From: Neoconidiobolus thromboides FSU 785
Taxonomy: Eukaryota > Fungi > Entomophthoromycota
Length of the DNA stretch: 59,265 nucleotides
Reading direction: 5' to 3'
NCBI GenBank assembly: GCA_025603075.1
Contig: MU626386.1
Coordinates: forward strand, 1 to 59,265
Positions 1 to 59,265 of the stretch are shown piece by piece. Each line of letters starts with the position of its first letter. Within the stretch, counting starts at the first letter, position 1. The notes beneath the pieces are model-generated. The model saw nothing but the letters and a program-made list of their open reading frames with translations, was not told the DNA's origin and searched no databases. The position numbers and the translations under genes were made by a program.

Positions 1-258
1 TATAATTATGTATTTATATAATTATATAATCATATAGTTATATATTATATATCTGTTAAATATCTAACAGAACTAACATAAAATACATAGTTAGGAAAAT
101 TAGCTATTTAAGAAAAGGAAACAATTAAAATAAGTTTTAAATAGAGACATTTAATTTTAGGCTTTTTAGATTTAACCGTTATATTGGACACAAACTTGAA
201 ATTTTAAATTTGGATTAATTTCTAAGTAGATTCTGAAACCAATTAGGACAGCCCCATA

Positions 259-355
259 TGGTGATATGTTTTTTTGTTCAAGAACTTTACTACCAACCTT
301 TCCACTCAAATAGCACTTAAAAAATGGAAAGCGACAAAACCAAAAAACATCCCCA
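259..355 (+). mobile_element. MITE family copy 1 (~100 bp, TGGGGATG...CATCCCCA TIRs, TA flanks)
   Basis: TA|TGGTGATATGTTTTTTT...AAAAAACATCCCCA|TA; shares core TTTCCRCTYAAATAGCRCTTAAAA(N)ATGGAAA with nine other copies; about 440 bp upstream of the HSP104 ATG. Confidence 0.85.
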
Positions 356-795
356 TATTTAGTCAATGTGCTCTTATTAACCTATTTTAAATCTATAGAG
401 TCTAAACCAGGAGAAAAGTTTTAACTGATATTTTCCCATTACCCTTCCGCCTTACCATCGTGTATGATTTTTCCTTTTATAATCTTAAAGTCTCTCTTAT
501 GCTCCATTGAATTTTCTACCTATCTTTGATTTAAAGAATAAACTATTTCAAGAACATGTTTTCAATGGTATTAGCGTAAGCCTTAGTGTTTTGTATTTTT
601 TGAGTTTAAAATGTCAATTTAAAGACGCTAGCTGATTGGAGAAAACAAATGAATGATCCAATGATGACGCTATCATTTAAGAATTTACTAGTAATTCGTA
701 GATCTATTTGAGTGTGAAGTCATCCATCTAATTTCAAAGTATAAAACTAAAAAACAAAAGCAAAATTAATAATTTTATTTAACAAAACAATAAAA

Positions 796-3522
796 ATGAA
801 TCCAGAAACATTTACAGATAAAACAATCAAAGTAATCAATTCCAGTATTGATTTGGCTAAAGAATTTGGAAATAGTCAAATCACACCTGTCCATTTATGT
901 TCGAGCTTATTTGATAATGAAGATGGCTTTTTGAAAAATGTCATTAATAAAGCTGGTGGTGATGCAGCCAACTGCGAAAGAGGGATTAAAAAACTATTAG
1001 TCAAGTTACCAAGCCAAACGCCTGCTCCTACTGATGTCTCGCTAGCTTCTTCCATGCAAAAATTATTACAAGAAGCTACTCAACTTTCTAAAAAAATGAA
1101 AGATAGTTTTGTAGCTGTCGACCATTTGATATTAGCCATGTTAGAAGAAAAAGATATATTACAAGCATTTAAAGATGGTGGCGCAACCAAAAAGAGTATT
1201 GAAAATGCATTAACACAGATTCGTGGTAATCGTAAAGTAGATAGTAAATCAGCTGAAGAAACGTATGAAGCCTTATCAAAATATGCTGTGGATTTGATCG
1301 AGTTAGCCAATAGTGGTAAAATCGATCCTGTCATTGGTAGGGATGAAGAAATAAGGAGAGTTATTAGGGTGTTATCTAGAAGAACAAAAAATAATCCTGT
1401 CTTAATTGGTGAGCCTGGTGTTGGTAAAACAGCTATTGTCGAAGGGCTAGCTATGAGAATAGTTCGAAAAGATGTACCAGCCAATTTGCAATGTAAATTA
1501 TTTTCTTTAGATATGGGTGCACTAATTGCCGGTGCTAAATATCGAGGAGAATTTGAAGAGCGTTTAAAAGCCGTTTTAAAAGAAGTCAAAGATAGTAAAG
1601 AAGGAATCATATTATTTATTGATGAAATCCATTTAGTCCTTGGTGCTGGGAAAACAGACGGTGCTATGGATGCAGCCAATTTATTAAAACCAATGTTAGC
1701 TAGAGGAGAGCTACGTTGTATCGGTGCCACTACTTTAGATGAGTACAGACAACATGTTGAAAAAGATGCTGCTTTTGAAAGAAGATTTCAACAAGTATTA
1801 GTTGGTGAACCAAGTGTGACTGATACTATTTCTATCTTAAGAGGTATTAAAGAAAAGTATGAGATTCATCATGGTGTAAAGATTTCCGATACTGCTTTAG
1901 TAGCTGCAGCACAGCTTTCTTCAAGATACATTACAAACCGATTCTTACCAGATAAAGCTATTGATTTGGTGGACGAAGCTTGCGCTAATACTAGAGTACA
2001 ATTAGACTCTCAACCTGAAGTAATAGACCAATTAGAAAGAAGATTATTACAACTAGAAGTAGAGGCAACTGCCTTAGGAAAAGAAAAGAATTCAGCATCA
2101 CAAGCTAGGTTAGAAGAAGTCCAAGAAGAAATGTCAAGGCTTAAAGATGAAATTCGACCACTTAAGTTGAAGTATGAAACTGAAAAAGGAAATTTGGATG
2201 AGATCCGAGACCTAAAACAAAAACTGGATGACCTTAAGTCAAAGGCAGATGAAGCTGAACGTAAATCCGATTTAGCTAAAGCAGCTGATATTCGTTACTA
2301 TGCAATTCCAGATGTTAAGAAGAGAATTGAAGAAATCACTTTACAAAGAAAGACAGAATTAGAAGCCATGGATGAAAATAATAACCAATTATTAACTGAA
2401 ATAGTTGGAGTAGAACAAATCAATGAAGTCGTATCAAGATGGACTGGAATACCTGTTTCCAAACTAAATAAGACACAAATCGATAAGATATTAAGTTTAT
2501 CCGAACATCTTTCTAATAGAGTTGTTGGTCAAGCCCAAGCCGTTGAAGTAGTTAGTGATGCTATACAAAGATCAAGAGCTGGTTTATCAAGAGAGCATCA
2601 ACCAACTGGTTCTTTCTTATTCTTAGGCCCAACAGGTGTAGGTAAGACTGAATTGGCAAAAGCACTAGCAGGAGAACTCTTTGATGATGAGAAATTGATG
2701 CTTCGATTAGATATGTCTGAATATATGGAACAACACTCTGTATCTAGATTGATAGGAGCCCCACCAGGTTATGTTGGTTACGATGAAGGTGGCCAACTTA
2801 CTGAAGCTGTTAGACGTCGTCCTTACTCAGTTGTTTTACTTGATGAAATTGAGAAGGCACATCCTAAAGTATTAAATGTGCTATTAGAAGTATTAGATGA
2901 TGCTAGACTTACAGACGGTAAGGGCAGAGTAGTTGATTTTTCTAATACAGTGATTATTATGACCTCGAATGTTGGACAAGAAATTATACTTAATTCTAAT
3001 GAAGATACAAGATCTAATTCACTTCAACAAAAAGTAATGGATCAAGTTAAAACCCATTTCCGACCTGAATTTTTAAATCGATTGGATGATATTGTCATCT
3101 TTAATCGTTTAAAGAATGATAATTTACAGAAGATTGTGAAGTTACAAATTAGCAGTATCAATCATCGATTATTAAGTCGAGATATTCAATTAGAAGTAAG
3201 TGAAGAAGGTATCAATTATATATTAAAACAATCTTATGATCCATTATATGGTGCTAGACCACTTAAAAGATACCTTGAAAAATATCTTATTACTAATATA
3301 TCAAGGATGCTACTTAAAGGGGAGCTATTTGATCATTCCACTGTATTTATTGACGTTAGTGATGATGAATTTTTATTTACAGTTAAACGTAAGCCCGCAT
3401 CTCAAATTGCTTCAAGAGCATCTACACCTAATAAAATTTATCGTGTTCAAGGAGTTGGACACAACAATGCTATTAACAATGAAAATGATGATGACCTTGA
3501 ATTTGATGAAGATATGGATTAA
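796..3522 (+). CDS. HSP104: Hsp104/ClpB AAA+ disaggregase, cytosolic type, intronless, 908 aa
   Basis: Two Walker A motifs (GEPGVGKT, GPTGVGKT), KYRGEFEERLK and GAPPGYVGY pore loops, middle coiled-coil domain, acidic C-terminal tail ...EFDEDMD; no mitochondrial presequence. Confidence 0.97.
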   Translation: MNPETFTDKTIKVINSSIDLAKEFGNSQITPVHLCSSLFDNEDGFLKNVINKAGGDAANCERGIKKLLVKLPSQTPAPTDVSLASSMQKLLQEATQLSKKMKDSFVAVDHLILAMLEEKDILQAFKDGGATKKSIENALTQIRGNRKVDSKSAEETYEALSKYAVDLIELANSGKIDPVIGRDEEIRRVIRVLSRRTKNNPVLIGEPGVGKTAIVEGLAMRIVRKDVPANLQCKLFSLDMGALIAGAKYRGEFEERLKAVLKEVKDSKEGIILFIDEIHLVLGAGKTDGAMDAANLLKPMLARGELRCIGATTLDEYRQHVEKDAAFERRFQQVLVGEPSVTDTISILRGIKEKYEIHHGVKISDTALVAAAQLSSRYITNRFLPDKAIDLVDEACANTRVQLDSQPEVIDQLERRLLQLEVEATALGKEKNSASQARLEEVQEEMSRLKDEIRPLKLKYETEKGNLDEIRDLKQKLDDLKSKADEAERKSDLAKAADIRYYAIPDVKKRIEEITLQRKTELEAMDENNNQLLTEIVGVEQINEVVSRWTGIPVSKLNKTQIDKILSLSEHLSNRVVGQAQAVEVVSDAIQRSRAGLSREHQPTGSFLFLGPTGVGKTELAKALAGELFDDEKLMLRLDMSEYMEQHSVSRLIGAPPGYVGYDEGGQLTEAVRRRPYSVVLLDEIEKAHPKVLNVLLEVLDDARLTDGKGRVVDFSNTVIIMTSNVGQEIILNSNEDTRSNSLQQKVMDQVKTHFRPEFLNRLDDIVIFNRLKNDNLQKIVKLQISSINHRLLSRDIQLEVSEEGINYILKQSYDPLYGARPLKRYLEKYLITNISRMLLKGELFDHSTVFIDVSDDEFLFTVKRKPASQIASRASTPNKIYRVQGVGHNNAINNENDDDLEFDEDMD

Positions 3523-4679
3523 TTGTTTAACTAGTTCGCTTCTTTTACCCTATTATCTAAATAAAAATATTTATTAAATTACTGATTTTATTGGCTTTTT
3601 CTTTTTAATAATTTTAGTTCATAATGTTATAATAATTTTTATTGCATTTATTATTTAATAAATCGATTAACAGAGTGCCTCAAGTAAGATAATGGCAGTT
3701 TTGAAGTTAAGTTACATTTTTATTATTTTTAATAGCTCGTGAAAAAATGAAACGAATTTTTAAAAATCAATTTTGACCTTTAAATTTTAAGATATTTTCA
3801 ATAATGTTTACTTTTAGTACTTAATTTATATTAAATAACCAATTTCAAAAATTTCAAACCCAAATGAAAAACTCACATCTCTAAATTAGACATCGCTATT
3901 TCATCAAATAGATCTGCTTATCTTTATCTTTATCTTTATCTTTACTTCGTAAACATACGATGTATTCATTTAACTTTCTAAAATTGCTATAATTAAAAAC
4001 ATAGTTGCAAGTATTTTCTTTTTAAAAATAAAAAAATTAAAGAAGACTACTTACTTTCTAAATTGAAACATTACAAGTTTTTGTTTATTATCCAAATGGA
4101 AGTACTATTTTGTTTTACCATTTAATTAGTAAAGCTCTTAACTATTATTTTTAGTCTTAAAAGCCAGAATTTTTAAGCTGTTAATACTAGTAATAATAGT
4201 TTACAATTAAATTACTTAAATAATAATTATAAATCGTAAAAGCGGAGAAAGGAATATTAAATTATAGGATATTAGGGAAGGAATGTAACTCCTGTAGTTA
4301 GCTTTCAATTCCAATGAATTACATTTAATTTCTAAGGATTCATGCTTATATGATCCTACTTAAATATAAAAAAGCGTGAGTGGAATGGAGGCAGAAGAAA
4401 TAAAACTATTAGATAACAACTTATTTTAAGTGTTTTACATTGTTTATAACCTTATAAATATATTAAATGATTTATGAATAACTCTGATGAAAGAGGTAAA
4501 AAGGAAGGAAATGTTAAAATAAGTTGGTCCAGGTTAATTAATTTTTTGAATTTTATGTTAAATGGAAATGGACAAAATATAACAAAACATTGGTAGAAAT
4601 GTCTTTTTAATCTCATACGCTTGTCCATTTTTGAGCAATATAAAATGAAAACTGTAATAAGATCCTTATTCAAAAAATA

Positions 4680-4774
4680 TGGGGATGTATTTTTGTGTTT
4701 AAGAATTTTAGTAACTTTTCCGCTCAAATAGCGCTTAAAAGATGAAAAAGTAATGGAGCCAAAAAACATCGCCA
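4680..4774 (+). mobile_element. MITE copy 2
   Basis: TA|TGGGGATGTATTTTT...AAAAAACATCGCCA|TA with conserved core CCGCTCAAATAGCGCTTAAAAGATG. Confidence 0.88.
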
Positions 4775-4923
4775 TATATTATTTTTTAAAATGATTTTTT
4801 GATGTTTGGTAAATCAATTTACTTGATGTTAACTTTAAAATTAATTGGCCCAATTCAATCTTTGGTAGGTTATATTAACCAATAGTTTTTCTCAATATAG
4901 CTTTGTTCTTATAAAATTTACTA

Positions 4924-5015
4924 TGAAGGTGTTTTTTACTGTCACTTTTTCTTTTTTCAAGTGCTATTTAAGTAGAAAAGTTGTTAATAAAACTGTTAAA
5001 TAAAAAAGACATCCA
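4924..5015 (-). mobile_element. MITE copy 3 (degenerate, reverse orientation)
   Basis: Reverse complement reads TGGATGTCTTTTTTATTTAACAGTTTTATTAACAACTTTTCTACTTAAATAGCACTTGAAAAAAGAAAAAGTGACAGTAAAAAACACCTTCA; TA on both sides. Confidence 0.75.
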
Positions 5016-5064
5016 TATATATATGATATATAGTTTAAATGTAATGTCAAACGCTTTAAGGATA

Positions 5065-6355
5065 ATGAATAGAACTTCAAATTTGAGAATCTTGAAAGGA
5101 ATTCAAAGAAATATTGTACTATCTCACAGATAGAGACAAAATCAACTTATTAGCTTGCCGTGAAGAATGGAACAAAGTAATACTATTCATTTTATGAGGA
5201 AATACCAGCTTTGATTATTATCATCATTTTAACTATAAAAAGAAAATATCTAGAAGTTTTAAAAAATATAGTCATTACATTGAGCATTTAGACTTTAGAA
5301 CTCTATTAGATTTATCAATTAATTGTTTAAAATATCCAAATGACACCAAATTATACATATCTTTGAAATTGTGTTTTAAAAATACTAACTCTTTTTTAAA
5401 TATTCAACTAGCAGGCCTTTGTTATACTGATTCACTTAATATCTTTCCAACCGAAAATTATCTTTCTAGCAATAGCATTTGTGTTAAGGGATTACTTAAA
5501 GGTCTAAAACGCTTAGAAATCCAACACACGACCTCTTATTTTACAAAATCAATAGCCCTGAACCATCATCAGTCATCACTTTATTAGTATTATATTGGTA
5601 TACCTATGATCTAGACCCCCTTCTTTTGGATTTGTTAAATGAACTCGATAGCTTAAAGCAGCCTAAATTGAATTGTATTAATATCAAATTTAATGGATTT
5701 GACTTATTGATAAAAGAATTTTATCACTTAAAAATTCCATACTCAATACATATACATAGAAAATTCGAAAGAAATCAGTATAAGTTTAAACAATTACCCA
5801 AAGCTTAAAACATTCAATATTGTAAGTTTCCGTAGTTTAAAATTTATTGGAGTGTCGAATTTAAGGAAGTTGTTATTAAACCATTCTAGCATAACTGATG
5901 TATATATAAATAATAAATTATTTCCAAAGTCAAATAGGATAAGTTTAGGATTTTGTAAGAACGTCTTGTCTAGACATTTATTTTCAATACTTGGCATTCC
6001 TACAATTATTCATTTTAGTTTCATGGAAAAGAATAATTTAATATCTTTGATTGATAGAATCTATCCAAAGAGCAATAGTAATATAATAGCATTCTTGGTT
6101 AAATGTTTAACTCAAGGAGCCAGTTTCCTAAATTTTATATACACTTCATATCTCAACTTGCATAATCTTGAAACGACAAGTTGTAAATTTAAAGCTGACA
6201 TCTCATTCTTAACTCTTAATTCTTTGAGAGGATCTAATTCAACTAATATAAAGCTTAATCATATTAGATGTCCTGATCTCAATGTTTTTATCAATTATAT
6301 ATTAATTCACTTTAAAAATGTAAAGTTATTTAAGTTTACAAGTCAAACTTTTTAA
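5065..6355 (+). pseudogene. Disrupted F-box/LRR(RNI)-like gene
   Basis: F-box-like segment (EFKEILYYLTDRDKINLLACREEWNKVI) followed by LRR-like Leu-rich segments (LKRLEI, LRKLLLNHSSIT, LHNLETT). In-frame TGA at 5195, TAG at 5585, and frame switches near ~5100, ~5600 and ~5800 join ORFs 5363, 5626 and 5852. Confidence 0.6.
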
Positions 6356-7921
6356 CAAAGCATGGGATTAATCCCAGCTTTCATCTAAGGGATTTGTAAT
6401 AGCTTTATGAATATTATTAATATTACAAATAAATAAAAATGGGTAATTACTATTTCTATTGACACTTCATTACTAAATGTGTTTTTATTATTTTGTACTT
6501 ATATAACACCCATTTTTTATACCAGTAGAGCTTATTTAGCTATTTTTTCTAATATTAACTTATTGCAAATTCTATAAATTAAGCATAGTGCAACATTGAA
6601 AAAAGCTGGATACATAGTGTATCTAGTTTTAAATTCACCATTCTTTAATTTATCGTTAACTCAGATTTCGTTTTTTACTTCAATGAATTTGTATTCTTAG
6701 TATATTAGCTATAATACAAAAAATGCTTTTTAATTTACTTTATAAAATCAACATTCAAAACATACCCAGTTCTGTTCAACAGTATAAAACAAAAATAGCC
6801 ACTGAATGATTAAGTTGGCAATAAAATTTTAAATTCATGCAATTCATTCAACCTGGAAACTTTTATGATTTTAACCAGGCTTTCAATTATTCAAATTCAT
6901 TTTGAAAGTAGATCTAAAAGCCTGGAATATTATAACTCAATATTGTTATTGTTTTGTTCTAATGCGATTAGTTATTTAAAGTTTTAATATTTATTTGATC
7001 TCTATAATCATTGTTTCGATTTCCAGTATCAAATGCCCCTAATTTAACCCTATCTAGTTATTCTAGCATAACCAGTTGGCGCTAGCGGATTAGCTTTTAG
7101 CTAAATATTATTTCATTGTCAATAACAAGGTGTAAAAAGGATGTCTAAAAGTTATTTTTTAGTTTAAATTTATAATAAAAAATAAAATTGTTTAAGGAAT
7201 AAAAACCATTAATAATTTATCTTATTAATTGACATTAACATAATATTTGAAGATAAGAATAAGATGCAATAAAAGTTTTTTAATATATTTTACTCAAATA
7301 ATGACTATATCAAACTAAATGCTGAATGAACTTGCTTTTTAAAATTAACTTGCCTTAAAAAAACAATTCAACAATCATAATACCAAAAATACTACCATTG
7401 AATTAAAGTTCTTGAAAAATTAGATACAGTACATACTTACCATGAAGTAAAATGTTACTTTATAATAACTGAAATTTTAACCTTTATATTATATAATATA
7501 CAAATAATATCAAGATGATATCAACCGAGTGGAAATTAATTAAAAAATAAATTTGACTTAATTAAATCAACCAAAGAGCGGATAAAATGCGATTAACTAA
7601 AAAAATGAGTCGGAGTATTGAAAATCAAAGTAAAAGAGGATTTGAGCTAAAAGGTAGTACAAACAGAGGGTACATTAATAACAAGAAGCAAATAGCAATA
7701 ATGTATAATAAATGTGACACTAGTAACTTTAATAAATACTTAAAATGAGGTATTATAAATAAAATTAATAAAACAGCAACTTATCATTAATTTACTTGAC
7801 TTTTATTTTATTAAAAAATTAAATCTATTAAGACTAATATAACATATACTATAATATACTATACACATAACATAACATAACACAACATATACTATAACAT
7901 AACACGAAACAATACAATACA

Positions 7922-8893
7922 ATGAAACTTTATACCAGTACTAAAATTTTATTTCTGTTAAATTTCATAGCCCCCTTTTACACCAGTTTAACACAACAAC
8001 AATTCAATGTTGAGCTATATCATGAAATAAACCGTGTGCGACAACAACGTGGTTTAAGTGCTATTCCATACTCTAATGAACTAACCAAAGTAGCTGACAC
8101 ACATGTCAAGGATTTAAATGCCAATCGAAAGCAAGAATCTAGATCTAACTGCAATTTACATTCCTGGTACCTACCAGGCAATAGTTGCTGCTATTATGAG
8201 GATCATAAAGATCCTGAATGCATGTGGGATAAGCCAAAGCAATTGAGTAGATACACAGAAGATGGGTTTGAGATAGCTTTTAGTTCAGATGGAAAAGAAG
8301 AATTAACTAAAGAATTAGCAAAATCAATCATTAACACCTTTTTAAACTCCCCTCCACATCGTCAGGTTATTTTATCTGAAGGTACTTGGAGTTCAGAACC
8401 CTGGTTAGCTTTAGGAACAGCCAATTTTAACTTTTATACAGTGGCTTGGTTTGGTAGAGCTAAAGATCCAAATTCAAGTTTACCTGATGTTAGTGGTGGT
8501 AATAAGCCCACCAGCCCTAGTAGTAAGCCAACCGTACCTACGATGCCTACCAGTATTACTCAACTGCCAACTAAAACATCAATTCCATCAGTATCTGCTG
8601 TTAAACCTACTGTTCCTACCTCATTACCGACTGTCAAGCCTACTGTTCCTACTTCGGCGACTACTGCTAAACCTACAATTCCTGTTCCTAGAACTATTAC
8701 GTCCGGCAGTGCTTCAGCTCCTCAGCCTAGTGGCAATGCTCCAACTTCAGACCCACACTATGACATTGGTAAATCCACTACAGCTTCTTCTCCTAATCCC
8801 AGTACTCCAGTTGGGCCCCAAACACCTTCAAAAACTAGCAATCCTAGTTCCACAACCCCTAGTCATCGACTAAAATGCAAGAATAAACTCTAG
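7922..8893 (+). CDS. Secreted CAP/SCP-domain protein 1 with Pro/Thr/Ser-rich tail (KPTVP-like repeats)
   Basis: Signal peptide; CAP-like INRVR..RGL...YSNELTKVA..H and FLNSPPHRQVIL; Cys/His insert CNLHSW...CCY.EDH...CMW.KP; paralog of 30423-31436. Confidence 0.85.
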   Translation: MKLYTSTKILFLLNFIAPFYTSLTQQQFNVELYHEINRVRQQRGLSAIPYSNELTKVADTHVKDLNANRKQESRSNCNLHSWYLPGNSCCYYEDHKDPECMWDKPKQLSRYTEDGFEIAFSSDGKEELTKELAKSIINTFLNSPPHRQVILSEGTWSSEPWLALGTANFNFYTVAWFGRAKDPNSSLPDVSGGNKPTSPSSKPTVPTMPTSITQLPTKTSIPSVSAVKPTVPTSLPTVKPTVPTSATTAKPTIPVPRTITSGSASAPQPSGNAPTSDPHYDIGKSTTASSPNPSTPVGPQTPSKTSNPSSTTPSHRLKCKNKL

Positions 8894-8927
8894 GCATTTA
8901 ATTGGTGGAAAAGTATAAATAAATCTA

Positions 8928-8963
8928 TTTTAATTTTAATTTTAATTTTAATTTTAATTTTAA
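8928..8963. repeat. (TTTTAA)6 microsatellite
   Basis: Six perfect tandem hexamers downstream of the CAP1 gene. Confidence 0.9.
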
Positions 8964-9061
8964 TTTAAAATCATTTCATTTAATTTAAAACATTTATCTA
9001 TTTAATATAAAAAACGGAAGTTTTATTTTGATAATAAAAAAATAGTTATACATCACTTACC

Positions 9062-10436
9062 ATGTCCTTAACCAAACAAGCTAAACTAGATAATTTTTGT
9101 TTTTTTATAAATGGTATTTAGTTTAACTCAAGAATCACTTCTTTTTTATACTAATTTACAATCACTCTAGGTCTAATCAACAACTTTGTATATGTTGTGT
9201 TTCTGAGCGCTGCTTTAGATCTGGTAGGCGACAAGCTCCCGAAAGCAAGTGTCTTAATAGCGGATATTTTACCAGCTTTTCTAGTCAAGCTAACAGTCCC
9301 TCTATATATGCATAAGGTACGTTACCATTATAGGATCACTTTTGTGATCTTGTGTTCTATATTTTCGCTTTATCTAGTAGCTTTTTCTACCAATTTACAG
9401 TTCCAGTTTCTGGGTATTATACTTGCAAGTGCGAGTAGTGGATTAGGTAACTTTAAGTTTATCATTTTGCTATTTTTTAAATATCACATTGTTCCCCAAT
9501 ATAGGCGAAGTCACCTTTTTAGCCATGGCAACGTTTTATAAAACCAACGTGTTTCATTATTGGGCTTCAGGAACTGGAGCGGCTGGTTTAGTGGGTTCAT
9601 TTATTTATTTGGCATTTTCTACCTGGTTTCAGTTTTCTACTAAAGTTACTATGTGTTTATGTTCAATTTTGCCCATGCTACAATTATTGGCTTATTTTAA
9701 GTTGTTGTCTCACCCATTCGTAAACTTTGAGATGAACCGAAATGGTGGGTTTCAGCCCTTGATTGCTGGCGGTGTAAATAGTAATGAAGAAACTAACAAT
9801 CAAGGAATTATTAATGGTGTAAATAATAACGAAGAAGCTGGTAGCAATAATCCAGTCATAAGAGCGGAGCATTATGACTTTAAGAACAAAGTAAAGCACG
9901 TATTAAATTTACTACCAGAATATATGATCCCCTTATTTCTTGTATTCTTTTTAGAATATACCATCAACCAAGGGCTAGCACCAAACTTATTATTCCCTGT
10001 GGAAGAAACCTTCTTTTTAAAGTTAAGAGATCATTACGTGTATTATCAATTCTTTTATCAATTAGGAGTATTTATTTCTCGCTCTTCCTCCACTTTATTT
10101 CCCATCTCTCAACTATATTATTTAGTTTTTGCCCAATTCTTAACATTTTTGATCCTCTTATTTATCTCTTTGCACAAAATTCCAAGTAATATTTATCTTA
10201 ATTTCTTTTTAATGTCTTTTGAAGGCCTCTTTGGAGGTGCTACATATGCCAATGCTTTTACAAAGTTGAATAATGAACTTGAACCCCATCTAACTGAATT
10301 TTCGATGGGTATAGCATCTGTTTCAGATACCTTGGGTATTACTGTAGCTGCCCTAGTGTCCTACTTTTTAGAACCCATTATTTGCAATTACCAATTCAGC
10401 ATTGGTATTTTATTATGCAAATCTATAGCAGAGTAA
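9062..10436 (+). CDS. BTN1: Btn1/CLN3 (battenin) vacuolar membrane protein, 3 exons
   Basis: Spliced model with introns 9114-9170 and 9447-9504 (GT..AG) gives GLINNFVYVVFLSAALDLVG, SSGLGEVTFL, WASGTGAAG, EYTINQG, YQLGVFISRSS, EGLFGGATYANAF, all CLN3-family motifs. Confidence 0.93.
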
Positions 10437-10531
10437 TAAAACACATAAAAGACAGTAGCAATAATACAAAAATAATATAAAAATTAGCATTAGAAATAAA
10501 TCTTATTAATTTTTATTGTTACTATTTATTT

Positions 10532-12403
10532 TTAATTTAACATTTTGTTTATTAAATTTAAAATAAAGGAGTGAAATATAATACGGGAATAAAAAGGATG
10601 ATTGAAATTGGATTGATTTAATAAATTAAAACTAAACTTTAATAATAATAAATTGTTATTATTTGGCTGGTAATTTAAAATACTATAAAATTTTAAATTA
10701 AATATGATAAAAAAGGTTAAGGGTATTAAGCGATCAATATAGTTGCTACTTTGATTAAAATAAATTAGAGAAGTTAAAAATTGTTTGTTCATTTGGTTTA
10801 AATGGGTGATGATTCCTTTTTCTTTTTGATGAATTTCTTGAATCTGTTTAGTCTCCTCTTTAGTTAGACTAGTATTCTTCTTATAATATATTCCTTTGTA
10901 AGATGGATATTCAATTTGTAAATACCTTTTAATAACTATTAAATACCTTAAATTCTTTTCTATTATTAAATAATTTAATACACTATTATCTATTGTATAA
11001 TTACTATTGTTATGACTGTTATTCTGATTATCGTTATTGTTGTTATTATTATCACTCTTATTATTTATATAAATTTGATTACTTTCGATATCGATAAATT
11101 TTAGTAGCGTTAATAGCTGCTTCTTATCCATTTTCCCCATTTCTCTGAACTTCAATATTAGCTTATTAAATAAATTGATACTTTTGACTACTAATACTGT
11201 ATTATAAACCCCTTGACTCTTATTAATTAAATTTTCTAATACCCTTATTACGTTGTTGTTAAACTTGACATTTACTGGTATATAATCCCAAGTATAATTT
11301 AAACATAAATACTTCATATTGACCTCATAGGTAATGTTGTTATACAATAAAAATTTCTCTATGTTTGTTGACTCATCTTTGCTGCTATATTGTATTCCAA
11401 TCATCGAACATAAACTTAATATTAACGAACCTGAAATCCAACCGAGGTTTTTGGCAATTAATAATCCTTTTAAGCCCCAAAATGAAATCATTAGTGCTTG
11501 TATATAATCCAAACTAATTTTGTTACTTAAAGGATTCAACATGAAAAGCAAGCGCTCTTCATACCCTTTAACCATTTCTTTTTCATTTAAATACATCAGA
11601 CCTACCACATACACACTAAATAACAATAATGGACTTCTTTTTTTTGATACAAAACTCTCATAACTTAGAAAAAAAGGCACATATTTGTTGAACTGCTCAA
11701 AAAAGCAATTGACACTTTTAAAAAACAATTCACTTTGGAACAAGCTGTTGATATTAATTCCCTCTTCTTGAATATTGTTTGCACTTTGCTTTATTGATAT
11801 TGAACTTAAAAATAAGTTGACCTCCACTTTTTTTTGATTCTTTAATAGATAGTCAATCCCAATATTGACATTCAAATATCGTACCCATGAACATGAAAAT
11901 AGCTCTTTAAGCAAAGGACTACTCACTTTAATTTGTTTAGGGTTATAGCTTATCGTTTTATTCATAAATCGAAACTGTATTTTATTTCTAAATGCTACTA
12001 CATTATTATTTTGATTCAAGCACTTATCATTGTCATATAATTCACTGTTTTTACGCTCACTCTTATTATTTGATACACTCCCATTACACCTATTGTTGTT
12101 TAGTACATTGCTACTACAATCACTACTTTCAGTCACTACACTACTAGACTCAATATCAGTACCACTCAAGGCTTCAATGGATCCTTCGTTGTCATTACTA
12201 TTAAGGTTGCTATAATTGCTTATCTTATAGCTAGCATAACTCTTCTTGAAGATCTTAGGATATGTACAACCTTGTTTTCTTTTAATACACGCACTACACT
12301 GCGGTTTCTTTTTATCACATTTTACTTTCCTCTGTTGACACTGGAAGCATACTTTTTCTTTTGATATGGGTTCCAAATATTTGTAATCTACCATCAACGT
12401 CAT
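10532..12403 (-). CDS. Zn(II)2Cys6 fungal transcription factor, 623 aa
   Basis: CFQCQQRKVKCDKKKPQCSACIKRKQGC binuclear cluster at the N-terminus; middle homology-like region (FFEQFNKYVPFF). Confidence 0.88.
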   Translation of the reverse strand: MTLMVDYKYLEPISKEKVCFQCQQRKVKCDKKKPQCSACIKRKQGCTYPKIFKKSYASYKISNYSNLNSNDNEGSIEALSGTDIESSSVVTESSDCSSNVLNNNRCNGSVSNNKSERKNSELYDNDKCLNQNNNVVAFRNKIQFRFMNKTISYNPKQIKVSSPLLKELFSCSWVRYLNVNIGIDYLLKNQKKVEVNLFLSSISIKQSANNIQEEGININSLFQSELFFKSVNCFFEQFNKYVPFFLSYESFVSKKRSPLLLFSVYVVGLMYLNEKEMVKGYEERLLFMLNPLSNKISLDYIQALMISFWGLKGLLIAKNLGWISGSLILSLCSMIGIQYSSKDESTNIEKFLLYNNITYEVNMKYLCLNYTWDYIPVNVKFNNNVIRVLENLINKSQGVYNTVLVVKSINLFNKLILKFREMGKMDKKQLLTLLKFIDIESNQIYINNKSDNNNNNNDNQNNSHNNSNYTIDNSVLNYLIIEKNLRYLIVIKRYLQIEYPSYKGIYYKKNTSLTKEETKQIQEIHQKEKGIITHLNQMNKQFLTSLIYFNQSSNYIDRLIPLTFFIIFNLKFYSILNYQPNNNNLLLLKFSFNLLNQSNFNHPFYSRIIFHSFILNLINKMLN

Positions 12404-12705
12404 CTTGCTTAATCCTTAGTATTAATCAGATCGTTTGGTCTTGTTTTTTTTTGAATAACAAATATAGTCAAATAATAAATTGCTAATAAAATAAAATTGG
12501 GTTGTAATTTTATATAATTTTTAATTTAATGCTTTATTGAAGTTTAAGTTTACTTTACTTTACTCTAATTGGCTACTCTTGAGTCTATTCATGCAAAAAA
12601 TTACATAAGTAATGAGCATGAAATCATTATAATTTGAATTAAGTATAAAATAATATTACTAATATATGATAAAGAATAGTAAATTGAAAATAAAACTTCT
12701 TTTAT

Positions 12706-14130
12706 TTAAAACAACTTTTGCACATTTAAATAAAGATTGTTTTGATTTTGTGCAACTGTGTTGTTCTTAGTTTCTGGAAATATAAAATAACTGATAATAG
12801 CTGCTATTAAAAGATAGATAGAGAATAATAAAAAGGGAGAACCAATTTGGTCTTTTGGAAAAAGCTCAGTAAATGGTAAAAATAAAGAAGCAATCAAAAA
12901 GTTACCCAACAAATTAGTTATTAATGATAAGGTAGATGCAACAGTTAAAAACTCCCCTTCAAAAAATTCACCAATTAATAAGAATGGTAAAGCACCTAAT
13001 CCAATCGAATATCCAATGATGCTCAAAAATAAGAATAAAGTTGCTAGTATTATTAAATTATAATTCAGTGAAAAAGCTAACCCAAATAATGCTACAGACA
13101 TTGTTAAACAGGAGTATAAAAACAGTACTCTTCTTCCTTTAACTTCAATAATTTTTGTAATGAACAATGTAATCATTAATTGAAATAAATTTAATAATAA
13201 TGAAATCAACTTGGCATCAACTCCTTTCAAATCTTTCAATATTGTAGTTGAGAAGTACATTATTGAATTTATACCACTCATTTGTTGTGAAATATGCAGA
13301 AACAATAATAATAATAAGCATTTGTTATATTTATTATTTAGGAATATGGATAAACAATTTTTAAAAAATGAATTATCATTACTTGTACTACTATTGATAT
13401 TTTGATTATCGTTGTCATCACTATTGTCATTCTCATGTTCTATTCCTTCTTCGATAACTTGATACTCATTTTCAGTATCATTATTCGATTTAAAATAGGA
13501 AAATAAAATAATTTGAATAAAAGGTATAATGATTCCAATGAATAAAATAAACCTCCATGAATAGAAAAATCCGATTAACATAGTAATAACAATACCTAGT
13601 ACAATGAACAACTGATTGAATGTACCTAAAAGCCCTTTGTAGTTTAACGGTGCTATTTGAGTTAAATAGATAGGTACAACCACCATTGCTATTCCAGAAC
13701 CTAATCCACATAAAGCTCTACCAATTAATAAATGAAAGTAATTAAAACTTAATGAATTGAACAGAGAACCGATAACAAAAAATATATTGTTAAGTAATAA
13801 ACTACTTTTACTATTCAACTTTGATAATAAAATGGGGGCTAAAAAGGTACCAAATAAACTAAATAAGGGTAATAATCCAGTTAAAAAGGAGAATTGATGT
13901 TTATCTAATAAAATACAGGTTGGCAAATTAGGATAAAGGTCCTGATTGTTTTTCACGACACATTCTAAAAATTCCTTTTCTGGTAAGTTGTATTCCGAAA
14001 TATGATACCCAAACTGCAAGCTTGATAAACTACCTATAATACCATATATAATTATCTTATAATCCAACTTCCTTTCGCTTTCTTCATTCCCTCTCTCATT
14101 AAAGGACACATATTCATTTTCAAAATTCAT
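12706..14130 (-). CDS. MFS sugar-porter family transporter, resembling vacuolar Vps73/Ybr241c type
   Basis: About 12 hydrophobic segments; QFGYHISEYN, GRALCGLGSG, QQMSGINSIMYFS, GRR, PETK sugar-porter motifs. Confidence 0.9.
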   Translation of the reverse strand: MNFENEYVSFNERGNEESERKLDYKIIIYGIIGSLSSLQFGYHISEYNLPEKEFLECVVKNNQDLYPNLPTCILLDKHQFSFLTGLLPLFSLFGTFLAPILLSKLNSKSSLLLNNIFFVIGSLFNSLSFNYFHLLIGRALCGLGSGIAMVVVPIYLTQIAPLNYKGLLGTFNQLFIVLGIVITMLIGFFYSWRFILFIGIIIPFIQIILFSYFKSNNDTENEYQVIEEGIEHENDNSDDNDNQNINSSTSNDNSFFKNCLSIFLNNKYNKCLLLLLFLHISQQMSGINSIMYFSTTILKDLKGVDAKLISLLLNLFQLMITLFITKIIEVKGRRVLFLYSCLTMSVALFGLAFSLNYNLIILATLFLFLSIIGYSIGLGALPFLLIGEFFEGEFLTVASTLSLITNLLGNFLIASLFLPFTELFPKDQIGSPFLLFSIYLLIAAIISYFIFPETKNNTVAQNQNNLYLNVQKLF

Positions 14131-14348
14131 TTTATTTTAGAAAAATAAGTTAAAGTATAATTTTTAAATACAGGTGTTTATTAGATATTTTATAGCAAAT
14201 AAACGAATCAATGTTACATCATAACCTCCCAAAGAACACTCAAATGGTTGGCTTAAAAAGCATTAATAGATAATGATTGGCTTCAATATTTTATAAGACA
14301 CCTTAGTACAAATAAACACCTCACCAACTTATTTTGAATCAATAAACA

Positions 14349-15282
14349 ATGGCAGCAAAAGAAGAGATCATGCAGTTAATGAGACAAAGTATGGAGTATA
14401 GCGAAAAGCAAGATTATGACTCCAGCTTACCACTAATAACACGATTAATTGAATTGACGAAGCAAAAATCAGCATTACCTTTGTTGTCAAGGTGTACATG
14501 TTACATTCAATTAAAAAGATATGAGGAAGCTGAAAAAGATGCTCTAAAAATAATAAGTTTAGAAGATAATGAGTTAGAAGCTGGGATAGTGAAAGGATGT
14601 AGTACGTTTCATTCAGCAGCCTATTCAAGACTACATAACATTTATTGCAAATTAGAGAAAATTGAGGTGGCAAGTGAGATGTTAAAAAAAAGGAGTGTTA
14701 TTGAAGATGCAATAAAGAAAAAGAATCTAGAGAAAGAAAAGCAAAACAAAGAGAATAAAGAAGAGTTAGGAGAAGTCCAAAAACTAAAACAGATACTAAA
14801 CGATAAAGGGAAGAGATATGTTGCAAAGAAAAACTTTAAAAAAGGAATTGAAGCGTTTGAACAAAGCATAAACTTAGCAGAAGATGAAAAAACACATTCT
14901 AACTTAGCAGCTTGTTATTTGGAATTAAAAGAGTGGAATAAAGTATTATTTCATGCTAATCAAGCTTTGATCATTAACCCCAACTTTGCTAAGGCTTGGT
15001 ATCGACAAGGTAAATATTTTATTGTTTCATTTTCTACCCTCAATTGACTATAAATAAATAGGAATAGCATTGTATCAACTTAAGGAATATAATGAAGCAA
15101 TAAAAGCTTTTGAAGCTAGTTTAAAATTAAACCCTGAAGATGAAAAAATAGAAACATATTTAAAATTGGTTAAAGCTAAATCAAAGCCATCTCATTCTCA
15201 ATTGCTTCTAGCTAATGGTACTAATCTACTCTTAATAATAGGTTGTATATTAGCTCTGGTTTATTTGTTAAATCTATATTAG
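14349..15282 (+). CDS. TPR-repeat protein with C-terminal transmembrane (tail) anchor, 2 exons
   Basis: Intron 15010-15061 joins KAWYRQ-G-IALYQLKEYNEAIKAFEASLKLNP; TPR motifs (SNLAACYLELKEWNKVLFHANQALIINP); terminal hydrophobic helix LLLIIGCILALVYLLNLY. Confidence 0.85.
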
Positions 15283-15451
15283 TCTATATGTGTAATGTAT
15301 AAATTTTAGTTATTACCTATAAAAATAAAATGAAAATGAAAATGAAAATGGATTTAATCTTACTTTTTATTGAATTTTAGTGATACGGCTTAATAACATA
15401 AATAAAATATACAAATAGAATTTTAATGATTAATTAACTAAGTTTATTCAA

Positions 15452-15934
15452 TTAAAGATATAATACTGAGTAAGTAAGTGCAGATAAGGCAGCAACTGAG
15501 GAATAGTGGTAAACACTTGATCTGGAACTACTAGAACCTTTAGACTTATCAGCCTCAGATTTTGAGGTATCCTTATTACCATTACCTGTCTCCTTTGGCT
15601 TATCGGTAGCCTCGGATGAAGTAGCGGTAGAGGTAGGTAAAAGTTCTTTCGTATTGATATTGGCAGCTCTACAGTGAGCTAAAACTTCGCTTTCTCTATT
15701 AGCTCTTTTACCTTGATATTCTTTGTCTTCAAGACAATTATTGTAGCACACTAAAGTGGAGTATTTTTCCTTACATAAACAAGCTTGGTCACTAGGGGCG
15801 CACTTGTCAACAACAATTTGCAATCTATCCAAGCACATTTCAATGGTTTGGACAGAGGCTTTAACGCATGTTGACTCGACGCTACTACTTAAAAGGCTAA
15901 AGCAAATAAGACTAAAAGGGACAATGAATTTCAT
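15452..15934 (-). CDS. Secreted, probably GPI-anchored 8-Cys (CFEM-like) Ser/Thr-rich cell-surface protein
   Basis: Signal peptide; C..C..CAPSDQACLC..CYNNC..C pattern; S/T linker; hydrophobic C-terminus after SSSSRSS. Confidence 0.75.
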   Translation of the reverse strand: MKFIVPFSLICFSLLSSSVESTCVKASVQTIEMCLDRLQIVVDKCAPSDQACLCKEKYSTLVCYNNCLEDKEYQGKRANRESEVLAHCRAANINTKELLPTSTATSSEATDKPKETGNGNKDTSKSEADKSKGSSSSRSSVYHYSSVAALSALTYSVLYL

Positions 15935-16103
15935 ATTAAGTATACAGCAGATATAATATTAATATTAAGTATATTAAGGATTGAAAAATATATTAATTAA
16001 AGTTAATAACTTTTAAATTATAATTGTTAGTTCAAAGTAAAATTTTAATTTCAAAATTTACCTCGTTTTATTTCTTTTTTTTCTATCCCTAGAATCCGAA
16101 CCA

Positions 16104-16491
16104 GATTGGGAATTTCCAATCATATAAGTGTTCATCATTATAATTTCTACTGATTGGGTGAGATCAATATCACGTTGCATTTGGTTGATTATAGGGGATT
16201 TAAAGAGGATAGTAAAGTTAACAAATTGAGTAGTAAATTAAGTGCACATTTTATTTAATCCTTGGCCTATAGTAGATAATTTGATTGAAGCAAGTTAAAC
16301 AGGAAACGATGGTTTTATTTGTTTAATATCAAATATAATCTAGTTTAAAAGATATCCTGATAAAATAGACAAAAAATTCTTAGTGGATTCCACCCAGATA
16401 GACAATGATCTTAATTGGCTTATGTTTGGCTTAAAGCCCTACCAAGCACCCGGATTCATTGGTTAAAAGAAGAAAATGCAAGAGGGATTGG
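16104..16491. promoter_or_regulatory. CCAAT-box cluster in divergent promoter, including inverted dyad GATTGG-N6-CCAATC (16104-16121)
   Basis: Six CCAAT/ATTGG boxes (16105, 16116, 16154, 16414, 16458, 16487) between divergent ATGs at 15934 and 16575. Confidence 0.55.
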
Positions 16492-16574
16492 CTAAAAAGT
16501 AAAGAAAGGAAAGCGTTAAAACAAGTGACTGTTAAAATTTGTAAAACAATAATTTTCTATTTTTTTATTTTAAA

Positions 16575-17240
16575 ATGTCAGATAATGAAAAGCAATTGAA
16601 ATATCGAAACAATGGCTCGACATCTAACTATAATTTTGAAGCTGATAATTTATCTAGAGAGGAAGAAAACTTAAGGTAATCTAATATTTACATTTATACT
16701 TACTGATATAAAAAACTAAATAGTAACTCCGAATCCATGGAAGGGAGTGAAAAAAAAAGCAATATGAAAACAAGCATAAGTTTGAGTTCAATGGATAGTT
16801 ATGCAAGCTCGATCATACAATTAAGCGATCGAAGAAATTCAATCTTCAGTTCAGTACCAAGTATCAATAGTCCAGACGAAAAAGAAACTATTAACTTAGA
16901 TATGACCCAAAGTATATCTTTAGATGAAGGCATACCCTCAGATAGCATGTCTCATGCACTCCACACCAGTTTACCAGAGACAGCTGCTTTAGCTAGGCTC
17001 ACTTGTCAACAAGTAGATGAGATGATGAGCTTAGTTTTACAAATGATCCGAAGAATGGATATGTTGGACGAAAGGGTAGATGCTTTATTACCTACCATTA
17101 CTGAAAAGGAAAACCATGACAAAGAAGAAGAAAATTCATCTACCTTTTCATGGGTTAAAGGGTTGACTTTAGCTGCTATACCTATCTTGTTAGCTGTGTC
17201 AGTTAATTATTTTTACGGCAATAAGAAAAGAAGAAGATAA
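16575..17240 (+). CDS. Unknown tail-anchored protein (Ser-rich N-terminus, coiled coil, C-terminal TM, KKRRR), 2 exons
   Basis: Intron 16676-16723 extends ORF 16737 to an ATG in AAAATG context; TM GLTLAAIPILLAVSVNYFYG followed by a basic tail. Confidence 0.75.
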
Positions 17241-17550
17241 AAGTATTATAATATGTATGTATTAGTGTGTGAATAATAAATAAGTTATCGTATTAAAATC
17301 ATTATCCTTATAATTTTATTTGATTATGTGTTCAATCATCACACACTAGTCTTGACTATATTATTATTTAACTACTATAAAATACTATCTCATCATCCTC
17401 TTACATGCTTCTGTATCATTGGTTCATTAACGTTATATTAATAATTGATCTTTCAAGTCAATTGTTTTATATAAAAGAATAATTTAAAATTTACTAAATT
17501 ATATACTTGTATCAAATTAATAATGATAAGATTCACCTTAACCTTGAAAT

Positions 17551-17847
17551 TTATTTAGTTTTAGAAGCGAATACTCCGGCTTCCCTTTGTTCGTCCCATT
17601 TTTCAGTCTAAATTAATAATAAATAAAGGATTATAAATACAAAGATTCAACTTACCCAAGAGGAAGGACATAAAGAACGATAATTTTTATAAAATTGTTT
17701 GCAAGCTGGGAAATCTTCACCTTTAGCGTTGATGCATTTATAATAATCTACATAGTTTTGCCAGCAGTGTTTGGTTTGGTTGGTGTTTGGGAAACGGGCG
17801 TCAAAAGGTGCAGTTTCAAGTTGAATGGTTACTTCGTTGTCACTCAT
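17551..17847 (-). CDS. COX12: Cytochrome c oxidase subunit 6B (Cox12), 2 exons, 82 aa
   Basis: [25 protein letters not shown]...C..FY..Y.SLCPSSW; intron 17608-17655; exon 2 [18 protein letters not shown]. Confidence 0.95.
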
Positions 17848-18742
17848 GTTTGATTAAATCTAATTTAAAAAATGTTGTTACTAAAATCTTTCTATTTGAT
17901 TTATACGATGCTACTATCTACTGTTATTTTACTTTATTTATTTTTCACTATACTTTTAGGTTATATTAAAAATCAAGGCTTACTTTTCTCTTTTTCTAAC
18001 TAAATAAAAAACTTTTTATCTTGTTTCAATTCTTTAATCTTTATCCATCACTCTTTTCATCATTATTCAAAACTTTAATACTCAAATAATGGGATCTTAT
18101 CTTTTATCCAATGAATTAGCAGACTCAGGGCATTTGATAAGTTTCAACCAATCATAAGAGCTTGGCTAAACTAATTTTGGATCTGCTTTTTGTTGTTTTT
18201 TAATCGTTTAAAATTTATTTCGGTCCTATCAAAAAGATTGTTTTTTAATATCAATGATCGATAATGCAGAGGATTCCGTAATACATTTTTAAACAGATAA
18301 ATATTAAAATAGCACTTCGTTTTAGCTGTATCTTCTGTCATTTTTTTATGGTTTAATAATCAAAACGTTATTTAAGTAACCTATTAAAATAAGGATAGAT
18401 AGTTGAAATAAAAGTATTTTAATATTATTTAAAGATGATAAATGTTGGAAATAATATTATTACTTAGCCAAATCTGAGATATTAGAAAACTAAATTATAG
18501 TGTTTCAAAATGCTGTTTTAGGAGTAGCTTTTGAACTGAACCCTCTTATTTTATTTGTTTTATAATAAAGACTAAATTAGCATATATATTTTTTATAATA
18601 ATTACAATAAATGGTGGTGAAAATAGAATATTGTCCAATGAAATTAAAGCAACTTAATCTAAATTTAAAAATAAATATCATAATGTAACATATTAAAAAC
18701 TTTAAAGAAAAAGAAGCTACAATAATAAAAAGAGTGTATTTT

Positions 18743-19804
18743 TTAAATTAATAGAACAGCTAGTCTTGCTATAGTAGCATCTAAAACGAATAAGAGTAAG
18801 GCAAAAGGATTCATGGGATCATCAGGATAAAAAGAGTTTAATGAATTTAACCAGCATTCAAATAAAGTCTGATCCGTCTTTATAAAGTTAATATTCGTTA
18901 ATTTTAGTAGCACCAAAAAGTCATTCAGCAGATGTTTAACATAATCACTATGTTCACATCTTAAGAAGTAAAATAAATTATTGATATCCAAAATAGGCAC
19001 TTTGCAATGAAAATTATGAAAATAATTTACGATGCTTTGTATCTGAGCCGTATTCAATTTGTCATGTGGCAAGTCCCCTAAATATAACACTAACTTAACA
19101 AAATCAATACCGTATTCCGTCAACGGCCAATTGTTTAATTTTTGTAACTCTTCTTTAGGTGGTACTAACATATGGTAACTCCCCGTCGTTTTTTTAGGAA
19201 CTGACACAGGTTCACTCAAATTATACAAGACATCATCATTTGTATTGCTTGAGGCGCTAGTCATCGTTTTGTTGCTACCACTATTGCTATTATTACTGTT
19301 AATGTTATTCATTTTTTCCATCATATGCGATAGATTTTCATTAGCAAACTCATCTTCCTCTTCAAAGTCATTTGGATGAAAACGTGGTGTAGCTATCTCA
19401 CTATGTCTTTTAGTCAAACTGACTGGATTTAAATCATGCTCTTTCAAAAATGGTGAAGGCATTTCATTATACGAGAATAAAGATCCTAACTCTTTCATTA
19501 TCGATGGTGAGCTTGATCTCGATTGTTCGCTTGAAGTATTAAATAGTAATCCAGCAGTATTTGTATTGATTGTGCTAACAATTTGTGGACGATGTTGATC
19601 AGAAAGAGTACATGCCCTATTCCTTGCTCCTTTAGGCCCTCTTTTAAGGATCGGTTTTTCATAACTACAATCCCCTTTGTTATGTTTTATACAATTCATA
19701 CATGCCATATTGCCATCACATTTGATTTTCCTTCTTCGACAAAAATCGCATGCCCTTTTCACTAATTCTCGAACACCTGTATGTCCTGTTTCTTCTTCAA
19801 ACAT
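18743..19804 (-). CDS. Zn(II)2Cys6 fungal transcription factor, 353 aa (3' end uncertain)
   Basis: RACDFCRRRKIKCDGNMACMNCIKHNKGDCSY...KRGPK; YFHNFHCKVPILD middle-homology motif. Confidence 0.85.
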   Translation of the reverse strand: MFEEETGHTGVRELVKRACDFCRRRKIKCDGNMACMNCIKHNKGDCSYEKPILKRGPKGARNRACTLSDQHRPQIVSTINTNTAGLLFNTSSEQSRSSSPSIMKELGSLFSYNEMPSPFLKEHDLNPVSLTKRHSEIATPRFHPNDFEEEDEFANENLSHMMEKMNNINSNNSNSGSNKTMTSASSNTNDDVLYNLSEPVSVPKKTTGSYHMLVPPKEELQKLNNWPLTEYGIDFVKLVLYLGDLPHDKLNTAQIQSIVNYFHNFHCKVPILDINNLFYFLRCEHSDYVKHLLNDFLVLLKLTNINFIKTDQTLFECWLNSLNSFYPDDPMNPFALLLFVLDATIARLAVLLI

Positions 19805-20419
19805 AGTGTACTTTTAATTTTATAGTAAAGATTAAAAGGATTAAAAGGAATTGATACTTTTGTCTTCTTTTACTTAGCTTATAACTTAAATACGAATATC
19901 CTCAATGTTCCAATAAATTTCAAGTCAAACTTCTAATGTTTAATGTGATTGGTAGTTATTTATTATAGCCAATTAAATGCATTTTGCTGATGTAATTCAT
20001 CCTTTTGACCGCATCTAAAAATAAAAATTTAAGAATATCTCTTACTGTCAATTAAGAACCAATTATTTTAACAAAGGTTATAAATAAAAGTATGCTGTAA
20101 CTTTAATATTTTGTATATAATATTTTGTAATTTGGTGATTTATAATGATTTATTAGGAAGGAATTTTATTTATAGACCAAATTAATTGGTCAACCATTTT
20201 GTGAAAATAATAAGTCTATTAAATAATTCTTAAATAAAATAACAGGCGAAATAGTATGTTCCAAATTATATTTTGTTACTTTTAACATTATTTAGCTCTC
20301 TTTTCCTTAATTATAATAAACTACATTTTTTAACTTATATAGGTTTATTTAGTTATATTTTGACGCATAACAATAACAAGTGGTTGAAACTAATATTTAT
20401 TTGGCATTAATGTTAACAT

Positions 20420-20872
20420 TCAAGCTTGTCCAGATCTGGTGTAAACCCAAGGCGTAATATATAATCCAAATAAAGCTAATAGTAGGAGCACCCAGAACCC
20501 ATTACCGATTGCTCGGTAATTTAAAAAGTGGAGCATGCAACTAATTGCTAAAGAGAATAAAACAATTAAAGAGAACACGTCACCCGAAGTCTTGCTTCCA
20601 CCAACTATTACATTAAGAATAACGCCAACAGATAAGAACAAAAAGGCTTTAAGTAATCGATGATCATTTTTTTCAATATTTACAATGTGATCTTTATGAG
20701 TGGTAGCGATACCTGTTTCTTCAGTATGAGCTACAGTGGGCCCATGCGAATATTGTAAACTGTTATCACCATTTTTTAAATGAATACTTAATAACACTAA
20801 ACTGTTTAAAAACCATAGTAAAAAGGTTACAAATACGGCACTAAATTGAATTAAATAAGGTTCACTAAACAT
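20420..20872 (-). CDS. Small hypothetical multi-pass membrane protein, 150 aa
   Basis: ATG-initiated ORF with coding-like GC content and about 4 hydrophobic helices; no family recognised. Confidence 0.6.
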   Translation of the reverse strand: MFSEPYLIQFSAVFVTFLLWFLNSLVLLSIHLKNGDNSLQYSHGPTVAHTEETGIATTHKDHIVNIEKNDHRLLKAFLFLSVGVILNVIVGGSKTSGDVFSLIVLFSLAISCMLHFLNYRAIGNGFWVLLLLALFGLYITPWVYTRSGQA

Positions 20873-21827
20873 TATATTAATTTAAATTATTTGAATTATT
20901 TAGTTGTTTTGGTTTTGGTCTTTGTTTATATACATTCATATTTACTTAGTTTACTGTTTAACACTTTAACTTATTGATTACTGTGATTAAAAGTAATCAA
21001 TTCATCATAGTGATATTTATTTAAGTTGATAAAAACAATTATGCCTTCATCTTTCTAAAGCATTGTTTTTGTTATTTATGATATAAATAGATTCGATTAT
21101 AGCGAAATAGTAATTAAATCCAGGTTTATAGTATTAGATATGTTATTGTATTTTAAATTTGTAGGTATGAAAATTATACCATAATATATACGACTTATAA
21201 AAAATAATGATTAAATGCTTACGTTTTATAACAAATGACCTATAAGGATAGTCACAAATTATTAGTTAAATTTAAGAGAATAACGAATAATATTAAATCT
21301 TAATTTTAGAGCTTATTCTATATTAATTTTCTAAACTAGTAGTAATGATTAAATTAAAGATAGAATTTAAACCTATAAATTTATCAATAAAATTGATAGG
21401 ATTACTAATGTAATTTCTAGATAAATCTACTTTATAAAAACCAAAAACCTTGTTGTTTGGTCATTAAAAACTTGATTTAAATTTTAGCTTTATATTATTT
21501 TCAAAGGGTATACTTTCCTTAATATTTTGCACAGTTGACATAAAATTTCAAGTTTTAAAAAAATTAAATCATCTTTGCAAAAAATTTGTCATTTACTTGA
21601 GAAAAACTTTGCTCTACTTTAGAATAATTTAAGCCTGCTTTTCTTATTTGATATCAAAATAAGTAGAATTTTCCTTAAGCAGGAAACTTTTTTTGCAAAG
21701 CTGATGTAATTTTTAACTTGATAGAATTTTATTTCTTAAATATGCAAATATTTATAAAAATATTTTTTTGAAAGTATGTATAATTTGGTTTAGATTTTAT
21801 CCTAGCTATAATGTATATTTAAACAAA

Positions 21828-21926
21828 TGGGGATGTATTTTTTTGTTTGAGAATTTTACTAACATTCTTTCTACTTAAATAGCGCTTAAAAATGGAAAAG
21901 TAATGAAATCAAAAGAAACATCCCCA
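21828..21926 (+). mobile_element. MITE copy 4 (flanked by AA/AA rather than TA/TA)
   Basis: AA|TGGGGATGTATTTTTTT...AAAAGAAACATCCCCA|AA with conserved core. Confidence 0.88.
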
Positions 21927-22048
21927 AATAATAAAATAATAAAATGTAAGTTTGCTTAAACAGCTTTTAACATTTAGAAATTTTAAAAATTTGCTAATAA
22001 TTTAAGCAAGTATGTAAGTGCTAATGTTTTGCTAATTATTTAAATATA

Positions 22049-22148
22049 TGGAGATGTATTTTTGTATTTAAGAATTTTACTAACAAATTTTCCACTTAAA
22101 TAGCGCTTAAAAATGGAAAAAATAATGAAGTCAAAAAAAACACCCCCA
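22049..22148 (+). mobile_element. MITE copy 5
   Basis: TA|TGGAGATGTATTTTT...AAAAAAAACACCCCCA|TA. Confidence 0.88.
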
Positions 22149-22468
22149 TATATTATAAAAATCAATTATATAAACTAGGACCTTTCAACTTACAACTAGT
22201 CAATCAAGTAAGAACTGTCTTTGAATTCAACCACTGAGTACTAGGTTTCACATAATATGTTTCATATTCAATAAAAAAAGTTATATAACATATATTATAA
22301 ATAAAAAATAATTTAATAAGTAATAATATTTAGCTTATAAATATATATAATATTAGTAATCATTTTAGAAAAAATAAAATTAAAGACACAATAAATTATG
22401 AAAATTAATAATATAAATACAGCTAAACTAATAGTTGAAAATGTGGTTTTTTTATCTCATTGCAAGTA

Positions 22469-22743
22469 TGAAATATCGCTTTGTCAGTCCTATGGTTAAT
22501 TATAACATAACAATCGCCTAAGCTGTTGTGTTCTCAAGTTCAGACAAAATCAATCCCACGTCCTTAGTTTGATTTGGTGTGAGGATTTCTAGTTCCATCC
22601 CAAAGAACACCATCTTCTCATTTTGATATTTATACTTTTCAGAGTATAAAAGAGTTTACAGAGTATAATAGTTCGAGGCTTTTTAACTGAATTATTCCCT
22701 GATATCTCGAACATTTAATAAAGCCACTAAGTTTTCTTAATAG
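22469..22743. repeat. Left arm of 275-bp inverted duplication (runs into the assembly gap)
   Basis: Reverse complement matches 23072-23450 once MITE copy 6 and one TA are removed. Confidence 0.92.
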
Positions 22744-22883
22744 NNNNNNNNNNNNNNNNNNNNNNNNNNNNNNNNNNNNNNNNNNNNNNNNNNNNNNNNN
22801 NNNNNNNNNNNNNNNNNNNNNNNNNNNNNNNNNNNNNNNNNNNNNNNNNNNNNNNNNNNNNNNNNNNNNNNNNNNNNNNNNNN
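22744..22883. other. Scaffold gap (140 N)
   Basis: Run of N characters. Confidence 1.
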
Positions 22884-23071
22884 TTGTGAAATCTGGTACT
22901 CATGGTTTGGAGTCAAGAACAGCTATTGCTTGATTGACTACACTATAAGTCAAAAGGTCTTAGTTTATGTGACTAAGATAGACTTGGATTATGAAGAATA
23001 CCACATAATAGGCTACTAGCTATATAAGACAAATAGAATAGACAATACTAATGTAAAATCTACGTAAAATG

Positions 23072-23450
23072 CTATTAAGAAAACTTAGTGGCTTTATTAA
23101 ATGTTCGAGATATCAGGGAATAATTCAGTTAAAAAGCCTCGAACTATTATACTCTGTAAACTCTTTTATACTCTGAAAAGTATAAATATCAAAATGAGAA
23201 GATAATATGGGGATGTATTTTTGTGTTTAACAATTTTACCAACAAATTTTCCGCTCAAATAGCGCTTAAAAAATGGAAAAAATAATGAAGTAAAAAAAAA
23301 ACACTCCCATATTCTTTTGGATGGAGCTAGAAATTCTCATAACAAATCAAAATAAGAACATGGGATTGATTTCCTCTGAGCTCGAGAACACAACAGCTTA
23401 GGCAATTGTTATGTTATAATTAACCATGGGACTGACAAAGCGATATTTCA
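23072..23450. repeat. Right arm of inverted duplication, interrupted by MITE copy 6
   Basis: 23072-23203 is identical to the reverse complement of 22612-22743; the outer 143 bp differ at about 17 positions. Confidence 0.92.
23208..23309 (+). mobile_element. MITE copy 6, inserted in the inverted-repeat arm with a TA target-site duplication
   Basis: Filled site GAGAAGATAA-TA-[TGGGGATG...CACTCCCA]-TA-TTCTTT versus the colinear empty site in the other arm (reverse complement GAGAAGATGGTGTTCTTT). Confidence 0.92.
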
Positions 23451-23611
23451 CATTTTAGCCTATTTATATATTAATTCACCAAAATATCCTTTTTTTGTAG
23501 TTAATATTTAATAATTAATTTGACTATACTTTATATAATATAATTAATTTGGAGTTTTTTATTTTGATTTAATATAAAAATATCTATCATTTAATTGCAA
23601 AAGACACTATC

Positions 23612-23709
23612 TGAGGATAGATTTTTCTGTTTAAGAATTTTACTAACAATCTTTGTTTAAATAGTACTAAAAAATGGAAGAGGTAATGAAATCAAAAAAA
23701 ATATCTCCA
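23612..23709 (+). mobile_element. MITE copy 7 (degenerate)
   Basis: TGAGGATAGATTTTTCTGTTTAAGAATTTTACTAACAATC...AAATAGTACTAAAAAATGGAAGAGGTAATGAAATCAAAAAAAATATCTCCA. Confidence 0.75.
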
Positions 23710-23928
23710 ATATATTAAACTAATTTACAAATTCAAATTATTTTTAAATTTAATATACGGCTTTTTTAACAGTATTTTTTAAAAACAAATTATAGTTAAA
23801 TAGCTCTGATAATATAATGTAACAAATTAAATAAAATGATTTTATTACATTAAAATTACTTATTTAAGTTATTTAATAACTTTTAAACTTTTAAGTTTAT
23901 GTTTTTTAATTGTTTTGATTTCGATATA

Positions 23929-24028
23929 TGGGGATGTATTTTTTAATTTCATTATTTTTCCGTTTTTCAAACGCTATTTGAGTGGAAAGATTGTTAGTAA
24001 AATCCTTAGACAAAAAAATACATCCCCA
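23929..24028 (-). mobile_element. MITE copy 8 (reverse orientation, perfect 16-bp TIRs)
   Basis: TA|TGGGGATGTATTTTTT...AAAAAATACATCCCCA|TA; internal sequence is the reverse complement of the family core. Confidence 0.92.
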
Positions 24029-25453
24029 TATTATATTAATACCCTGTATGATGACTTTTATAAATTTTATTTTGATAAAGTTATATTTAAATAAAAATTG
24101 ATAGCTTTTGTATAAAAATACAGCCCCATAAATTCTAAATTTTGTATAGGTAAATTTAAAACTCGATTAAAACTAAAAGTAAAATTTTCCAATCTACTTT
24201 TTATATATATTTTCTATTATAGCATAAAATTCAAAAAACTATTGAGTAAAACTGAACAAAAAAAGTTCCAACAGGTTATTAAAATTAAACAAAATAGTAA
24301 ATTAGACAAAATTTGAACCAAGCTTTTAAGTTAACCTATATAACAATTTTTTAACATTTGATGCTTTGCAATAGTTTAATTATAGTACATTTAGTTTAAT
24401 AGCTCAAAATAATCCATTTTAGAAATGCTTACAAAATTTAAAGATAGTATAAAGCGCTTTTCATTATATATCTAGCTTTGTTATAGAACCCAGCTAAATT
24501 CAAAAGCGTTATTTTTGAATTTAGTTAGGTTCCATAATAATCTTAATATATTTGTCGATATTTATTCAGTATAGCATTAAAGTAGTTTAACATTTGAAGC
24601 TCATTATACTATGGGGACTACTTTTTTTAAATATCAAGTTAGTTTAGAAAAACAAAGAGCTTATAAAAATGACTTTATAATATACATTCTACCATTAGCA
24701 GTAAAAAGTGATATATTATTAATAATATCTTTAATTCACAAAAATATTACAACGCATATATATGTATATATTAAATGAAATGTAATACTAAAAAGTAAAG
24801 TCCTAAACCATTAATTTGCACATATTAAAACCGGATTAAATAAATATAGGAGGGTGAGTTACTATTAATAGCAGTCGAAAAAGTTTTTAGTTACACAAGT
24901 ACATAAATACACAAATAAAGTGATTAGTAGCCTTGGTACTAAAATGATCTAATTCAAAAGTGGGCACAATTGAAATATAGATCTATATGTACTTCAATGT
25001 GACCTTATATTACTTTAATCGGTGATAAATCATAAAGTCGAAAGTTACCAATTTGTAAGTGCATCAAGTTAACAAATTTAGTTTAAAGTATAAATGCTAA
25101 TTATTAATTTTAATGTTACAAACAATTAAACTTCAACTTTGTTTTCTTTTTTAATCTTATTAATCTTATTAATCTTATTACCTTGACAATAACACAATGG
25201 GGAGGTAAGGTAAACATAAAACATAGAGCACAAATAAAAGTGGGGAACAATAGATGTATCTTTTTATTATGTTATAACTTGGCTGATTTAAAAAAAAAGG
25301 GAAATGGAAAAAGAGGATAAAAAAAATCAAAAAAAAGTATACTTTTAAATTTTGACCAAATTAGAATAATAAAATAATCAATATTTATGAATCCCAAGTT
25401 GATTAATTATAAACTGAAAATTTGAATTATTAACAATGCCGCTGAACTCATTT

Positions 25454-26545
25454 CTACTCTGACTCAATAGCTTTAGCTTTAGCCTTGGCCTTGGTTTTAG
25501 ATGCAATTAGTTCATATCGATACCAAGACTTATGTGGTGTGATCACTGGAATATGGTTTAAAAAGTAGTATCTTAATATTAACAGATATGCTAGTTTACG
25601 TTCTATTATTGAACAATGTTTCAAGTTTAAACTTTCATTAGGTGTTAAGCCCAATCCTAATTGCATAGCTGCGTTCAATACTACATTACATATACTATTT
25701 GGTATTAAACTTAAATTCAAGTATTTACTTATCAATATTGCTTGTATGGTATCGATACTATTTAACTGTTGGATATTTATCATTTTATATATAGATTGTT
25801 GATACTCTTCAATTAACACATTGACAAGTTGTTTGTTCTTCTTATTCTTGTTATTTATCAATTTTAGTCCAGATATATAAATCATAGCCATTAACAAATT
25901 GCTGCGTTTTTTGTTAAAAAATTGGTTCTTAATAAACAACGGTAACTTAATATTGACTATATTAAAATAAACCTGGATTGAAGATGCTATTATGGATATA
26001 TGCTCATCTGTATCTATTATCGATTCAATTCCTTTTAATATTGGAATCGGTCTGTATTCCTCTTTTATTACTGGCCTATCCAGTAACTCATGTTTTATCA
26101 TTCCGGTATGCCTTTTTTTTATACTCATACTATACCAAATTAGTTAGTAAACATAATTTAAAAATCAAAGTAAAAATTACCTATTGGTAATAACACTTAA
26201 ACTATTTTTGTTACTCTTGTTATTCTTGTCACTTTTAGTATTACTCTTAGCATTAATTATAATGTTATTTCCATCCGAACTTTCATTTTTGGTTTTCAGG
26301 GCTAATAGTTCTTTTTTTGATCTTCTTTTGCGAGTGGGTTGATTTGGTAGCCTCCCTAAAGGTAAAATGGCAACTCTATTTGAATACAATTGCTTGGTTT
26401 GCTTTAATACTCTTAAATATGTACATGATAACCCTTTGTCTTGACACTGTTGACACTGTGGTATTTCTCTGTCACATTTTATCCTCTTATTGTGGCATTG
26501 ATCACATACCTGTAAACTATAGTCTCCCTCTTTTAAAGTATTCAT
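25454..26545 (-). CDS. Zn(II)2Cys6 fungal transcription factor, 2 exons (3' end uncertain)
   Basis: VCDQCHNKRIKCDREIPQCQQCQDKGLSCTY; intron 26130-26180 (GT..AG on minus strand) joins ORFs 26177 and 25454 in frame; YFNIVNIKLPLF middle-homology motif. Confidence 0.83.
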
Positions 26546-29500
26546 TCTTTTCTAATTTATGAAAACAAAAGAAAAAAATAAGGAATGTCTTTTTTTTATA
26601 TTTTAACTTTGGTTACAGTGACTAGTAATAAACCAGTTGATTTCTTAACTTATTATTAAATTAAATTTCGCTTTCAATTGGATAATAAGCTGATGATAAA
26701 ATAATATTTTATTTCTATCTATTTGATTATAAATTATTCACTAATTCTTATAATTTAAGTTGAAATCAATCAAATAATACTATTGCTCGAGTTTCTTTTT
26801 TTCCCTTTCTTAATTAGTTGGCAAAATTGAGAAGCTTTACTTTTTTTAGCTTTCTATTTCTTACTGACTTCTTTTTATAATGAATTTTCATTCATATACT
26901 TTTATTGAAATAATACGGCAAAAATCTAGTCCTACATAATGAGTCCATATTCTTGTTTTATAACATTACATGGTAATTCTTCAATGATTTCGCTTAATAT
27001 ACTTTAGTTTTAATAAAAGCAATTAAGCAAAACTAGTAATAAAGGAAGGTTATTACTATTTCAATTGATTTAGAGTATTATTACCACTATCACACTTGCA
27101 CCATTAAACTATAGGATAGTTTAATTTAAATATTTAACATTTATTATTTTTAGACTATCATAAACAAGTCAACTAAAATTTAAAATGATAATAATTTATA
27201 ACTAACTTTATTAAGATCATTTCTGTCATAAATGTGGAAGCCAAGTATTAGTTCTAATACTAGTTTTAACGTTAGTCTTAATATATTATAAGTGACAGTC
27301 ATTTATATCAATAAAATAGTATGTTTACCAGTAATTTTAAAAGAGCTTATTACTTTTCTAGACAAATGTATTTTTAACTTGATAATTTATTAAAAATAAC
27401 TATGAATATTATATCATTAATTGAACATTATCTAGTATGTCCATTATATAAAATTATATTATTACAAATATTGTCTAGTATGCCCAGTATATAAAATTAT
27501 ACTGTTGATTTTTTTCAATGCAATAGCTAAAGAACTGTTTACCACTAAGAAATTTTACACCACTCAGGCGCAAATTTAACTACATTATGCCTTAATTACT
27601 ATGGCAGTACTTTTGTAAAAACGAGCTAAACCTAAAATTAGCCCCCATTTCTACTAAAAATGGAATAGAGGCAAGGATTTGCCTCTATTTTTAAAGATAT
27701 TTTCCACCACTTACTGTTTATTATTTTTTGTTTCGGGAGTATTTAAATTAAATATCAACATCATACACCGTTTTTTAAAAATCAAATTAAAAATGGTGTT
27801 TTTATTTTTATTAAACAGACGGATTTGTACTCTTAAAGAATGACGAAAAATAAATATTTTAAAATATTGTGATTAAATGTGGAGATTATCCATTGTCTAA
27901 TAATATTGCTCACTTGATTCTTTCATAATTCTTTAGTGCCATCCAAATCAAGCAGTTTTTTATATTTTCTAGGCAGGATGCCGATAACCTTATTCTTGAT
28001 TATCTATCATAATTTTTTACTATACTCTCTCCTTACAAAATTTTTAAAGTAAAATAATACCCAGGATATAATAAGCATCCCACATTTAATTAAAAATTAT
28101 TCTTTATGCTATATACATTAACAAATAAATAAAATGTTGTTTCCATTTAAATAAATAAACAGCTTAACTTGATTAATTATGGTAAAATAATTAAAATTTA
28201 ATATATAACAGCAGAGTTATGGTATAATAATTTTAAAAGTTTGATAAGGCATTACAAAAAACAAACGTGAAAAATGGGCCTACAATGTGTATATTTAAAA
28301 TAGGAGTAGTATAATCACATAGACAAGCCGTGTTCGCAAATTCCGGAATAACGGAACTTATCACCACCTTAAATCTAAGTTCTTAAAAGTAGTTTATTTT
28401 TCAAGACCCAATAGTTTTTAATTTATAAGTCAATTTGTAACATACAGTATGAAGCTATACTGCTACAGCATTATGTTAGCAATTAAATCACAATGCTATT
28501 TACAAATCGATTATATTATAAACTCTTTAATAAGACGATAAAAAATGTTTCATGACCATCGTGAATCGTATGTTCCACCATACCTACACGTTATCTTTTT
28601 ATTATTCTATCACTAAAATAAATATTAATGGTGGTACAATTTAATTAATTATAAATGTAACAATTTTCCGCCCTTCATCATCATAGAATAAAATATTATC
28701 TTATCATTAGCCAATAAAAAAGGTTCTTTAAAAATAAGGATATTTATGGATAGATGAAAACTTTATTTTTATTAACATGTGATTTTATTTAAAGTTTGGC
28801 AAAACTTTTGCCACTTTTGTTTGGAGATAAATTTCCAAATAGTAATAAAATGTATCTTAAATGATCGATAAAGATGAGGGATTTAAGTAATAGTCTTATA
28901 ATACATATCAATTTATGATTATCTTTTTACTAGGAAATTTCATGCTTGATTCATTGACTTTTTTTATGTTCCTATTTATCCTACTATTGACCTCTTTTTC
29001 CTCTCTATTTTATTCCTTACAGCTGTTACAACTCTATTGTGACTTAAGCTACTGTGATTTTTACAAACAGCTATTTGTTATTAGATTTCCTTGGTATAAA
29101 TCTTTAAATTTGGTCTGAACTTAGACAATTCTATTCTTAAATGAACGGTTTATTAGGTCGCAATAGAGTTGGAGTAGCTGTATTTTATTGAATTTAAAAG
29201 ACTCACATTGTTTTTGTTAGAAATTACAACACTAAAGCCAAAATATTTTAGCTAGAATGACTAATAAGTACTTCTAAACAGTCTATACCCTAAAGAAAGT
29301 ATTAGCTTACATGCATATAGTTTTAGAAGAGACTATTTAATGTTAGTCTGCTGCATTCACTCAATGTTTAACCCTGGTGCCCTTACGCTTCTTCTCATTT
29401 ATGGTGATTTTCGGATAATCTTAACTAAAGAATAAAATACCTTACAGTAAGCCGAAGACCAAAATGGAATGTTTAACTAATAATGCGAGCAAAATGTAAA

Positions 29501-30422
29501 CTAGATATAGATAGTAAAATGCTAAATATATAAAAAAATTAAATTTAATCTGACTTAATATAACAATATCCAAATTTAATTAACTAATATATTTTAAACA
29601 ATTTATAGTTAATTTTAACGACTTTTATTTGTTTGTAGAAGGGGATTACTACTTTTGTCAATTTTTGTTCTAATATTTAGTGCAATAATTTTGCAATTAA
29701 AGATTTGAGAAATTTAATTTAATTTTTCAATAGTAAACTAATGCCATTAAAGACTTGCAGTATTTAAAAATATAAAGGGTATTAAATAGAGCTTGAAAAT
29801 AAATGAGCTTAATAGTATCCGAATTTTATTCACAGTTTTACTTGAGCTAATAGTTGAAATAATACTATTTTAATTATATCATGTAAAAGCCATTTTAAAT
29901 AATTTGATCCCTAAGCCTTTGAGAATTTTGACTATAGGTTAACGTTTGATCTAACCCAATGAAAATAAAACAATATGTACTTGGGAAATTTTTAATTGAA
30001 AATTAGCTCAATTTGCTTCCATAACAATTTTTGCATTTTGTCAGACAATGGTGTTTTTGATTTATAAAAGTACTTTAGGACAAAATATACAATTTAAAGA
30101 ATCTACTTTTATTAACAAAAATTCCTTTTGCAAAAAAAATTGGGACTATTTTTTAAATGCCCATTGTAGAATAAAAGTTCCCATCTAAAATAGTTAAGTT
30201 ATTATCAAATATACTACATTCTAACATACCTACACTCATTTAGATTTATTGCAAAAGTTAATAAAATTTAAATATCATAAGTTTAACAATTCAATGAAAA
30301 ATCTTAATTTGCAGATGAAATTATTTAATTTTATTTATTAATCACAAAAACTATTATCATTAATTACAGCCAGGTAAAAAAAAGATAAAAAAGACTAGAA
30401 ATTAAAAATACAACGGAATAGA

Positions 30423-31436
30423 TTAAACGATATAACTATAAGTAGATTTAAACGACTCTGCTGCTTTGAAATAACCTCGATTTTTCGATTCATCAACAAC
30501 CCAAGTTAATGGGGGTAAATATTTCCATTCATTTCCTTGTTTATACCATATATCCCCTTTAAAATCTTCCCTTTTAAAAGCAGCTACACTAGGTTGTGGG
30601 CATGCAGAAGTTTCAGTAGTAGCAGAAGACGTGGTAGTAGAGGATGTAGTATCAGAAGTAGAAGTAGATGCTGAGCTAGTAGCGGTAGGAGTGACATCAG
30701 TAACAGAAATAGTAGAAGCAGAAGGAGATGGAGTGACGATAGTGACAGAAGTGGTAGAGCTAGTAGGAGTATTAGAGGTAGAAGACGAAGGATTAGGAGT
30801 TGAAGTTGAAGTTGAAGTTGGAGTTGGAGCATTACTATTAGACTCACTAGAAGCTTGAGTTGGGTAAGCTGGGATCTCGTCATAAGTTGGATATTTGAAA
30901 TTTTTATTAGCTTCTTTATCCTCATCATGACCAAACCAAATGGTAGTATAGCCACCTTTATGTCCTACACCACAAGCATTCCATTCTTTTTTCCAATCGC
31001 CCTCATTTAAAATCACTACACGATGACCCTTTGAATTCAAAAATCCATCAATTACAGATTTTGGGCCAATACCATAACCTTTACCAAAATAAGCTACTTC
31101 ATAACCGTTGGATTGATAGTTACTAAATTGTTTTGGCTTTTCCCACATACATTTAGCTTGTCCATGGTCTTCAGTGTAACAACAATTGGTATCACCAGTA
31201 GTATACCAGGAATGCATATTACAATATTTTTGTTTTATGTTATGGTGGCTATTTAAATCTTCAGCATGGAGTTGTGCTACTTTTGCTAAATTTGGACTAT
31301 ACTTAACTTCTTTTCCGCCTCTTGCTTTTACTAGTAACTTATAAACTTCTGATGAAAATTCTAACTCTTCCTTAGTTGCAGCACCGCTCACAACAAGTTG
31401 AAAGATAACCAATATTAAAACAAACAAATGTAGCAT
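30423..31436 (-). CDS. Secreted CAP/SCP-domain protein 2 with Ser/Thr linker and small aromatic C-terminal domain
   Basis: Signal peptide; LAKVAQLHAEDL, CNMHSW...CCYTEDH...CMWEKP, GYEVA, FLNSKGHRVVIL; paralog of 7922-8893. Confidence 0.85.
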   Translation of the reverse strand: MLHLFVLILVIFQLVVSGAATKEELEFSSEVYKLLVKARGGKEVKYSPNLAKVAQLHAEDLNSHHNIKQKYCNMHSWYTTGDTNCCYTEDHGQAKCMWEKPKQFSNYQSNGYEVAYFGKGYGIGPKSVIDGFLNSKGHRVVILNEGDWKKEWNACGVGHKGGYTTIWFGHDEDKEANKNFKYPTYDEIPAYPTQASSESNSNAPTPTSTSTSTPNPSSSTSNTPTSSTTSVTIVTPSPSASTISVTDVTPTATSSASTSTSDTTSSTTTSSATTETSACPQPSVAAFKREDFKGDIWYKQGNEWKYLPPLTWVVDESKNRGYFKAAESFKSTYSYIV

Positions 31437-32664
31437 TTTGAATTGGATAACTTATCTAAAGCTTTCTAATTTCATTAAACTTTCTTTTCTAATTCTCTTT
31501 TTATATAGTTTTTATTGAAAGTTACCAACCCTCATTAATTGCCTCGAGTAACTTTGATTTCATTAATCTCTGCTATTTACTCGTATCCGCTGTTTTGGTT
31601 TATTTCACTTATTTAGTCTGATTTACTTTAGTTGATATTTTCAAAAATTAAAAACGAGTTCACTATTAAGTTATTACTTATAGTAAACTGTTTTCATAAA
31701 AATACATGATACACTTTCGCTTTACTTTTTTAAAAACCCTTGTTAACAGTTAATATTATTTATTTAACGAAGTCCCTGGTCTATTTTACATTTTAATTTT
31801 ATCTTATCTTAGTTACCTATATTTTTATTCTAATGATCACCCTATTCTCGACTATTTACTTGGCTTCTTGTGTAATAAAAACAGCTCATCAATTATAACT
31901 TTGAACTTAAAAAGCAATAAAAAGTATATATTCAAGCTACTATTAAATTAATTGTGCTCAAAAGTTTATTATAATAAAGTTAAAACTATTTATTATGCTT
32001 CTTATGCTGGCACCACTTAACAATTATTAATTAAAACATGTTGCTAATTTTTTGAATTGATGGTATATATTAAAAAATAGTAAACAAGTTAAAATTAAAA
32101 TATGCTAAATAAAAAAATAATTAAAAAAGATGGATTTTTCAATACAAAAATGTCATTAATTTTTACATTTAACAAAATCTATAAAGAATTCTTATTTTTT
32201 TTTCTATAAGGTAACTGCTTGAAAATAATTGTTTTTTTGAATTCCTTTTATTTTTTTCAAAACTTTAAACTTTTATAATTTAAAACCAAAATATTTATAT
32301 TAACTACAACTAAAAAAACTAATGTTTTTCAATTATTTAACTTTGATTATTCTATTATTTATCCATTATATTAGAACTATAATATTCTTAACTTTAAAAA
32401 TTAATAGTCTTATAAACATAATTTATATATAACGGATTTTTAGACAATGATTAATATAATCTTTTTTTATAAAGCTAACTTTCAGAATCTCACAAAAAAC
32501 CTAGTACGTTATTTAGTTTCATTTTTATGTCAATTAAAAAAGGTGGGCATTATAGAATTATTTATTAAAAGCACAATGTCATTTTACACATATAACATAT
32601 ATCAATTAATATGATTTTAAAATTATATATTTTTTATTCGACAAATATCTAATAAGCCTTGAAT

Positions 32665-32737
32665 GGGGAACTAGCTCAGATGGTAGAGCGCTCGCTTAGC
32701 ATGCGAGAGGCACCGGGATCGATGCCCGGGTTCTCCA
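32665..32737 (+). tRNA. tRNA-Ala (anticodon AGC), intronless, 73 nt
   Basis: Full cloverleaf: acceptor GGGGAAC/GTTCTCC with G3:U70 Ala identity pair, anticodon loop TTAGCAT, T-arm CCGGG-ATCGATG-CCCGG, discriminator A; T-run downstream. Confidence 0.97.
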
Positions 32738-33022
32738 TATAAAGTCTCTATTTATTGAAAATGAGAGATATTTTTATTTGATTACTAACTTTTTATATAT
32801 TATACCCTTTTGCAAGTTTTTTAATACTTAATTTTTATCTTTAGATTAAATTTTGAATGGGTTTTCTTAATTGAGCTGTTAATTAAGTCAACAAAGAAAT
32901 GGAATCAATGAGTTTTATTTGATTTTTTACAATGTCTAGAGTTCTATTAGAAATGGAAAAAGGTTTATCAATTGAGAATTTATCTTTTTATTTATTGAAT
33001 ATAGAAAAAATTGAGAGAGATA

Positions 33023-33115
33023 TGGGGATGTATCAGGAATTTCACCAACAATCTTTCCGCTTAAATAGTGCTTAAAAGATGGAAAAAGTAATTAAGCCAG
33101 AAAAAAACATCCTCG
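33023..33115 (+). mobile_element. MITE copy 9 (internal deletion near left end)
   Basis: TA|TGGGGATGTATCAGGAATTT...TTTCCGCTTAAATAGTGCTTAAAAGATGGAAAAAGTAATT...AAAAAAACATCCTCG|TA. Confidence 0.82.
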
Positions 33116-33440
33116 TATATTAATGTTATAAAATGAAGATTTTGAATATTTACTTTAATTAATTTTAAATGTTCTAATTAATTAAGTTTATAAATAAAAA
33201 TAAAAACCAGATTAATAATAAATTCATTCATTTAATTATTTTATAAATAAGTCAATAACATTAATTATAAAAATAGTATTCAATGAAGCTAATGAATTAA
33301 TTGATACTATAAAATAAAATAAAGTGAATAGAAATAGTTATCTTTCTTATAAATATTGTATTTAATACTAACTTTCTTTTAGAACTGGAATTTTAAAAGA
33401 AACCCTATTAATTGATTTACATTATTACAAAAATATCAAA

Positions 33441-34076
33441 ATGAAACTAATCTCATTAAGGGTCATTAGCATTATCTTGTTAACTTCATTGATTGAAGCG
33501 GACGATTTTTCCACTTCATTAATTGAAAAAATCAACACATTACGCATAGAGCATAGTCTTTCACCACTCACCACCTCTTCAAAACTAACTCAAACTGCAT
33601 CTGCCCACGTGAAAAACCTTAACCAAAACCCATCCATCCCCCCTGGTAGTTTAGATTGGGGAGGGGAGCTTTTATGTAGCGTATCAACTTCTTATAATTG
33701 TACATGGAATAAACCATTGGAATTAGCTAATTATGAGAACAAAGGTTATGAAATTACATTTGATGGGAGTTTGGGAGTGGAAGCATTATTTAATGAATGG
33801 AAAGAGGAAGTCAATCCGATTTTTAATTTCTTATTAAATAGAGAAGCTTATAGTGGAAATCAATGGAAAGTCATTGGAGTGGCTAAAGAAGAGAATTATG
33901 GTTCATTATGGATGGGGGAAATATCAGATGAAGAAAGTAACGTTGAGTTTAGGAAATTAAAGGAACACGGTTTAAATAAGAAAATAGACCAAAAATCAAA
34001 TTCACTAAAGGAGAATCAAAGAGAATCAAACTTAAAAAACCCAACAGTTATTGTACCAATTATTAAACAAACTTGA
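33441..34076 (+). CDS. Secreted CAP/SCP-domain protein 3, degenerate paralog
   Basis: Signal peptide; INTLRIEHSLSPL...KLTQTASAHVKNL, CTWNKP, GYEI, WKVIGVA, GSLWMG; lacks the S.xHR and CNxHSW histidines. Confidence 0.75.
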   Translation: MKLISLRVISIILLTSLIEADDFSTSLIEKINTLRIEHSLSPLTTSSKLTQTASAHVKNLNQNPSIPPGSLDWGGELLCSVSTSYNCTWNKPLELANYENKGYEITFDGSLGVEALFNEWKEEVNPIFNFLLNREAYSGNQWKVIGVAKEENYGSLWMGEISDEESNVEFRKLKEHGLNKKIDQKSNSLKENQRESNLKNPTVIVPIIKQT

Positions 34077-34152
34077 GCTTTTTAAAATAAAAATATAAAA
34101 ACAAAAGTAATTCTTTTTTTCTATTTATAAAAATTGATTTTTATTTCCCTTA

Positions 34153-35479
34153 TTAAAAAGCATTAAATGCTTCAAAGTTTGGCATTGTTGCTAATAAAGT
34201 AGATAATTGATTAGCTTTATCTTCTTCTTCTCTAGCTTCTTCTTCATCAAATCCATTTTCCTCTAACCATTTTTTAGGTAATGGTGCCAATTGAGGAACT
34301 TTAGTAACTTTACCTAATTTTTTGTCTAATAAAGCTTTTAAATCTAAAGTTCTACCCGATTTTTTAGTTTCATATTTCAATGATAATAATAATTCATCTA
34401 ATGTTTGTCCTTTAAATTTATCTAAGACTGGATTGGCCCCAATTCTTGGTGGTCTTACTGTTCTTGCTCCTGGGGAGCCACTACCGGGTGTAGCTACTTG
34501 AATTCTTCTTGGATATTCTGGATATTTATAACAATAATAAGGATGTTCTGTATCAAAAGTAGATTCTGCACTGGTTTTAAAGGGAGGTAACATATCTTTT
34601 CCATGAACTGTCTTACGATATTTCTTACCATCATATGGATCCGATTCGGGGAATTTTTGTTGCCATTGCCACCATATCATATCGATAAAGCAATGATGTA
34701 GAAAGAAAATGGGACTAAAATAAAAAATAATTTAATTAATAATTAATAATCAATAATTAATAATATTTAAACTAAAGTTAAACTTCATAAACTTACTCAT
34801 TAGGTGAATGCATAGGTGCAAAATCACCAGGATAAGCACCAATGCCATTATGAGGTCCCCCATGGTATAACTCTAATCTTCTAGAAAAAAATGAAAAGTT
34901 TTTTTCATTTAATAAAGCAACAAATTGTTCTGTAGTTGCAAATGATTTGATTTTATCTCCATTGTTATAACTTCTCTTTAAACAATGTGGATCTGGGAAA
35001 TTCAAATTGAAATTGGAAAAAGGACCATCCCCGATACACCATCCAATACTACTATTACCATTACCGCCCATGTATTTACTACTTAACACGGGTGATAAAT
35101 GAGGTTCATCTGAATCCAAAGTCCAATCCCAATAAGGTAAAATGATTCGTGGATCAATTTTTTGTAATGCTAATTCATATTCTCTTATAAACCGACGATG
35201 CCAAGGTAAAAAGGCAGGTCTAGAATGAGCATATGGTTTATTTTCAACATGAGTTTTACTAAATCGTTCATATTGGGATAGCCGGTCTTTCCAGGGTCGA
35301 CTGTGTAGCTTTTTTATTGCATTGATATATCGGAAATACTCTTCATTCGTTAATTCTCGAATTTCTTTACGTAGTTTTGGACTTCGACATTTGATACTTA
35401 ATTTTTGGGCTTCTGTCGTTAATAGATAGTATAAAGATACTAAAAAGAAGCCGAATATTTGATGACTTTTTAATAGCAT
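34153..35479 (-). CDS. Secreted tyrosinase (type-3 copper protein) A, 2 exons
   Basis: True ATG at 35479 (signal peptide MLLKSHQIFGFFLVSLYYLL); CuA H..AHSRPAFLPWHR; intron 34715-34796 restores SPNDPIFFLHHCFID after HGGPH (CuB). Confidence 0.92.
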
Positions 35480-35821
35480 TAAAGATATCAATAAATAAAA
35501 AAGAAAATAAAAATTGGTACAATAGTTAATAATCAATGATAATAAATTATTATCTTTCTTGATATCAATATTAGTAATCTTTAGATTGACGGATGATTTG
35601 GAAGTTGATCTTGAAAATTTTAAGAATATAAAATATTTTCCTAATTTAGTCAAAATTTATTAATCGTCAATGTCAATTAAACCTTTGAAATTTTCTTAAA
35701 AATAACTCAAAAGATCAACATTGAAGAATATTAAAATGAATAAACTCAGCTAGTTGATTACTTTTTTTTAAAAAAAAACAATCCCTACTATTACTTTGCT
35801 TCTATTAATATAATACAAGAA

Positions 35822-37138
35822 ATGCGATTGATTCCCATTCTTAATAATTTAATAGTAATTGTGTTATTATTACTCCTCCATGAAACTCAAAGTTTAACAA
35901 CGGAAGAAGAAATGCGATTAGGTTTCATCGTGAATTATCGTAACAATAATTCAGCCATTATCCGGAATGGTCAATGTATTAAACCAGCGTTGAGACAAGA
36001 AATACGAGATTTAAGTAAAGAAGATTATAATCGATTAGTGTATGCCATCAATAAATTACATGAAAGAAAGCCTAATGAACGGTATACAAAATTCGAAAAA
36101 ATGGTACGATTACATGTAAGTTATTATGATATAGCTCATGGGGTACCTGCCTTTCTTCCATGGCATCGATATTACATTCGTTTATTTGAATTAGAATTAC
36201 AAAAGATTGATCAAAATATTGTATTGCCTTATTGGGATTGGTCCCATGATGCTCGCCATCCAGAAAATAGTCCTGTATTAACAGATTACTATATGGGTGG
36301 ACAAGGTGATAAGCGTCAAGATTATTGTGTGAAATCAGGACCATTTAAAAATTGGATGACTTTGGTAGATTATCCTCATTGTTTATCAAGAAGATATGAT
36401 GAAGGGGAAGTTTGTTCACCTTTTCCTAATCCTGAAGAAGTATTGTTTTTAACAAATATGAATTTATTTTCAGATTTTAGTTATGAATTGGAAATGGCTC
36501 ACGGCTCCCCTCATACTGCTATCGGTTCTGATCCAGGTGATTTTGGTATTTCGATTTCTCCCAATGACCCTTTGTTCTATTTACATCATGCTTTTGTTGA
36601 TTTAATCTATGATCTTTGGTTAAAAAAGAGGAATTTATATAATTTTAAATATGAAGGATTTGCATTCAATAACTTTCGAGTATCAGTGAATGATTTATTG
36701 AAACCATTTAATCGAAATGTATATTCAACATTTAATTCTAAAACCAATTTCTTTTGTTATGAATATGCAGAATATCCAAGAAGATTACAACCTAATAATG
36801 AAGTTTATCCAATTAAAAAAGAAGAATCTAGAGCTATTAAATTACCAAGAAATAAATTTACTAATCCAGCATTAAGTGAATTAGGTTTATTAGACGTTAA
36901 TTCTGTATTAAAAATATTACAATCAAAAGCAGTTAACAATACTCATAATAGTAATGGAGCTGGTAGATCAAGTTCTATTTTTAATAGTGAAAAATTAAAA
37001 CCAAGGAAACCATTGCCAGAGCGATGGTTAAAACAAAATAAGTTTGATTCAAATAAGGTGCGTCAAATCGAAAATAGGAATGAACAATTAATTGATGCTT
37101 TTAATAATTTACCAGTATATGTACCTTTAGCTGAATAA
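35822..37138 (+). CDS. Secreted tyrosinase B, intronless, 438 aa
   Basis: Signal peptide; CuA LHVSYYDIAHGVPAFLPWHR; CuB AHGSPH...SPNDPLFYLHHAFVD; C-terminal PLPERWL...FD motif shared with tyrosinase A. Confidence 0.93.
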   Translation: MRLIPILNNLIVIVLLLLLHETQSLTTEEEMRLGFIVNYRNNNSAIIRNGQCIKPALRQEIRDLSKEDYNRLVYAINKLHERKPNERYTKFEKMVRLHVSYYDIAHGVPAFLPWHRYYIRLFELELQKIDQNIVLPYWDWSHDARHPENSPVLTDYYMGGQGDKRQDYCVKSGPFKNWMTLVDYPHCLSRRYDEGEVCSPFPNPEEVLFLTNMNLFSDFSYELEMAHGSPHTAIGSDPGDFGISISPNDPLFYLHHAFVDLIYDLWLKKRNLYNFKYEGFAFNNFRVSVNDLLKPFNRNVYSTFNSKTNFFCYEYAEYPRRLQPNNEVYPIKKEESRAIKLPRNKFTNPALSELGLLDVNSVLKILQSKAVNNTHNSNGAGRSSSIFNSEKLKPRKPLPERWLKQNKFDSNKVRQIENRNEQLIDAFNNLPVYVPLAE

Positions 37139-37577
37139 TATATATATATATATTAAATAAAATAACTATTTTCTATTTGTTATTAATATTATTATTGCTA
37201 ATGTTTAATTTTGTGGAATAAATACCAATAAACATTGTTTGAGGTATATTACGTTTGTTTTTAATTATGAAGTTAAAGAATCTAATTGATAATCAATTGA
37301 CATTATACAATACTTATAAAATATATTTAGTACTGTATTATATCATCATTCTATATCATTGCTTTTTATTATATAAAAGGAACATAAGAAGCTTTAGATA
37401 ATAATTTCAATTACAAATTTAAAATCAAATAATAAAAATCAATCCAATAAATTTATCTTATATTCAAACTAAATAAAACTTATTTTAAAAAATTCAATTA
37501 AATAACTTGAAATAAAAACAAATTCAATAGCTTGAATTCTAATATACTCTTGTTTAATACATCTGCTATATTGCTTT

Positions 37578-38130
37578 TTAATTCATACCGCCTTGCATTT
37601 TCATATTTTCTTCTTGAAATTTAGCATTGATCCTTTCAGTAGCTGATAAAAATTTTTTAACACATAAACTAATGCATTTATCCTAAAATTAAATTAAATT
37701 AAACTTCAACTTCAAATTATTATACATGGTAAAAAAAAGATTATCAAATAACCGTTATATAAAAAATAAACGGATTGAAATCAATTCTTTGTAATTAATT
37801 ATAAAAGAGGAACTTATGCTTACCTCTTTTGGTGAAATTGAAGATGAAGTAAAATCATTAACACAAGAATCAAAGCATGATTTAGTGAGATTTAAATAAG
37901 ATAACATTACTTCATTTTCCTATAATTTAACTGTTAATTACTAATATTCAAATAAATAAATGAAACCATAATGAAAAAATGGTTTATATTGTCAATATTT
38001 TAATAATAAATAAATAAATAGATAAATAAATAAATAGATAAATAAATAAATAAATAAATAAACTTACTTGTTTCTTGTTTAAATATTCTTGTAATTTTTT
38101 TTCTTCACTTGAACTTAAACCACGATTCAT
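37578..38130 (-). CDS. TIM9: Small Tim chaperone Tim9-like paralog A, 3 exons, 87 aa (not in ORF track)
   Basis: Exons 38130-38068, 37919-37824, 37682-37578 translate to MNRGLSSSEEKKLQEYLNKKQ/ENEVMLSYLNLTKSCFDSCVNDFTSSSISPKE/DKCISLCVKKFLSATERINAKFQEENMKMQGGMN; twin CX3C with 15-aa spacer and the CVNDFT Tim9 signature. Confidence 0.9.
38006..38062. repeat. (TAAA)n microsatellite with TAGA variants inside TIM9-A intron 1
   Basis: About 14 tandem tetramers. Confidence 0.85.
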
Positions 38131-38242
38131 TTTTTAATCTAGTTTTTAATCGATATAGTAAAAACAAACAATAGACATTAATATTTTAGAAGATAAATGA
38201 GTTCAAATGGATTGCAAAAAGTAAAGAGAATTGCAATTATTG

Positions 38243-38258
38243 GATTGGAATTCCAATC
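38243..38258. promoter_or_regulatory. Perfect 16-bp palindrome GATTGGAATTCCAATC (two inverted CCAAT boxes) in the TIM9 bidirectional promoter
   Basis: Self-complementary sequence near the middle of the 205-bp spacer between divergent ATGs; an extra ATTGG lies immediately upstream. Confidence 0.6.
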
Positions 38259-38335
38259 TATTCAGATATTAATTGACATTTTAAAATCAAAAATATTATC
38301 TTTTAAATAAAAATAATCAACTATTACTATTTAAA

Positions 38336-38718
38336 ATGATTGATCCAACTCGAATGAATTATGAAGATCAATTAAAATTTAATAGAATACTAACTAAGAT
38401 ACAAGTAACTTTTATTTTGTATAATAATAAATTTAACTCTTAATTAAATAATTAAAGCAAAAAGACACGATTGATTCCATTATAAAATTAAATGAAAGGT
38501 GTTTTATTGATTGTAATAGAGATTTAACCACGGATTTAATAACTGAAAAAGAGGTGAATAATAATTATCAATTATTTAAAGAAGTTAAAATAATTCATTT
38601 TATTTAGAATAAATGTTTAGAGAAATGTGTGTTTAAATTCTTTTTAGTATCCGAAAGGTTATCGAAAAGATTAAGTGAAAATCAAGAAATTAAAAAAGCA
38701 TTAAATATGGAGCAATAA
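38336..38718 (+). CDS. Small Tim chaperone Tim9-like paralog B, 3 exons, 91 aa (not in ORF track)
   Basis: Exons 38336-38404, 38458-38553, 38608-38718 translate to MIDPTRMNYEDQLKFNRILTKIQ/QKDTIDSIIKLNERCFIDCNRDLTTDLITEKE/NKCLEKCVFKFFLVSERLSKRLSENQEIKKALNMEQ; twin CX3C, 15-aa spacer, same phase-0 intron positions and 96-nt middle exon as paralog A. Confidence 0.85.
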
Positions 38719-39515
38719 CGGAAGTGAATTGGAGTGGAATAGGAAGTTTTTTTACAAGAATAATAGAAAATTTTAAATTGTTATGATTTTAAATTTATTA
38801 GAAATGGTTTTGAATTAGATTGATTCTTTTTTTAGTCACTTTTTATAGAATTGAGATATGTTATCATAGTTTATTTGATAGGTAAATTTCAAATGTTTAT
38901 ACAAAGGTAATGTATATTTTTCACCATTTATCAGATAGAAGATAATTGATTACTTATATCATTTTACTAATAGAAGATAAAATAATAATAGTCTTTGTTT
39001 TCAAGCTTGTTTTATAACCTTATTTTATTCAATCTCAATTTTAAAATTTTAATAAAATAATTGATTTTTTTATCAATATAGTAATTATTTTTTATTTTAC
39101 AAAGCGTTTATCTTTATTGATTTATAAATTAAATTAGTAAATCCATAACAAAAATTAATATATAAATAAAGTTGAATAATTTATAATACAAATTGATTTA
39201 CATAACAAGTAAAGCTATTTGGCCACTTATTCTAAATTGAAATAACTCAAATTCTAAAAAACATTCTCACCAAAAACGCCTAAATCTCTTTCACCAATCA
39301 ATTTAATCAAAACTATTCAAAGTTGTTCATTCCTTGGTTCTCTTTCTTGTTCTAACCAATAGAATCATCTTATCTGTCTTTCTTTTCCAACTAAAAACAC
39401 CAAGAACGCCACTCGTTATAAACAACCAATCAAATATTATTGAATCACTATTGATAAAAATTAATACTTGGAAAATTCTTTATTTAATTTTAAAGCAAAT
39501 CGAGGTCAATAAACA

Positions 39516-41343
39516 ATGAGTGAACATTCGAGTACCTTAGCCGTTTTATTAAAACGATTAGAACAAGCTACCTCTCGATTGGAAAGTTTATCTATTTCAA
39601 AAAGTAAAAAGGAGGATTCTAAACCTAGTGAAAAATCAATTGTATCCACTGCAACCTTATCCAGTTCCAGTGAATTACCTGAAAGTATTAAAAAGTACGA
39701 TGAAAAACTTTTATCTGCTATTCAAGAATATAAATCTCTTTCCTCTTCTCTTGATCCATTAATTTCAAGTCAAAGTGACTTAATTGAATCTCTTTACCTT
39801 GAAAGTAAAAAAATATTACCATTGTCACTTCAATGTAAGAAACCAAGTAGTAATGAGAAAGTTAGTGAAATTTGGTCTTCAAGTCAAAAAATTTTAGATC
39901 AAATATTGAATATCACCGATAATAATAGAGCTTCTCCTTTTTTTAATCATTTATCTGCTGTATCCTCAGGTGCCCCTGCTTTTTCTTGGTTTTTAGTTGT
40001 AAGTGAATTTTGAATAGATAGATTTTTTTAGAAGTACAATGAATTAATTATTTTAACTATTTAGGAACCAGAATGTGCTTCTAGTGTTAAAGACCAAATT
40101 GAATCAAGTCAATTTTATGGGTTTAAAGTGATTAAAGAATATAAAGAAAAGTAAATTTTAAATAACAAAATAGAAAATTAAAATAAATAGAACTAACATT
40201 GAATTTTAGAGATCCAAAGCATCATGAATGGATTAAAAGCTATTTCAAATTATTAAATGAATTATATGATTATGTTAATACTTACTTTAAAACTGGGTTA
40301 ACTTGGAATCCAAATGGTATTGAATGGAACAATTCCCTATCCGTTTCTAACAACACTACTTCACCACCACCAAAACCACCTAAACCAACAAGTTTAAAAT
40401 CAAGTTCAAATACTAATTTACCACCCCCACCCCCACCCGCTCCATTATTTCAAGATTTATTAAAAGAAGAAAATGATAATAATAATAATAAAGGTGGTAT
40501 TAATTCTATTTTCAGTGAGATTAATCAAGGTGAAAACGTAACTTCAGGACTTAAAAAAGTGGACAAATCTCAGAAAAATCAACCTCCTTTAAATCAAGTA
40601 GTTCCTCCAGCTAGATCAACTGGTAAGTCAATTCTATAAATGTAAATATTGAAGCTAATCGAATTTTTATAACAATATTAGCTCGTCCATCACCAGGTAA
40701 AGTGACCCCAGCTTCCATTAAAGAAGCAGAGACTAAATTGGATGGGCATAAGTGGTTAGTTGTAAGTTTCAATTAAATTAAATTAGTTAATTATAATATA
40801 ATGATATTAATAATTCTTGTTAATTTTAATTAGCAATATCATCAAAGTGGTATGATAACTGTTGAACCAACAGAGTTTAAACAATTGGTTTATATCTTTA
40901 ATTGTAATAATACAACTATTGAAATTAGAGGAAAATGTAATGGAGTTATATTAGGTAACTTAATAGTTTAATATTACAATTAAGTAATATATAAGTAACA
41001 TTTCATTTTTACAGATAGTTGCAAAAAAAGTGGTGTGGTATTAGACACAGCTATAGCTTCTGTGGATATTATTAATAGTAGTTCATGTCAAGTTCAAATC
41101 CTTAAAAGTACTCCTATGGTAGTTATTGATAAAACGGATGGTTTACAATTATATTTATCTAAAGAGGGGTTGAATACTGAAATTACTACGGCTAAATCGA
41201 GTCAGATTAATGTATTATTACCAACTAAGACAGAGGTAGGAGACGAGGAAGTAGAAGACTTTGTTGAAAGAGCTATTCCTGAACAATTTAAAACTACTAT
41301 TGTAGATGGAAAATTGATAACTACTCCTATTGAACATGAATGA
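39516..41343 (+). CDS. SRV2: Adenylyl cyclase-associated protein (Srv2/CAP), 6 exons
   Basis: LLKRLEQATSRLES N-terminal motif, NHLSAVSSG, poly-Pro PPPPPAP, WH2-like SGLKKVDKS, C-terminal beta-helix (VVIDKTDG, TAKSSQINVL, IPEQF); introns 39999-40064, 40151-40209, 40623-40681, 40762-40833, 40955-41014. Confidence 0.93.
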
Positions 41344-41672
41344 ATATTGGATGAAAGAAGGATAAAATAATGACATATTTTAATACTTTGATTTCAAATT
41401 CAATTGATTGGTTGGAATTGATTGACTTCATATTTTTCAATCATTTTTAAATAAACAGAAAAAAAAAATCAAAATTTTAGATATTATTTTTCAAAAAAAA
41501 GTTTAGTTTTAGATTTGAGTTTTAGAATAAATAAATAAATAATAAAGATAGATAGATAAAAGCCAATAAATAGTTTATAACAGCTTTGAGATTTTCATAA
41601 AATAAAGAATTGGATCCAATTTTTCAAACCCAGTAAAATTTAAAGTTTTGATTCAAATTCAATTTACATTTA

Positions 41673-42857
41673 ATGACCATTTCCAATACCGATAATGCGC
41701 CTATATGGCAGGTAATTTATTTCAACCATAACTTCTTGAACTAATTTTCTATTTTTTCCCTTTATACAGAACATTGTAGCAGGCGGTATAGCAGGTGGTA
41801 GTGCCGATTTCCTGATGCATGGGCTAGACACCTTAAAAACACGTTTACAAGGTCAACCTTATCCACTCAAATACAATTCATTATACCACTGTTTCCAAAC
41901 AGTATGGAAATTAGAAGGAATTTCTGGGTTCTATGGTGGTATTCAACCAGCTATGATAGGTTCTATTTTTGGTACCATGATTTATTTTGGTAGTTATGAA
42001 ACGTTTAAAAGAACTTTAAGAGATTTTGAATTACCAGAAACAGGTAATCATTTAATATCCGCCGGTATTGCGGAAGTTATGGTAAGTACAATCTATGTCC
42101 CATCTGAAGTATTGAAAACCAGAATGCAATTGCAAGGAAAATATAATAACCCTCATTTTATTTCTGGATACAATTACAAAAATTGGAGAGAAGCATTGAC
42201 CACGGTAAGTAGTTTTAGATATTAAATATTAAATTGATTTATGGAAATTAATATTGGTAGATTATTAAAAATGATGGTCTATCGACTATGTTTCGCGGAT
42301 ATCAAGCTACTTTATTGAGAGATGTACCTTGTACTGCTATTCAATTTACAATTTATGAAAGTTTAAAAAATTGGTATTTAAAAGAAAGAGAAAATACATT
42401 ACTAAGTGAAATGTTAATGGGTGGTATTGCTGGTTCAATGGCAGGTGGTATAACTACTCCATTAGGTAAATCAATAATTTAATTTTATAAACAATACAAA
42501 TATTAATAAAACACAATAATTTTTCTTTATTTCTCTATAGATGTAGTTAAAACGGTATTACAAACTCAGCAAATTAAAGAAAGTATAAAAAGTCAACCAA
42601 AAAGAATAAAGGGGTTATCTTTACCTAAAGTACCTAATAATAATAATACACTTTCACAATCTTTATTATCATTAAATAAGTTACCGAATGGACCTAAAAT
42701 TACAAATTCTAATGGAATTATAGATGCTTTAAAATCATCTTACAATACTTATGGTTTTCAAGGTTTATTTAGAGGTTTAGCTCCAAGGACGCTTTGGATG
42801 GGTTTTCAATCGGCTATTATGTTTGTTATTTATGAACAAGCGATTGCTTGGTTTTAA
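41673..42857 (+). CDS. MME1: Mitochondrial carrier, Mme1 (Mg2+ exporter)-like, 4 exons
   Basis: MHGLDTLKTRLQG, YVPSEVLKTRMQLQGKYNNPHFISGYNY, GYQATLLRDVP match the Mme1/YMR166C subfamily; introns 41712-41769, 42205-42260, 42466-42540. Confidence 0.85.
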
Positions 42858-43016
42858 AGGAGTTTTTTCAAAGAAATATAGCTACTAGAGGATAGAAATT
42901 AAGTATATTATATCGATTAAAAATGTTGGATTGATTAAAAGGAACAAGAGAGAATTAAGTAGATTATAAAAATAAAAAATTGAAGCTTTGTAACTATTTT
43001 TTTTGTTAAATTTATA

Positions 43017-44552
43017 ATGAAATTACAGTTTGTTTTTATATCAATATTATTTCTATGCTATAATCATGTTGAAGGTATGGAAGGATTTATGCTAAGTTCT
43101 ACTGTTGTATATGCTCAAAAATTAATCTTATTTTATAAATACAGTTATAATTATGGAGCTAAATCAACACAAGATGAAATGGAATTCGCTTATAAAAAAG
43201 AATATTCTTATTACAAAATAATTGATTTAAATACAAAAATTACAATAGATGATTTAAATACAGTCAACGATATTGATGTATCTTTTTATGATCCTTATTA
43301 TAGGTATTACTCTCAATTATTTTTGTTGGAATATAATAACCAATCTAGTTTGTATACTGTATTTAAAAGTAAATATGGTTTTAATGGTAGTTATTATTTA
43401 CCTACAGCTATTCAATCGGTTGATTTAAATCAACGTTGTTTTATCAGAAAAAATAATTTTACAATTACTTCTTTTCAAGATAGTATTGGTGCAACTTATC
43501 TAGTTACAAACAATCAACTTTATTTATTAGGTGGTATTATCAAATATGATTTTTATTTAGATTCAATACCAACTAGGCAATTTTTTTCATTTGATCTATT
43601 AAAAAATGACTATACTGATTTAAGTTCTTATACTGCTAAACACTCCATGCCGTCCATAGCATTTCATACTTCTACCTTAATTTTCAACTCACAAATTTTA
43701 TTCCTTGGTGGTATTCAATACAATAGCACTAACAATAACAACACTTTATCCCCGAACTCATTAGAGTTTGTTTATATTTATTCAATATTAACGCAAGCAT
43801 TTAAAATACAGCAAACTCAAAATTATCGGTTTGGCTTAAGATTAGCCCATACAACTACTTATTTAGAAAAATTAAATTGTGTTTTAGTCTATGGTGGTAT
43901 GGATAATAATAATTATATTGATAATAATAAAGAGCCTAAGCTATATAGTGATATTCAAGTTTTAGACTTGAAAGAATGGAAATGGAAGAAATATCAGTTA
44001 ATGGATCTTACTGGGAGTATTTTTGAAATAGGTAGAGCTTGGCATTCAAGTCAATTGATCAATGATAAATTAATGATTTTCTTTGGCAAAATGGGAGTAA
44101 ACGATAAGAATAAAGAAATTTTAATATTTGATTTAACTAATTTCAACCCTAACGATAAAGGCGATCTTATTCCATTGACAACTACTATCGAACCAACCAC
44201 TGCTACTCAGCATACTGATCCCATTAAGTTCAATAATTTATATTATAATGCTGATATTATCCTAGTGTCTTTAGTGTATGATAATTTATATGATTTGAGT
44301 TTAATTTTGTTTGTTTCCTATTTAAGTTTATTAACTATTGCTTTTCTCTTCTTGTTAAATTATCTAAAACATTCTTATTCTATTTATGAATTATCAAAGC
44401 CTATCAACAGTGAACTTTCATTGCCAAACTATCTGCTAGTGACTACGCGTTATAATGAGTATTCATTTGACCAGATGGTTTATTCGAATCCAGAGGAAAT
44501 CGAAGGGGATGAATATGGTGTTTGGGAGTTAAATTCTCATTATGAGGACTAA
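43017..44552 (+). CDS. Kelch/galactose-oxidase-repeat type I membrane protein
   Basis: Signal peptide; repeated LYLLGG, FHTSTLI..ILFLGG, AHTTTY..VLVYGG, WHSSQL..LMIFFG Kelch motifs; TM near C-terminus. Confidence 0.8.
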   Translation: MKLQFVFISILFLCYNHVEGMEGFMLSSTVVYAQKLILFYKYSYNYGAKSTQDEMEFAYKKEYSYYKIIDLNTKITIDDLNTVNDIDVSFYDPYYRYYSQLFLLEYNNQSSLYTVFKSKYGFNGSYYLPTAIQSVDLNQRCFIRKNNFTITSFQDSIGATYLVTNNQLYLLGGIIKYDFYLDSIPTRQFFSFDLLKNDYTDLSSYTAKHSMPSIAFHTSTLIFNSQILFLGGIQYNSTNNNNTLSPNSLEFVYIYSILTQAFKIQQTQNYRFGLRLAHTTTYLEKLNCVLVYGGMDNNNYIDNNKEPKLYSDIQVLDLKEWKWKKYQLMDLTGSIFEIGRAWHSSQLINDKLMIFFGKMGVNDKNKEILIFDLTNFNPNDKGDLIPLTTTIEPTTATQHTDPIKFNNLYYNADIILVSLVYDNLYDLSLILFVSYLSLLTIAFLFLLNYLKHSYSIYELSKPINSELSLPNYLLVTTRYNEYSFDQMVYSNPEEIEGDEYGVWELNSHYED

Positions 44553-46066
44553 TTGTTTTTGAGTCAAGTTGTTTTAACTAATCATAGCTTAAGTAAGATC
44601 AATTTTATTTCAATAGCTATCCTTTCTGTTGTAAGACCTTTGACTAAAGCTAACCATTCCAACATTACCCTTTGATCAGCTTACTCCTATCTATAAAATG
44701 ATACATTATGTGGAATTTTTGGAAGTTAAGGCTTCAGTATCTAAACTGTGACAAAATTATTTGATATGTAATAAATCTAACCTAGCTATACCACTCGTGA
44801 TATTCGTTATAGCAATAAAAGAGTGATGGGTAATTAAGCTGGTTTTATGTGATCTGATAGCTACGAAATAACGATGCATTTTTCTGGAATCTGATAGTTG
44901 TCAGTAGTAGATTTCACTCCACTTGAAACAAAGGATAATAAACAAACGTATGGATGCTAAATCCTCATCATTAAACAAATCCAATCGTTTGCCAATGATT
45001 GACAATTTCACATTGGAATCATTATATTATGACCCTTTTGAAAGAGATATCAATAAATGTACTGTTTAGGATTCGATTTGAACTCTGAAAATTAAATTGG
45101 TTTTTTTGAACTTTTTAGTTGGAGTTAAAGTAATTATATCCAAGCTTTAACAATGGATTTTAATAATTTTACTGTTAGATGCAACTTATTTCTGTAAAAG
45201 GTGAACGAAAATGAGCTTGTATAATCATCAATTTCTCAACAAAAAATTCTCCATTTAATTAGAATATTATTTTTTAGCAATTTTATTTTTTGAAATTTCT
45301 ATATTAACAGAAAAATTTCGTCAACTGTTTTGGCATGTCAATGAGCAATTGGATCACTCTCGCATTTCCTATAGAAGCTGACTCGAATCTTGAGCACGTC
45401 GGATTAATAAATCCTGGCAGTATTAAAATCAGTAAGATATCTTATACCGTGGCTGTACTCTGAATTTTTGATCTAAAGCTAATAACATAATAAACAAAAT
45501 ATTTTGAGCATATTATACGCATTTTGTTGTTATGGGATTAGAGAAGTTTTTTAGTAGTAGGTTTTATGGACTGGGGATAGGGGTAAAGACTCAAGAAATA
45601 AGTTACAATTTTAATCATCACCAGGTCACGGGTTCGAAGCTTACATTAAACATTTATGGAAACAGATAGTGGATGAAGGTCAATTCCTTTAAAGGAAATT
45701 ATAAAGCTGTGTTATAAACTTTCCTGAGGATCGTGTTGAATTTTATCTCATCACATTCAACTATAGCATAAAGAATACTTGGGGGTTTTGTAATTTAAAA
45801 CATTAAAGTTAGATCTTTTTTAGATTCTTTTTTTCAATGTGTGATGTTGTTTATGCGATTGAATTAGTTATCTTTTAAAAAGTTTATATTTAAATAATAG
45901 TAACAATTTGATCTTTGCTATGTTTATCATGTTTAACTCAATATCGTATTGCAATAATACTTTTAACGTTTATAAAAAGCATGTTTAAACTATAATTTTA
46001 AAAAATTCACAAAAGTTTAGTATTCAATTACCTTTATACTTTACTCTCTTTTCTTTTTATAATATA

Positions 46067-46162
46067 TGCGGATGCATTTTTGTCTTTAAGAATTTATAAT
46101 AATTTTTCCGTTTAAATAGCGCTTAAAAGATGGAAAAAGCGAAGCCAAAAAAAACACTCTTA
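46067..46162 (+). mobile_element. MITE copy 10
   Basis: TA|TGCGGATGCATTTTTG...TTTTTCCGTTTAAATAGCGCTTAAAAGATGGAAAAAG...AAAAAAAACACTCTTA|TA. Confidence 0.8.
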
Positions 46163-46309
46163 TATGTTCATAAATAAAACACTTGGAATATCATGCCTCA
46201 TAAGACTTCTATCTAATAACAGAAACAAACAAATAAATCAACGAAATGTATAAAAAAACCCTCAAAGAACAAGAATAACCCAAAGCTTTTAATAAACAAA
46301 AATCAACTT

Positions 46310-49300
46310 TTATTCTTTCCATTTGTTACTTTTCATCATTTTACAATAATAAGCTCTACTCATTTCCATTTCTTCTAACCCTTCGTATACTTTAGCCATC
46401 AAATAGAACGAAAATGAGTTTGGTTTCTTTAATTTATTAAACCATTCCTTAGCTATTGACCATTCTTCCATTTTAAAATTATAATAAATAAATTGATTAA
46501 TTATCATTGTATCCGGTATAATTCGATATTCCTTTATGAAGTATAAATAATATTCTTCCGCTTTTTGATGGTTATTATTGAAATGACATCCAAGTATGAG
46601 TTGGTGTAAACAATAATTATCTGGTAAATAATTGCTCTGCTTGGTTTTATATAAGTTTTCGATCTGAATTAAAGTAGTATAAATATTATTGTACTCTTGT
46701 TGCTGAGCTAATTGGGCCATTAATAGATTAACAACTTTATGACGAAAATAAAACCAGTTTGATTTATAACTTAGTATCTCTGGTAACAAATGTGTTATTT
46801 TGTCCATCTCATTAAGATAAAAATAAGCTTTTATAATAGCTGATAATAGAGTTTCATTGTTTAATATTATTCTTTTACTTTCAATAAAACTAACAATTAG
46901 TTTCAATTCCTTATTTAAATTCAATGTGATACTTTTATCTATTAATAATATCAATAATTGATTCATTGTATACTCATGTTCATTTGTAGCCCTATTTAAA
47001 TTAATTAGATTTGGATTTGTTATATTGTAACCTATTATATTCTCTTTATTAATTATGCTTTCATATTCATTATCTATATTATTAGTATTATTGTCTATTC
47101 TATTACTCTCTATATTATTATCTATGTCAATTACAATTTCCTTATTCTCAGTATTCCTGCTATTATTGTTTAAGTCTAAATAAATAAATTCCAAATGTTC
47201 GATAAGTTGATTTATAATAGAAATAAATACTTGTTGATTATTATGGTATTCCAATAATTTAATATTAAAATACTTTAATAAATAAAAATAAATAATGGGC
47301 TGATATTGAGTACTAGTGATAATCTTATTAAAATTAGTGTTACATTGCTGAATTAAATTGAGTAAATTGAACTCATTTTGTATAATTGTTTTTATAAATT
47401 GAAATAAGAAAGTGGGGCTAATTCTCAATTCAAAATTACAAATTAACTCAAACAACTTAAAATTCTTTGTTATTTCTTTTTGTTTCAATAACTTAATAAA
47501 ATAATTACTATCAATATACATTTGTTTCTTATATAAGCTATCTATGATATTTAACACTTTAGTATCCTGCTGATATTGGCTTAACTGCTCAATTAAGTAA
47601 TTTTGTAGTTTGATATCATACTTTAAAAAACCATTGTTGTTGTTATTGTTCTGTATTATCAACGATAAAAATAAGTGTTCTATTTTGTTCCACTGCTTAT
47701 TCTTAATATACTTTTGTACCTTATTAACATTCGAATAAACGGTCATTTCTTTGGTATTGTTCCCCCATGATTGATTATTTCTTTCAACTTCTTCTTCCTT
47801 AAAATAGTAATCTATGGTATCATAAGCCACAGGACAATATGAATCTATTTCCTGTTTAAAACTCAATAACATTTGAATCATACTCAAATCCTTCTTTTTA
47901 GAATAATGATCAATCAAAATATTGATTGTATAGATATCCATCAATTCCCTTTTTATTAAATAATTTGCATACTCCTCAAACATTCTCTCCTTTTTACTTC
48001 CATTATAATCATCATTCAACTGCATCAATTTTTTTAATATAATATTGTATATTACTATATTCTTTTTATTTATCACTGGCCATTCTTTAATATCAAGTTT
48101 TTTGAGCAAAGAGCTCTGATTTATTGTAAGTAGCTGATTTAGTAACAATTTCAGTGTTGGTTTATGACTATTATAAATAATAGCTAATAATTGATTTAAT
48201 TGAGAAATATTTGTAACTTGTTGAATAGAATAATAAAATAATAAAATGGTTGAAGTATTTGTTGGTACAACACCAAAATTTAAAAACAATCGTAAACAAG
48301 CTTCATTACAATAACTACTATTAATATCAATACTCAACTTCGCTAACCTATGTATTGTAACTGCGTTAAACTTTGTTTGATATTTTATTAACCTATCCAT
48401 CCATTCCTTGACAATAAGCTGTGGCAACTTAGCTTGGTAAAGTGCCTTTAATACACCATTAATGAACTGAACATCTATACTCTCCTCATCCTTAAAATAT
48501 ACTTCAAAATACTCTTCTGCTACCCTGAGCTTGCCTTGTAAAATGGAGCTTATAACTAAAGCATGCCGTATGCTATTCGGTATTCCGTTAAACCCCTTTT
48601 GAATTTTATCAACCATTTCCTCCACCTCTTGTAATTGATCCTTTGCCAACAAAATTTCAATCACATACTTTAAATTCTCAACACCAATAAATAGAGTACT
48701 ACATCCCTCCAGCAGTAATAATCGATAGTACTGAAATACTTTGTTGTTATCTAGTTTCTGATTCTGTTTATCAATCACTTTGAAAATTATATTATAAACA
48801 CTCGGTGGCAAAGGATGTTGAAATTTTTGTAGTATAGTGGTGTACAACTTCATACAAGGATCATATTCTTTTAATAAAAACAATACTTTCAACCATAAAC
48901 TATAATCCATTAAAGTCAACTTCCCTTCTTTTTCAAATGTTGTATTTGTAAATAAATTTTGTACTTTTAGTAAATTCTCCCGGCTTTTGGGATTACTATA
49001 TAATCGTTGTATCAATAAATGAAACTCATACAATTCTAAATGGTAGTCACTTTCTTTTACTAAACTATAAGCTTCGTTCACTTTGTTTTGGTGCAGTAAA
49101 TGATATACCCCATACTCAATCTGTTTTACTACTTCTTGATCTTCTATTTGGTGATTGATAACTAAATTCGTCGTTTTTCTTTTTATAGTCACACTAAAGT
49201 TAGATTTGGATCGGTTCACTGTTCTAGTTGAGTTGCTATGATTTATTAGAGTAAGCCCATTACTTGTTGAGTATAACTTTATCATCCTTATTATTCTTAC

Positions 49301-49318
49301 TAGTTTTAGTTGCTTCAT
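46310..49318 (-). CDS. Pentatricopeptide-repeat (PPR)-like protein, probably mitochondrial, 1002 aa
   Basis: Basic N-terminus; degenerate 35-aa motifs (PPSVYNIIFK, IVIYNIILKKL, DIYTINILIDHYSK, PDNYCLHQLILG, PDTMIINQFI, PNSFSFYLMAKVY). Confidence 0.7.
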   Translation of the reverse strand: MKQLKLVRIIRMIKLYSTSNGLTLINHSNSTRTVNRSKSNFSVTIKRKTTNLVINHQIEDQEVVKQIEYGVYHLLHQNKVNEAYSLVKESDYHLELYEFHLLIQRLYSNPKSRENLLKVQNLFTNTTFEKEGKLTLMDYSLWLKVLFLLKEYDPCMKLYTTILQKFQHPLPPSVYNIIFKVIDKQNQKLDNNKVFQYYRLLLLEGCSTLFIGVENLKYVIEILLAKDQLQEVEEMVDKIQKGFNGIPNSIRHALVISSILQGKLRVAEEYFEVYFKDEESIDVQFINGVLKALYQAKLPQLIVKEWMDRLIKYQTKFNAVTIHRLAKLSIDINSSYCNEACLRLFLNFGVVPTNTSTILLFYYSIQQVTNISQLNQLLAIIYNSHKPTLKLLLNQLLTINQSSLLKKLDIKEWPVINKKNIVIYNIILKKLMQLNDDYNGSKKERMFEEYANYLIKRELMDIYTINILIDHYSKKKDLSMIQMLLSFKQEIDSYCPVAYDTIDYYFKEEEVERNNQSWGNNTKEMTVYSNVNKVQKYIKNKQWNKIEHLFLSLIIQNNNNNNGFLKYDIKLQNYLIEQLSQYQQDTKVLNIIDSLYKKQMYIDSNYFIKLLKQKEITKNFKLFELICNFELRISPTFLFQFIKTIIQNEFNLLNLIQQCNTNFNKIITSTQYQPIIYFYLLKYFNIKLLEYHNNQQVFISIINQLIEHLEFIYLDLNNNSRNTENKEIVIDIDNNIESNRIDNNTNNIDNEYESIINKENIIGYNITNPNLINLNRATNEHEYTMNQLLILLIDKSITLNLNKELKLIVSFIESKRIILNNETLLSAIIKAYFYLNEMDKITHLLPEILSYKSNWFYFRHKVVNLLMAQLAQQQEYNNIYTTLIQIENLYKTKQSNYLPDNYCLHQLILGCHFNNNHQKAEEYYLYFIKEYRIIPDTMIINQFIYYNFKMEEWSIAKEWFNKLKKPNSFSFYLMAKVYEGLEEMEMSRAYYCKMMKSNKWKE

Positions 49319-50011
49319 TCCTCATCGTCTAATTTTTTCTTTTTTTTTCGTTGATATCCTTGTGTTATTATCTCTTTCTTTTTTAACTTTTATATAGTTA
49401 TGTTCTCCCTTTACTATTGCTTAATAAAAATTGATATCTTAACTATAGGTCATTTTACTGTTTTTGCTTTTTCCCATAACTTTACTAGGATTATAATAAT
49501 AGTGAATTTTTTATTGGTGGAAAAAATTGGATGAAGATTATCTTCAATTAGATTTTTTAAAATCTTGATTTAAATTATTTCTGCTATTGTACACTTTTAT
49601 TAACTAATGCTTCTTCCCAATAAACATAAAATAAATACGTAAAATATAATAAAACTAGTCTCTATATCAATAATGTTTTTTATTTATAAATTTATAATAA
49701 TAAATATTCTAATTCAAATGTAGTACTAAAATAACTTTCATTTATGAATTTATAAATCTTTAAAAGTTATAGTTATACAGGATTAAAAGCTATTTAAACT
49801 ATTTTATTGAAATATAATATATTATTTAAAACAGATCTAATTATTGCAAAAGTACAATTATATGAAACAATAAAATTTAAATTAATATACTGGCTAATAC
49901 TTTAATAAAATAAAATAAAATATCTATCAAAAGTACATTATAATAGCACTAATTGAATGTCAAATATTACATGTATAAACATGATAAAACCTATGCTTAA
50001 AAACTCTTCGA

Positions 50012-53000
50012 TTATTCGTAAAAACCCTTACTACCATTAGGTCCTGAATTATCTTCATCAGGATTTCTTCCCTTTCCAGATCCTCTACGACCACTAGAAT
50101 CAGCTTCACCTTCCGAGTTCTCTTCACTTGAATACTTACCCTTATTTCCACGTGAATTCATATCAGGTCCAGATGTACTTGGAGCAAAAGCATTTGACGC
50201 TTGAGCATTAAAAGCAAATGGTGAAGTAGGAGCGTAATTAGGAGAAGTTGGGGAATAACTTGGTGCTTGTTGATGTTGAGCGGGTGAGATAGGTGTGAAG
50301 CTAGGTGATTGAGGAGAATAACTTGGCGCTGGGAAAGCGAAAGATGGAGAGGTAGGCGAGTATGATGCAACACGTGGAGCATTAAGTGGTGATGCAGCAC
50401 GCGGTTGAGCAGTTGGGTTTGCAGAGTAACTTGGAGAACTTGGCGAATAAGTAGGTGAAGTTGGCGAATAAGCATTCGAACCTTGAGCTAGAGATGGAGA
50501 TGTAGGTGTATATGAAGGAGAAGTTGGTGAATAACCGACTTTAGAACCACCAAAAGAGCTTCCACCAATAGGTGAAAAGGCAGAGTTTTGTCCTATGCCT
50601 CGGGGTGAGGTTGGAGTATAGGACGGAGAAGTTGGAGAGTAATCAGGCTCATCACCTCTACCAGCATTATAAGAAGGGGAAGTAGGGTTATAAGTAGGTG
50701 AAAATGGTCTCTTTTGAGATGCACCAGCGCCTGAATAAACAGGGGATGTTGGTCTATAAGTATTTTGAGATGAACCTGGATTGAAGGATGGTGAAGCAGG
50801 TGAAAATTTAGGAGAACCAGGAATATAACTTGGCGAAGTTGGTGAGTAACCAGGACTAGAAGCAGAATTTCCAAAGTTAGGGTTTCTAGGTGAATATACT
50901 GGGCTATTTATAGCTCCAGGAGATGAACCAGGACTATATCCAAATGACCCACTATCAGTCATTGGCGAGAATTGAGCAGTTATTGGTGATGACCCATCGA
51001 AACTATCAAATCTTGGTTGATTGTTTCCAGGCAATGGAGTCATTTGAGCTGAGTAATCAACAGATCCAGAATATAAAGAGGCTCCATTGTATTCTGAAGC
51101 TCCTACACCGTTGTTTGGTATAACTACTTGATTAAGCATAGTTTCGTCCAATAAGAGATCAAACGAACCAGTACCCAATGGAGCAATTTGACCTAACAAA
51201 ATATTTTCGGATATACCAGTGCATTCATCATAATCTCCAGAAGCAGCAGCTTCTAAAAGGATTTCTACTGTTTCCTCAAAGGAACATCTCATAAGAGCAC
51301 TAGATTCGGTACGATTAATACCATGACGTGTAATGGCCATAATAGAACCACGAGAAGTCATAATATCACAAAGTAATGATAAATGACGGTAATTGACATA
51401 AGAACCACCACCCTCAATAACATGACGAAGCTCTCGAAGGATAGAATTACGAGCTGCTTCGATACCCAAAACTTCCAAGATCTCTACAATGTTGTTTGAG
51501 AAAGTATTTTTCATATTAACAACATCCATGGATAAGACTTCAAGTAAATTCGTACCACTAGTTTCCAAAAAGTATTCCTCACGTCTCTTAAATGAACCAT
51601 CGTCACTAATATAAGGGGTGTTTCTTGTTTGAATAAAAACACGACTAATGTCTGGTACACCTAACAAAGTGATTTCATCTAACATGCTACTTTCCAAGCG
51701 ACGTAAGAAAGTGTGGTCACTAATACCCGTTTCATCCACGTCATCATCGTCCATTTCTGATACATTATTAGAATCACCACCCCCAGAAGTAACAACACGA
51801 CAATGAATCACAAGCTGATCAGTAACCTCAGAAGGATAATAAGCAAACACTTGATTGTTATATTTTTTATGGATATGGTCTGCAATACCCTCAAGAGTAA
51901 GTGCTTTACCTAACATAATTTGAGGATTAAACTCAATTCTAAGCACCCAACAAGATAGATTTTCTTTAGTATAATCACCGGTAAGATAAGGATCGCTTAA
52001 AGCAGCAAGTTCTTGAATCCAATCTTCATCAGCCTCAATGTTAGTTTCCGTCAATTCTGGATCGAAATAAATTTCAGTACGTTCAGCCAATCTAGCCAAA
52101 TTACAATGTTCTAATTGAGATTGCGCAGCCTTTGCTTTTTCAAAATTGCTAGAATATTCTTCTTTTAGCGAAATGGTCATAGATGGAGTTTTAAGATTGG
52201 TAGCAACATTAATAATTTCCTTAAGACGTGGTACACCAGTAGTAGTATTATTAGAAACACCAGCAAGATGGAAAGTGTTAAGCGTCATTTGAGTAGCAGG
52301 TTCACCAATGGATTGTGCAGCAAGAGTACCAACCATCTCTCCTGGGTGAGCTTGAGCTTGATAAAATTTACGTTGAATTTCTTTAATAACATAATCAAAA
52401 GCTTCCGGTGTCAAATGGTATTCCCCTACTACTTTCTTAGAAGCTAAAAGTGAGCGAACCAATATCTTGAAAAGATAAGTAGCATTCTTATTTGCTTCAT
52501 CACTAAGATGATCATGACCACGGATAACTGTAAAAGAGTCTAAAAGTTTCTTAACTCCAACGATTACATCCACAGGATGGAGTGTAAACGGCTTATGTGG
52601 ACTACATTCAAATTGAATTTGAGCATTACGGATAAGACGTCTGATATTAACTGGCATTGGCCAGTTATCATCGCCACCTGGGAATATTTTGGTTTTCAAT
52701 TCTTTACGATCATCATATATTTGTTTAAATTCATCTTCCAATAAGACTTGAATATCAGGTTCATTCATGACTGTACCCATAAGTTGAGTATTAATGTTTC
52801 TATTCTTACCCAAACTGATGACACCATTCTTAATGTCTAACTTATATTTGGAATTGAATTCTGCATTTGACATACGAACGGTTTCAATCTTTTGCTTTTC
52901 AATAAATGCAGCATCCATACCATCTTCACCATAACAGAATTGCACTACTTGACCTAAAGCATTTCTTACTGTACCATCATATTTAACCATAACATCCTCC

Positions 53001-55588
53001 ATAGCCTTTACAAGACGACGTTGGATATAACCAGTCTCAGCAGTTTTAACAGCAGTATCAATTAAACCTTCACGGCCACCCATAGCATGGAAAAAGAACT
53101 CCTGTGGGGTCAAACCACGAATATATGAGTTTTCAACAAAACCACGAGCAAATGGAGTACGATCATTCTTAGTGAAATGGGGAAGTGTACGATTACGGAA
53201 ACCAAATGGAATACGCTTACCTTCAACATTTTGTTGACCAACACAAGCTGCCATTTGGGAAATATTAATAAAACTACCTTTAGAACCAGCAACTACCATC
53301 TGCTTAATATTATTGAACTCCGGTAAACTTCTTTCAGCAGCTTTACCAGCACCATCACGAGCAGAATTAAGAATGTTAGTAACTTTTGATTCGAATGTCT
53401 CTGGAACAGTAAGACCAGGTAAAGCTTCAAGTTTGCCGTTATTGGCTTCTCTGATTACTTGTTTTACTTCTTTTTTAGCCTTAGTAATGAAAGAGTTAAT
53501 AGTTGTCATTGTTGCATGATCAGCAATCATATCGCCAACTCCAATACTGAAACCGTGTTGAAGAAGCCAGTAGTTTACAACAGTTTGAGTACCATTAAAT
53601 AATTTCATACATACTTTTGAACCAAAATCATTCATTACTACATGGATTAAACCACCATTAGAACTACCAATAGTTCTTTTACATACGATACCAGTTACTA
53701 AATCCCCTCCTACAATTTCAACTCTGGTATCACCTAATGAAATATGACTATCTTCATCATCTGGGTGAGCAGAATGGAAAGAAGTTAAATTAACTCCTTT
53801 TGGAATAATTAAACTAAACACTTGTTTTCCAGTCCAAAGTGGAATAGGTTTATGGATACATGGCTGAGGAACACGCCCATCCCAATCTGGAACATGAAGA
53901 AGTAAATTCATCAACAGTTCTTTACCTACAAAGCAATCTCTCTTGGTAAACTTACGAATACCGCAAAGTGTATCTTGTACAATACCCATGACAGGTTTAT
54001 TAGCTTGAGGAGATACAATTTGTTTTGGTACCATACATAATTCAAGGATTTCAGCTCTTGACTCTTCTGATTGAGGTACATGCATATTCATTTCATCACC
54101 ATCGAAATCAGCATTATATGGGGATGTTACTGATAAATTCAATCTAAAAGTTGAGAATGGTAGGACTTTAATTCTATGTCCCATCATACTCATTTTATGT
54201 AGCGAAGGCTGACGATTGAAAATAACCACATCGCCATCGTTAATATGACGTTCAACAACGTAACCAATTTGAAGGGATACATTACCATTTCGAACATAAC
54301 GAAGATCAACACGTTCACCAGTATCACGCATAACATATTTAGCACCAGGATGAACGTTTGGACCATTGTTTACTGCTTTTTGCAAGCGGTTCATATTGAA
54401 AGCTGTTACAGTTTCAGGATAAGTAAGATTCCTAGCAATAGAACGAGGAACGCCAACTTGCTCAATCGAAAGGTTAGGATCACCAGTAATAACAGTACGT
54501 GCAGAAAAATCAACACGTTTACCCATCAAATTACCACGTAAACGTCCTTCTTTACCTTTAAGTCTAGCACGAATAGATTTTATGGGGCGACCAGACTTTT
54601 GAATTGCAGCTGGAACACCAGCGATATCGTTATCCATCATTGTAGCAGTATGGTATTGCAAAACGAATTCTAATTCATCAGAAATCATATTGTGAGCACC
54701 TACCTCACTCCCTTTCAATTGATCATTTGCTTTAATGATATCACCCAATTTATGAGTCAAATCATCTTCACCACGTCCAGAACCATCAATTGAAATACTA
54801 GGACGAACAGGTGGAGGTGGGACTGGAAGAACAGAGATCATATACCATTCTGGTCTAGCAAATTTACATGATAAACCCATTGTAATCAAATCTACTTCAG
54901 AAATCTTTTTGAAAATGTTGATTACTTTACTAGCAGTAATAAGTTCTTTGACATCAGCAGATTCTTCAGAACCTTTTTCTGCTTTATAATGGGCATAAAT
55001 TCTAAGAGATTCTTTCCGGTAAATAGGCTGTTTGGACCCACAAGGCATTTGAGCCATACGTCTAGAAGCTAAAGTATCTAGATTTTCACTTCCTTCTATA
55101 TTTTCACCTCCTTCTCTTCTAGATCTTGCGTCTCCACACATAGACTTACCTTTACAAATATCCCAAATCGCCTTAAATCTATTTTTAGGATTACGAATTG
55201 AAAGAGCTTTTTTAAAGCTAATATTTTCCTCATCAGCCTTGAGACGACCACATTTAATACAGACGCATTCTAAGACTTTCTTTACTTTAGTAATAAAACC
55301 TGGATGAAAAACTGGTCTTAAAAATTCAATGTGACCAAAATGCCCTGGACATTCTTTCATACTTTCACCGCAACTTAAGCATTTAAAATTACGATCAATG
55401 GTACCCATACGAGGATCTGAAAGACCTCCTTGCCTTGGCGCATGACCAGACTCGTCCATAACATACGGATGGACAACTTGCACCACTGACATTGCTTTGA
55501 TCTCCTCAGGAGAAAGGATACCAAATTGGACACCCTTTACCCGTCGAACAGGAGCAGGGGAAGGAGTAAAACCAAATTTGTTATTCAT
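50012..55588 (-). CDS. RPB1: RNA polymerase II largest subunit, intronless, 1858 aa, degenerate CTD
   Basis: CLSC..ECPGHFGH zinc site, NADFDGD catalytic motif, bridge helix DTAVKTAETGYIQRR, trigger loop QMTLNTFH, YSPTSPS-type heptads at the C-terminus. Confidence 0.99.
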   Translation of the reverse strand: MNNKFGFTPSPAPVRRVKGVQFGILSPEEIKAMSVVQVVHPYVMDESGHAPRQGGLSDPRMGTIDRNFKCLSCGESMKECPGHFGHIEFLRPVFHPGFITKVKKVLECVCIKCGRLKADEENISFKKALSIRNPKNRFKAIWDICKGKSMCGDARSRREGGENIEGSENLDTLASRRMAQMPCGSKQPIYRKESLRIYAHYKAEKGSEESADVKELITASKVINIFKKISEVDLITMGLSCKFARPEWYMISVLPVPPPPVRPSISIDGSGRGEDDLTHKLGDIIKANDQLKGSEVGAHNMISDELEFVLQYHTATMMDNDIAGVPAAIQKSGRPIKSIRARLKGKEGRLRGNLMGKRVDFSARTVITGDPNLSIEQVGVPRSIARNLTYPETVTAFNMNRLQKAVNNGPNVHPGAKYVMRDTGERVDLRYVRNGNVSLQIGYVVERHINDGDVVIFNRQPSLHKMSMMGHRIKVLPFSTFRLNLSVTSPYNADFDGDEMNMHVPQSEESRAEILELCMVPKQIVSPQANKPVMGIVQDTLCGIRKFTKRDCFVGKELLMNLLLHVPDWDGRVPQPCIHKPIPLWTGKQVFSLIIPKGVNLTSFHSAHPDDEDSHISLGDTRVEIVGGDLVTGIVCKRTIGSSNGGLIHVVMNDFGSKVCMKLFNGTQTVVNYWLLQHGFSIGVGDMIADHATMTTINSFITKAKKEVKQVIREANNGKLEALPGLTVPETFESKVTNILNSARDGAGKAAERSLPEFNNIKQMVVAGSKGSFINISQMAACVGQQNVEGKRIPFGFRNRTLPHFTKNDRTPFARGFVENSYIRGLTPQEFFFHAMGGREGLIDTAVKTAETGYIQRRLVKAMEDVMVKYDGTVRNALGQVVQFCYGEDGMDAAFIEKQKIETVRMSNAEFNSKYKLDIKNGVISLGKNRNINTQLMGTVMNEPDIQVLLEDEFKQIYDDRKELKTKIFPGGDDNWPMPVNIRRLIRNAQIQFECSPHKPFTLHPVDVIVGVKKLLDSFTVIRGHDHLSDEANKNATYLFKILVRSLLASKKVVGEYHLTPEAFDYVIKEIQRKFYQAQAHPGEMVGTLAAQSIGEPATQMTLNTFHLAGVSNNTTTGVPRLKEIINVATNLKTPSMTISLKEEYSSNFEKAKAAQSQLEHCNLARLAERTEIYFDPELTETNIEADEDWIQELAALSDPYLTGDYTKENLSCWVLRIEFNPQIMLGKALTLEGIADHIHKKYNNQVFAYYPSEVTDQLVIHCRVVTSGGGDSNNVSEMDDDDVDETGISDHTFLRRLESSMLDEITLLGVPDISRVFIQTRNTPYISDDGSFKRREEYFLETSGTNLLEVLSMDVVNMKNTFSNNIVEILEVLGIEAARNSILRELRHVIEGGGSYVNYRHLSLLCDIMTSRGSIMAITRHGINRTESSALMRCSFEETVEILLEAAASGDYDECTGISENILLGQIAPLGTGSFDLLLDETMLNQVVIPNNGVGASEYNGASLYSGSVDYSAQMTPLPGNNQPRFDSFDGSSPITAQFSPMTDSGSFGYSPGSSPGAINSPVYSPRNPNFGNSASSPGYSPTSPSYIPGSPKFSPASPSFNPGSSQNTYRPTSPVYSGAGASQKRPFSPTYNPTSPSYNAGRGDEPDYSPTSPSYTPTSPRGIGQNSAFSPIGGSSFGGSKVGYSPTSPSYTPTSPSLAQGSNAYSPTSPTYSPSSPSYSANPTAQPRAASPLNAPRVASYSPTSPSFAFPAPSYSPQSPSFTPISPAQHQQAPSYSPTSPNYAPTSPFAFNAQASNAFAPSTSGPDMNSRGNKGKYSSEENSEGEADSSGRRGSGKGRNPDEDNSGPNGSKGFYE

Positions 55589-56234
55589 TGCTTTGGTGTT
55601 TACTCTTTGATTTGATACCGTATCGTCTGTTTACTACTATACTATACTTTATTTATTATTTGCGTAGTATAGCTTTTGAACACAAAAGATGACCTAGCCT
55701 TTTAGTCCTTGTTCGTTTAAATTATCAAAACAAAACAAAGCTCCCCTAATTGGTTGCTTAAAACTTTGCACCTGCTTATTTGCTTATATTCTCATTATAA
55801 GCTTATAATTTATAATTTCAATTTCAAAATTAATGTGGGAATGTCTTTTTTCCTCTCAATTGATTATTCACTTTTTACGCTTAAATAAAATAAATTATTA
55901 GTAGATTAATAACAAAAATACATTGATGTATTAAACCAAATTTCCTGTATAGTTTAACGTAATATCTAAAATGTACTTTCACAGACTACGCTAGATACAG
56001 TTTCACTATCTAACTTATACATGAATTAACATATTTTGATAAAAAGATACTATAATCTCTATAAACAATAGTAAATAAAGGCTTAAAAAACTCAGAATTA
56101 AAATTCGATAATAAAAATATTTTTAAAGTTTCAAAAAAGCGCTATATTTTATTATTCAATAATAATTATTCACTTTGTTATTAAATAATATAATAAAACC
56201 CAGGAAGCTCTATAAAATCCAAAGTAGCCTTCTA

Positions 56235-57422
56235 TTAATAATCAATAATTTTCGAAGCAGCTTTTCTTAATCTGTTCATAACAGCAGTACCTAAATCTTT
56301 ATCTAATACACCTTGCATTAGAATATAATCCATGTTTAATTTATCCATTTCTCTCAATTTAGCAAACATATTTTTAGCAACGTCTTGAACGTCTAATCCA
56401 ATATACTCATAAAAAATTGAAAGATCGCTAAATTTGCTTTTGACTAATTCAATGTTCGAGATGTTTTCTTTTGTCAAAATGGCTATTTTGAGTTTATTAC
56501 CATTGCTACTATTATTACTATTACTAATTTCTTTTAATTCTATCTCTATCTTTTCACTCAATAATTTATTTTCTCTTGGGTCAAATAAAATAACTTTAGC
56601 ATCTGGTGAATAATGCTGGTATTTCATACCTGGAGTGGTGGGAGTTTGCTCAATACTATCGCTTTGTTCTTTAGTAAATAGTTCTCTCTTATAAACTCTA
56701 CTATTTTCAAATCCTTTAATAGTTTGAATTTGCTCTAATGTAATAGCACCTGGTCTCAACAAGATAGGTGGCTGACTTAACCCATCTAAAACTGTGGATT
56801 CTAGTCCGAAATCACATGCCCCTGCATCGATGATGTATTCAAGTTTTCCATCTAAATCATCTAATACATGTGAAGCTAATGTTGGACTAGGTTTACCACT
56901 TAAATTTGCTGAAGGCGCTGCTATTGGTACATCTGCCTTTTCTATAATTGCTCTAGCAACCGGATGACTTGGGAACCTTATAGCTACTGTAGATTGCCCA
57001 GCAGTTATTGATAAAGGTATTAATTCACTCCTTGGTAATAAAATTGTTAGTGGACCTGGCCAATATTTTTTTATCACTTCTTCATATACTGATGGAACAC
57101 CATTAGGCAATATTTTGTTTAACATTTTTAGACTTGAAATATGAACTATTAATGGATTATCGCTCGGTCTACCCTTGGCTTTATATATTTTGCTAATAGA
57201 ATCTGTGTCTAAAGCATTAGCACCTAACCCATATACAGTTTCAGTTGGTAATCCTATTAACCCATTACTACTATTTAAATATTTGCAAGCTTCTAAAAAT
57301 TCCTTAGGAAATTCTCCACCACAATAACTTGCTTCTCCAATTTCATTGAAATGTATATCTTTTGGATTTATACTTATAAGTTTAGTGTTGAACATTCTTT
57401 TAAAAACTCTATTAAAAAACAT
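56235..57422 (-). CDS. SUA5: Sua5 threonylcarbamoyl-AMP synthase (t6A biosynthesis)
   Basis: PTETVYGLGA, KGRPSDNPLIVH, WPGPLT, APSANLSG.PSPT, GLESTV, PGMKYQHYSP, AVMNRLRKAA. Confidence 0.96.
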   Translation of the reverse strand: MFFNRVFKRMFNTKLISINPKDIHFNEIGEASYCGGEFPKEFLEACKYLNSSNGLIGLPTETVYGLGANALDTDSISKIYKAKGRPSDNPLIVHISSLKMLNKILPNGVPSVYEEVIKKYWPGPLTILLPRSELIPLSITAGQSTVAIRFPSHPVARAIIEKADVPIAAPSANLSGKPSPTLASHVLDDLDGKLEYIIDAGACDFGLESTVLDGLSQPPILLRPGAITLEQIQTIKGFENSRVYKRELFTKEQSDSIEQTPTTPGMKYQHYSPDAKVILFDPRENKLLSEKIEIELKEISNSNNSSNGNKLKIAILTKENISNIELVKSKFSDLSIFYEYIGLDVQDVAKNMFAKLREMDKLNMDYILMQGVLDKDLGTAVMNRLRKAASKIIDY

Positions 57423-57663
57423 TATGAACTATTTTTATTCCAAAACTTAAAATGCAATTTTCGAAGATTGCTTAAATCAATTTTAGTTTAATTTGTAATA
57501 AATCATTTTTTGCACAACTTATCAGATATAGTGTATAATCATAATTTTATAATTTATATTCAGATAAATAATATAGTAAAAACAAGTTATCAAATTTTTG
57601 ATTTTTGAATTATGATTTTATTATTAGAGTATGTGAAATATTAAAGTAATAATTTTAAGTCTC

Positions 57664-58542
57664 TTAAAGATCTAAACCTAGACCAAGACCAAGGCCTAAA
57701 CCGATACCCCCATTAGAATTGGATGCACCAACACCAGTAGCACCGTTAGAGCTTGCGCCTATCCCAGTGGCCCCAGAACTATAGTCGTTATTATAATTAT
57801 TATTATAGTCATTATTGTAATTATTATTATAGTCATTATTGTAATTATTATTATAGTCATTATTGTAATTATTATTATAGCCATTATTGTAATTATTATT
57901 ATAATTGTTATTGTTATTATGTCCATAATCGTAATTACTATTATAATTGTTAGATCCTAATTCATAATTTGACCCATATCCTTTATTATAATTATTGGAA
58001 TATCCATTGTTATAGTTGTTAGAGTATCCAGCATTGTAATTATTACCAGAATATCCGTTGTTGTAATTATTACTAGAATACCCAGTATTGTAGTTGTTTC
58101 CAGAATAACCGGTATTATAGCTGTTACCAGAGTATCCATTGTTGTAGTTATTACCAGAGTATCCATTGTTGTAGTTATTACCAGAGTATCCATTGTTGTA
58201 GCTATTACCAGAGTACCCATTGTTGTAGTTATTGCCAGAATACCCAGTATTATAATTATAATTACCATTATTATTATTAGAATAGTCATTATTATACCCA
58301 GTTCCATAACTGTTATTATTGTTATTGTTGTTATAGCTAGTATTGTAACTATCGCCATAGGCATTATTATTGCTATTCGAGTAATCATTTATTTTACCAG
58401 TATTGTAAGCATTAGAATAATCGGTAGTTTGATAAGAAGGAGTAGTTACAGCATAGTCATCATTAGGAATAGGAGTGGGAATGGAAATAACAGAAGGGAT
58501 TAAAGAGGACACTATGATACTAATTACAGTAGTAGATTTCAT
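57664..58542 (-). CDS. Secreted Asn/Tyr/Gly/Ser-rich tandem-repeat protein, 292 aa
   Basis: ATG in AAAAATG context, signal peptide, about 8 N(N/T)GYS(G/S)N(N/S)Y nonamers and NNDYNNNY octamers, ending GGIGLGLGLGLDL; repeats vary synonymously at codon level. Confidence 0.8.
   Translation of the reverse strand: MKSTTVISIIVSSLIPSVISIPTPIPNDDYAVTTPSYQTTDYSNAYNTGKINDYSNSNNNAYGDSYNTSYNNNNNNNSYGTGYNNDYSNNNNGNYNYNTGYSGNNYNNGYSGNSYNNGYSGNNYNNGYSGNNYNNGYSGNSYNTGYSGNNYNTGYSSNNYNNGYSGNNYNAGYSNNYNNGYSNNYNKGYGSNYELGSNNYNSNYDYGHNNNNNYNNNYNNGYNNNYNNDYNNNYNNDYNNNYNNDYNNNYNNDYSSGATGIGASSNGATGVGASNSNGGIGLGLGLGLGLDL
57782..57901. repeat. Coding minisatellite, 5 x 24 bp (NNNYNN(D/G)Y)
   Basis: Consensus TAGTCATTATTGTAATTATTATTA repeated five times with few substitutions. 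Confidence 0.9.
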
Positions 58543-59192
58543 TTTTAATTGTTGAATTTAATATTTTGGTTGTATTTAATTTATTTTTAACTTAATCACT
58601 TAATTTATATTTTATTCCATTTTTACACTCCACTTGGAAAAATGAGTTTGTTTTTTCAATCTCGAGCTAAATTAGTAAAAAAACCGTTATAAAATTAGCT
58701 TATTTTCAGCTTCATATTCTCCAATATCCGTAATAAAATAGCATTTCGATTTTAGTTTTATTGGTATTATTATAATGTATTTTATTTTTATTTGTGTATA
58801 TTAAAGTTTAGTCCATCTTTGATTCTTTTTTTGGAAACTAACAGCACTAGTTTTTAAATTTACCCCATTTAATTAATTATTTAATTGAAAAAAGAATCAA
58901 AAAGGAATACAAACATAAAAGTATGATTTATAGTAATGTGCAAGCTATGAAATATTTATAAATTTAATATGAACGTGTTTTATTTGAATAATATTGTGAA
59001 TATGACTAATGATGTTTTATGTTTTAAGCCTTTATGGTTAATATTTCACTATACGAAGAAACCGTATATTAAAAGTACTTTTATTTTTATTTTAACAAAA
59101 ATAGTATTAGTTGTTAGAGAATCGAATAGAATTGATTTTCAATACCAAATTTATATGAAGTTGAGAAAAATAAAATTGAAAGGAATTATTAT

Positions 59193-59265
59193 TGGAGAAC
59201 CCGGGCATCGATCCCGGTGCCTCTCGCATGCTAAGCGAGCGCTCTACCATCTGAGCTAGTTCCCC
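59193..59265 (-). tRNA. tRNA-Ala (AGC), identical to the 32665-32737 copy
   Basis: Reverse complement is the same 73-nt cloverleaf; the window ends exactly at its first nucleotide. Confidence 0.96.

Follow-up and report, generated by a model that had tools for sequence, protein, structure and literature searches.

A head-to-head pair of diverged small Tim genes, both assigned to the Tim9 type, in Neoconidiobolus thromboides

Neoconidiobolus thromboides is an entomophthoralean fungus related to insect pathogens, and the analysed stretch of its DNA (59,265 nt, hereafter the window) contains two genes for small Tim proteins, embedded in AT-rich eukaryotic DNA with a local GC content of about 23–30%. 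Gene A lies on the reverse strand and gene B on the forward strand; each is composed of three exons, and the two are divergently transcribed (Table 1). The exon translations bear out every observed element of the original prediction, which had described two three-exon Tim genes placed head to head with a gap of 205 bp between them. The same prediction had called the genes hidden. Both are indeed missed by the open reading frame track, but both were already present in GenBank, each under the label "hypothetical protein". The spliced product of gene A equals, letter for letter, the 87-amino-acid protein P0001 (KAI9293456.1) of N. thromboides FSU 785, and that of gene B equals the 91-amino-acid protein P0002 (KAI9293457.1) of the same strain; these database proteins were used as queries for full-length searches. 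The 3' untranslated region extends to 37535 or beyond in gene A and ends at about 38906–38981 in gene B.

Table 1. Features of the A/B locus, with positions counted from the first letter of the window
Feature	Position	Strand	Description
Gene A exon 3	37578-37682	-	second CX3C = CISLC; KFL..ER..FQE; stop TAA
Gene A intron 2	37683-37823	-	141 nt, GT..AG, phase 0
Gene A exon 2	37824-37919	-	96 nt; first CX3C = CFDSC; CVNDFT; Pfam match
Gene A intron 1	37920-38067	-	148 nt, GT..AG, phase 0; (AAAT)n-type simple repeat inside
Gene A exon 1	38068-38130	-	ATG to conserved Q, 21 codons; contig pieces reach 38131/38142
Divergent promoter region, common to A and B	38131-38335		205 bp between start codons
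Perfect palindrome ATTGGAATTCCAAT	38244-38257		CCAAT box in both orientations; unique in the window, 0.03 expected by chance
Gene B exon 1	38336-38404	+	ATG to conserved Q, 23 codons
Gene B intron 1	38405-38457	+	53 nt, GT..AG, phase 0
Gene B exon 2	38458-38553	+	96 nt; first CX3C = CFIDC, with ER ahead of it as in standard Tim9
Gene B intron 2	38554-38607	+	54 nt, GT..AG, phase 0
Gene B exon 3	38608-38718	+	second CX3C = CLEKC; VFKFFLVSER; stop TAA

The twin CX3C cysteines occupy residues 36, 40, 56 and 60 in A and residues 38, 42, 58 and 62 in B, with a Cys2–Cys3 spacer of 15 residues in both proteins. The introns of the two genes fall at the same places, the first 14 residues ahead of Cys1 and the second 2 residues ahead of Cys3. 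By a hand count, 10 of the 32 residues encoded by the middle exons are identical between A and B, and the two proteins share 33% identity across 76 residues. At the DNA level, no inverted repeat is left between the genes except AT-rich noise. The palindrome in the intergenic region lies 79 bp ahead of the ATG of gene B and 114 bp ahead of the ATG of gene A, and the factor acting at its ATTGG/CCAAT element is presumably the CCAAT-binding complex.

Eight public runs contain parts of the stretch, and four of them, from four studies, were aligned to 1701 bases. Contigs of runs X1, X2 and X7 (three studies) join the exons of gene A, and contigs of X1, X6 and X7 (three studies) join the exons of gene B at the predicted borders. 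In gene A, the contigs jump from 37919 to 38077 across intron 1, leaving 9–10 letters beside the masked repeat unplaced, and the intron 2 joint lies at 37681/37823 (cut +1). The joints in gene B are found at 38404/38458 for intron 1 and at 38551/38606 (cut +2) for intron 2. The 5' ends of the contigs are located at 38131–38142 for gene A and at 38314–38316 for gene B. Because the introns are absent from these contigs, unlike in genomic DNA, we read them as transcripts, the RNA nature of the runs being presumed. Splice junctions at the four introns, proposed as a check of the gene models, are thus covered by intron-skipping contigs from three studies for either gene; genes A and B are expressed and spliced. 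In the X2 contig of gene A, single additional Ts follow 37652 and 38094, both in homopolymers; the contig is otherwise identical. The extra letters are absent from the other two runs and were rejected as real variants in favour of sequencing errors.

Comparison with the Pfam family PF02953 (zf-Tim10_DDP, curated cut-off of 22.3 bits) gives 61.4 bits for A (5.7e-17) and 44.9 bits for B (8.1e-12); the cut-off is passed by both proteins, and scores of this size exclude a chance resemblance. Family matches obtained for single exons in the genome scan point the same way. Both fit the size class of small Tims (about 10 kDa), their CX3C spacing falls inside the 11–16 range, and a presequence is absent by eye. 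B keeps hydrophobic residues 7 and 4 positions ahead of Cys1. Residues of this kind fit the Mia40 signal, and oxidative import of A and B is predicted.

Full-length searches against solved structures match yeast Tim9 with E-values of 2.1e-18 for A and 4.9e-13 for B, human Tim9 with 1.4e-12 and 2e-8, and Tim10 (the best of human and yeast) with 7.6e-5 and about 3e-3, respectively; the E-value of B against Tim8 is 0.18. Human Tim10B (7cgp_J) is matched by A at 2.7e-4 and gives no match to B at E < 10, and yeast Tim12 (6lo8_F) gives no match to either protein at the same threshold. Yeast Tim9 is also the top solved match when exon 2 is taken alone, both for A (4.9e-5) and for B. Exon 3 of B alone is best matched by human Tim10 (0.012); a Tim10-like identity of B was considered accordingly and dropped on the full-length scores, the intron positions and the tree. 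In the structural Atlas, the neighbours of B are Tim9 clusters, and the Atlas model of B aligns with a cluster of ascomycete small Tims at a TM of 0.84; a feature search of the Atlas with exon 2 alone gave weak leads only.

The tree was built from A, B, 20 fungal Tim9s taken from metagenome loci and the other small Tims of this genome, with the loci L093 and L109 excluded as reading through introns. In this tree, which rests on a short alignment, A, B and the 20 fungal Tim9s stand apart from Tim10, Tim8 and Tim13 (support 93/93). Within this group A is sister to B (support 89/48), the branch lengths being 0.39 for A and 3.02 for B. The AU test does not reject a tree in which B branches outside every other Tim9 (p 0.26), and it disfavours a grouping of B with Tim10 only weakly (p 0.096). 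Judged by sequence, A and B are both of the Tim9 type. A grouping of B with Tim10, Tim8 or Tim13 had been named beforehand as the outcome to look for, and the search scores and the 93/93 clade place B with Tim9 instead, a grouping with Tim10 being only weakly disfavoured by the AU test.

A scan of metagenome contigs for the Tim9 motif at the DNA level yielded 107 loci. Single-copy Tim9 genes on L077 (27% GC) and L095, both read directly, possess the intron positions of A and B, the first after the conserved Q and the second after KE, as well as the 96-nt middle exon. Splice flanks reveal the same two positions and the same middle exon in L099 and L101, and at least the intron after KE in L052, L089 and L106. 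As read from these loci, the exon structure of A and B is the ancestral structure of the fungal Tim9 gene. The identity of exon structure between the two genes, which the original prediction had singled out, is real but represents no private mark of the pair, the genes on L077, L095, L099 and L101 being alike in this respect. Its presence in single-copy Tim9 genes shows Tim9 ancestry and duplication at the DNA level, and carries no information on the age of the pair.

Profile scanning of the complete 24.6-Mb assembly detects six small Tim loci, all of them annotated. Besides A and B, these comprise Tim8 (P0005, 88 amino acids, intronless), Tim13 (P0017, 94 amino acids, three exons), Tim10 (P0020, 78 amino acids, 9e-11 against yeast Tim10) and a diverged Tim10-like protein (P0021, 102 amino acids), which has an 18-residue loop and extended ends and scores 7e-4 against Tim10 and 0.023 against Tim12. 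Neither the profile scan nor the searches with A and B found a third Tim9-type copy in the assembly. The genome-wide search suggested in the original prediction thus returns only A and B as Tim9-type genes, with no canonical TIM9 elsewhere in the assembly.

Both copies depart from the sequence common to fungal Tim9s. Twenty other fungal Tim9s served as the reference, a position being counted as conserved when at least 80% of them agree. A retains 20 of 34 such positions and B retains 17 of 33, against 29–34 of 34 in the reference proteins themselves; L095 keeps 30 of 34 and the AT-rich L077 (27% GC) keeps 27 of 34. By this measure the divergence of A, too, is unusual for a Tim9. Where A and B could both be scored (33 positions), 13 positions are kept by both, 7 by A only, 4 by B only and 9 by neither. 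Those retained only by A are Y, the VN and F of CVNDF, and the FQ and N of FQEQN, and those retained only by B are the R before Cys1, the D in the first CX3C, the S of SER and the R before FQE. These counts substantiate the complementary retention that had been proposed for the two copies, and the ancestral Tim9 role was probably divided, or jointly relaxed, between A and B. The Tim8 of N. thromboides shares 56–65% identity with the Tim8 of three distant fungi, and this conservation means that general fast evolution provides no explanation for the divergence of A and B. AT-richness alone was also considered as a cause and dropped, since the equally AT-rich L077 retains far more of the conserved positions.

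The relative rates of the two copies vary with the outgroup. With the Tim9 of the metagenome locus L100, which reads identically to the yeast Tim9 chains of solved structures, the comparison of B with A gives 18 against 14 (p 0.48), and with several other outgroups B is the faster (p 0.01–0.09), which suggests that B has evolved somewhat faster than A. In two runs, the contigs deviate by a few percent from the sequence of the window. Among the coding differences listed, gene B shows 6 synonymous changes and 2 replacements (T5A and A86V), gene A shows 2 synonymous changes, and all eight cysteines of A and B are unchanged; three differences in exon 2 of B in the X7 contig fall outside the itemised set. 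Among the differences listed, the probability of at least 6 of 8 being synonymous in B is 6e-4, given 17.5% synonymous sites and ignoring transition bias.

These observations bear on the question whether B is a decaying or functionless duplicate, the transcription of which persists from the common promoter. We consider this highly improbable. Decay would agree with the loss of nearly half of the conserved positions in B, including the VN and F of CVNDF, and with the failure to find relatives of B outside close kin by means of the 32-residue exon-2 query. However, the reading frame of B is intact and its introns are correctly spliced, the four cysteines, the 15-residue spacer and the hydrophobic residues before Cys1 are all retained, and the listed differences are mostly synonymous. 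The hexamer model described below is a confident one, and B is not singled out by its divergence, as A is nearly as diverged.

The searches for relatives of the pair differ in what they are able to detect. A representative-protein search with exon 2 of B, a query that detects close kin only, returned B and two spurious repeat proteins. No B-like neighbour was seen beside any of the 107 Tim9-motif metagenome loci, a set too poorly sampled to speak for absence; a second match in L012 falls within a large acidic protein and was rejected as spurious. Scanning the metagenomes with the A+B alignment produced 600 pattern matches and zero confirmed ones, and is too insensitive to speak for absence. 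A word search with the exon-2 open reading frame of A and with full-length A returned A alone from an index that is insensitive to short diverged proteins, and exact look-ups of B and Tim8 in public assemblies came back blank, which is insufficient to show absence.

The placement of B in a chaperone complex was approached by modelling three copies of B together with three copies of Tim10 (P0020). In calibration on known cases, the mark applied to the model was passed by 51 of the 78 solved complexes and by 2 of the 108 mismatched pairs. The model scores 0.82 against 0.00 for the best control, a value that may echo solved Tim9–Tim10 complexes in the model's memory and the likeness of B to them. 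The pLDDT of the partners is at least 82 (82–83 for B), and at least 91% of the contacts are consistent across runs. Each B contacts two copies of Tim10; the score is silent on which family member binds. The hexamer modelling envisaged in the original prediction is compatible with assembly of B with Tim10, and B most likely works as a Tim9-position subunit of the intermembrane-space chaperone.

A different role had been proposed for B, that of an independently evolved TIM22-docking small Tim. In such a role B would be an analogue of Tim10b and would replace one Tim9 in the membrane-bound hexamer. A docking subunit derived from Tim9 has a precedent in animals (PMC7523481), B sits on the longer branch and is somewhat more diverged than A, and its 9-residue hydropathy peak exceeds that of A (2.04 against 1.44). 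Against this, B has neither an N-terminal nor a C-terminal extension (91 against 87 amino acids), and its pI (7.61 against 7.60) and overall hydropathy (GRAVY of -0.66 against -0.71) match those of A. The VFKFFLVS stretch of B, taken earlier for a separate hydrophobic helix, turns out to be the conserved K-F-L segment that directly follows the second CX3C. In the hexamer model, residues 58–70 of B, which include VFKFFLVS, are buried in the interface with Tim10, and this location argues against a free membrane anchor. B is also far less derived than a docking subunit, with a match to yeast Tim9 at 5e-13 and none to Tim10B or Tim12. P0021, a much more derived Tim10 paralog, would suit the docking role better than B and is the better candidate for it. 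The docking of B at TIM22 has gained no positive support, and we regard it as quite unlikely.

The nearest counterpart of both proteins is Tim9 itself (yeast TIM9, human TIMM9). A and B share with it the length class, the twin CX3C motifs, the 15-residue spacer and an N-terminal helix that ends in the conserved Q; their gene structure recurs in Tim9 genes of other fungi, and the hexamer model arranges B and Tim10 alternately in a ring. The differences consist in the presence of two copies instead of one, in the number of conserved positions retained (20 in A and 17 in B, out of about 34) where other fungi keep 27–34, and in the sequence NRDL that B reads in place of VNDF.

In carrier import, small Tim duplicates have become fixed in animals (Tim10b) and in budding yeasts (Tim12). 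Tim9 was duplicated to give Tim10b at the metazoan base, and Tim10 was duplicated to give Tim12 within Saccharomycotina; the analysis of Tim12 and Tim10 was restricted to Saccharomycotina, and whether further fungal lineages expanded in a similar way was stated to be unknown (PMC7523481). A literature search for small Tim paralogs in this fungal group found no papers, and PMC7523481 was the one paper retrieved that names Tim9 together with Conidiobolus. Animal Tim10b (TIMM10B/FXC1) resembles B in having arisen from a duplication of Tim9 (PMC7523481). Tim10b, however, is a TIM22-docked protein of 103 amino acids with a C-terminal extension, whereas B has no extension and, unlike A, gives no match to it; as far as sequence can tell, B is not a Tim10b ortholog. 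Yeast Tim12 resembles B in being an additional fungal small Tim peculiar to one lineage, but is derived from Tim10 and docked at TIM22, whereas B is of the Tim9 type; the counterpart of Tim12 by type of descent is here the Tim10-like P0021 and not B. The earlier suggestion that B originated independently of Tim10b and Tim12 is supported, given that B matches neither of them, its kinship with both ending at the level of the family, and that both are dated inside other lineages (PMC7523481).

We favour, with some reservation, the reading that A and B represent an old inverted duplication of Tim9, that both copies are selected and spliced, and that B is still found at Tim9 positions. An intron-containing Tim9 gene would have been duplicated at the DNA level in the lineage of N. 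thromboides (Entomophthoromycotina), in an event that was old, local and inverted. One divergent promoter of 205 bp would drive both genes, each of them spliced and presumably under purifying selection. Their products would be ordinary soluble small Tims of about 10 kDa, with twin CX3C motifs and without an extension. After the duplication, each copy would have lost a part of the conserved Tim9 residues, the losses being partly complementary; such a pattern might reflect a division of labour, or a relaxed constraint common to the two isoforms. B would occupy Tim9 positions and alternate with Tim10-type subunits in the intermembrane-space hexamer that hands carrier proteins to TIM22. The A/B pair is a further lineage-specific duplication of a small Tim and does not reveal a new mechanism. 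Two Tim9 copies with different losses nevertheless make it practicable to ask whether the role of an essential chaperone subunit can be shared out between isoforms.

N. thromboides is an early-diverging fungus with extra copies of both partner types, the A/B locus on the one hand and the diverged Tim10 paralog P0021 on the other. This raises the possibility that B and P0021 constitute a matched second pair and form their own Tim9'–Tim10' hexamer with distinct substrates, alongside the hexamer of A and Tim10. Among the six small Tim loci, each partner type has just one additional copy. All six genes also have an upstream ATTGG in gene orientation 92–127 bp before the ATG, a distance range picked after the data were seen, compared with 1 of 20 control open reading frame starts in the window. 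The shared element suggests that B and the Tim10-like P0021 belong to one regulatory set with the standard small Tims. In the hexamer model, however, B passed with the standard Tim10, so that a special partner appears unneeded, and P0021 is far more diverged than B, as seen in its score of 7e-4 against Tim10; the two duplications need not be coeval. A separate second hexamer of this kind seems to us quite improbable. In a broader form, Entomophthoromycotina would have recruited B from Tim9 and P0021 from Tim10, independently of animals (Tim10b) and of budding yeasts (Tim12), the two jointly making a specialised or a TIM22-docked hexamer. We hold this to be unlikely; if true, accessory subunits of the TIM22 pathway would have arisen a third time with B and P0021, and for the first time from both partners. 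The matched pair would also be in line with the intron patterns, as the Tim9 pair and the Tim10 pair each have a common pattern of their own: P0020 and P0021 share a phase-2 intron 4 residues before Cys1. In Tim13 (P0017), the first intron lies 5 residues before Cys1, and the second is as far from Cys2 as its counterpart in A and B.

The small Tim genes of N. thromboides appear to have upstream sequence in common. The motif ATTGG, a reversed CCAAT box, occurs in gene orientation 92-127 bp upstream of the ATG in all six small Tim genes, against one of 20 control ORF starts within the window, which suggests that it is a promoter element common to these genes. Genes A and B have a single palindromic element between them.

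Feature coordinates, in the window unless a locus is named
Feature	Position	Strand	Description
Tyrosinase-domain ORF pair	34793-35653; 35822-37138	-; +	Paralogs, head-to-head
ATTGG elements	38239-38257; 300-nt stretch upstream of the ATG at L001, L002, L003 and L005 (other small Tim loci of this genome)		The window element is common to A and B
ORF next downstream of B	39516-40013	+	CAP_N match
P0021 gene	L003:1450-1866 (G000:C1 near 352682, same assembly)	-	Strongly diverged Tim10 paralog
Tandem Tim9-like genes, example	L015:761-1311 (metagenome contig)

P0021 is a better candidate than the product of gene B for a Tim12-like docking subunit. This 102-aa protein is extended at both its N- and C-terminal ends, has an 18-residue loop separating the CX3C motifs, and matches Tim10 with a score of 7e-4 and Tim12 with 0.023. 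Its gene and the standard Tim10 gene lie on one contig, separated by about 113 kb, and have in common a phase-2 intron placed four residues ahead of the first motif cysteine.

The Tim9 pair is directly adjoined by a second head-to-head pair of paralogs, two tyrosinase-domain ORFs with 47% identity across 199 residues; inverted local duplication thus seems to have occurred twice within 4.5 kb. Adenylyl cyclase-associated protein is the match, through its N-terminal domains (CAP_N, 1.6e-20), for the ORF that follows gene B. A eukaryote represented by metagenome contigs (L010, L015, L043, L046 and L081) has two tandem Tim9-like genes in the same orientation, spaced by about 130-200 bp, so N. thromboides is not alone in having a local duplication of Tim9.

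Contigs of four public runs, presumed to be RNA, were compared with 1701 bases of the window. In the gene A contig of run X2, two coding-exon homopolymer runs (37652 and 38094) are each longer by a single T, and the contig is otherwise identical to the window; the extra letters are probably sequencing errors, since the gene A contigs of X1 and X7 are without them (X6 yielded no gene A contig). An (AAAT)n-like simple repeat (37996-38076) occupies much of gene A intron 1, and because it was masked in the read comparison, the final 9-10 letters of the adjoining exon 1 in the contigs were left unplaced. In one contig of X7, position 37379 is followed directly by 38286; the 906 bases left out have non-canonical ends (GA..AA), and one side of the joint is just 21 letters long. 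This contig is probably a chimera or derived from another locus rather than the product of a splice. Run X2 also contains two versions of the last exon and 3'UTR of gene B (38606-38981), one nearly identical to the window and the other differing by about 6%, which suggests that the sample contained two alleles, nuclei or strains.
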